Part shown: positions 1-39,642 of the stretch, in pieces | How the letters are laid out: each line of letters begins with the position of its first letter | Position numbering within the stretch: position 1 is the stretch's first letter | From: a virus | Strand: one strand, 5' to 3' | Length of the DNA stretch: 39,642 nt | IMG/VR virus record: IMGVR_UViG_3300021255_000026 | Made by a program: the position numbers and the translations under genes | Notes under the pieces: model-generated | Seen by the model: the letters and a program-made list of their open reading frames with translations, nothing else | Told to the model about the DNA's origin: nothing | Databases searched by the model: none

Positions 1-107
1 GGGGGGGGGACGAAGTAAAAGAAGTAAAAAACAAGCGTAAGAGATCCAAGAAATGAAAGTAAAGGTTTGCCGTACTTGTATAGCGTATGATCCGGACGAT
101 GAAACGC
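1..107. repeat. Left copy of the 107-bp direct terminal overlap
   Basis: The sequence after the G run (cgaagtaaaagaagtaaaaaacaagcg...gatgaaacgc) is identical to 39545-39642. The copy begins inside a poly-G run. Confidence 0.95.
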
Positions 108-202
108 CCGGCGACGGGACTTGCAGCGTATCAGGTTGTACAGTATGCGAGTACGGCCCCGCCTGTATTGATTGGAGATATTACAAATATTGGAGGCCCT
201 AA
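53..202 (+). CDS. Small Cys-rich protein (49 aa), possible zinc ribbon
   Basis: Hand translation gives MKVKVCRTCIAYDPDDETPGDGTCSVSGCTVCEYGPACIDWRYYKYWRP, with CxxC and CxxC pairs. It is too short for the ORF track. Confidence 0.3.
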   Translation: MKVKVCRTCIAYDPDDETPGDGTCSVSGCTVCEYGPACIDWRYYKYWRP

Positions 203-210
203 AGGCTAAT

Positions 211-429
211 CGTATGGCAAAGAAAAAAGATACAAAGGAGATCGTTGTTAAGATGGTGGCCGGATTTCTTAAAATCCTGATCGATCGATTATATGGTGAA
301 AGCCGATATTTCGATATGAGAGTTTCCCGGATCAAGCGCGGCGTTTGGTCTGTTAAGTTAGAGGTACAGGAATCCGATTACGACTATTTTAATAATCTGA
401 TCGAAGAGATACAGGGTAAGAGCGTATGA
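211..429 (+). CDS. Hypothetical protein
   Basis: The track ORF 172-429 starts on TTG. The in-frame ATG at 211 (MAKKKD...) avoids overlap with the upstream small ORF. Its stop overlaps the next start (ATGA). Confidence 0.5.
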   Translation, partial: RMAKKKDTKEIVVKMVAGFLKILIDRLYGESRYFDMRVSRIKRGVWSVKLEVQESDYDYFNNLIEEIQGKSV

Positions 430-2864
430 AGTTACAACACGATTTTCAGTTAGATATAGCAACGGCCCACAGCCGACTATCTAAGAAATGGAAAAATAAA
501 AAGTGGAGTTGGGCCGATCTGGTTAATCGGTGCAGCGAAACGAAACGTACCGGCGAAAGCGTCAAGGAGTACGCGAAAATGACACGCGAAGAACAAAGCG
601 ACATAAAGGACGTTGGCGGTTTTGTCGGCGGTTATCTTTCCGGAGGTACGCGTAAGACTGCAAACGTTATGTGGCGAAGCGTGGCAACGTTGGATATTGA
701 TTACGGGACAAACGACGTATGGGACGATTTTACGATGCAATTCAATTTCGCGGCGATCCTGTACAGTACCCACAAGCATACGCCAGAGACACCGCGTTTT
801 CGTCTGGTATTCCCGTTGAGCCGTAACGTGAAGCCCAACGAATACGAGCCGCTTTGTCGTAAGATCGCGGCCGCTATTGGTATAGATCTTTTCGATATTA
901 CGACCTATCAGTTGCCGCGTTTATTCTATTGGCCGAGTACAAGCCGAGACGGGGAGTTTGTATTTGAGGTACAGGACGGCCCCGCGTGCAACGTGGACGA
1001 GATATTGGCAACGTACGTAAATCCACAGGACGTTAGCGAGTGGCCGGTATCGAGCCGTGAGGGCGACGTATTGGCCCACGAAATACGTAAGGCCGGCGAT
1101 CCGACAGAGAAACCCGGACTAATAGGCGCGTTTTGTCGCGCGTACGAGATCGAGGAAGCGATTGCAAAGTTTCTGCCAGATACATACGAGCCGACGGCCA
1201 CGCCCGGACGATACACGTACAAAAAGGGATCAGTTGCCGGGGGATTGGTTTGCTACGAGGGCAAATTTGCATACAGCCACCACGAAACGGATCCGGCCGG
1301 CCGTCAGTTGCTAAACGCTTTCGATCTGGTGAGGATCCACAAATACGGGATCTACGACGAGGGCACAAAGGTAACGGATATTACCCGTTTGCCGTCGTAC
1401 CTGAAAATGCAAGATTTCGCGGCCGCCGATAAGGACGTACGCGTATTACTCACTAAGGAACGCCGGGCAGACGCAGCCACAGATTTTGCCGACGTGGATC
1501 TGCAAGAAGCCGGGGACAGCGCAGTATCTACAAATACCGAGTGGATGCAAGATTTGGAGTACGACCGTAAGGGCGCGATTAAGTCAACGGCAAAGAACAT
1601 TATACATATTATCGAAAACGATCCGGAGTTGGCCGGCCACCTTTGGCACGACGAGTTTAGCGGTTTCGATCTCGTTTGCGGAGGTTTGCCGTGGGATCAT
1701 AAGGCGACACAATGGGGCAACAGGGACGACGCGAATTTGCGTATATATCTGGAAGAGAATTACGGCGTAACAGGTAAGGATAAAATTAAGGACGCACGCG
1801 ACGCGGTTTTGACGCGCCACCGTAAGCACCCGATCCGGGAGTACCTTAATAATCTGGAATGGGACGGCGTACCAAGATTGGAAACGCTGATTATCGATTA
1901 TATCGGAGCCGACGACACACCGTTAAATCGTGCAATGACACGTAAGCATTTTACGGCCGCTGTGGCCCGCGTAATGAAACCCGGTTGTAAATACGACTAT
2001 TGCCTGATTATTACCGGAGCCGAGGGAATAGGTAAAAGTACGTTGTTTTCGGTAATGGGAGGCAAATGGTTTAACGATAGTCTGGTTACGATGGAGGGTA
2101 AAAGCGGAATGGAGCAGGCGCGCGGCGGTTGGGTTATTGAATTACCGGAGTTGGGTAGTATCAAGCGATCCGACGTGGAACAGGTGAAAGCCTATATTTC
2201 CCGACAGGATGATACGTACAGGCCGGCGTACGGTACAGTTGTGGAAAAGCACCCGCGCCAATGTATCTTTTGTGGAACCACCAACGAAACGTACTTTTTG
2301 AAAGGTGACACAGGAAACCGTCGTTTCTGGGTGATCCGGGTAAATCCCGATCTGAAACGTTACAGCGACACACGCGAAGATCTGGAGGCCGTACGCGATC
2401 AGTTATGGGCCGAGGCCGTCGAGTATTACCGTCGGGGCGAAAAATTGTACTTGCCCGCTGATCTCGAAGCCGAGGCACGCCAGAAGCAAGCCGAATTTAA
2501 CGACGAGGCCGACGATCCGCTTACAAATATGGTACGCGCGTTTGTCGATATGAAGTTGCCGCCGGATTGGAATACGTGGGATCTCGCACGTCGCCGGGCG
2601 TGGATCCGTAACCCTGATCCTTTGGACGCGGAGGCGACAGATACCCGCGAAAGGTTTTGCGCGCCAGAGTTTATTTGTGAGCGTCTGGGCCGCGATATGG
2701 GCGATAAGGAATACAAGTATTTGGCCCGTAAGATCTGCCGGATAATGGACGCGTCGGACGATTGGGAGCGTATCAGCAGTACGAAACACGCGGCCCGGTT
2801 ATACGGCATACAGAAAGGATTTAGGCGGCGATATACCGGGGAAACTGACGACGCGGATATATAG
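426..2864 (+). CDS. Primase-polymerase / VirE-like P-loop replicative helicase fusion
   Basis: 812 aa. The N-terminal region has LDIDYG (DxD) and STHKH motifs typical of prim-pol or BT4734-like domains. The central Walker A is ITGAEGIGKST and a Walker B-like motif is WVIELPE. It is followed by an iteron cluster. Confidence 0.8.
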   Translation: MKLQHDFQLDIATAHSRLSKKWKNKKWSWADLVNRCSETKRTGESVKEYAKMTREEQSDIKDVGGFVGGYLSGGTRKTANVMWRSVATLDIDYGTNDVWDDFTMQFNFAAILYSTHKHTPETPRFRLVFPLSRNVKPNEYEPLCRKIAAAIGIDLFDITTYQLPRLFYWPSTSRDGEFVFEVQDGPACNVDEILATYVNPQDVSEWPVSSREGDVLAHEIRKAGDPTEKPGLIGAFCRAYEIEEAIAKFLPDTYEPTATPGRYTYKKGSVAGGLVCYEGKFAYSHHETDPAGRQLLNAFDLVRIHKYGIYDEGTKVTDITRLPSYLKMQDFAAADKDVRVLLTKERRADAATDFADVDLQEAGDSAVSTNTEWMQDLEYDRKGAIKSTAKNIIHIIENDPELAGHLWHDEFSGFDLVCGGLPWDHKATQWGNRDDANLRIYLEENYGVTGKDKIKDARDAVLTRHRKHPIREYLNNLEWDGVPRLETLIIDYIGADDTPLNRAMTRKHFTAAVARVMKPGCKYDYCLIITGAEGIGKSTLFSVMGGKWFNDSLVTMEGKSGMEQARGGWVIELPELGSIKRSDVEQVKAYISRQDDTYRPAYGTVVEKHPRQCIFCGTTNETYFLKGDTGNRRFWVIRVNPDLKRYSDTREDLEAVRDQLWAEAVEYYRRGEKLYLPADLEAEARQKQAEFNDEADDPLTNMVRAFVDMKLPPDWNTWDLARRRAWIRNPDPLDAEATDTRERFCAPEFICERLGRDMGDKEYKYLARKICRIMDASDDWERISSTKHAARLYGIQKGFRRRYTGETDDADI

Positions 2865-3117
2865 GTAAACTAAAATGTTCGGTTTACCAAAAAATGTTAA
2901 ATCGGGAAAATCGGAGGTAAACGTAAACCAAACAAAAAATGTTCAGTTTACCAATTTAGTTTACCACGAAACCCCAATAAACAAAGGCGATCCGGACAAA
3001 GGTAAACCAAGTAAACTAAAAATATTATAAAGTTGTAGAGTTATGTTTTTTATATATAAATAATACGTATAACATATAAATTACAAAAAGATACGCGTAC
3101 GCGCGCGAAAGTTTACC
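2864..3117. repeat. Iteron cluster plus AT-rich tract, candidate origin of replication
   Basis: The core GTTTACC/GGTAAAC occurs at 2864, 2882, 2916, 2923, 2946, 2959, 3001, 3011 and 3111 in both orientations. A 19-bp direct repeat aaaatgttc[g/a]gtttaccaa lies at 2872-2890 and 2936-2954. An AT-rich stretch spans about 3018-3092. Confidence 0.6.
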
Positions 3118-3120
3118 ATT

Positions 3121-3462
3121 ATGAAAAAGAGTATCGAGAATATAACAAACCACGCCGAGGTATCAGAAAAGGCGATCGAGAAATATTTAGTAAAGCGAAC
3201 AAAAGAAATTGGTTTGCTTTGCCTGAAATACTCAAACTCAAACACTGTTGGTTATCCGGATCGTATCGTACTGTTACCATATTCCGGGATTATCTGGGTA
3301 GAGTTGAAGAGCAAAGGCGAAAAACCAACTAAGTTGCAGCAGATCCGACACGAAGAGTTACGGGCCGCCGGTCAGGAGGTTTTTGTAATCGACAGTAAAG
3401 AGGGCGTGGACGATCTGGTTAATAAGATCGAATGGATCACAAGAAAGGAGGACGAACAATGA
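3121..3462 (+). CDS. VRR-NUC domain nuclease
   Basis: GYPDRIVLL...IWVELKSKGEKPTKLQ matches the PD-(D/E)xK pattern of VRR-NUC. It is small (113 aa) and lies immediately upstream of an SNF2 helicase, as is usual. Confidence 0.8.
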   Translation: MKKSIENITNHAEVSEKAIEKYLVKRTKEIGLLCLKYSNSNTVGYPDRIVLLPYSGIIWVELKSKGEKPTKLQQIRHEELRAAGQEVFVIDSKEGVDDLVNKIEWITRKEDEQ

Positions 3463-4856
3463 AGTTTACACCGTACGACTATCAAAAAACGGCGATCCGT
3501 TGGATCCTGACAAAAGAACGTTGCGGCCTGTTTCTGGATATGGGATTGGGTAAGACGGTAAGCACACTAACAGCAGTACAGGATATGATCGACGATTGCG
3601 AGATTACAAACGCGTTGGTAGTGGCCCCAAAGAAAGTTGCCGAAACGACGTGGACGACGGAGGCCCAAAAGTGGGATCATTTGCAGAGCCTAAAGGTTGC
3701 AAAGGTGATGGGCACAGAGAAACAACGTAAATTGGCGTTGCAGTCAAAGGCCGACGTTTACGTTATCGGACGCGATAGTTTTGTTTGGTTGGTTGGCCTG
3801 TATGGCGGAATGTTACCGTTTGACGTACTGATTATCGACGAACTCACAAGTTTTAAGAGCGCGAAGAGTAACCGGTTTAAGGCAATGAGAATGGCAACGC
3901 CGACAGTTAAACGGGTGATCGGGTTAACCGGTACGCCGGCCCCTAATGGCTTAATCGATCTTTGGGCACAGATGTATTGTATCGATATGGGCGAGCGTCT
4001 GGGTAAGTCGATAACGAAGTACAGGGAAACGTATTTTGAGACGCACAAGTGGAACAACATTATAGTACGTTGCGATGTTAAAAAAGGGTGCGACGACGTG
4101 ATACGTAAGAAGATCGCCGACATTTGTCTATCAATGCAGGCAAAGGATTATTTACAGTTGCCGGATATGTTAACCCACGTCGTTAAGGTTGAGTTATCGC
4201 CGGCAATGATGAAGCAATACACCACGTTTGAAAAGGAAAAGGTTTTGGAGTTTGCCGAGGAACACGCCGGCGAATCTGCAAACATATTGGCCAACAGCGC
4301 GGCCGGCCTGATGAATAAGTTAAGCCAATTCGCCAACGGTGCAATATACGACGAAGATCGTAACGTACACCATATACACGACGAAAAGTTGGATAAGTTG
4401 GCCGAGATCATAGAAGCCGCAAACGGTAACAACGTATTGGTATTCTATCAGTATAAACACGATATAGACAGGATCCGCCACAAACTCAAAGAGTACACCG
4501 TTAAGGCATACGAGGGAGAGGCACAGTTAAAAGAGTGGAACGCCGGAAAGATCGACGTACTATTGGCACACCCGGCGAGTACGGCGTTTGGCCTGAATAT
4601 GCAAGCCGGAGGCCATTATATCGTATGGTTTGGCACGGGGTGGAATCTGGAGTTATACCAACAGGCAAACGCCCGATTGCACAGACAGGGCCAACAGTAC
4701 CCGGTACAGGTGTACAAACTGATAACGGCAAACACCGTGGACGAGAGGGCAAACGCCGCGTTGGATAACAAGAAAGGCGTACAACAGTCTTTATTAGATA
4801 GTCTTAATTACCTGATCCGTAAGCACAGCGCAGAGGACAAAAACATTGAGTTATGA
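3459..4856 (+). CDS. SNF2/DEAD-like helicase
   Basis: Motifs present are GLGKT (I), IIDELTSF (II), LTGTPAPNG (III) and QANARLHRQGQ (VI). The ATG at 3459 overlaps the upstream stop (ATGA) and follows AGGAGG, so it is preferred to the track start at 3432. Confidence 0.9.
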   Translation: MKFTPYDYQKTAIRWILTKERCGLFLDMGLGKTVSTLTAVQDMIDDCEITNALVVAPKKVAETTWTTEAQKWDHLQSLKVAKVMGTEKQRKLALQSKADVYVIGRDSFVWLVGLYGGMLPFDVLIIDELTSFKSAKSNRFKAMRMATPTVKRVIGLTGTPAPNGLIDLWAQMYCIDMGERLGKSITKYRETYFETHKWNNIIVRCDVKKGCDDVIRKKIADICLSMQAKDYLQLPDMLTHVVKVELSPAMMKQYTTFEKEKVLEFAEEHAGESANILANSAAGLMNKLSQFANGAIYDEDRNVHHIHDEKLDKLAEIIEAANGNNVLVFYQYKHDIDRIRHKLKEYTVKAYEGEAQLKEWNAGKIDVLLAHPASTAFGLNMQAGGHYIVWFGTGWNLELYQQANARLHRQGQQYPVQVYKLITANTVDERANAALDNKKGVQQSLLDSLNYLIRKHSAEDKNIEL

Positions 4857-5182
4857 CAAACGACAAACAATATAATAAAATGATCCATACAAACAGGTGG
4901 CTAAAGTTGAGGCGATCCCAACTAACAAAACACCCGCTTTGTCAGGATTGCGAGGAAAAGGGTAAGATCGAGCCGGCGACAGAAGTACACCACGTAACGC
5001 CTGTATCTGACAAACTCACAAACAGGGAGAAAGAAGTTGCAATGTTCGATCCATACAACCTTAGATCGCTTTGCCACGCGTGCCACGTCGAAAGGCATAA
5101 GGCAATGGGACGATCAGGTAAGGCCCACGCCAAGAGACAGCGAGAGGAACAGTTAAAACAATTTGTAAAAAAATTTTTATGA
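4853..5182 (+). CDS. HNH endonuclease (packaging-associated type)
   Basis: Motifs are CQDC...EVHHVTPV...N...CHACHVERH. It lies just upstream of the terminase genes. Confidence 0.9.
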   Translation: MTNDKQYNKMIHTNRWLKLRRSQLTKHPLCQDCEEKGKIEPATEVHHVTPVSDKLTNREKEVAMFDPYNLRSLCHACHVERHKAMGRSGKAHAKRQREEQLKQFVKKFL

Positions 5183-5347
5183 ATTTGTTAAACGATGTTA
5201 ACGGGGGCCTGTTTTTGAAAAGGGCCGGGGGCCGGTTAAACCTCGCCTCCCCTCTTCTCCACACACGAGGTATTTTTTGGGGCCGTGGGGGATTTCCCAA
5301 TACGAGCCCCATCCGGACAATTTGAACAGACAATAAAACGATTATAT

Positions 5348-6046
5348 ATGGCAGACGATTTGAATTTTGGAGGTTTCAATTTCGGCGGTTTTAATTTTGG
5401 TGGCCAGAAGCCCGCCGCGCCTGATCCGGTACAGGATCCGGCCGACGATCCAACGCCGGACGCGGCCGGGGCCAAGCGCGCCCACCGGCGTACGAAAGCC
5501 TGTACCGAACTTTCACAACGATACGAGTACCGGCGCGCGTTTAGTGAAGTAAAAATGTTGGAGGCAATGCAGTACGTGGAGTTACAGCAGGGCGCAACGT
5601 ATAATTTTATCACGGCCGGCGACGTGGATAGCCTGACGTACTTAAAAGTTGTGTTGAACCAACACGATTTGGATTTCGTGCTTTGCTCAACGTGGTGTAT
5701 GGCGGCCGAGGATATTTTGCAGATCCAAGAATGGTACGAGGCCGGAAAGATCCGCCGTTTCGATATGTATCTGGGCGAGATCTTCCCCGGATCGTATAAG
5801 ATTGAATGGCAAATGATAAAAGATTTCTACGGTAAGCACCCGGAGGCCGGCCGGGCCGCAGTATTCAAGAACCACAGCAAAATATACGCCGGTTACAATG
5901 AGGCCGATAATTTCTATTTCGGTATTCAAACGTCGGCCAACATTAACACCAATCCGAGAACCGAACAAGGGAGTATTACAATAGATAAGGGCCTGTTTGA
6001 CTTTTACAAAGAGTATTTCGACGGGATCCGGAGTTTTGAAAAATAA
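5348..6046 (+). CDS. Hypothetical protein with an N-terminal FNFGG x3 repeat and a possible degenerate HxK...SxN (PLD-like) motif
   Basis: The track ORF starts on GTG at 5285. The in-frame ATG at 5348 gives MADDLNFGGFNFGGFNFGG. The C-terminal region contains NHSKIYAGYNEADNFYFGIQTSANIN. Confidence 0.6.
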   Translation: MADDLNFGGFNFGGFNFGGQKPAAPDPVQDPADDPTPDAAGAKRAHRRTKACTELSQRYEYRRAFSEVKMLEAMQYVELQQGATYNFITAGDVDSLTYLKVVLNQHDLDFVLCSTWCMAAEDILQIQEWYEAGKIRRFDMYLGEIFPGSYKIEWQMIKDFYGKHPEAGRAAVFKNHSKIYAGYNEADNFYFGIQTSANINTNPRTEQGSITIDKGLFDFYKEYFDGIRSFEK

Positions 6047-6051
6047 GTGGT

Positions 6052-6753
6052 ATGGAAAAGCGGGAATTATTCTTAAACAATCTGAAAGCGGCCGGCGGTG
6101 TAATCTGCGTGGCTTGTGAGGCGACCGGCATAAGCCGATCGACATATTACGTTTGGTATAATCAGGATCCAGAGTTTAGGGAACGCGTCGAAGAGGTTAT
6201 GGAGGCCCAAATCGATTACGTCGAATCTAAACTTATGAATCTGATAAACGCCGGCGATACGACGGCCACGATCTTTTACCTAAAGACCAAAGGCCGCCGG
6301 AGAGGTTGGAGCGATAAGGTACAGCAACAACAGCCGGAGTTACCACAGGCCGTTATTATCCCGTCGTTACCCGGCGATATTAAGGAGAGCGCGGAGATAA
6401 AGAAAAAGATTAAGAACAAAAAGGATTATATCGTTAAGTTGCTCAAAGAACAAGGCAAATATACGGCAGAATTGTCGATGCAGGTCAATATCGCGGCCCA
6501 ACTGTTGGTACGTGCTGATATTGTGGCCGCCGACATATCGGCCGACGGGTATAAGATCGTAAACGTCGAAATTTCGAGAGAGGGCAACAACCGTGAGACG
6601 TTGAACCCCAAAGAAAAACTGTATATGGATCTTTTGCAGCAGTCACAGAAAGCGTTAAGGGCTTTGGGTATGAATACGGACGCGAAAGAACGTAAAACGG
6701 ATGGAGACGCGTTTAACGAGTTTATCGAGGATTTCAAAAATGATGAAGAATGA
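6052..6753 (+). CDS. terS: Terminase small subunit (N-terminal HTH plus P27-like C-terminal region)
   Basis: The HTH is ATGISRSTYYVWYNQDPEF. The C-terminal NPKEKLYMDLLQQSQKALRALGMNTDAKERK resembles P27-family TerS. Its stop overlaps the TerL start. Confidence 0.8.
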   Translation: MEKRELFLNNLKAAGGVICVACEATGISRSTYYVWYNQDPEFRERVEEVMEAQIDYVESKLMNLINAGDTTATIFYLKTKGRRRGWSDKVQQQQPELPQAVIIPSLPGDIKESAEIKKKIKNKKDYIVKLLKEQGKYTAELSMQVNIAAQLLVRADIVAADISADGYKIVNVEISREGNNRETLNPKEKLYMDLLQQSQKALRALGMNTDAKERKTDGDAFNEFIEDFKNDEE

Positions 6754-8507
6754 CAGACGAAGAGAAAAGCCGGGAAAGGCAGTTAAAAAAGGATCTGGTT
6801 AACGAGTTGCAGGCGAAGCGTGGCGAGTATCTGGCACGATACGCGTATGCAATGGACGACACCGACAAACGTATTACGGAGTACGTTTTGCAGAATATCG
6901 ACAACCCGGAAGCGCATAATATTTACGAGTTGTACGCGATCCGGCGGTTTTTCCTGTTGCTCGATAAGTACCAATGGAAGCCGAAGAGGGTAAAACGAAA
7001 GATCCGGTTATACGAAAAGATCCGGTTTAGTGGAACCACGGGCCGGCGCAGATATAAATTAACGCCGGTGCAAGTATTCCAGATGGCCAATATCTTTGGT
7101 TTCGCGTTACCGGACGGCCGCCGCCTGATCCGTACGGCGTATATATTCGTACCGCGTAAGTTCAGTAAGACGACGTGGGCCGCATTTCTGGCAGTTGACG
7201 ATCTGTTGTTTGGTGATAACAACGCACAGGCGTACGTCGGCGCAAACTCATACGATCAGGCCAAAATATGTTTCGACGAGATCCGGGCCATTATGCAAGA
7301 TCTCGATCCAACCGAAAAGCACTTTAGGATCAATCGCGAAAAGATTACGTTTAAGGATCGAGGCCGCGACAGCCTGATACAATGCTTAACAGCCAACGCC
7401 AAGACAAAAGACGGTTTGCACGCGTCGTTAGTGATAATGGACGAGTACGCACAGGCAAGGAACACGGCCGGCAAAAACGGCGCAGATCTGAAAAACGTAT
7501 TAACGTCGTCAATGGGCCCGCGCCGTGAGCCGTTGACCGTTATAATAACGACGGCAAGCGACGTTGTGGACGGCCCGTTTGTACACGAATTGGAGGGCGT
7601 AAAGATGGTATTACGCGGAGAGATCGAAAACGATACGATCTTTGCCGCCCTGTTTATGCCAGACGTGGACGATTTCGAGGGCGATCCGGCAACGTGGGCA
7701 AAGGTGCAGCCCCACTTAGGTATAACGGTACAGCCCGATTTTTACGAAAACGAGTGGGCAACGGCGCAATTATCAGCCGAAAATATGTTGGCGTTTAGGA
7801 CGAAATTATTAAATATTTTTGCCGTAAATGCTGAAAAATCGTGGTTTTCTTTGGAAAAAGCAAAAGAACTGTTGGGATCGTTTGATATTGACCAAATACC
7901 GGAAAAAGCCGAGGGCCGCCCGGAGTGCGCCGTTGCGTTTGACCTTTCAGTACGTGACGACTTTAGCGCGGTAACGTACGCCCTGTATCATTCCGACGAA
8001 AAACGGTTTAAGGCCCACACGGATTATTATTTTCCGGAGGGATCGTTACCCGGACACCCCAACGAACAACTTTATAGGCTATGGAACGCGTCCGGCCATT
8101 TGAAATTCTGCAAGGGCAACAAGATCGACGTACGTATGATCGCCGACGATATACTAAGACGAAACCGGAGAGTTAAGATTATCAGGATCGGGTACGACGC
8201 GTATAAGGCTAAAGATCTCGTTAACATACTTGCAACTGCCGGAGCCTCAAACGTAATGTTACCGTTTTCCCAGACGTACGGCAATTTTAATTTACCCGTA
8301 GAATCTTTTGAAATGTTGGCGTATGATGATCCGGTAAAGATCGAGTGGAACAACAACCCGATTAATGCCTATTGCCTAACTAACTGTTTGATCGACGAAG
8401 ATAGGATGGAGAACAAAAAACCGATCAAGATAACGCAGTATCGAAAGATCGACGGCGCGATAACGCTTTTAATGGCTTTAGGGCTTTTGTATTCGTTTGA
8501 GAGGTAG
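6750..8507 (+). CDS. terL: Terminase large subunit
   Basis: 585 aa. It has a PRKFSKTTW Walker A-like motif and an LVIMDEYAQ Walker B, and sits between TerS and the portal gene. Confidence 0.9.
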   Translation: MTDEEKSRERQLKKDLVNELQAKRGEYLARYAYAMDDTDKRITEYVLQNIDNPEAHNIYELYAIRRFFLLLDKYQWKPKRVKRKIRLYEKIRFSGTTGRRRYKLTPVQVFQMANIFGFALPDGRRLIRTAYIFVPRKFSKTTWAAFLAVDDLLFGDNNAQAYVGANSYDQAKICFDEIRAIMQDLDPTEKHFRINREKITFKDRGRDSLIQCLTANAKTKDGLHASLVIMDEYAQARNTAGKNGADLKNVLTSSMGPRREPLTVIITTASDVVDGPFVHELEGVKMVLRGEIENDTIFAALFMPDVDDFEGDPATWAKVQPHLGITVQPDFYENEWATAQLSAENMLAFRTKLLNIFAVNAEKSWFSLEKAKELLGSFDIDQIPEKAEGRPECAVAFDLSVRDDFSAVTYALYHSDEKRFKAHTDYYFPEGSLPGHPNEQLYRLWNASGHLKFCKGNKIDVRMIADDILRRNRRVKIIRIGYDAYKAKDLVNILATAGASNVMLPFSQTYGNFNLPVESFEMLAYDDPVKIEWNNNPINAYCLTNCLIDEDRMENKKPIKITQYRKIDGAITLLMALGLLYSFER

Positions 8508-8636
8508 GCCGTTATAACTATTTTCCTAATAAATCTAAATTTGCGCCACGATGTACCACAATGCGCCGTGATACACCGTGGCGGATTTTTATTTGCTCAA
8601 AATTTAGCATAAATTTGTGGCAAATGTTGATCAACA

Positions 8637-9941
8637 ATGGGATTTTGGAGTAAAATATTTGGCGGCGGAAACGAAGAGCCGGAGCCAATAGTACAGGAAG
8701 AAGCCACCAACGAACAGGCGCGCGAATCCGAACCGGAGGCAACACAGACAGGCCCCCGCGTTGGCGATTATACGCAATTTTTCGATTATGGCATTTCCAA
8801 TACGGCAATGAGCGTTGCCACGGTGTACCGTTGCGTACGCCTGTTGAGCGAAAGCGTGGCAAATTTGCCGTTGCGGTTTATGCGATTAAAGGATGGTATC
8901 TTTGTACCGGACAATAACAGCCGGTTGCACTATCTGTTGACGGTGCAACCGGATAACCACATTAACGCTTTCGACTTTTGGGCGCAGGTTATCGAAAACG
9001 TACTGTTAGACGGCAACGCGTATATTTTCCCGATATACAACCCCGTCACCTTAGAACCCGATCGTTTGGCACTTGCAAAACGCGGGACTGTTAGCCACGA
9101 CACGTACAACGACGAGTACACGGTATTTGATGAAAAGACCGCAATATACGGTACGTTTGGCGAGGATGAAGTAATACACATTAAGGGTATATCCCCAGAC
9201 GGAAAAAGAGGTATTAGCGTATTGAAGTACGCGCAATTAACGTTGAATATCGCCAACGTCGGCGATAAGGAAACGTTTGCGCGTTTCGCCAACGGCGGTA
9301 CTGTTCGCGGTATTATCACCAACGACAAAAGTACGATCGGGTTTGGCGAGTATCAGGACGAGGAATTGAAGAAAGCCGCCCAGAGCGCGGACACCAAGTT
9401 TAAGAACGGCGAGCGCATTATTAGTTTGCCGGGACAGGTGGACTTTAAGCAAATTTCGCTATCCTCAACTGATATGCAGTTTTTGGAGAGCCGAAAGTTT
9501 ACGGTACGCGATATTTGCCGTTTCTTTGGCGTACACCCGTCGTTTGTATTCGACGACACAAGTAACAATTACAAATCGGCGGAAATGGCTAACGTGGCGT
9601 TTTTGTCGAATACGCTTAACCCGATCCTTAGAAAAATCGAGGTTGAGTTATTGCGTAAGTTGGTGGCCCCATCACTCACAGGCAAACGCCTGTTTCAGTT
9701 TGACCGCCGGGGCCTGTACGCGTGCGATCTCGAAAGCCGTATCAAGTACCAGACGCAGACGATCGCGGCCGGTATCTATACCGTTAATGAGTGGCGACAG
9801 GAAGAGAACAAGCCACCCGTACCCGGAGGCGATACGGTTTTGGTATCAGCAAATCTTAGGAATATAACAGAAAGCGGTAAGCCAAAGGCCCAGAAACAGC
9901 CAAAGGCGGATCCCGCAACTAAACAAAACGAAAATGGATAA
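8637..9941 (+). CDS. Portal protein (HK97 family-like)
   Basis: 434 aa. It follows TerL and precedes the prohead protease. Confidence 0.85.
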   Translation: MGFWSKIFGGGNEEPEPIVQEEATNEQARESEPEATQTGPRVGDYTQFFDYGISNTAMSVATVYRCVRLLSESVANLPLRFMRLKDGIFVPDNNSRLHYLLTVQPDNHINAFDFWAQVIENVLLDGNAYIFPIYNPVTLEPDRLALAKRGTVSHDTYNDEYTVFDEKTAIYGTFGEDEVIHIKGISPDGKRGISVLKYAQLTLNIANVGDKETFARFANGGTVRGIITNDKSTIGFGEYQDEELKKAAQSADTKFKNGERIISLPGQVDFKQISLSSTDMQFLESRKFTVRDICRFFGVHPSFVFDDTSNNYKSAEMANVAFLSNTLNPILRKIEVELLRKLVAPSLTGKRLFQFDRRGLYACDLESRIKYQTQTIAAGIYTVNEWRQEENKPPVPGGDTVLVSANLRNITESGKPKAQKQPKADPATKQNENG

Positions 9942-10623
9942 GAAAGAGCAGTTAGTACAAAGGGTATTGAGGACGGCCGTTGCCGATCTGAAAATACGAG
10001 AGGCCGGAGGCGAGGGCGAAAGCCGCGTTATTACCGGTTACGCGATCCTGTTTAACACGCCATCGGATCCGCTTTGGAGTGACGAGGAAAGCGAAGCCCG
10101 CGAAGTGATCGCACCGGAGGCGATTACAAAAGAACTGTTGGACGGTTGCGACATCAAACTAACGATGTTCCACGATCGACACCTGATCTTAGGCCGCAGT
10201 CGTCAGGGATCCGGTACACTTTCGTACACCGTGGACGAGAAAGGCGTTATGTTTGAATGTGAAATGCCAAAGACCGTTGACGGCGATAAGGCGTTGGAGT
10301 TGGTACGTCGCGGCGATCTGGCAGGGTGTAGTTTTATGTTTACCACCCGTTATTACGATCAGGCTTGCGTCGAAAGATCGGCCAACGTCGTAAACGGTGT
10401 AACGCATATTGTTTACCGAATTAAGGCCGTAACCGGCGTTTATGACTTTACGATTGCAGCAGATCCGGCGTACCCAGATACGAGCGTTGAGGCGCGCGAA
10501 TTTGTCGGCACGCTGAAAGAGCCCGCAACACCGGAGCCCAAAAAGCCAACGGCAGAAGAGAGAGAAAAAATGCAAACGCAGTTAAGCGAAATGCGCCGCG
10601 CTGCAAAGCAGAGTATTGTTTAA
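9934..10623 (+). CDS. Prohead maturation protease (HK97/S78-like)
   Basis: The ITGYAILFNTPSD start and LTMFHDRH segment are typical of this family. It lies between the portal and capsid genes. Confidence 0.85.
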   Translation: MDKKEQLVQRVLRTAVADLKIREAGGEGESRVITGYAILFNTPSDPLWSDEESEAREVIAPEAITKELLDGCDIKLTMFHDRHLILGRSRQGSGTLSYTVDEKGVMFECEMPKTVDGDKALELVRRGDLAGCSFMFTTRYYDQACVERSANVVNGVTHIVYRIKAVTGVYDFTIAADPAYPDTSVEAREFVGTLKEPATPEPKKPTAEEREKMQTQLSEMRRAAKQSIV

Positions 10624-10642
10624 TTTAATTTTTTTATCAGCA

Positions 10643-11962
10643 ATGAGTAAAAAGACTTACAATGTTCGCGAACTGATTAACAAACATCAGGCGAATTGCG
10701 ACCGCATCACAGCGATTGCGGACGTATGCGAGAGAGAGCAGCGCGAGCGTAACGAGGCCGAGAACAAGGAGTTTGAGGCCCTGACACGCGAAAATCAGTT
10801 GCTCGTAATGAAGATGCAGGCGGCAACCGCCGAGCATTTGCGAGAGAACCCGGACGCACAGGCCGACGCGATCCGTATCTTACGTGAGAACGCAAAGAAC
10901 GGCAAGCAGTCCGAGATCGTATTTGTACGTGATATGATGATGGTCGGCGACGTTCAGACCGGCGGTATTATCCCACTCAACGTACAGGACATCTTAAAGC
11001 CACTTCAGGAGGGCTTTATTCTCGACAAGGTAGGTTTGCCAATGCCTACCGGTTTGGCCGGCGATTATGTATGGCCAATGTACGAAATGGTGGAGGCTAC
11101 CGTACTCGCAGAGGGCGCGGCCATTTCCGACACCAAGATACCGTTTAGCAAGTTGCAGGCACAGCCCGCCCGTATCGGTTTGGCGATCCCTGTAACCAAT
11201 CAGTCTTTGCACCAGAGCGACGGTATTTTGGAGACTATCGTACGCGAGATTATGCCCGCAGCCGTTAAACAGTTGCTTAACAAGATCCTGTTTAGCACAG
11301 AGGCCGTAAATCAGGCTGCCGGTACTGCCGGACTGATTGGCCCATTTGCTAAGGACACCGTTAAGGCAAAGATCGTTAACCTGTCGGCCGTTCCTACCTT
11401 TACCGAACTTAACAAGTCGATGAAGGCCAAGGTACTCGAAACCGGTATTTCCGGCGATCACCTTTGTTGGATTATGACCAAATCGCAGGCCGCTATTTTG
11501 GAGGGTACACCCATTAACGCCAATGGTATTTACGTACCTATGATCCAAAACGGTATGCTTTGCGGTTTGCCCGTCTATACCACAAACGCGATCCGCAAGG
11601 TTGTCGTATCTTACCAGAAGTACACAGCCGGCCAGACCAACGCGTGGGCCGCTTATACTTTGCAGGATGGCGACACCATCAAGTACAAGGTTAGCGGTGA
11701 CAGTATCGCAAACGCACTCGCAACGATCACAAGCCCAGAGGGCGGAAAGATCGCCGAGGTTTCGGTACTTACCGAGTATATCGGTCTGGGTGATTGGCGT
11801 TATCAGCCTATGGGCCTGTTTGGTCAGATCCGCTTTATCGTGGATCCATACAGTCAGGCACGTAAGGATGCAGTCGATTTCGTCCTCAACGTGGATTACG
11901 CAACTAAAACTTTGCGTGATGAAGCGTTCCTGTTGGGACAGGTCGCCGTAGCGTCTAATTAA
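10643..11962 (+). CDS. Major capsid protein (HK97 fold) with an N-terminal coiled-coil delta or scaffold region
   Basis: The ATG at 10643 (MSKKTYN) removes the overlap with the protease gene. The N terminus is charged and helical (EREQRERNEAENKEFEAL). Confidence 0.85.
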   Translation: MSKKTYNVRELINKHQANCDRITAIADVCEREQRERNEAENKEFEALTRENQLLVMKMQAATAEHLRENPDAQADAIRILRENAKNGKQSEIVFVRDMMMVGDVQTGGIIPLNVQDILKPLQEGFILDKVGLPMPTGLAGDYVWPMYEMVEATVLAEGAAISDTKIPFSKLQAQPARIGLAIPVTNQSLHQSDGILETIVREIMPAAVKQLLNKILFSTEAVNQAAGTAGLIGPFAKDTVKAKIVNLSAVPTFTELNKSMKAKVLETGISGDHLCWIMTKSQAAILEGTPINANGIYVPMIQNGMLCGLPVYTTNAIRKVVVSYQKYTAGQTNAWAAYTLQDGDTIKYKVSGDSIANALATITSPEGGKIAEVSVLTEYIGLGDWRYQPMGLFGQIRFIVDPYSQARKDAVDFVLNVDYATKTLRDEAFLLGQVAVASN

Positions 11963-11988
11963 TGTGTAACGATTAAAGATCTTATGTT

Positions 11989-12297
11989 ATGGCAAGTGTA
12001 GCGACTTTGGCACTATTCAAAAAGCACGTTGGGGCCGACGATTTCACAGACGACGACGATTATTTGCAGCACCTGTTAGACACGGCGCGAAAGAAAGTCG
12101 TAAGAGCCACGAACCGGACAGAGGCGGAGTTAACGGAGATGGGAGGCGGCGCAATGCCCGACGAACTGATCCAAGCAACGTTGATGTTGGGCGGCCATTG
12201 GTACAACCAACGTGAGAGCGTTAGCGCGGTGCAGATGTACGCAGTACCGGAGTCGCTACAAGCCTTAATTAAACCTTTTAGAAAGTTGGCAGAATGA
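11989..12297 (+). CDS. Head-tail connector (gp6-like)
   Basis: LFKKHVGADDFTDDDDYLQHLLDTARKKV is the typical gp6-like N terminus. Confidence 0.75.
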   Translation: MASVATLALFKKHVGADDFTDDDDYLQHLLDTARKKVVRATNRTEAELTEMGGGAMPDELIQATLMLGGHWYNQRESVSAVQMYAVPESLQALIKPFRKLAE

Positions 12298-12614
12298 TAG
12301 CGGGACGACTGAAATACAAACTCACGTTGTTTGAGCCGGTGCAGGCTACTAACAATTTCGGCGAAGAAGATACGACGTACCAAGAACGGCGTACCGTCCG
12401 GGCCGAGCGCGTTAAGCAGTCCGGAAACCGGAGCGAAGAAGTCGGCGAGCATTTCCCCGATTATCGCGTGGAGTTTAACATCAGAGAGGCGCACCCCGTA
12501 GATGAAAATTGGCGCGTGCAACAGTTGGGGGGCAAACTCTATACCGTTACGAACATCATACCCAACCACGAAAAGGGCTATAAGACTTTAATTTGTGTAA
12601 GAGTGAATGAGTAA
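12294..12614 (+). CDS. Head closure / head-tail adaptor protein
   Basis: The gene is 106 aa. The N-terminal pattern RLKYKLTLFEP...FGEEDTTYQERRTVRAERV and the gene order both fit. Confidence 0.7.
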   Translation: MIAGRLKYKLTLFEPVQATNNFGEEDTTYQERRTVRAERVKQSGNRSEEVGEHFPDYRVEFNIREAHPVDENWRVQQLGGKLYTVTNIIPNHEKGYKTLICVRVNE

Positions 12615-12619
12615 CCGCA

Positions 12620-13201
12620 ATGGCAGATATTCAGTACGACGATCGAAAGTTACGCGATCTGTTTACGGAGTTGGAGCCAAAACGTCGCCTAAAGGCACTT
12701 AAAGGCGCATTTAGGAAAGAGGCCAACAAAGTACGTCGCACAGCCGTTAACAACCTACGGGGAAGTATCAGGAGCGACGCAGATCTGGAAAAAGGAGTAC
12801 GGGCAATCGTTTTCAAACGGGCCGCCGGTTTCCGCGTAACGATCGGTACGAAGAAAGCCACCAAGCGAAGCCAAAAAGAGTACGGATTTCACAAAAACCG
12901 TCAGGGCCTCAAAAAACCCGTCCTGATTTGGGCAGAAGAGGGAACGGAAGAGCGCACAACGAAAGGCGGTAATTGGGTGTACAAGTATTCCGGTAACGAG
13001 AAATTGGCGGCCCGCCACGGATCCGGGTACAAGGTACGAAGAAAAAAAGTATATCTGGGAGGCCAGAAGCGCGGACGTATGAAACGATACGGATTTATGC
13101 GTAAGACGCGCGACGAGGTGGCCGACAGGGTTACAGAAGAATTGCACAGCGAGGTTATTAATAACGTAATTAGAACTGCAAAGAAGTATGGGTGTATCTA
13201 A
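12620..13201 (+). CDS. HK97 gp10-like neck or tail-completion protein
   Basis: Called from position and size. It is basic and has no strong motif. Confidence 0.5.
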   Translation: MADIQYDDRKLRDLFTELEPKRRLKALKGAFRKEANKVRRTAVNNLRGSIRSDADLEKGVRAIVFKRAAGFRVTIGTKKATKRSQKEYGFHKNRQGLKKPVLIWAEEGTEERTTKGGNWVYKYSGNEKLAARHGSGYKVRRKKVYLGGQKRGRMKRYGFMRKTRDEVADRVTEELHSEVINNVIRTAKKYGCI

Positions 13202-13592
13202 GCCGTCAGTACCTAAAACGTCGATAAGCGTAGGCGTTGTTATCCGCCAAATGCTTTTGGATTGCCCGGCCGTTGCGGCCCGCACTAATAAGGTATTCCC
13301 GGTTGTAACCGACGAGGCCAAATTACCGTATATCCTGTACCGTCGCGCGTCGATGGAACAGATACCGGTTAAATCGGCCGCCGGAGCCGATACCGTACGT
13401 ATCGAGGTGCTTTGTTTTACAGAGAAGTACGCCGAGGGCGTGGAGTTGGCCGAGGCCGTGCGATCGGCTTTGGATCAGCAGCAGGCCGAAACGGACGGTT
13501 TGAGGATCCGGAGTTGTACGTATATCGACGGCGAAGAGAGTTGGCAAGATGACGCATACGTGCAAGAGTTAGATTTTAGTGTTAAATTATAA
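13188..13592 (+). CDS. Tail terminator / tail completion protein
   Basis: It lies immediately upstream of the major tail protein gene and is 134 aa. Confidence 0.5.
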   Translation: MGVSKPSVPKTSISVGVVIRQMLLDCPAVAARTNKVFPVVTDEAKLPYILYRRASMEQIPVKSAAGADTVRIEVLCFTEKYAEGVELAEAVRSALDQQQAETDGLRIRSCTYIDGEESWQDDAYVQELDFSVKL

Positions 13593-13604
13593 ACAGTTAA
13601 GATT

Positions 13605-14063
13605 ATGACTAAACCAACATCAGGCTACGTTAACGGTAGCGATCTTCTGTTGAAAATCGGTGGCAAGGCCGTTGGCCATTGTACCACCCACACCCTCACT
13701 TTCAACAGCGAGACAAAGGACAGAGCCGTAAAGCCCGCCGCCGCCAATTCATATTCCGCCGGACTGTGGAAAGGCAAGGGCGTTACCGGTTTGAGTATCT
13801 CGATCAGCGCAGAGGGTTTGCGTTTCTATGGTGAGACCGAAAACGGCTTTAGCGAGATTTCGGCCCTTTGGGGAGCCGGTCAGTCTGTCGCCGTTCTGGC
13901 ATTTGAGAGAGAGGGCGACGAAACACCGTACGTTTCGGGTAACTTTGTTATTTCTTCGATCGAGGAAACAAGCCCCGCAGGCGACGACGCAACGTATTCT
14001 ATCAATCTCGAAAGCGACGGCGAGCCAAGCGCGTACCCCGGTAAGCCCGAAGCCGGCGGGTAA
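13605..14063 (+). CDS. Major tail protein (TP901-1/phi13-like)
   Basis: GSDLLLKIGGKAVGHCTTHTLTFNSETKDRAVK is the typical N terminus. It is followed by chaperone genes and the tape measure gene. Confidence 0.75.
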   Translation: MTKPTSGYVNGSDLLLKIGGKAVGHCTTHTLTFNSETKDRAVKPAAANSYSAGLWKGKGVTGLSISISAEGLRFYGETENGFSEISALWGAGQSVAVLAFEREGDETPYVSGNFVISSIEETSPAGDDATYSINLESDGEPSAYPGKPEAGG

Positions 14064-14088
14064 TTGAACGATCACAATTTCTTACTTT

Positions 14089-14406
14089 ATGGCAAAGATA
14101 GAAATTACAATCAATGGCGAGGCATACCCCTGTTACCAAACAATGGGGGCTATGCTTCGTTTTAAGCAAGAGACAGGCCGAGAGGTTACAGATATTAACG
14201 CAGAAAGTTTTACCGATCTCGTTACGTATATCTGGTGTTGCATCGTATCGGCCTGTAAGCGCACCGGCAAACAATTCGATATGTCCCTGATGGATTTTGC
14301 CGACGCAGTAACGCCGGAGGATATGGCAGAGTGGACGGATCACGTTTTGCAACAGCCGGCTAATACGGAAAACGAACCTAAAACGGACGAAAAAAAAAGT
14401 TCGTAA
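14089..14406 (+). CDS. Tail assembly chaperone (G-like)
   Basis: 105 aa, located between the major tail and tape measure genes. It ends just after an A9 slippery run. Confidence 0.7.
   Translation: MAKIEITINGEAYPCYQTMGAMLRFKQETGREVTDINAESFTDLVTYIWCCIVSACKRTGKQFDMSLMDFADAVTPEDMAEWTDHVLQQPANTENEPKTDEKKSS
14390..14398 (+). promoter_or_regulatory. Candidate -1 programmed ribosomal frameshift site (A AAA AAA)
   Basis: A run of nine A lies 6 nt before the stop codon. The zero-frame codons are gaa aaa aaa agt tcg taa. The -1 frame is open from 14391 into ORF 14418-14726. Confidence 0.6.
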
Positions 14407-14726
14407 TTAACGAGTTATTGGGCTTTGCGTTGGGTTGCATACGTTTGTCTTACAATGACTTTTGCAACGCCACCCCGGAGGAATACGCAAGCATTTGCGA
14501 GGCATACAGCGAACAACGCGAAGCCGAATACAAAGACGGTTGGGAACGGGCCCGAATGATCGCAACGGTATTAATACAGCCGCACACCCGTAAAAAGGTC
14601 ACAGCGCACAACGTTTGCCCGTTTCCGTGGGACAAAGAGAGTAAGAGAAAAGCCGCATACAAGCCGGTTAGCCCGGAAGAGGCAAAGGCAAGGTTTGAGG
14701 CATTATTAAAACGCGAACAGCATTAA
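14391..14726 (+). CDS. -1 frame extension of the tail assembly chaperone (T-like part of a G-T fusion)
   Basis: The track ORF 14418-14726 has only a TTG start. Its frame is -1 relative to 14089-14406 and has no stop between the slippery site and 14418. Confidence 0.55.
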   Translation, partial: KKKFVINELLGFALGCIRLSYNDFCNATPEEYASICEAYSEQREAEYKDGWERARMIATVLIQPHTRKKVTAHNVCPFPWDKESKRKAAYKPVSPEEAKARFEALLKREQH

Positions 14727-14737
14727 AATTTACATCG

Positions 14738-17700
14738 ATGGCAGGTAAAAGTACGATTTCGATAACGTTCAAATTGGACGGCGACGCGAAAGGTTTTAAG
14801 GATCTCGCAAAAGACGCGGACGGGCTTAAAAAGGTGATCACGGCGACAGTATCAGAAGCCGAGAAACTGAATAAGACGGCCATTAATTTTGCGGCGATCG
14901 CTACCGGTGTAGATCAGGCACAACGCACGATCCAAAGTTTACAGGGCGCGGTAAAAAGTTTATCAAAGGATTGGGCCGATCAGGTGCAGGCGGAAACGCA
15001 GTTGAAAACCGTTATGCGGCAGCGTATGGCCGCAACCGATAAGGAAATACAGAGTATTTTAGATCTCGCAAGCGCGCAACAGCAGTTAGGTGTTATCGGT
15101 GACGAGGTGCAGTTAGCCGGGGCCCAACAGGTAGCGACGTTTCTAACGTCAAAGCGGAGTATCGAAACCCTGTTGCCGGCAATGAATAATTTGTTAGCAC
15201 AACAAAAGGGATTGGCCGCCACAAGTCAGGACGCGATCAATATCGCAAACCTGATGGGAAAGGCTATGCAAGGCCAGACGGCCGCGTTACGCCGCGTTGG
15301 TATCACGTTCGACGCGGCGCAGGACAACGTTTTAAAATACGGCACGGAATCACAGCGCGCCGCGATGCTTGCACAAGTGATTACCGATAACGTCGGCAAT
15401 ATGAACGCCGAATTAGCCAAAACGGATATTGGTAAGCAAAAGCAACTCGAAAACAAGTTGGGTGACATAAAAGAGAAGTTAGGCGAGATCGCACAAAGCG
15501 CAATGCCATTTGTAACGCTTGCGGCCAACTCTTTAATCGCTTTGGGAGGTATCGTTAAGTTGTTGGCCGGCATTAAGGCGGCTACCGTTGCCGTAATGGC
15601 GTGGAATCTCAAAAGTAAAATGGCGAGTGCCACAATGGTACTTTTGGGATTGCGTACCACCCAGACGGCCGCCGTTACCCGCGTATTTAGTGCAGCAATG
15701 ACAACCGGCGCGTATTCCGCGACGGCTTTCAAACTTGCTTTGCGTGGCCTGATGATCAGTACCGTTGTAGGCGCGGCGATTGTGGCCGTAACGTGGGCCG
15801 TTGAGGCTCTTATTAATAAGATGGACGACGCGGCCGGCAGTACCGATAAATTTTTGGATGCAGAAGAGAGGGCCAAACAAGACGCGGAGGACGTTAAGCA
15901 AGTCCGCGAAGCCGAAGCCGCAGCACTTACACAGACGCGCGCCGCGCTCGAAATTAATATACAGAAATTAAAGGATTTCAAGGGCACAAAAGAACAGGAA
16001 AAGAAGATCGTCGAGGAAATGAATAACACCTACGGCGACACGATGGGATATTTTGACAGCGTGGCCAAATGGTACAACGCCCTGATCAAGAACAGCGAGG
16101 CGTATTGTCAGCAGATGATCGTCGAAGCCCGTACCCGTATGTTGGCAAATCAGATCGCGCAGAAAGAACAGGAAACGCACGATCTGATGTACGACGAGAA
16201 CGGCAAAAAACGTATGTACAGCAAACAGCGCGAAACCAAACGCGTTGCACACGTTGATACGTCAGGGGCAAGTTACGCAGAGCCGGAAGTATCATACTCA
16301 ACGGAAGAGATAGCCGGTACAAGCGATTGGGAAAAGGCCACAGCCGCCGTTATTGCCAATAATCGCGCCGTGGCCAATCTGCGTAAGCAAATGCAGGGCG
16401 TGGTAGAGGACGCAAAAAAGATCAAGTTTGCCGTACAGGGATCCGGCACACGTCCGACAGGGGGCGGAGGTGGAGGCAGTAACACCGAAAAGGAAAAGAC
16501 GCGTTTACAGGAATTAAATACCCTGATCGATCAGGCCAAAGAGAAATACGTTAACGCGTCCGAGGAAGAGCAACAACAGATCCAGAAGAATATCGCCGGT
16601 TGGAAAGCCGAAAAGAACTTTATCGAACTGATGCAGCGACAGGCAGAACGCCCGGCCGTACTCAATTCGTTACAGGCGATCGACGACGAAATTTCGTACC
16701 AACAGGCTTTGCGTAAGGTAGCCAACAAAGAGGCTTTGGCCGGTATTGATAAAGAGATCGACAGGCTCAACGGATTACGTAGGGAAATGGAAAACACCCA
16801 CGTACCCGTACCTGTTGAGCAGATCGGCACGTATGAGCAATTAAACCGCGAATTGCAGTACTATACAGAGTTATTGCAGAACGCCGACGCAGAGGCCCGC
16901 GTATCGATCCAGAGCCAGATAAACAAACTTAATGGCCTTAAAAAATCGTGGGACGACGTATTGGCCGATCTGAAAAAGCCCGGCGATATTTCCACGTTGG
17001 ATAATATCAATAAGTTAGACGAGGCAATTAGTTACTATCAGGCCAAACAGCGCGAACAGACAGCCGCCGAGATCACCAACACGCAAAAGGTTATTGACGC
17101 GTTGGAGGCAAAGCGCGAGGCAATGAATCGCGGTATTAAGTTGGCCGCCATTAACAAGGATATTGCGAAGATCGACGGATTACAGGGTGGAGAGTTTAAG
17201 GTTAAAGTACGATCGATCGGTTTCGACGAACTGACAGACCGTATTAGGGAAATGCAGGATCTATTAAACGACACCGATAACCCGGTATCTGATGATCAGA
17301 GAAAAGAGATCGAAAGCATTATTGAAACGTACGAGCGTTGGCGCAAAGCGTCTATAAACGCGTTTGATACGATGAAAACCGGATGGAACGGTATAAAAGG
17401 TATTGGCGGAGGTATCGAGAGTATCACAAGCGCGTTGGAGGGCAACGGTAATGCGTGGCAGACTGTTACGGGGATTGTGGATGGCTTTATACAGTTGTAC
17501 GAGGGAATCCAGACGATCGTCGGTATTATCGATCTGTTGACGACAGCAACCACGGCCCACGCCGTCGCAAAAACGGCCGAGGGCGCGGCCACAACGGTAA
17601 CGATGGGAGCCACCACAGCCGCAGCCGCAACAGAAGAGGCGGCCGCAGCCGCAGTTATACCGGTGATAATTGCCAATAAGGCGGCAACGGCAAGTTATAT

Positions 17701-18037
17701 GGAACTCGCGGCCGCTATGTTCTTCGCAGCCCACGCGGCCATACCGTTTGCCGGTTTCGGTATTGCAGCCGGATTTACGGCGGCGGCAACGGCTATGGTG
17801 CAGGCAATCGGAGTAATGCCGTTTGCAAAGGGCGCAGTTGTTTCGGGCCCAACGTTGGCGTTGGTTGGCGAGTACGCCGGAGCCGGTAACAATCCGGAGG
17901 TTATCGCGCCACTCGATAAATTGCGCTCAATGATCGAGCCGGCCGGCGATATGTCCGGAAAGGTTGAGTTTGAGATTAAGGGCCGATCATTGGTTGGCCT
18001 GCTGCTAAAAGAAAATAACCACACTAAGAGAAGTTAG
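14738..18037 (+). CDS. Tape measure protein
   Basis: 1099 aa, mostly coiled coil, with a G6 linker and a C-terminal Ala/Gly-rich hydrophobic region. It occupies the canonical position. Confidence 0.9.
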   Translation: MAGKSTISITFKLDGDAKGFKDLAKDADGLKKVITATVSEAEKLNKTAINFAAIATGVDQAQRTIQSLQGAVKSLSKDWADQVQAETQLKTVMRQRMAATDKEIQSILDLASAQQQLGVIGDEVQLAGAQQVATFLTSKRSIETLLPAMNNLLAQQKGLAATSQDAINIANLMGKAMQGQTAALRRVGITFDAAQDNVLKYGTESQRAAMLAQVITDNVGNMNAELAKTDIGKQKQLENKLGDIKEKLGEIAQSAMPFVTLAANSLIALGGIVKLLAGIKAATVAVMAWNLKSKMASATMVLLGLRTTQTAAVTRVFSAAMTTGAYSATAFKLALRGLMISTVVGAAIVAVTWAVEALINKMDDAAGSTDKFLDAEERAKQDAEDVKQVREAEAAALTQTRAALEINIQKLKDFKGTKEQEKKIVEEMNNTYGDTMGYFDSVAKWYNALIKNSEAYCQQMIVEARTRMLANQIAQKEQETHDLMYDENGKKRMYSKQRETKRVAHVDTSGASYAEPEVSYSTEEIAGTSDWEKATAAVIANNRAVANLRKQMQGVVEDAKKIKFAVQGSGTRPTGGGGGGSNTEKEKTRLQELNTLIDQAKEKYVNASEEEQQQIQKNIAGWKAEKNFIELMQRQAERPAVLNSLQAIDDEISYQQALRKVANKEALAGIDKEIDRLNGLRREMENTHVPVPVEQIGTYEQLNRELQYYTELLQNADAEARVSIQSQINKLNGLKKSWDDVLADLKKPGDISTLDNINKLDEAISYYQAKQREQTAAEITNTQKVIDALEAKREAMNRGIKLAAINKDIAKIDGLQGGEFKVKVRSIGFDELTDRIREMQDLLNDTDNPVSDDQRKEIESIIETYERWRKASINAFDTMKTGWNGIKGIGGGIESITSALEGNGNAWQTVTGIVDGFIQLYEGIQTIVGIIDLLTTATTAHAVAKTAEGAATTVTMGATTAAAATEEAAAAAVIPVIIANKAATASYMELAAAMFFAAHAAIPFAGFGIAAGFTAAATAMVQAIGVMPFAKGAVVSGPTLALVGEYAGAGNNPEVIAPLDKLRSMIEPAGDMSGKVEFEIKGRSLVGLLLKENNHTKRS

Positions 18038-18038
18038 T

Positions 18039-20348
18039 ATGAGCAAACAATTACGATATATGGGTGAGTTTCTTAGCCGCGCCGGCGTTACGTGGCGCGT
18101 CGAGATCTTACAAGAGGCGGCGCAGCCATACGCCACCGTTGGCCAACTGACTTTTGAATACAAGGAGCCGTTAGTTATCGATTGGAAACACAAGGATAAG
18201 GAAGAGGTTATTTGTGGAAGTGAGGCAACGTTAAGGATCGAGAGCCCGGACGATCGTACGTACGAAGATCTGTACACGATCGAGGTTGGCCGTATTCGTA
18301 TGGACGTTTACAGAAACAACGTACTTTATTGGAGCGGCGCGTTGGATCCGGAGTTTTACGAAGAGCCGTACGAAAAGGCCCGTAATTATACCGTCACACT
18401 CACATTTAGCGATTTTGGTATATTGGATCGCCTCAAGTATAATTTAATCGGTATGCAGACGTTACAGAGCATTATAACAAACGCTTTGCAGCGCAGCGCG
18501 ATAAATTATACAAGTATAGACGCGGAAACGTACTGTACAACCTATTTCGAGGACGGCGTAAACAAGGCCACACCGGCGGCGTTATCGATCCGGAGCGAAA
18601 ATTTCTACGACGAGGACGCGAAGCCAAACACGCTAAAGGAGGCGATCGAGGGCATTTTGCAGCCGTTGGCGTTGAAGATGGTACAAAAGGCCGGTACGGT
18701 CTATATCTACGACCTTAACGGCCTGTACACGGCCGGCCAGAGCCGCGCGTTAACGTGGGACGGCGACAGCCAGACGATGGGCGTTGATAAGGTGGCCAAT
18801 AACGTAACCGTCAGTTTTTCGCCGTATTCGTCGGCCGAACTGTTGGCCGGTGCATTGAAATTTATCGGTACGTACGACGTGGAAATGGTTAATTTGGTGG
18901 CCGATCCCGGCGCGTCGTATTACTCATATTATCCAGATTACAGCGACGAACACCGACAGGGCAGTAATTGGGACTACAATCTTATTAATTTTACGATATT
19001 CCTAAGTACACAGGGAAAGGGTTTGGCGTATCTCAATCCATCGTGCCGGTATTGCCATATTTTGCCCGTTGTAGGCGGCCCGTCAGAAACGGATGCGATC
19101 GCGTGGGGCTTTTATTCAGGAGGCCACGGCCCGATCGACGAGTACCACCATTGGCCTAAAAAGATCCTTAACACGATCGGAAAGGCAAGCAGCACCGTTG
19201 TAATGAAAACCAACCGCGTATTTTTGCCTAAGTTGACGACAGACGACGCAAAGAAATATTACGTACGTTTGTCGCTCGAAATGCTTTTGGACGCGCGTTA
19301 TAACCCGTTTACAGATGGTAACAACGACGGTAACGAATCCGGCAATTACGACGCTTTTAAAATTTACACGGGTTGGGCGTTTGTGCCCGTTGGCGTAACA
19401 CTATACGACGCGGCCGGTAACGCGCTTTGCCATTACGTAAACAGCCCGATAGCAAACAGCGCAGCCGTTGGGCACTTAGGTTGGGCCAAAGGTAGTTGGC
19501 AAGAGGGCGAAGCCGCTTTTGGCGACGCGTTTTTGGAGTACTACGATCCGGACGATCTGCAAGAAAACACCGGTATTCTGGGATGGAAAGGAAACCGCCA
19601 TTGTATCGGCCGCCCGGATAACGAGGCCCGCCGTAATTCTACCTATTGCGGCCAATACAGTATGCCGTCGATCTTTGACAGTTTTAAGTCGATGGCCGAC
19701 GGCGAATATATGCCGTACCCAACGCAGGGCGGTTATTTGGAAATTACCGTTTACGCCGGCGTTAACTGTTACGATTATGGGGAGGGTACGATTTTTGGCA
19801 TAGTACCGATTACGAATACACAGACGACGGAGCGATGGGACGATAAAGGGCTGTACGGCAAAGCCCGTTGGTTACTTTACAAGGCCCCGAAAGTCGAGTT
19901 GGTTAAAAACAACCTGATTTTCGATAACGCCGAGTTGGAGGACGTGGATTATACCGGTTATATCAATAAGAACGCAAAGGAGGAAATAAGTATCGATACC
20001 ATTTGCGGAACAGCCAACAAGATTTGCCCGACGGCCAAAGGTATTTATTGCCGTACGTCCGATATGTTGCAGATCCAGACGTTAAGGAGAGCCGGAGTTA
20101 CGGATCACCCCGAAAAGTTGCTGATCGGTACGCTATACAGTCAGTTAGCCGACCGCCACACCACGTTATCAGGCGAGGCGGTATTAGATCCGGGCGGTTT
20201 GTGCAAGTACACAGAACAGAACCAAAACGGCAAATACTTTATGATCAGCGAACAGCAACAGGACGTTATCGCAGATACGGCCGACGTTGTAATTACAGAG
20301 TTTAACCCCGACGAGTACGACGCGATCGAGGAAATACCGACAACTTAG
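18039..20348 (+). CDS. Tail tip / distal tail structural protein
   Basis: 769 aa, directly after the tape measure gene. No motif was recognised. Confidence 0.6.
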   Translation: MSKQLRYMGEFLSRAGVTWRVEILQEAAQPYATVGQLTFEYKEPLVIDWKHKDKEEVICGSEATLRIESPDDRTYEDLYTIEVGRIRMDVYRNNVLYWSGALDPEFYEEPYEKARNYTVTLTFSDFGILDRLKYNLIGMQTLQSIITNALQRSAINYTSIDAETYCTTYFEDGVNKATPAALSIRSENFYDEDAKPNTLKEAIEGILQPLALKMVQKAGTVYIYDLNGLYTAGQSRALTWDGDSQTMGVDKVANNVTVSFSPYSSAELLAGALKFIGTYDVEMVNLVADPGASYYSYYPDYSDEHRQGSNWDYNLINFTIFLSTQGKGLAYLNPSCRYCHILPVVGGPSETDAIAWGFYSGGHGPIDEYHHWPKKILNTIGKASSTVVMKTNRVFLPKLTTDDAKKYYVRLSLEMLLDARYNPFTDGNNDGNESGNYDAFKIYTGWAFVPVGVTLYDAAGNALCHYVNSPIANSAAVGHLGWAKGSWQEGEAAFGDAFLEYYDPDDLQENTGILGWKGNRHCIGRPDNEARRNSTYCGQYSMPSIFDSFKSMADGEYMPYPTQGGYLEITVYAGVNCYDYGEGTIFGIVPITNTQTTERWDDKGLYGKARWLLYKAPKVELVKNNLIFDNAELEDVDYTGYINKNAKEEISIDTICGTANKICPTAKGIYCRTSDMLQIQTLRRAGVTDHPEKLLIGTLYSQLADRHTTLSGEAVLDPGGLCKYTEQNQNGKYFMISEQQQDVIADTADVVITEFNPDEYDAIEEIPTT

Positions 20349-20368
20349 ATTAGAAACACGATCGAGAT

Positions 20369-22105
20369 ATGGATAAACATTATACGTCAATAACTACAAG
20401 CCGGACACCGAGACCGCGAAGTGAGAGGTTAAGGGAGCAGGGTATAGGTAGCACCAACAGCACCGTTGTATTAAATGCGGAGGCCGGAGGCGGTGAATCC
20501 ACGCCGCAAGGTGACGGCCACACCCACGGCAATTTGTCGTCGCTCGATCAGATCACAACAGACAACACGGGTTACGAATATCTTACGTATCTAAAGCCCG
20601 TTGAGGTTACGGATCCGGAAACCGGCCAAATATCAATCGACTATCAGCGCGTTACGGAAAAGGTAAAAGCCGGTTACGCTGATAAGGCCCACGATCTCGA
20701 TAATGATAGCCCGATTTTCCAAAAGTTTCTTAGCAAGGTACACGACGACGTAGCCGCCGGGCGTATCACTTTCCAACAGGGATTGTTATCTATTGGATTG
20801 GCGGTATTCCGTGGCGAAACACAATTTGGTACTTTTGTAAGATCATTATACGCCGGATCCGGTGCAGGGATCGACGAAAACGGAAACGCCGAGTTTGAGA
20901 GCGTCCGGGTACGTACGTATTTTGAGGCCGTGGAACTGATCATTAACAGGCTTTCGGCGTTGGAGGGCGACCAACTGTTTACAGAGGCCGACACGATCGA
21001 CAGCGTGGAGGATCTGGGGGATGGATCGTACGGATTGCATTTGCACCCGAAATGGAGTGGATATTTCACGGCGCAGGCCGCCGGAAACGTGCTAAAGGGT
21101 ATCGTTAATAATCTGGGCGCGTCGGCGTTGGGAATGAATACCGGCACAAACGCGCAGATGTACACAAGTTGGATGAGGGTTAACAGCGTGGACGCGGCAA
21201 ACAATTATATCGAAGTAAGCCTGTACCCGGACAACCAGACACCGGCCGGCCAAAATTTCCCGCCGTGCGAACTGATGAAGTTTGCCCGTTGGGGTAACGA
21301 TCGAGACACCACCCGCCAAACGTGCTTTTTCCTTTCGAGTACAGAGGGCCGTATTGTTAAGTTGAGAGGCGTAACAAAGCCAATTATCGACGCGACAAAT
21401 TACGGCGCGACAATGGGAGAGTTACCCGATTTCGTGCGATCATTAACAGACGACGCGGGTAATCTGTTACCGATACGCGACGGATTGGATTATATGTATA
21501 TCCCCGGTATTGTAACGATGGATATTATTAGGCTCAACAAATGGACGATGCAGCCGATCGCAACCATCGTGGATCGCGGCGAATGGGAGGCCGACGGCCT
21601 GTATTACTTTAACGCCGTGAATCCGGCAACCGGAGAGTACGAGATTTCCGACGTATGGCACAGAGGTTGCCGGTACAGATGTTGCACCAACCTAACAGAA
21701 TCGGAGCCGTCGATCACAAATACCGATTGGGCGTTTGTTGAGGGCAACCCGGAGTTTGTAGCAGAGTTTACAGAAATGGGCGACGTTATGTTGGATCCCG
21801 ACCGGATCGATCTAACTTTAACGATAGTCGCAAAATACCATAATGAGGACGTAACAAACCAGATCGCGGCCGCCGATGTTACGTGGACACGATACAGCGA
21901 GGACGCGGCCGGCGTTGCCCGTACGGAATCCGATGCAGCGTGGAATATCAGGCGCGGATCGTCCGGTAAGTCGCTTACGTTAACGGCCGACGATATGGAT
22001 TTTAACGGATCGATCCCGCGAAAGATCCGGATAACGGCAACAGTCGTACTTAGAGACGACAGCGATAACGAGATTGCCGGAGCCCGTGCAGTATTTGAGT
22101 ACTAA
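20369..22105 (+). CDS. Tail tip / fibre-like structural protein
   Basis: 578 aa. The GDGHTHGNLSSLD (HxH) motif is common in phage fibre and needle proteins. The call also rests on position. Confidence 0.55.
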   Translation: MDKHYTSITTSRTPRPRSERLREQGIGSTNSTVVLNAEAGGGESTPQGDGHTHGNLSSLDQITTDNTGYEYLTYLKPVEVTDPETGQISIDYQRVTEKVKAGYADKAHDLDNDSPIFQKFLSKVHDDVAAGRITFQQGLLSIGLAVFRGETQFGTFVRSLYAGSGAGIDENGNAEFESVRVRTYFEAVELIINRLSALEGDQLFTEADTIDSVEDLGDGSYGLHLHPKWSGYFTAQAAGNVLKGIVNNLGASALGMNTGTNAQMYTSWMRVNSVDAANNYIEVSLYPDNQTPAGQNFPPCELMKFARWGNDRDTTRQTCFFLSSTEGRIVKLRGVTKPIIDATNYGATMGELPDFVRSLTDDAGNLLPIRDGLDYMYIPGIVTMDIIRLNKWTMQPIATIVDRGEWEADGLYYFNAVNPATGEYEISDVWHRGCRYRCCTNLTESEPSITNTDWAFVEGNPEFVAEFTEMGDVMLDPDRIDLTLTIVAKYHNEDVTNQIAAADVTWTRYSEDAAGVARTESDAAWNIRRGSSGKSLTLTADDMDFNGSIPRKIRITATVVLRDDSDNEIAGARAVFEY

Positions 22106-22116
22106 AAGTTTACGAT

Positions 22117-23277
22117 ATGAAAACAAAGAGATTTGATTTTAATTTCAAGCCGTTGCAGATCAATATCGCAATGTCTGTTGACGGTAGCGTACCGGGTAAG
22201 CAGAATTACAACGCCGACGCGGACGAGTACACACCGGATTACACGGTTACGCCCTGTATCATATTTCCACGCGTTAGCCAGATCGACAAAGACGAGATTT
22301 TTGCCGCCGGATCTGTTAACCACGCGTTGGCAAACGTGAAATGGTACGAGATCGTTAGCGGTGTACGTACAGAGATCCAAGACGCAAACACCAATTACGA
22401 GATCGTAAGGAGTGGCGGATTGGCCGGCCGCATCAAGGTGAAGAAAAACGCGCAGCCCCAATTACCTATTACGTTGGAGTTTAACGCCGATTACACCGAC
22501 ACCAGAACAAACCAGATTATCGCGGTCAAAGAAACGTATATGATCGTTTGCAACAACTCAACAACGTTTATACCAAACTTACTTTTGGATGCAGCCGATC
22601 AGACGATTTATAACCCGTTGAGAGACACGGCCACGCAGACCGTACACGCGTCGTTACGCGTTGGTGATGAAGAGTGCCCGGCAGCCAACAGGCAATTTGT
22701 TTGGGAACTGTTCAGGGAAGATAATACGTGGAGCGCAGTAGGTAGCGACAACGTATTGGATTATCCCGTTACCGTTGCCAATGATGGCGCGAGCGTTACG
22801 ATCGATCGTAGCCTGATGGGCCAAGAATTGTATTTGCGTTGCCGCGCGAAGTACAGCCCGGACGGTACGCCCGCGTCCGTAGCCCTGACAGCCGCGAGCC
22901 CGTCCAAGATCGTTGCGTTTATCCGCCGTATGCCAAAATTTGAGTATGATATAATGGATCTACCCACGAACATACCGGCCGGCCTGTTGGCCGTTGCACC
23001 ACAGGCGAAGATCTGGGACACCGTGGGCCTGATCAGTAACCCGGATCGTGAACTTTTGGCGAAATGGTTTTTGGCCACAAACAGAGCGTCCGGATCTCTT
23101 ACATATCAGCAAGTCGGGCACGGTTTGGCCCCAACGCTGAAAACAAACCTAATGAGCGAGACGTTAGGCGGCGTTTACGGTTTGGACGTAGTGGACGCAG
23201 GGCCGACGGCCTGTTGGGAAGATAGCGACGGCGCGGTATTTGAGGACAGCGACGGGATTTTACTATTAGTTAAATAA
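22117..23277 (+). CDS. Hypothetical tail-module protein
   Basis: A long ORF in the tail gene series. No motif was recognised. Confidence 0.5.
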   Translation: MKTKRFDFNFKPLQINIAMSVDGSVPGKQNYNADADEYTPDYTVTPCIIFPRVSQIDKDEIFAAGSVNHALANVKWYEIVSGVRTEIQDANTNYEIVRSGGLAGRIKVKKNAQPQLPITLEFNADYTDTRTNQIIAVKETYMIVCNNSTTFIPNLLLDAADQTIYNPLRDTATQTVHASLRVGDEECPAANRQFVWELFREDNTWSAVGSDNVLDYPVTVANDGASVTIDRSLMGQELYLRCRAKYSPDGTPASVALTAASPSKIVAFIRRMPKFEYDIMDLPTNIPAGLLAVAPQAKIWDTVGLISNPDRELLAKWFLATNRASGSLTYQQVGHGLAPTLKTNLMSETLGGVYGLDVVDAGPTACWEDSDGAVFEDSDGILLLVK

Positions 23278-23297
23278 AAACATTAAAATTTAGAGTT

Positions 23298-23777
23298 ATG
23301 GCACGTTACATCAAAGCAAACAGAAAAGTTGCAGAATTTTTGCACTTAGAGAGCGACCGAAACACCGTATCAGACGGTAATTATTTACTTTGGCAAGCCG
23401 ATATGTTGGCGTTTGGCCCACTTACGCAGTTGAGCGAAACGTTAGTACAGATCGGAGGTATTGCCCTGTTGGCCCACGAAGCCAAAGAGGAACAGGACGG
23501 AACCGTTTGCCGCCCGTTGCCTGTACCGGCGGATCCACGCTTTATTATCGAGGAACCAGAGCCCAAACAGGAAGCCGAGCCGGTTAACGATCCGGAGGGT
23601 GAGACCACAGAAGAGACAGCCGGCGATCAGTCGGAGAGCGAGACAGGCGACAACGAAAACGGCGGAGAACAGGAAACAATCGAGGCCGGAGACGTTGGCA
23701 ACGCCGAGGATCTTTTAGGCGGCAATCAGCCAGAGGGTGAGACACAGGAAAATAACGAGAACGAAAACGACGAATAA
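23298..23777 (+). CDS. Hypothetical protein with an extremely acidic C-terminal half
   Basis: The C-terminal 90 aa or so are E/D/N/G/T-rich (EEPEPKQEAEPVNDPEGETTEETAGDQSESETGDNENGGEQE...). Confidence 0.5.
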   Translation: MARYIKANRKVAEFLHLESDRNTVSDGNYLLWQADMLAFGPLTQLSETLVQIGGIALLAHEAKEEQDGTVCRPLPVPADPRFIIEEPEPKQEAEPVNDPEGETTEETAGDQSESETGDNENGGEQETIEAGDVGNAEDLLGGNQPEGETQENNENENDE

Positions 23778-23780
23778 ATT

Positions 23781-24830
23781 ATGAATAGTGCAAGTACAAC
23801 CAGAACGATTAAGTTTATCAGTAAGGCCGGAACCTATACGGCCCTGATAATGAGCCCGTCCGGCGATCTGTACCAAGAATGGGAGGGAACGCAGAACGAC
23901 GTAACTAAAATTTTCCCGAATTACGAAAGCGTTAAACCGGTTTTGTACTTCGTTTGTACGTCGAGCCGAGTAGCCGAGGGCGTGGCCACACCGGACGCGA
24001 TCGATTACTATTTCAACGGTACAAAGATAACGTGGAGTGGTGACACGTCAACCGGTACGTTTAACGGAATGTTTAAGAAAGTGGCCCCATCGGGTGACAA
24101 CCTGTATTATGGTATTCAGATCGTTAAAAATCTCGTATCGGCCGCCGGTTTCGCGCCCGCCGTTATTAAGATGGTGGCCACGATCTCGTACGGTACACAG
24201 AGCGACCAGATCCAAGCCGAGTACACAATACCAATACAGCAGGCAACCGGCAGCAGTTACCGCGTTACTATTGCCGCCGGCGATAACAAGAATTTCGTTA
24301 TTACCGAAAAGGGCGGATCCTGTATTTTGCGCGCGTTGGCCTATCAGTCGGGCAGCCAACTTACGGCCGATCTGACGTACCAATGGGAGAAACTTAACGC
24401 CTCAACGTGGACGGTGATCGCAGGCCAGACAGGCGCAACCCTGACAGTCAACGAGGCCGATATTAACACGTACGGGGAGTACAGGTTAACCGTATTCCGT
24501 GGAGGCGCAGAGATCGGTAAGGACATACAAGGCGTTATGGACGCGTCGGATCCTTTCGACATCGATCCACACCCCAACCCCGAAGATGAAGCGATTACAG
24601 AAGATACCAACGGCAACGGTACAGTTACCTATACGCCGGTAGTGGTTAAGCGTGGAACAAGTACACAGGCACTTACGACAACGTTTTACTTTGTCGTCAA
24701 GGACGCGGCCGGCGTTTTCCTCAACAGCCAGAGCGACAGAACAACACCGGTTGCAAGTTACAGCGTTACACGCGCCCATTGTCAGCAGGCAGGCGGCGAC
24801 GTATCGGTTACGATAACATCAGTTGATTAG
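23781..24830 (+). CDS. Hypothetical tail-module protein (beta-rich, possibly Ig-like)
   Basis: ORF in the tail gene series. No diagnostic motif. Confidence 0.5.
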   Translation: MNSASTTRTIKFISKAGTYTALIMSPSGDLYQEWEGTQNDVTKIFPNYESVKPVLYFVCTSSRVAEGVATPDAIDYYFNGTKITWSGDTSTGTFNGMFKKVAPSGDNLYYGIQIVKNLVSAAGFAPAVIKMVATISYGTQSDQIQAEYTIPIQQATGSSYRVTIAAGDNKNFVITEKGGSCILRALAYQSGSQLTADLTYQWEKLNASTWTVIAGQTGATLTVNEADINTYGEYRLTVFRGGAEIGKDIQGVMDASDPFDIDPHPNPEDEAITEDTNGNGTVTYTPVVVKRGTSTQALTTTFYFVVKDAAGVFLNSQSDRTTPVASYSVTRAHCQQAGGDVSVTITSVD

Positions 24831-24833
24831 CGT

Positions 24834-26576
24834 ATGACAGTAGTAACCAGAGTTGTTAAGTATATCCGCAAAGGTACGGGCGTGGCTCGTACCGAAGCGG
24901 AATACGCCGACAGTACAAGCAACACCACGGCCCCGACGACCGGGTGGAACACCGTACCGCCGACGTGGCAAAACGGGCACTATATTTGGCAGAGAATTAA
25001 AACCGTATTCACGGATAATTCCTATACGTATAGTAACGCAGTTTGTATTACCGGCGGTAAAGGCATATCGTCAGTAACGGAGCATTATTTGGCCACGGCT
25101 GCAAGTTCAGGCGTTACCAAAAATACGTCCGGATGGAGTACGACGGTACAAACCGTTACGTCCACAAACAAATATCTTTGGAATTACGAAACCGTAACCT
25201 ATACAGACGGTACAACGTCGGACACCACGCCAACGATCATCGGTACTTACGGCGATAAGGGCGATAAAGGCGATAAGGGAAACAAAGGCGATAAGGGTAA
25301 TACCGGCGACACAGGTAACGGTATCTCTTCGATCACAGAGCATTATTTAGCCACGTCTGCAAGTTCAGGCGTTACCAAAAATACGTCTGGGTGGACTACA
25401 TCGATCCAAAGCGTCACGGCGACAAAAAAGTACCTTTGGAACTACGAAACCGTGACCTATACAGACGGTACAACGTCGGACACCACACCGATTATTATTG
25501 GCGTATATGGTGACAAAGGTGACAAAGGCGATAAGGGCGACAAAGGCGACAAAGGCGATAAGGGCGACAAAGGAGAAAAAGGCCCATCGTTGAGGATCCA
25601 AGATTGGGCCGATTGCCCGACAAGCGCGTATTTCTATGCCGGCAAAGATGGTGAGGCGTACAAAGACGTTGTGATATATAACGGCAATTATTACAGTTGT
25701 ACGCAGACACACAGCAAGCAATCGGGTGTATTGCCCACCAACTCAAATTATTGGGTATTGGGTGATAAGATCGAGTTAGTCGCCACAAACGTACTGTTGG
25801 CCACGTATTCCCTCATTAAGAATTTGGGAGCCGAGGCAATCGAGATGAAAGACAGCAACGGCAACGTTGTATTTTCTGCAAAGAATGGTACGGTAACGTG
25901 TAATACCGGCAATTTCAATAATGTAACTGTGTCCGGTACTCTTTCAGGCGTTACCGGTAGTTTTAAGACGTTAAATTGCGTAAACGCGTCCGGTACTGTT
26001 GTCGGTAAGATCTCGTTTGGTAGTGATGGCAAAATGTGGTTTGAGGGTGATTTGTATAATCAGGGTTACGATAGTACGTTGGGCCGTGGTTATCGCTTTT
26101 ATTCATCCGATATTTGGTGTCGTGGCGGTTTTGGGGCCAGAGAGCGAAACGTTTTATATGTTTTGGGATCGTACGGGTATTATTACACCAAAGGCACGGG
26201 ATCGTCCGGCGTTTACGTATCGTTTACGTCGGCCACGTCGTCAGGTGGAGATACATATTATACGCTCAAATGTTACGGCGATAGTGGCGATTATGCCGGT
26301 TTCCCTGTTGATATGATTATCTTTAAGATAACAGGATCCACAGCGTACCGGTATAACCTAAGTATGGCAGATACACAACGCGTTTTATGTATCAATGCAA
26401 ACGATGATGAGAATAACGTTATAATTTACTCAAATGGTAATCAAGTAACGTGGAACGGCGGAAGCGTCGCAGAGGTAATAAAAGTACCAACCGACTTTAT
26501 GTACCCAACGCCTAACAGTTCGTGGTTAGGCCGTGGTATTCTTATTGGCGCAGTTAGAGATAATAATTGGGGATAA
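24834..26576 (+). CDS. Tail fibre with collagen-like (G-D/N-K)n repeats and a duplicated 86-aa module
   Basis: Two GDKGDKGDKG... tracts are present. The GISS[VI]TEHYLAT..SSGVTKNTSGW...KYLWNYETVTYTDGTTSDTTP module occurs twice. Confidence 0.75.
   Translation: MTVVTRVVKYIRKGTGVARTEAEYADSTSNTTAPTTGWNTVPPTWQNGHYIWQRIKTVFTDNSYTYSNAVCITGGKGISSVTEHYLATAASSGVTKNTSGWSTTVQTVTSTNKYLWNYETVTYTDGTTSDTTPTIIGTYGDKGDKGDKGNKGDKGNTGDTGNGISSITEHYLATSASSGVTKNTSGWTTSIQSVTATKKYLWNYETVTYTDGTTSDTTPIIIGVYGDKGDKGDKGDKGDKGDKGDKGEKGPSLRIQDWADCPTSAYFYAGKDGEAYKDVVIYNGNYYSCTQTHSKQSGVLPTNSNYWVLGDKIELVATNVLLATYSLIKNLGAEAIEMKDSNGNVVFSAKNGTVTCNTGNFNNVTVSGTLSGVTGSFKTLNCVNASGTVVGKISFGSDGKMWFEGDLYNQGYDSTLGRGYRFYSSDIWCRGGFGARERNVLYVLGSYGYYYTKGTGSSGVYVSFTSATSSGGDTYYTLKCYGDSGDYAGFPVDMIIFKITGSTAYRYNLSMADTQRVLCINANDDENNVIIYSNGNQVTWNGGSVAEVIKVPTDFMYPTPNSSWLGRGILIGAVRDNNWG
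25062..25583 (+). repeat. Tandem duplication with a 258-bp period inside the fibre gene, each unit ending in 9-bp GGCGAYAAR repeats
   Basis: Unit 1 starts at 25062 (ggcatatcgtcagtaacggagcattattt) and unit 2 at 25320 (ggtatctcttcgatcacagagcattattt). Identity read by eye is high. Confidence 0.85.
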
Positions 26577-26597
26577 ATTTTTTAAATTCTTAGAGTT

Positions 26598-27365
26598 ATG
26601 ACAAAGCAAACAAAGAAACTGCAAGCCGGATCGTCCAAATCGACGACAACGGTAGCAAACGGCGAGGAATTTGTTAAGGTGAACACCAACGGTTTAGTAA
26701 CCACTATCCCGCTCGCGTACCTGAAAGCCGCCGTTTTGGGCGGTATGGATCTTAACGCAATGGAGGACGGTATATTTATTATGTACCACCGAAAGAGCGA
26801 CAATTTCCCTCTTATGGTTAAGCCCCACAAGTGGACGAGCATACAGGCAGGCGGCGAAGTGGCCGACGGCGTGGTGATCGTTGAGGGCGGTAAGATGTTG
26901 GTTGTAGCACCCACACAGACCGCGTTAACGTGGAGTAGCGCAGCAGTAAGCGGCGGCGGTACGACAACAGGCGATCGCGTAACAGCGTTTAACGATTTCA
27001 ACGGTAAGCAGAACACAGCAAGCCAGATAACGCACGCCGAATGTAACAGCGCGTCGTACGCGCCCGGCTATTGTGCGCAGTACAGCCGTACCAACGCCAA
27101 CGGTTACGGCCTGACAGCCGGCAAATGGTGGTTGCCCTCAATGGGTGAAATGATGATGATATACGCCAATATGACAAAAGTCAATTACGCGTTATCCCTG
27201 ATCACCGGTGCAACGCCGTTGGAAGAGAATTGGTATTGGACAAGTACCGAGTACTCCGCGGCGTACGCGTGGTATCTGTACCTCATCAGTGGCATCGCCA
27301 GCTACTACGGCGCTAAGGCGGCGGGCACGTACAGAGTTAGGCCGGTGTCAGCGTTTATTGCTTAG
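26598..27365 (+). CDS. DGR target protein, C-type-lectin-fold / DUF1566-like variable protein, last gene of the tail module
   Basis: The C terminus GKWWLPSMGEMMMIY...NWYWTSTEY...YRVRPVSAF resembles DUF1566/CLec DGR targets. The last 109 nt before the final 11 nt form the VR. Confidence 0.85.
   Translation: MTKQTKKLQAGSSKSTTTVANGEEFVKVNTNGLVTTIPLAYLKAAVLGGMDLNAMEDGIFIMYHRKSDNFPLMVKPHKWTSIQAGGEVADGVVIVEGGKMLVVAPTQTALTWSSAAVSGGGTTTGDRVTAFNDFNGKQNTASQITHAECNSASYAPGYCAQYSRTNANGYGLTAGKWWLPSMGEMMMIYANMTKVNYALSLITGATPLEENWYWTSTEYSAAYAWYLYLISGIASYYGAKAAGTYRVRPVSAFIA
27246..27354 (+). repeat. DGR variable repeat (VR)
   Basis: It aligns to 27913-28018. There are 17 substitutions, all opposite TR adenines, plus one extra codon. 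The invariant 3-prime segment is agagttaggccggtgtcagcgt. Confidence 0.9.
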
Positions 27366-27391
27366 TAATTAATGTTTAATATTTAATCATT

Positions 27392-27411
27392 GGTACGGCG
27401 AAAGCCGTACC
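27392..27411 (+). promoter_or_regulatory. Hairpin downstream of the VR (8-bp GC-rich stem, GAAA loop), candidate DGR target-recognition element and/or terminator
   Basis: The sequence is ggtacggc-gaaa-gccgtacc, 26 nt after the target gene stop codon. No equivalent follows the TR. Confidence 0.55.
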
Positions 27412-27429
27412 TTTACCGAAGATCCGGAA

Positions 27430-27792
27430 ATGGCAGAAAACAAAATCAAATTGGTATCAAACGCCCCGTTGTATTTGGACGTACGAAAGTTGTTAGGTGA
27501 GATATTGGACGTAACGCCGGAATTTCCCCGGCAGTATAAGTTTAGTATCGGATCCAAGATGCACGAATTAACCGTGGATCTGTTGCAACACGTCGCGGCG
27601 GCCTATATGGATCGGCCCAACAGGGACAGACACCTAACGGAATTTAAGGCCAAATTTGAGACGCTTAAAACCTTAGTCCGGATCGCCGGCGAAAGAAGAT
27701 GGATAAAAGGATTGGGGCGGCACGCGCAGATCATAGAGTTAATGGACACGATCGGCAAACAAAGTACAGCGTGGAAAAACTCGCCTAAGTAG
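27430..27792 (+). CDS. avd: Avd-like accessory variability determinant (four-helix-bundle protein)
   Basis: 120 aa, basic and predicted helical. It lies between the VR and the TR, as avd does in Bordetella phage BPP-1. Confidence 0.75.
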   Translation: MAENKIKLVSNAPLYLDVRKLLGEILDVTPEFPRQYKFSIGSKMHELTVDLLQHVAAAYMDRPNRDRHLTEFKAKFETLKTLVRIAGERRWIKGLGRHAQIIELMDTIGKQSTAWKNSPK

Positions 27793-27912
27793 CGAGAAAG
27801 CCAGAATCGGATCGGTTACGACTGACCGAGAGCGCAGTTTTCCGTAATAAACGGGGCCTGTACCGTCATTCACGGTTAAGAGTAAGATAATCAGGCCACA
27901 GATTGCGAGCCA

Positions 27913-28018
27913 ACCGAGAACTCCGCGACGAACGCGTGGAATCTGAACCTCAACAATGGCAACGCCAACAACAACACTAAGGCAACGAACACGAACAGAG
28001 TTAGGCCGGTGTCAGCGT
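27913..28018 (+). repeat. DGR template repeat (TR)
   Basis: Adenine-rich, with many AAC/AAT codons in the VR frame (TENSATNAWNLNLNNGNANNNTKATNTNRVRPVSA). It lies immediately upstream of the RT gene. Confidence 0.9.
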
Positions 28019-28051
28019 ATCTTACGGGAACGAAACGAAGTATATAAAAAT

Positions 28052-29233
28052 ATGGTAACATTATCTGGGTTATTGGAAGCGTATTACGATTGTAGGCGTA
28101 ACAAACGGCATACAGCGAGCGCGATTGTTTACGAAATGGATTACGAGAGCAAGTTAATTGCCCTACGTGACCGGGTAAACGCGCGTACCTATCAGCCCGG
28201 TAAATCCATTTGTTTTGTCGTGACGCGGCCACGCTATCGAGAAGTGTTTGCCGCCTCATTTGAGGATCGTATAATACACCATTATATCGCTTTACGGTTG
28301 GAGCCGTTATTTGAGCAAGTATTTTGCGATCGTACGTTTAATTGCAGAAAGGAAAAAGGGCAACTGTACGGCGTGCAGATCCTTAAAAACGATCTGATCG
28401 AAATAAGCCAGAATTATACGCGCGATTGTTACATAATGAAATTGGATCTTTCCGGTTTCTTTATGAGTATAGACAAAGATCTGTTAGCCGGTAAGATCGC
28501 CCGGTTTGTCGCTGATTACTACGAGGGCGACGACAAAGAGGATCTGATCAGGCTTTGCCAGATCGTCGTATTACACCGGCCGGAGTTGAATTGTGAGAGA
28601 CACAGCCCGGCGGAATATTGGAATTATTTACCGGCTAACAAATCCCTGTTTACTAACGGAGAGGGCAAGGGCGTTGCGATCGGCAACCTATTTGCTCAAC
28701 TTTTCGCAAATTTCCTGTTAAACGATTTGGATTGGTTTATCGAGGATCTGGGTATAAAATACCACGGCCGATACGTGGACGATTTTTATATGATCCACGA
28801 AGATAAAGAAACCCTGTTGGGCGCAGTACCGAAGATCCGCGAGAAGTTGGCCACGTTGGGCCTGAAACTAAACGAGAAAAAGTTTTATTTGCAGCACTAT
28901 ACAAAGGGCGTTGAGTTTACCGGATCAATCGCAAAGCCCGGCCGCGTTTACACCTGTAATCGTACGATCGCCAACTTTGTATCGGCGGTTATGCAATTCA
29001 ATTTGGCGAAGAATATCCGGGAGATCCGCCACGGCGTTTGCCGGATCAATTCATATTTAGGGCTGTTGAGGCATACCAACGAATACGGTATGCGCCGTAA
29101 GATCTTAGATATGATCGACAGGAGCAAATACGAATACGTCTATATCAAAGGACGTTACGAGATATTGAGTTTGAAACGTAAGTACAACCAAAGGCACGAA
29201 ACATATAAAAGAATAAGAGATGGCGATTATTGA
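28052..29233 (+). CDS. DGR reverse transcriptase
   Basis: Motifs are FEDRIIHH, KLDLSGFFMSID, IGNLFAQLFANFLLNDLD and YVDDF. The ATG at 28052 (MVTLSGLLEAYYDCRRNK) is preferred to the track start at 27956, which lies inside the TR. Confidence 0.9.
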   Translation: MVTLSGLLEAYYDCRRNKRHTASAIVYEMDYESKLIALRDRVNARTYQPGKSICFVVTRPRYREVFAASFEDRIIHHYIALRLEPLFEQVFCDRTFNCRKEKGQLYGVQILKNDLIEISQNYTRDCYIMKLDLSGFFMSIDKDLLAGKIARFVADYYEGDDKEDLIRLCQIVVLHRPELNCERHSPAEYWNYLPANKSLFTNGEGKGVAIGNLFAQLFANFLLNDLDWFIEDLGIKYHGRYVDDFYMIHEDKETLLGAVPKIREKLATLGLKLNEKKFYLQHYTKGVEFTGSIAKPGRVYTCNRTIANFVSAVMQFNLAKNIREIRHGVCRINSYLGLLRHTNEYGMRRKILDMIDRSKYEYVYIKGRYEILSLKRKYNQRHETYKRIRDGDY

Positions 29234-29369
29234 GGTACAACCAGAGGCCCCGATCACGTTACGCGTTGACGTTATCGATATGGGGCTTTTACACCTATTG
29301 GAATCCCGGTACGTGGTTTTGATAGAGCAACGCGAAAACGATATTGTTATTGAACTCTATAAAAAGTAA
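29220..29369 (+). CDS. Small hypothetical ORF (49 aa)
   Basis: Hand translation gives MAIIEVQPEAPITLRVDVIDMGLLHLLESRYVVLIEQRENDIVIELYKK. It overlaps the RT stop by 14 nt. Confidence 0.25.
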   Translation: MAIIEVQPEAPITLRVDVIDMGLLHLLESRYVVLIEQRENDIVIELYKK

Positions 29370-29373
29370 TGTT

Positions 29374-29736
29374 ATGGACTACTCAAACATCATTGAATTA
29401 GCGGCCGCGATGGGTACGGCGATCGGCGGTTGGGAATTTATTAAGTATATGCTTAATATCCGTACTAACAAACGTAAGGAGAAATCGGAGGCCGATAAGG
29501 CACAATCCGAGGCCAAAAGCGAGGACTTTAAGGTATTGCGCGAAACCACGGAGTTTTTGCAGCAACAATTAAAGGACAAAGAGGAACGTTTTGCAAGTCA
29601 GACAGACCGGCTTAGAAAGGTACAGGACGATTATTTTGAGTTGTTACAGAAGAACGCCCAAACAGAGTTGGATTTGCAGCGTTTTCGATGTGTGCGCCCT
29701 AAATGCGCACAAAGAGAACCAAAAAACGGATATTGA
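29374..29736 (+). CDS. Membrane-anchored coiled-coil protein, possible holin or lysis accessory
   Basis: The ATG at 29374 (MDYSNIIELAAAMGTAIGGWEFIKYML) gives one N-terminal hydrophobic helix and then a charged coiled coil. It lies directly upstream of the endolysin gene. Confidence 0.4.
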   Translation: MDYSNIIELAAAMGTAIGGWEFIKYMLNIRTNKRKEKSEADKAQSEAKSEDFKVLRETTEFLQQQLKDKEERFASQTDRLRKVQDDYFELLQKNAQTELDLQRFRCVRPKCAQREPKNGY

Positions 29737-29763
29737 TTAATAACCCCTAAAACATTTATTATT

Positions 29764-30339
29764 ATGGCAAGATGTGAGAATTTAGTACGGTTTATCCTGA
29801 AATGGGAAACCGGTGTATCAGACGAAAGAATGGCAAACGAGCCCCTGTTTGAAAAAGCCAAGAAAAAAGGCTTTGCCAACGATCCGTCAGATCTGGGAGG
29901 CGCGACAATGTGCGGTATTACCCTAAAGACGTACACAGAGTATCGTAAGCGTAAGGGCCTGACAAAACCAACAGTCGAGGATCTGAAAGCCATATCGTAC
30001 GGCGAATGGCTCGAAGTACTTAAAACGATGTTCTGGGATCGATGGAAAGCCGACCAGATCCAAAACCAGAGCGTCGCCAATTTCTTAGTCGATTGGGTAT
30101 GGTCAAGCGGCGTTTACGGTATCAAGTTACCACAAAAAGTACTTAACGTATCGATCGACGGCGTGGTTGGCCCCAAGACGCTTGCAGCCATTAACGAAAA
30201 GGATCCGGCGATTGTGTTTGGCCTGATGAAGCAGGAGCGTATCGACTATACGGAAAGGATCTGCAAGAGCCGGGCCCAAAACCGGAAATTCCGTACCGGA
30301 TGGCTCAACCGTATTAACGATCTGAAATACAAACCTTAA
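29764..30339 (+). CDS. Endolysin, GH108-like muramidase with a PG_binding_3-like C terminus
   Basis: The motifs are WETG...NDPSDLGGATMCGITL and DGVVGPKTLAAIN. Confidence 0.85.
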   Translation: MARCENLVRFILKWETGVSDERMANEPLFEKAKKKGFANDPSDLGGATMCGITLKTYTEYRKRKGLTKPTVEDLKAISYGEWLEVLKTMFWDRWKADQIQNQSVANFLVDWVWSSGVYGIKLPQKVLNVSIDGVVGPKTLAAINEKDPAIVFGLMKQERIDYTERICKSRAQNRKFRTGWLNRINDLKYKP

Positions 30340-30350
30340 ATCCGGAGCGT

Positions 30351-30887
30351 ATGAAATATTTTGAGCGACAGTTAGGCACAGTTATTGCGATCATACTAAT
30401 TGCGATCTGTATTTGGTTTCTTTGCGGGTGCAAGGCGAAACAGACGGTTATCAAAGAGACCGTGGAAACGATCACCACAGACACCACAAAGACGACAACG
30501 GACAGTACGGCCGTTGAGATCAATATAACGGACACCACCAAGACAGAGACAACCGGAGGCGATAGCCTGATGATCGAGTTTGTCGATACCGGCGGATCCG
30601 TAACGATAGACAGTACCGGGGCCGTAACGCTTACAGGCGTTAAGGCTATTCGGGCCGGTGCAGTTTGGCAACAGAAACAGCAGGCCGGACGTACCGAGAC
30701 CGGAAAGACCGTTGAGACCGGAAAGAAAGAAGATAAGGGAATTTCGGCAAAGGAAAACAGGCGCACCGAAAAAGCCGAGAAAGCCGCCCGGCGTTGGTAC
30801 GAAAACGTACTTATCCGGATCGGAGGGCTTTGTTGTATCGCCGTTATTATCTGGGCCCTATTCCTTTATATCAAGCGTAAATTTTAA
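30351..30887 (+). CDS. Unimolecular spanin candidate (N-terminal lipoprotein signal plus C-terminal transmembrane helix)
   Basis: The N terminus has a lipobox-like IAICIWFLCGC, the middle is Thr-rich, and the C terminus IRIGGLCCIAVIIWALFLYIKRKF is hydrophobic. It lies directly after the endolysin gene. Confidence 0.55.
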   Translation: MKYFERQLGTVIAIILIAICIWFLCGCKAKQTVIKETVETITTDTTKTTTDSTAVEINITDTTKTETTGGDSLMIEFVDTGGSVTIDSTGAVTLTGVKAIRAGAVWQQKQQAGRTETGKTVETGKKEDKGISAKENRRTEKAEKAARRWYENVLIRIGGLCCIAVIIWALFLYIKRKF

Positions 30888-30914
30888 TGTTTTTCCGTAA
30901 AGAATAGTGTTTTG

Positions 30915-30945
30915 CCCGCGTCAGTCCGAGAGGGATAGACGCGGG
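30915..30945 (+). terminator. Hairpin between convergent genes (lysis operon and integrase)
   Basis: The stem is cccgcgtc ... gacgcggg (8 bp) with a 15-nt loop, followed by tactttta. The T tract is weak. Confidence 0.4.
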
Positions 30946-30968
30946 TACTTTTATAGAGTTGTTTTTAC

Positions 30969-32210
30969 CTATATGTTAAGAAATTCGTTTTTCTTTAACA
31001 CGTAATCGATCACTTTACGATTAGCCGCGTCCACTTTATCCCTGTTGTACTTAATATATACACCCGTCACCTTTGCGCCGTGAGAGTGGCCCAACGCTTC
31101 GCTAATCGTATCTTTGGGTATATCCAGATCGGCGGCGTACGTAGCCCACGAATAACGGGCCCAATACAGGGATAACGATTTTTCCAAAGGATCCATTTTT
31201 ATTTGCCCGTTACCGAACTTAACAGGATCGCCGTTTTTGTCGAGGGCCGGCGGCCCGATCCGGGTAAGGGCGTTATCGACTGTACCCTGATACGCTTTGT
31301 AATTGTGGTAATTATCGAAATGCCGGATAAGGTGCTTTGTACCCCTGTACCGGTTAATGATTTCCCACGCTTCGGGCTCGATCTTGATACTGTACAGTTT
31401 GCCGGTTTTGGCACGCCGGTATTCTATACGGCCGTTAACGATGTTATCGTTTGTCAGGCGCGAAAGATCGACGGTATTTATCCCGATCAGGTAAAACGTT
31501 AGCATAAATATATCTTGATACTCTTTATATTTATAGTGCAACGTCAGATCCCGGAATTGGCGCAGTTTCTCAATCGGCAAAACTCGCATACGCGTTTCTT
31601 CTGTTTTGATCCGGTAATGCCTGAATGGATCGTTAGCCGTCAGATCCCGATCGAGGGCGTAATTAACGGCCCGCTTTACAACCTTAACGTACGCGGCGCG
31701 GGTATTAACGGACGCGTCGGCCATTGAGGTAATAAAATCGTCGATCCACGCCGGCGTTATATCCTCACAATATACCTTAGAGGGATCGCCGATATATTTT
31801 TTAAGTCGCTCGATCGCGCTTTTGGCGATATACTTAGTATTATCCGCCCGGCCGTCCAAAGTACGTTGGATCAGATCGTACAGGGATGGAACGCCAACCG
31901 TCGGTTTTTTGAGATCCAGACGTGTAAGCATTTCCCGGAGTTGGGCCCGTGATAGTTTCGGCCATTGGCCGTTTTCTTTCAATTCCAAGATCCGGTTTGT
32001 TACGGTAGTCAATAAAGCCGTGAGGGTATCGTTAACGCGCTTTGCACCTTTGCCCGTACAGATCCGCGCGCGATCGTCCCAATCGGAGCCGGTAAGATAT
32101 ACGCCTGTATTCAGGTAGATATTAGTACCGTGGCCGACAACGATCTGTACCGGGTACGTACCATCTTTAAGGGCCCGCCGTTTGTCGAGGCGTAACGTAG
32201 ATCGTGCCAT
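30969..32210 (-). CDS. int: Tyrosine integrase with an N-terminal arm-binding domain (Bacteroidota phage/CTn type)
   Basis: 413 aa. The N terminus is LDKRRALKDGTYPVQIVV, and the C-terminal catalytic region is ARYSWATYA...LGHSHGAKVTGVYIKY. Confidence 0.9.
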   Translation of the reverse strand: MARSTLRLDKRRALKDGTYPVQIVVGHGTNIYLNTGVYLTGSDWDDRARICTGKGAKRVNDTLTALLTTVTNRILELKENGQWPKLSRAQLREMLTRLDLKKPTVGVPSLYDLIQRTLDGRADNTKYIAKSAIERLKKYIGDPSKVYCEDITPAWIDDFITSMADASVNTRAAYVKVVKRAVNYALDRDLTANDPFRHYRIKTEETRMRVLPIEKLRQFRDLTLHYKYKEYQDIFMLTFYLIGINTVDLSRLTNDNIVNGRIEYRRAKTGKLYSIKIEPEAWEIINRYRGTKHLIRHFDNYHNYKAYQGTVDNALTRIGPPALDKNGDPVKFGNGQIKMDPLEKSLSLYWARYSWATYAADLDIPKDTISEALGHSHGAKVTGVYIKYNRDKVDAANRKVIDYVLKKNEFLNI

Positions 32211-32233
32211 AATTACAGGATTACCGGGTTAAA

Positions 32234-32452
32234 AATTTGCTGAAAATTTGCTGAAAATCGCGCCAAAAAGTACCGAAATACGCCGTTTTTAGCCCATTTT
32301 TGGCCGCCCTGATATATACGGGATTTTTCGGAAACGCCCTGTAAATAAGGGTTTCCCGCGATAATCGCGCGATTTCCTTCTAATAATTTTGTTGTGTTCA
32401 TATCCTATTGATTTTCAATATTTTGTAAATACCTAAAATTTATTTGCTGAAA
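32234..32452. repeat. ATTTGCTGAAA direct repeats flanking a roughly 190-bp non-coding segment upstream of int, candidate arm sites or attP region
   Basis: The 11-mer occurs in tandem at 32234-32244 and 32245-32255, and again at 32442-32452. A 13-bp palindrome cgcgataatcgcg lies at 32357-32369. Confidence 0.35.
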
Positions 32453-32462
32453 ATTTGCAAAG

Positions 32463-32885
32463 TTACTGATCCAATATACCGTCGCCGTTTTCGTCTAAGA
32501 TCCCGTTATACTTATTAAATATATACGTACCGGATATTTCAGTAAATCCCGTACCACCGGCAACGTTATTTGGTAGTTTGCCCGATACGTTAGCCGAGAA
32601 CCGGCCCGCGTCCGAGAAAGAACAGGAAAAGATAAAATCGTTACCGGAAAAAACGAGATCCGGATATTGGCCAGAGGTAACGACGTTAACGTACTGACTA
32701 AACACGTACCCGCCATTAAATGCCGTGATCCGCCAACATTTCCCGTTACTTAATTCGGCGTTGATCAATAAGGCCCCGTTTTTGGCTACATACGAGCCCG
32801 TTGCGGCGTTTTCAGCGTCGCCGTGGTCAGTTGAGCAACCGGCCACAAACAAAAGCCACACAAACGATATAACGATTTGTTTCAT
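32463..32885 (-). CDS. Lipoprotein of unknown function in the lysogeny module
   Basis: The signal peptide MKQIVISFVWLLFVAGC has a canonical lipobox. Acidic residues follow the Cys (STDHGDAEN). Confidence 0.7.
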   Translation of the reverse strand: MKQIVISFVWLLFVAGCSTDHGDAENAATGSYVAKNGALLINAELSNGKCWRITAFNGGYVFSQYVNVVTSGQYPDLVFSGNDFIFSCSFSDAGRFSANVSGKLPNNVAGGTGFTEISGTYIFNKYNGILDENGDGILDQ

Positions 32886-32904
32886 TTGGGGTACATTGAT
32901 ATAA

Positions 32905-33213
32905 TTAAACAGCCGCTTTTTGGGGAGCCTGCGCCCCGATACGCTCGATCACCCGGTACAGCGTTTCGTTTTCGATCCGGAGCCGTTGCAATTCGCTATC
33001 CGGAGTTGAGCCGCGTAAAAGCCAATCGGCCGACAGATCCGGGAAAGCAGACAAGACAAGTAAAATTGTACTCGCAGACACGGCCGTATCGCCGTTTATC
33101 TGGCTATTAAGCGTTTTTTGGTTTACGCCAAAACGACGCGCTAATTGTGTCGGATTTGTGCCGTAATCCGATAGCGTTTGCCGTAGTCGCTCTTTTAATT
33201 TTGCTTCGTCCAT
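32905..33213 (-). CDS. XRE-family HTH repressor (CI-like)
   Basis: The HTH is NPTQLARRFGVNQKTLNSQINGD. It is transcribed divergently from the early operon. Confidence 0.8.
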   Translation of the reverse strand: MDEAKLKERLRQTLSDYGTNPTQLARRFGVNQKTLNSQINGDTAVSASTILLVLSAFPDLSADWLLRGSTPDSELQRLRIENETLYRVIERIGAQAPQKAAV

Positions 33214-33230
33214 TTGTTTACAAAAGTTAA

Positions 33231-33245
33231 ATAAGTAAGTAAATA
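33231..33245 (+). repeat. Operator-like 15-bp repeat ATAAGTAAGTAAATA (copy 1)
   Basis: Identical to 33307-33321. A degenerate copy lies at 33420-33439. TAAGTA/TACTTA hexamers recur across 33226-33440. Confidence 0.6.
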
Positions 33246-33265
33246 AGTATTTTTCTACTTAAAAA

Positions 33266-33297
33266 TTTGGCCGTTAGTAAAATTCTACTTATCTTTG
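33266..33297 (+). promoter_or_regulatory. Candidate Bacteroidota-type promoter for the early (lytic) operon
   Basis: TTTG at 33266-33269, a 20-nt spacer, then TAtcTTTG at 33290-33297. Confidence 0.55.
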
Positions 33298-33306
33298 CAC
33301 CCAGAT

Positions 33307-33321
33307 ATAAGTAAGTAAATA
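33307..33321 (+). repeat. Operator-like 15-bp repeat ATAAGTAAGTAAATA (copy 2)
   Basis: A perfect copy that lies just downstream of the + strand -7 element. Confidence 0.6.
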
Positions 33322-33385
33322 CTAAATCGGGACAAAAGAAAGGCCGTCGGACATCTAAGCCCAACCCAACAATCGATAGTAAGTG

Positions 33386-33417
33386 CAAAGATACGACGGT
33401 TTTTCTTAAATTCCAAA
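33386..33417 (-). promoter_or_regulatory. Candidate Bacteroidota-type promoter for the repressor / lysogeny operon
   Basis: On the minus strand, TTTG (plus caaa 33414-33417), a 20-nt spacer, then TAtcTTTG (plus caaagata 33386-33393). Confidence 0.5.
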
Positions 33418-33458
33418 AGATAAGTAAATAAATAAGTAATTTTTAACTATTTAAGGCA

Positions 33459-33653
33459 ATGGAAAGATTAACAAGAGAAGATTTGCGCCAAATGGCCATC
33501 GGAGAAACAAAAAATTTTCACCTACCGGACGCACAGGCGATCGACAACGCCGGTACGACCGCGTACCAATTACAGAACGTGGAGCGTTGTAAGTATTCCG
33601 TTTCTAAGGACTACCAGAACAACGTTATAACAATCACTAAGAACGCGATATGA
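33459..33653 (+). CDS. Hypothetical early protein
   Basis: First ORF of the rightward early operon. Confidence 0.5.
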   Translation: MERLTREDLRQMAIGETKNFHLPDAQAIDNAGTTAYQLQNVERCKYSVSKDYQNNVITITKNAI

Positions 33654-33862
33654 TAACGACACGACCGGAAGTAACACCAGACGGCCGTTATAATCAGAGA
33701 CAGGCCGCCGAGATCCTAAAGATCGACCGCCACACCCTGAAACGGTATGCGGAAAACGGGATCATTAAGTTTTGGATCCGGAAAGCCGGAAACGCCAAAG
33801 TTACGACCGGCGCGGAGATTATCAAATGTTGGGAATCCTGTTATTTAATGAAACCTATTTGA
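33650..33862 (+). CDS. HTH DNA-binding protein (excisionase/HTH_17-like or Cro-like)
   Basis: The motif is YNQRQAAEILKIDRHTLKRYAENGIIKF. Confidence 0.65.
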   Translation: MITTRPEVTPDGRYNQRQAAEILKIDRHTLKRYAENGIIKFWIRKAGNAKVTTGAEIIKCWESCYLMKPI

Positions 33863-33864
33863 GT

Positions 33865-33972
33865 ATGGTAACACAGATTATTATTAACGTTGTACTGTTT
33901 GCCCTTTGCGTGGCCGGTACGATTATCGTTGGTAAGGACATTAAGGCAATAGCCGACGAAATGAGTAAGTGA
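33865..33972 (+). CDS. Small membrane protein (35 aa)
   Basis: The internal ATG of track ORF 33772-33972 gives MVTQIIINVVLFALCVAGTIIVGKDIKAIADEMSK, with one hydrophobic helix. Confidence 0.3.
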   Translation: MVTQIIINVVLFALCVAGTIIVGKDIKAIADEMSK

Positions 33973-34202
33973 GTATGGCGAGATCGAGAACAGGCGAACC
34001 CCTGATCTTTCAGAGGCCAAGCAAGAAACAGGCAGAAAGGCGAATGGCGGCCCAATATCCGAGTGAATGGGAAAAGGTAAAGGAGTTACGCCAAACGTAC
34101 GGGATCCTGTACGAACTGAAAAAGGACGTTTTCGACAGGATCCTAAAAGAGACATTAAACGGCCTGATCATTGAGGGCCATTGTAAGAGACCAAAGTTTT
34201 AA
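33969..34202 (+). CDS. Hypothetical protein
   Basis: ORF whose start overlaps the upstream stop. Confidence 0.5.
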   Translation: MSMARSRTGEPLIFQRPSKKQAERRMAAQYPSEWEKVKELRQTYGILYELKKDVFDRILKETLNGLIIEGHCKRPKF

Positions 34203-34219
34203 TTTAACACTATTCGATT

Positions 34220-34744
34220 ATGAAAACAGATTTTAGTATTAACGTGCAGATCAATATCGGTGTAACCGATGAAGTCGTACAGTTGGTTACGGCAATTCTG
34301 CAAAATCGTACAATCGTTGGCGTTGTAGAACAACCCGCGATCGAAGCACCAACAGAGAAAACGCCCAGAGGGCGCAGTAAGAAAACCGCCGATCCAAAGC
34401 CGGCAGAAACCGCCACGGATCAGCCGGAGGAAACCCACGATCCGGAGCCCGAACCGGAGACAGAGGATCCCGGCAAAAAGGAGTTAACCGAGGAGGACGT
34501 ACGCGAGGCAATGGATCGCACACGCCGCCGTATCGAGGGAGAGGATTATAAAGAAAACACAGCCGGCGAACTGTATAAGAAGTACCACAAGCAGTTAACG
34601 GCAACGTTTAAGAATATTTCGGCCCTGTTAGGATCCGACAAGCCAAGCGCGTTGCCGGCCGACAAACGCGCCGACTTTATCAGCGAGTGCGATTTGCTCA
34701 TTGTGAACGATAAGGGAGAAATCACCAAACCAGAAGCGTTTTAG
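34220..34744 (+). CDS. Hypothetical protein (acidic, Pro/Glu-rich linker)
   Basis: ORF in the early or replication operon. Confidence 0.55.
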   Translation: MKTDFSINVQINIGVTDEVVQLVTAILQNRTIVGVVEQPAIEAPTEKTPRGRSKKTADPKPAETATDQPEETHDPEPEPETEDPGKKELTEEDVREAMDRTRRRIEGEDYKENTAGELYKKYHKQLTATFKNISALLGSDKPSALPADKRADFISECDLLIVNDKGEITKPEAF

Positions 34745-34747
34745 ACT

Positions 34748-35905
34748 ATGCCCGGACAACACGCATTATTAAGCCCAAGCGCGGCCCACAGGTGGATTAA
34801 TTGCACCGCCGCGCCACGTCTCGAAGAGAAAGCCGAGGATCGAGGTAGCAGTTACGCCGAAGAGGGTACGTTAGCCCACGCGTATTGCGCCCTGAAACTC
34901 AAAAGATTTTTGGGCCTACCTACCAATGAGGAACAGGCCGAGATCGACGAACTCAACGAGAAGTACCACACCGGCGAAATGGACGAGTACACGGACACGT
35001 ACGCCACGATCGTAATTGAGAAGTACAACGCCGCCAGAGCAAGGACAAAGGACGCGTTACTTTTGGTTGAGGTACGGTTAGATTTTTCCCGTTACGTCCC
35101 GGAGGCTTTCGGAACCGCCGACGCGGTAATTATCGCTGATGGTTGTATCGACGTTATCGATTTTAAGTACGGAAAAGGCGTTAAGGTATCAGCGTACCAA
35201 AATCCACAAATGAAGATATACGGTATCGGAGCCTACGACGCGTTTAGTTTCGAGTACAATATTAACCGCGTACGCCTCACGATCATACAGCCGCGTATCG
35301 ATAATCTTTCGGAGTTTGAGATCACAGCCGAGGATCTGAATAGTTGGGCGGAAACAACACTAAAGCCGGCCGCCGTTGAGGCTTTCGGAGCCAACGGAAA
35401 ACAGAAGCCCGGCGAATGGTGTCAATTCTGCAAAGTGAAATACAGTTGCAAGGCGTTGGCCGCTACGTGCATAAAAGCAGCCGCCGACAATCCGGATCCG
35501 AAGTTGGTAACAGCCGAGGAAATGGCCCAGAACGTATTACCAAAGATCGCCACGATCAAGACGTGGTTAGCCGGTATCGAAGAGTATGCGTTACAACAGG
35601 CGTTGGCCGGCGTTGAGTACAAAGGTTTTAAGATCGTCGAGGGCCGAAGCGTCCGGAAGATCATTAACCCGGAGGCCGTGGCCGATACTCTAAACGCCAA
35701 TTTCTTTAAGGCCGACGATTATATGAAACCACGCGAATTGCGCAGTATCGGAGATCTCGAAAAGTTGGTTGGTAAAAAGCACTTTACCGAACTTTGCGGC
35801 CAATGGATCGACAAGCCACAGGGTAAGCCAACGTTAGTGCCTGACAGCGACAAACGCCCGGCGTTTAACAGCGCGGCCGAAGATTTTAACGGTATCGACG
35901 TATGA
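34748..35905 (+). CDS. PD-(D/E)xK exonuclease with a Cas4-like Cys cluster (DUF2800-like)
   Basis: The N terminus is HALLSPSAAHRWINC. The nuclease motif is ADAVII...VIDFKYGKG, and the Cys cluster is CQFCKVKYSC (CxxCx5C). Confidence 0.8.
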   Translation: MPGQHALLSPSAAHRWINCTAAPRLEEKAEDRGSSYAEEGTLAHAYCALKLKRFLGLPTNEEQAEIDELNEKYHTGEMDEYTDTYATIVIEKYNAARARTKDALLLVEVRLDFSRYVPEAFGTADAVIIADGCIDVIDFKYGKGVKVSAYQNPQMKIYGIGAYDAFSFEYNINRVRLTIIQPRIDNLSEFEITAEDLNSWAETTLKPAAVEAFGANGKQKPGEWCQFCKVKYSCKALAATCIKAAADNPDPKLVTAEEMAQNVLPKIATIKTWLAGIEEYALQQALAGVEYKGFKIVEGRSVRKIINPEAVADTLNANFFKADDYMKPRELRSIGDLEKLVGKKHFTELCGQWIDKPQGKPTLVPDSDKRPAFNSAAEDFNGIDV

Positions 35906-36030
35906 GCAAGGATATTAAACTAAGAATGTGGGCGGAGGCGTTGCGAGGCATTATTAAAGAGTACCCCGGTAGAACGGTGGAGAATGTTTTAAACAACATC
36001 GAGGCCCGGTTAGAGATAAGTAATAATTAA
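35902..36030 (+). CDS. Small hypothetical ORF (42 aa)
   Basis: Hand translation gives MSKDIKLRMWAEALRGIIKEYPGRTVENVLNNIEARLEISNN. Its start overlaps the upstream stop (ATGA). Confidence 0.3.
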   Translation: MSKDIKLRMWAEALRGIIKEYPGRTVENVLNNIEARLEISNN

Positions 36031-36058
36031 CGTTTCACAAAATTAAAAATTTAAGATT

Positions 36059-36619
36059 ATGATTAAGCCAATCGTAAAAGAAACTAAGGTGGTGTTTGGC
36101 CCGTGCAGGCTTTCGTACACCCACGTATTTAACAAGTACAACCCCGACGGCCCGGAATCAGAGGGCAAGTTTATGACAAACGTACTGATCCCTAAATCGG
36201 AGAAAGAGACGATTAAGGCGATCCAGAGCGCGATCGAGGAAGCCAAGAAACAGGCGATCGTCGGCAAATGGGGAGGTAAGGAACCCAAAAAATTGGATAT
36301 GCCGTTACGTGACGGCGACGATAAGGAGGACGAGGTTTACGACGGACATTTCTTTGTCAACGCGAAGAGCAACACGCGCCCCGGTATCGTCGATAAGAAC
36401 AAAGTACCCATCGTTGACGAGGACGAGATTTATAGCGGCGTTTGGGCCATCATATCGGTAACGTTTTACGGTTACGAGGTATCGGGCAATCGCGGCGTTG
36501 CGTGCGGCCTCAACAACATTATGAAGTTTAAGGACGACGATCGTTTGGGCGGACGCGTATCGGCCGAGGCTGATTTTGAGGGCGTGGATCTGCCAGAGGA
36601 CGACGACGAAGATCTGTAA
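36059..36619 (+). CDS. ssDNA-binding protein (DUF2815-like)
   Basis: It lies between the DUF2800-like nuclease and PolA, and has an acidic C-terminal tail (DLPEDDDEDL). Confidence 0.65.
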   Translation: MIKPIVKETKVVFGPCRLSYTHVFNKYNPDGPESEGKFMTNVLIPKSEKETIKAIQSAIEEAKKQAIVGKWGGKEPKKLDMPLRDGDDKEDEVYDGHFFVNAKSNTRPGIVDKNKVPIVDEDEIYSGVWAIISVTFYGYEVSGNRGVACGLNNIMKFKDDDRLGGRVSAEADFEGVDLPEDDDEDL

Positions 36620-36708
36620 ATTGGGCTTTTCTTTCAGTCATACGATTAAATAGGACGCGCCGGGCGGCGTGGAAGATGTGCGCCGTCCGGCAATAAGTAA
36701 AACAGACT

Positions 36709-37083
36709 ATGAGCAAGAAAGAAGCAGAGCAACCCAAGCAAAGGGAAATCGAGATCGAGCCGGAGGCCGTGGCCGCCCAGATCGATAAAGCGATTGAGGA
36801 ACTAAAGGAGCAACGCGAAAAGATCCGTACCGAAAAAGGCCCGCTAAAGCGTACGACGTTTGAGGTATTGGAAGATAAGGGCCTGTTATCAGGCAACGCC
36901 CTATATAACGAGTATATCCAGATCGAGGCCAAACAATCCAAATTGTCGTCGGCCGAAAGAAAGATGATCGTACAGATCGTTTTAGAGGGTATGCGTCGCG
37001 CTTTCCATATCGAGATCGCTAAGATGGAACCGGAAAAGCCGGCGATCCCAAAGCGTAAGAGAACTAAGAAAACAAAAGAGTAA
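36709..37083 (+). CDS. Hypothetical protein
   Basis: A charged helical ORF whose stop abuts the polymerase start. Confidence 0.5.
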   Translation: MSKKEAEQPKQREIEIEPEAVAAQIDKAIEELKEQREKIRTEKGPLKRTTFEVLEDKGLLSGNALYNEYIQIEAKQSKLSSAERKMIVQIVLEGMRRAFHIEIAKMEPEKPAIPKRKRTKKTKE

Positions 37084-39032
37084 TGCGAGAAATCGGTATC
37101 GATATTGAGACGTACAGCAGTAACGATTTGGTTAATTGCGGAGTATATAAGTACGTGGAGGCCCCGGATTTTACGATCCTGTTGTTTGCTTACAACGTGG
37201 ACGGCGGCCCGGTGCAATGCGTTGACTTTGCAATGGGTGAAGAGTTACCGGGTGAGATCCGCGAGGCCCTGACAGATCCGGCCGTGCTTAAAACAGCGTT
37301 TAACGCGGCTTTTGAGCGTATTTGCATAAGCAAGTATTACGGATTTGATAAGCCAATGGATCCGAGCCAATGGAGTTGCACAATGGTATTGGCCGCCCGT
37401 ATGGGTTTGCCGTTATCGTTGGGCCAATGCGGCGAGGTTTTGAAGTTGGCCGAGGGCAAAATGACAGAGGGCAAAACGCTGATCCGGTATTTTAGTGTAC
37501 CGGGTAAGAACGGCCGCCATTTGCCAAGCGACGCGCCCGATCGTTGGGCCGTATTCAAACAATACAATATCCGAGACGTTGAAGTGGAGCAGGCGATCAG
37601 GGCAAAGGTAGCCAGATTAAAGCCGGCTGATTTTGACGAAGATCTGTACGTGGCCGATCAGGAAATTAACGACCGGGGCGTTATGATCGATCGGGTATTG
37701 GTTGACGCGGCCGCGCGTTTCGACGATGAATACAAGGCCGAATTACTCAAAGTGGCGCAGGATCTTACAGGGATGGAAAACCCCAACAGCCCGGCCCAGA
37801 TAAAGGAGTGGTTACACAGCGTTACAGGTTTCAGTATTCAGAGCCTCAACAAAAAGAATCTCGACGATCTCGACAAACAACTGATCTATTGGCCAAAGGC
37901 CCAACAGGTTTTGCAGATCCGGCGGGAAATGGGTAAGACCTCAAACAAAAAGTATCAGGCAATGCAGAAATGCGTTTGCGAAGATGGTAGGATCCACGGG
38001 CTTTTGCAGTTTTGCGGAGCCGCCCGTACGGGGCGTTGGGCCGGCCGTCTGGTGCAGGTGCAGAACCTACCACAGAACCACTTAGTAAGTTTGGATTACG
38101 CCCGTACTTTGGTACGCGCCGGCGATCTCGAAGAGTTTGAAATGAATTACGGGAACGTAACACAGGTACTTTCCGAGTTGATACGTACGGCGTTTATTGC
38201 CGCGCCCGGCCATACTTTCCACGTTTGCGATTTTTCGGCGATCGAGGCCCGCGTTATCGCGTGGTTAGCGTCCGAGGATTGGGTATTGGACGTATTCAGA
38301 TCCGGAGGCGATATTTATTGCGCCAACGCGTCTAAGATGTTCAAAGTACCCGTGGAGAAACACGGCCAAAACGCGGAGTTACGACCAAAGGGAAAGATCG
38401 CCACGTTGGCGTTAGGTTACGGCGGCGGCGTTTCCGCTTTGGAGGCAATGGGCGGCGCGAAATTAGGGCTAACAGAGGACGAGGAAAAAGAGATCGTTAA
38501 ACTTTGGCGCGACAGTAACCCGCGTATCGTTAAGATGTGGGCGATCATCGAAAAGGCCGCGATCACAGCGATACAGACCGGCCAGAGCGTTACGATCCAT
38601 CGTGGTATCGTGATCGGCCGCCGTTGGGGTATGCTGACAATTACGTTACCGTCCGGCCGTACGATCTGTTACCCACGCGCCGAAGTTGGCACAGAGTACA
38701 ACGACGGTTGGAGAGGCGACCACGATATTATCGAGTACGAGGGCCTGAATCAGACGACCAAGAAATGGGGAAAGATCAGGACGTACGGCGGAAAACTAAC
38801 GGAGAACATCGTACAGGCCGTTGCCCGTGATATATTGGGTATCGTTATATTGCGAGCCAAGAAAGAGGGCCTAAACGTCGTTTTCCATATCCACGACGAA
38901 ATTATTGTGGAGGCCACACCCGATCAAACGTTGGCCGACGTTGAGGCCCTGTTTAGCCGGCCGATTGATTGGTGCAGGGATCTACCACTAAAGGGAGCCG
39001 GTTATACGACACCCTATTATCTGAAAGATTAA
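37083..39032 (+). CDS. Family A DNA polymerase with a 3-prime-5-prime exonuclease domain
   Basis: Motifs are Exo I IGIDIETYS, motif A DFSAIEARVIAWL, motif B RPKGKIATLALGYGGG and motif C HIHDEIIVE. Confidence 0.9.
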   Translation: MREIGIDIETYSSNDLVNCGVYKYVEAPDFTILLFAYNVDGGPVQCVDFAMGEELPGEIREALTDPAVLKTAFNAAFERICISKYYGFDKPMDPSQWSCTMVLAARMGLPLSLGQCGEVLKLAEGKMTEGKTLIRYFSVPGKNGRHLPSDAPDRWAVFKQYNIRDVEVEQAIRAKVARLKPADFDEDLYVADQEINDRGVMIDRVLVDAAARFDDEYKAELLKVAQDLTGMENPNSPAQIKEWLHSVTGFSIQSLNKKNLDDLDKQLIYWPKAQQVLQIRREMGKTSNKKYQAMQKCVCEDGRIHGLLQFCGAARTGRWAGRLVQVQNLPQNHLVSLDYARTLVRAGDLEEFEMNYGNVTQVLSELIRTAFIAAPGHTFHVCDFSAIEARVIAWLASEDWVLDVFRSGGDIYCANASKMFKVPVEKHGQNAELRPKGKIATLALGYGGGVSALEAMGGAKLGLTEDEEKEIVKLWRDSNPRIVKMWAIIEKAAITAIQTGQSVTIHRGIVIGRRWGMLTITLPSGRTICYPRAEVGTEYNDGWRGDHDIIEYEGLNQTTKKWGKIRTYGGKLTENIVQAVARDILGIVILRAKKEGLNVVFHIHDEIIVEATPDQTLADVEALFSRPIDWCRDLPLKGAGYTTPYYLKD

Positions 39033-39054
39033 CACTATTCTAAAATTTTACGGT

Positions 39055-39318
39055 ATGAGAATTAACAGTATTTTTCGACGCGAAACGCGATTGGTTGAAG
39101 AGCAAAACGACCTAAACGCGTACGTTCAACAGATCGACAGCAACACAATACAGGCCGAGCCGTTGCCGACAATGTACGTTGCAAAGATCCAAACTAAAGT
39201 TACCCTGATTGGATGGGTAACGATCTGGTCAATGAGTTGCGATATTACAGACGGCGATACGCGCAACCATATAAACAACGAGGCAAAACAAATACTTAAA
39301 ATGTTTCAAGGCGTATGA
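39055..39318 (+). CDS. Hypothetical protein
   Basis: ORF only. Confidence 0.45.
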   Translation: MRINSIFRRETRLVEEQNDLNAYVQQIDSNTIQAEPLPTMYVAKIQTKVTLIGWVTIWSMSCDITDGDTRNHINNEAKQILKMFQGV

Positions 39319-39443
39319 ATGACGAACAAAAACAGTTAGTAAAGGGCGCGGCCGGTTGTTTCGGCGGTATCGTTGGATTTTTCACGATCCTTTGGGTGAT
39401 AGTGATCTGTATTAAGATCTTAGTATGGTTGATTAACTTTTAA
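39315..39443 (+). CDS. Small membrane protein (42 aa)
   Basis: Hand translation gives MNDEQKQLVKGAAGCFGGIVGFFTILWVIVICIKILVWLINF. It has an ATGA overlap with the upstream stop. Confidence 0.35.
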   Translation: MNDEQKQLVKGAAGCFGGIVGFFTILWVIVICIKILVWLINF

Positions 39444-39534
39444 TTCAAAGCATTATGGAAGTAAAGAAAATGGAACCCGGCCGAACAAGGCCACAGGTAA
39501 AAGAGCAATGGTTATTCCCGGAGTTTGAAGCACA

Positions 39535-39544
39535 GGGGGGGGGG
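39535..39544. repeat. G10 homopolymer at the contig junction
   Basis: Ten consecutive G. The left end of the window starts inside the same run (nine G). Confidence 0.9.
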
Positions 39545-39642
39545 ACGAAGTAAAAGAAGTAAAAAACAAGCGTAAGAGATCCAAGAAATGAAAGTAAAGG
39601 TTTGCCGTACTTGTATAGCGTATGATCCGGACGATGAAACGC
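39536..39642. repeat. Right copy of the 107-bp direct terminal overlap
   Basis: Identical to 1-107. Confidence 0.95.

Follow-up and report, generated by a model that had tools for sequence, protein, structure and literature searches.

The closest described relatives of the locus analyzed here are the diversity-generating retroelements (DGRs) of Bacuni F1, F2, and F4 (MT635598, MT806186, and MT806185), phages of Bacteroides uniformis that are also siphoviruses of ~40 kb with a recombinase (Hedzet et al., 2021; PMC8143477). Their local gene order, which they share with the present locus, runs from the tail genes through a 253–255-aa DUF1566 target, bAvd, TR, and RT to the lysis genes and the recombinase, and VR encodes the last ~35 residues of the target in both. 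Bacuni phages with almost no differences outside VR infect different strains of B. uniformis (PMC8143477), and the DGRs of Bacuni-like phages are thought to drive host-range switching. The Bordetella phage BPP-1 (mtd-avd-TR-brt) likewise has the same gene order, A-specific mutagenesis, and an Avd. The same class of VR and the same avd-TR-RT core are found with LdtA of Legionella pneumophila and other ‘category d’ DUF1566/CLec2 targets (Wu et al., 2018; PMC5758913), about half of which are short proteins that consist of DUF1566 only (PMC5758913).

The window analyzed herein is the whole stretch of 39,642 nucleotides in IMG/VR virus record IMGVR_UViG_3300021255_000026, and it represents a ~39.5-kb, siphovirus-like phage of Bacteroidales of the ruminant gut, the lineage originating from ruminant-gut metagenomes. 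The phage is temperate, with an integrase gene at 30969–32210, and no tRNAs were found in the window. With an RT that is 62–66% and a target that is 65–66% identical to those of Bacuni F1, F2, and F4, the proteins of the DGR region (62–66%) and the local gene order suggest that this is a Bacuni-like Bacteroidales siphovirus. The sequence of the VR hairpin and the RNA leader described below are also the same as in the Bacuni phages. At the nucleotide level, however, there is no similarity to them (megablast of 24800–30400), and the same search against deposited phages gave only a 35-nt chance match, so the window has no close nucleotide relative among deposited phages. A further difference is that the Bacuni phages have a second VR or a second DUF1566 gene, whereas searches of the window genome with A>N patterns of TR, blastn-short, and tblastn found neither. 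Since Bacuni F1, F2, and F4 have the same cassette, the window is a further case of a known type. What is new is the ruminant-gut branch of the Bacuni-like Bacteroidales phages, the kind of cassette having already been published.

Organization of the Cassette

We regard positions 26598–29233 as very probably a complete, population-active DGR with the architecture target-avd-TR-RT, which is the best explanation overall. A preliminary description had proposed a complete DGR in the gene order of BPP-1; the order is confirmed from the open reading frames and domain searches, and every defining feature that could be tested is present. The genes and repeats are as follows.

24834..26576, + strand: collagen-like tail-fiber gene, directly 5' of the target
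26598..27365, + strand: DGR target gene, 255 aa, with an N-terminal domain and a DUF1566/Lcl_C C-type-lectin-like domain; last gene of the tail module
27246..27354, + strand: VR, 109 nt, codons 217–252 of 255
27300..27311, + strand: four NNC codons (AGC TAC TAC GGC) opposite the (AAC)3 of TR, a one-codon insertion in VR
27340..27361, + strand: IMH-like end of VR, a 15-mer shared with TR and then 7 nt that diverge (TTATTGC in VR, ATCTTAC in TR)
27430..27792, + strand: avd (accessory variability determinant), 120 aa
27913..28018, + strand: TR, 106 nt with 37 A; (AAC)3 at 27967–27975 and an IMH*-like end at 28004–28018
28052..29233, + strand: DGR reverse transcriptase (RT), 393 aa

A computed alignment of the two repeats, for which the preliminary description had called, reproduces both the coordinates and the 17 A-only substitutions that it had reported (18 with some equally valid gap placements). 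All of the mismatches are at TR adenines and none is at a TR C, G, or T. For 17 random mismatches to fall on A every time (37 A in 106 TR bases) the probability is 8e-10. The TR and VR translations given earlier are both identical to ours, and the AAC/AAT-rich design ascribed to TR is evident in its codons, which include 10 AAC and 2 AAT, with 34 of the 37 adenines at codon positions 1–2. VR occupies the 3' end of the 255-aa reading frame (26598–27365) and is in frame with it, and the 12 AAY and 4 ACN codons could generate at least ~3e16 protein variants, without stop codons.

At the sequence level the repeats end in the manner of IMH and IMH*, with a shared GC-rich segment, the 15-mer GGCCGGTGTCAGCGT that is identical in VR (27340–27354) and TR (28004–28018), and then sequence that distinguishes VR from TR. 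By analogy with BPP-1 (PMC5758913; PMC3240598), we infer that the end of VR may serve as the IMH. The last 22 nt of the repeat had been described as invariant, which is correct within the window but not among near-identical phages, where the adenines of AGA and AGG change (AGA>AGG in L061 and AGG>TGG in L062). Within the 15-mer itself no A-site changes were seen in the near-identical phages, and there is a single non-A change (CCG>GCG in L063).

The product of avd matches Pfam bAvd (1e-22; 81 bits against a cut-off of 40) and PHROG 3206 (‘Avd protein of DGR’), with a score of 41 bits to NCBIfam DivGenRetAVD, which is under the 80-bit equivalog cut-off. The gene adjoins TR and RT, an arrangement that corresponds to architecture B1. 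The RT matches Pfam RVT_1 and PHROG 1423 (1e-74), and it begins at the ATG at 28052 and not at the ATG within TR (27956), public gene calls likewise giving 393 aa. Its best relative in the PDB, and hence the closest solved one, is the RT of BPP-1 (Bordetella bRT, 8ub7; 1.2e-22, 83.8 bits), compared with 37.7 bits (E 1e-8) for a group II intron RT. Residues R74, I181, and Q187 of bRT are conserved in the window RT, including the mutagenesis determinants R74 and I181. The NCBIfam models for group II, retron, and Drt RTs all scored far below their cut-offs and NCBIfam has no DGR-RT model, so this resource could not place the RT. In RTs of the DGR clade the signature [I/V/L]GxxxSQ replaces QGxxxSP (PMC7826257). 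The corresponding motif here is IGNLFAQ, in which the I and Q are present and S is replaced by A, whereas it is IGNLFSQ in sister lineages and in the Bacuni phages; the catalytic motif is YVDD.

Length Variation in VR

VR is one codon longer than TR, and the alignment gap falls only within the AAC tract, where the four NNC codons of VR face AAC AAC AAC in TR. The repeat coordinates in the preliminary description imply this difference, on which its text is silent. Among 12 near-identical phage genomes, half (6) have a VR with four codons opposite a three-codon TR, and the extra codon is always of the form NNC (GGC, ATC, TAC, or TTC). DGR indels in multiples of three opposite AAC repeats are known in related lineages and have been attributed to slippage (PMC5758913), and the four-codon VRs in six of the 12 genomes fit such known RT slippage on AAC repeats. 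We propose that the RT would slip on the (AAC)3 tract and thereby provide about half of the VR alleles with one extra randomized codon. Frequent in-frame length change of VR is a feature of the window lineage that sets it apart from BPP-1. A preference for GGC as the inserted codon, which would have implied a special mechanism, appeared in the first seven cases and was lost with more alleles (GGC, GGC, ATC, TAC, TTC, GGC); it was rejected.

The length difference might also be a relic, in that an ancestral TR with four AAC codons lost one of them and the four-codon VRs have been incompletely overwritten, although we consider this unlikely. All of the four-codon VRs could in principle come from one ancestor, and partial rewriting is possible since the 5' integration of cDNA can fall inside VR (PMC5758913). 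However, TR contains (AAC)3 in all 12 of the close genomes and in nearly all of the distant relatives examined, with RTs as little as ~60% identical, the TR sequence at this position being different in the L010/L044 lineage. Moreover, VRs that differ from TR by +3 (L008, L018, and L019), +6 (L003), and −3 (L004/L005) are scattered among these (AAC)3 relatives, and two genomes with 99% identical RTs differ in VR length (+3 in L001 and 0 in L002). The four-codon alleles also vary among themselves both 5' and 3' of the tract, one of them (L001) bears the newer TR marker (TTT CGA), and an extra codon that is always NNC is what would be expected if it were templated by AAC. Slippage on (AAC)3 is the reading that we prefer.

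The Target Protein and Its Role

The target had been described as a 255-aa protein with a DUF1566/C-type-lectin-like C terminus that follows a collagen-like fiber gene, and both parts of this description are borne out. The target matches Pfam Lcl_C (2.5e-9, above the gathering score) over a domain that includes VR, and the product of the upstream gene matches Pfam Collagen and tail-fiber PHROGs and contains GDK-type tandem repeats. Structure prediction, which had been suggested as a check on the C terminus, gave an AF2 model with a pLDDT of 93.9 (from a 76-sequence alignment with 50%-cluster representatives; a first AlphaFold run with 60 close homologues had a pLDDT of 51 and was discarded), and the model matches DUF1566 C-type-lectin-like folds. 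According to Foldseek, the best solved match is the fimbrial protein BACOVA_04982 of B. ovatus (4eps), which is also the published Phyre2 match of the Bacuni target (PMC8143477), and the C-terminal domain of Legionella Lcl (8q4e) was matched as well. Overall, the model most strongly matches phage tail-fiber/DUF1566 proteins, in their C-terminal parts (E 1e-12). The target of BPP-1 differs in having the Mtd fold, that of the window being of the DUF1566/Lcl_C (CLec2) class.

Lcl provides a useful comparison, as it combines a collagen-like stalk and a trimeric DUF1566 head in one protein, whereas the phage fiber and DUF1566 protein are encoded by separate genes, and Lcl, unlike the window target, is not diversified by a DGR. 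When the two are aligned, the residues opposite the ligand-binding lysines of Lcl (PMC11162425) are in the part of the target that is encoded by VR, and most of these positions are variable. Specifically, the four GAG-binding lysines of the Lcl upper surface align with target Y219, I230, S235, and ~242 (PMC11162425), where Y219, I230, and S235 are VR-variable, as is G243 adjoining ~242. The diversified residues would then be on the putative ligand-binding face of the DUF1566 (C-type-lectin-like) domain.

The position of the gene, the fold matches to tail-fiber C termini, and the tropism of the Bacuni phages argue well for the target being the receptor-binding tip. Within the virion, this small protein most likely forms the distal tip of the collagen-like tail fiber, and the element would therefore vary host-receptor recognition. 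A distinctly less probable proposition, and one that accepts the DGR as real, is that the target is a lysogenic-conversion or host-surface protein that is diversified for the benefit of the lysogen, similar to LdtA or the Bacteroides fimbrial-tip targets. Such a role would suit a temperate phage whose target has a bacterial fimbrial protein (4eps) as its best solved structural match, and DUF1566 DGR targets are frequent on bacterial surfaces. Yet LdtA, a lipoprotein of the bacterial surface, has a secretion signal, whereas the N terminus of the window target, read directly from the sequence, has neither a signal peptide nor a lipobox. In addition, the gene has the same orientation as the tail module, of which it is the last member, and it directly follows the fiber gene; the strongest fold matches are to phage tail fibers, and host range tracks the VR differences in the Bacuni phages.

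Population Variation and Activity

Across the 12 near-identical phage genomes the 106-nt TR is almost invariant but there are 12 different VRs. The mismatches total 192 at TR adenines and 9 at non-A positions, and the polymorphic sites include 32 of the 37 A but only 8 of the 69 non-A positions. The substitutions comprise 101 A>G, 69 A>T, and 22 A>C. Hence, VR polymorphism is nearly confined to A-templated sites, the outcome that the preliminary description had proposed to look for, and a near-constant TR together with 12 VRs and a ratio of 192 to 9 indicates that the element is active in the population. Ongoing mutagenic retrohoming, with VR varying and TR constant, is the process to which these sequences point, as judged indirectly from the variation between assemblies. 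(One candidate from the metagenome pattern scan, L036, was left out as a chance 19-mer match that is not a DGR.) The same contrast is seen at the protein level in the 90% cluster of the target (73 members, 16 aligned), where there is hardly any variation in residues 1–216 but hypervariability at the VR positions.

Point variants of TR are mirrored in VR in four of five cases (AAT CGA in L001, L002, and L064, and GAT in L063), and information must therefore have been transferred from TR to VR after these lineages diverged. In L058 the 3' marker of VR is mismatched to the TR of the same genome, which means that VR or TR alleles are also exchanged by recombination between phages.

It is very unlikely that the element in the window genome is a recently inactivated fossil, with the VR diversity having been made earlier or in sister phages. 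The replacement of S by A in the RT signature motif is unusual and would fit such a loss of function, but the IGNLFAQ form of the RT is common to all 12 of the genomes with different VRs. Every open reading frame is intact, including the catalytic YVDD of the RT, and the TR/VR pair of the window has no non-A differences, which decay would have added. Finally, an ordinary duplication or gene-conversion tract with a coincidental A bias, for which there is nothing beyond the presence of a direct repeat, can be dismissed, being refuted by the computed alignments of the window alone (P 8e-10) and of the population (192 versus 9), and by the avd and DGR-type RT genes that flank the repeat. The many near-identical assemblies represent a convenient natural data set for the DGR substitution spectrum, the error rate at non-A positions, and the frequency of in-frame insertion at AAC.

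The Recipient Site and a Proposed Mechanism

Surveys differ on how common a GC-rich inverted repeat shortly downstream of VR is among DGRs, with figures from a minority to a majority. The window contains one such feature.

27392..27411, + strand: hairpin/cruciform, GGTACGGC GAAA GCCGTACC, with a GC-rich 8-bp stem and a GAAA loop, 37 nt after VR

As folded DNA the hairpin has an energy of −9.9 kcal/mol (z −4.4), and none of 200 shuffles was as good. It is present in all 21 of the relatives examined, 26–42 nt after VR, with compensatory changes in the stem. The loops are GNNA tetraloops (GAAA, GGTA, GCAA, or GGAA) in 19 of the 21, the other two being CGAA (L027) and a loop of 7 nt (L026). The published target-site hairpin of DGRs has a GC stem of 7–10 bp and a 4-nt GRNA loop (PMC3240598), which the window hairpin matches, and in BPP-1, too, a GC-rich IMH-like segment precedes an 8-bp hairpin whose loop is GAAA.

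We propose that a complex of RT and Avd would bind the TR-containing RNA and that TR would be copied to cDNA with random nucleotides inserted opposite the template adenines. This cDNA would then take the place of VR in the 3' end of the target gene, where two features, the IMH-like GC-rich 15-mer and, downstream of VR, the hairpin with the GAAA loop, presumably mark the recipient. In DGRs, the cDNA is cis-primed and its synthesis depends on Avd, with nucleotides misincorporated opposite adenine.

An RNA Leader and a Helix That Closes TR

The region between avd and TR is predicted to encode a structured RNA, the helices of which are as follows.

27798..27899, + strand: structured RNA leader between avd and TR, with helices P0, P2, and P3 and the 5' strand of P1 (RNAalifold)
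27800–01/27834–35, 27807–10/27826–29, and 27814–16/27821–23, + strand: P0, with a UACG loop
27839–27847 (TTTCCGTAA) with 28022..28030 (TTACGGGAA), + strand: P1, a long-range helix that closes TR into a loop
27855–59/27893–97, + strand: P2 (RNAalifold)
27862–66/27872–76, + strand: P3 (RNAalifold)

P1 was found de novo by RNAalifold with 8–9 double compensatory changes per pair. Pair counts on the alignment (A5) give a value of 89% paired, with double changes in 22 of the 28 pairs, and none of 500 shuffles was as high; slid controls give 28–41%. A covariance model (R1) gives one match per related locus, always just 5' of TR. Rfam, searched over 26000–30000 with relaxed thresholds, gave no match, the leader included. 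Folded as a single sequence, the RNA of 27793–28051 scores no better than its shuffles (z −0.43), and P1 is absent from the fold; the RNA structure therefore rests on covariation only.

The placement of this RNA is a difference from BPP-1, where a 140-nt structured spacer 3' of TR holds the Avd-binding stem-loop, the strands of the primer and stop duplexes, and the RT-binding stem. In the window there are only 33 nt between TR and the RT gene, and a structured RNA of ~100–120 nt is instead located 5' of TR. About 70 DGRs with an Avd are known to be without a 3' stem-loop (Handa et al.). The elements of the leader have the same order as in the BPP-1 spacer (a tetraloop stem-loop, a duplex strand, an A-rich single strand, and a long interrupted stem), and a 9-nt segment shortly after TR is the pairing partner of the leader. 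[quoted passage not shown]

Our tentative suggestion, which we put forward as a possibility rather than as the expected outcome, is that the Bacuni-like lineage and its ruminant relatives use a permuted DGR RNA, with the structured part 5' of TR. If so, the leader would contain the priming nucleotide, the cDNA would form a branch on RNA that lies upstream of the template being copied, and the lineage would also be a natural system for (AAC)3 slippage, with length variation in about half of the alleles. The leader and P1 may show how cDNA is primed and terminated in DGRs with almost no 3' spacer, and a comparison of the two with the structure of the BPP-1 ribonucleoprotein would be testable.

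Two smaller pairings were also considered. A primer duplex between CUGAC in P0 and the invariant TCAGC of the TR end has no covariation and was rejected. P1 may be extended by 3 bp into the TR end (27851–53 with 28016–18), for which a single compensatory event, C/G here and U/A in all other lineages, provides a hint.

Adenine-Specific Variation in the Repeat Pair

The preliminary description identified a diversity-generating retroelement (DGR) in the window, and this finding is correct and its interpretation supported. In the computed alignment the variable repeat (VR, 27246-27354) is 109 nt and the template repeat (TR, 27913-28018) is 106 nt, and they differ by 17 mismatches with a single 3-nt gap (18 mismatches under some equally valid gap placements). 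All 17 fall at TR adenines and none at C, G or T, and since 37 of the 106 TR bases are A, the probability that 17 random mismatches would all be on A is 8e-10. The repeat coordinates, the count of 17 and its restriction to adenines, originally obtained by hand, are thus reproduced, and the TR and VR translations were exact. The last 22 nt, which had been considered invariant, are so in the window only, as adenines of AGA and AGG change in two related genomes (L061 and L062, respectively). The final GC-rich 15-mer, GGCCGGTGTCAGCGT, is common to TR and VR, beyond which the sequences read TTATTGC (VR) and ATCTTAC (TR); among 12 near-identical genomes it contains no A-site change and one non-A change (in L063).

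An RT-based scan of viral contigs yielded 32 related loci, and further loci came from a 19-mer metagenome scan and from look-ups of cluster members. In the 12 near-identical genomes the TR is always 106 nt (12/12) with three point variants only, and the 12 VRs are all different. Comparison of these assemblies bears out the expectation that population polymorphism is almost confined to A sites, with 192 mismatches between each VR and its own TR at A (A>G 101, A>T 69, A>C 22) versus nine elsewhere, and with 32/37 A sites polymorphic versus 8/69 non-A sites, which is indirect evidence that the DGR is active in this population. The TR point variants AAT CGA (genomes L001, L002, and L064) and GAT (L063) are mirrored in the VR, which indicates TR-to-VR transfer after the lineages diverged. 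In genome L058 the TR has AAT CGA and the VR has GGC AGA, in agreement with the other TR type, which points to either recombination among phages that circulate together or a TR that mutated later than the latest round of homing. At the protein level, the target falls in a 90% cluster with 73 members; an alignment of 16 sequences (15 of the listed members plus a close relative) shows hardly any variation over residues 1-216 and hypervariability at the positions templated by AAC, AAT or ACN.

The window VR exceeds the TR by one codon, a feature absent from the preliminary description. A gap that creates no non-A mismatch can be placed only within TR AAC AAC AAC (27967-27975), opposite which the VR has AGC TAC TAC GGC (27300-27311), and four NNC codons face three AAC codons in six of the 12 near-identical genomes. 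The (AAC)3 run is kept in the TR of almost all of the distant relatives examined, the L010/L044 lineage differing there, and their VRs may be longer than the TR by 3 nt (L008, L018, L019) or 6 nt (L003), or shorter by 3 nt at an AAC AAC doublet (L004/L005). Length differences between TR and VR occur in 7% of DGRs, 74% of these indels are next to AAC, and template slippage was given as the explanation (Wu et al., PMC5758913); the same model is cited by a 2026 study. A change in VR codon length is already a known DGR property and what is new here is its frequency only, about half of the alleles within one phage population. A large length mismatch of another kind is seen in locus L015, where the TR (roughly 3840-3930) contains a tandem duplication of ~45 nt (ACCAACGCGTGGAATTTGAACCTCAACAACGGCAACGCG twice) that is not in its VR.

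The Reverse Transcriptase and Accessory Protein

27430-27792, + strand: avd (bAvd, 81 bits versus a cut-off of 40; PHROG 'Avd protein of DGR')
28052-29233, + strand: reverse transcriptase, RT (Pfam RVT_1; PHROG 'Reverse transcriptase', 1e-74)
28679-28699: RT signature motif IGNLFAQ (RT residues 210-216)

Public gene calls on sister contigs place the RT start at ATG 28052 (393 aa) and not at the in-TR ATG 27956. Among solved structures its closest relative is Bordetella bRT (8ub7, E 1.2e-22), ahead of group II intron and retron-type RTs (1e-8 to 1e-6), and the RT falls far short of the cut-off of every NCBIfam model of the group II, retron and Drt classes. Residues R74 and I181 of bRT, shown to promote adenine mutagenesis, align with R63 and I210 of the window RT and are conserved, as is Q187. 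Sister lineages have the DGR motif [I/V/L]GxxxSQ as IGNLFSQ, and the window sub-lineage has it as IGNLFAQ (Ser>Ala), a form found alongside abundant VR diversity. Four loci with RTs of 59-60% identity (L021-L023, L025) retain avd-leader-TR-RT but have the target and VR downstream of the RT on the opposite strand, and hence cassette architecture changes within the RT clade.

Structured Elements Around the Repeats

27392-27411: hairpin 3' of the VR (perfect 8-bp stem, GAAA loop, 37 nt past the VR)

The DNA fold of this hairpin has an energy of -9.9 kcal/mol (z -4.4). A hairpin lies 26-42 nt past the VR in 21/21 relatives, with stems that differ in a compensating manner and loops of GAAA, GGTA, GCAA or GGAA in 19/21, the others being CGAA (L027) and a 7-nt loop (L026). 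It fits the DGR target-recognition hairpin as published (PMC3240598), which lies 4-34 bp away from the VR and has a GC stem of 7-10 bp and a GRNA loop of 4 nt.

The TR ends just 33 nt ahead of the RT start, whereas the spacer between avd and the TR is 120 nt long. Single-sequence folding of the TR-region RNA gave no signal, and RNAalifold with 22 relatives predicted several local helices within the avd-TR spacer together with a long-range helix between 27839-27847 (UUUCCGUAA) and 28022-28030 (UUACGGGAA), which has 8-9 double compensatory changes per pair. Across six helix segments, counted on a TR-deleted alignment, 89% of cells are paired and 22/28 pairs have changes on both sides, values that 0/500 shuffles reach, with slid controls at 28-41%. 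Each related locus has exactly one match to a covariance model of this leader, in every case immediately 5' of the TR, and this holds for loci outside the model's training set such as that of Bacuni_F1; the distant DGRs L050 and L027 match weakly, and nothing else in 549 kb does. No Rfam family matches the leader. In the window lineage only, the invariant leader motif AAAYGGGG has C at 27852 and the TR end CAGCRY has G at 28017, where other lineages have U and A, respectively, and this one compensatory event hints that the leader may also pair with the TR 3' end.

In phage BPP-1 the 3' spacer pairs with the TR end to form the primer duplex and with an upstream avd segment to form the cPRT Stop, and upstream/downstream duplexes are predicted in 207/278 Avd-type DGRs (bioRxiv 10.1101/2023.10.23.563531). 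The window long-range helix is of this upstream/downstream type and the leader elements have the same order as those of the BPP-1 spacer, but the structured RNA is mostly 5' of the TR whereas that of BPP-1 is the 3' spacer. We offer purely as a hypothesis that the window lineage might have a 'permuted DGR RNA'.

The Target Protein and the Tail

24834-26576, + strand: collagen-like fibre gene (GDK-type 9-nt repeat arrays at 25251-25302 and 25512-25583)
26598-27365, + strand: target ORF (255 aa; Pfam Lcl_C/DUF1566 above the gathering score)

Gene order and Pfam confirm the DUF1566 domain and the position of the target after the fibre gene, as the last gene of the tail module. A first structural model based on close homologues was unusable (pLDDT 51); one from a more diverse alignment reached pLDDT 93.9 and pTM 0.88. 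In the PDB, Foldseek matched it to the Bacteroides ovatus fimbrial protein BACOVA_04982 (4eps, probability 1.00) and to the C-terminal domain of Legionella Lcl (8q4e, probability 0.99), the latter in accord with the C-type-lectin-like C terminus proposed earlier. Among viral models the best matches are C-terminal parts of phage tail-fibre/DUF1566 proteins (E 1e-12, TM ~0.6). The Lcl domain is reported to be C-type-lectin-like and trimeric and binds glycosaminoglycans via K369, K380, K385, and K391 (PMC11162425), which in a profile alignment correspond to target Y219, I230, S235, and ~242; the first three are VR-variable, as is the neighbouring G243. The target N-terminus has no signal peptide and no lipobox. 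Given the fold matches, the lack of a secretion signal and the location of the gene, the target is best read as a receptor-binding protein at the tail tip.

The fibre gene contains a 258-nt internal duplication (25080-25549), and in near-identical phages the protein has 580, 579, 577, 574, 570, 560 or 353 aa. Repeats and differing lengths together indicate that fibre length varies by repeat number, which is a second, DGR-independent source of tail variation.

Relatives and Genome Context

Relatives occur in ruminant-gut assemblies, including long Cryptobacteroides contigs, with more distant ones in Prevotella (43% RT identity), and the host is therefore probably a Bacteroidales bacterium. The closest cultured relatives are the Bacteroides uniformis phages Bacuni F1, F2, and F4 (RT 62-66% and target 65-66% identical), which share the local gene order but have two targets where the window has one. 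A publication on these phages (PMC8143477) already describes the DGR, its DUF1566 target, the match to 4eps and a tropism linked to the VR, and the window DGR adds to an already known type of phage element.

Replication, packaging, head, tail, lysis and integrase genes are present in the window, in which no tRNA genes were found. Downstream of the DGR are:

29764-30339: GH108/PG_binding_3 endolysin
30351-30887: Thr-rich protein (hydrophobic N- and C-terminal segments; no family match)
30969-32210, - strand: tyrosine integrase

Bases 1-108 are repeated exactly at 39535-39642, which indicates that the phage genome, of ~39.5 kb, is essentially complete and either circular or terminally redundant. 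The window opens with a run of nine G.
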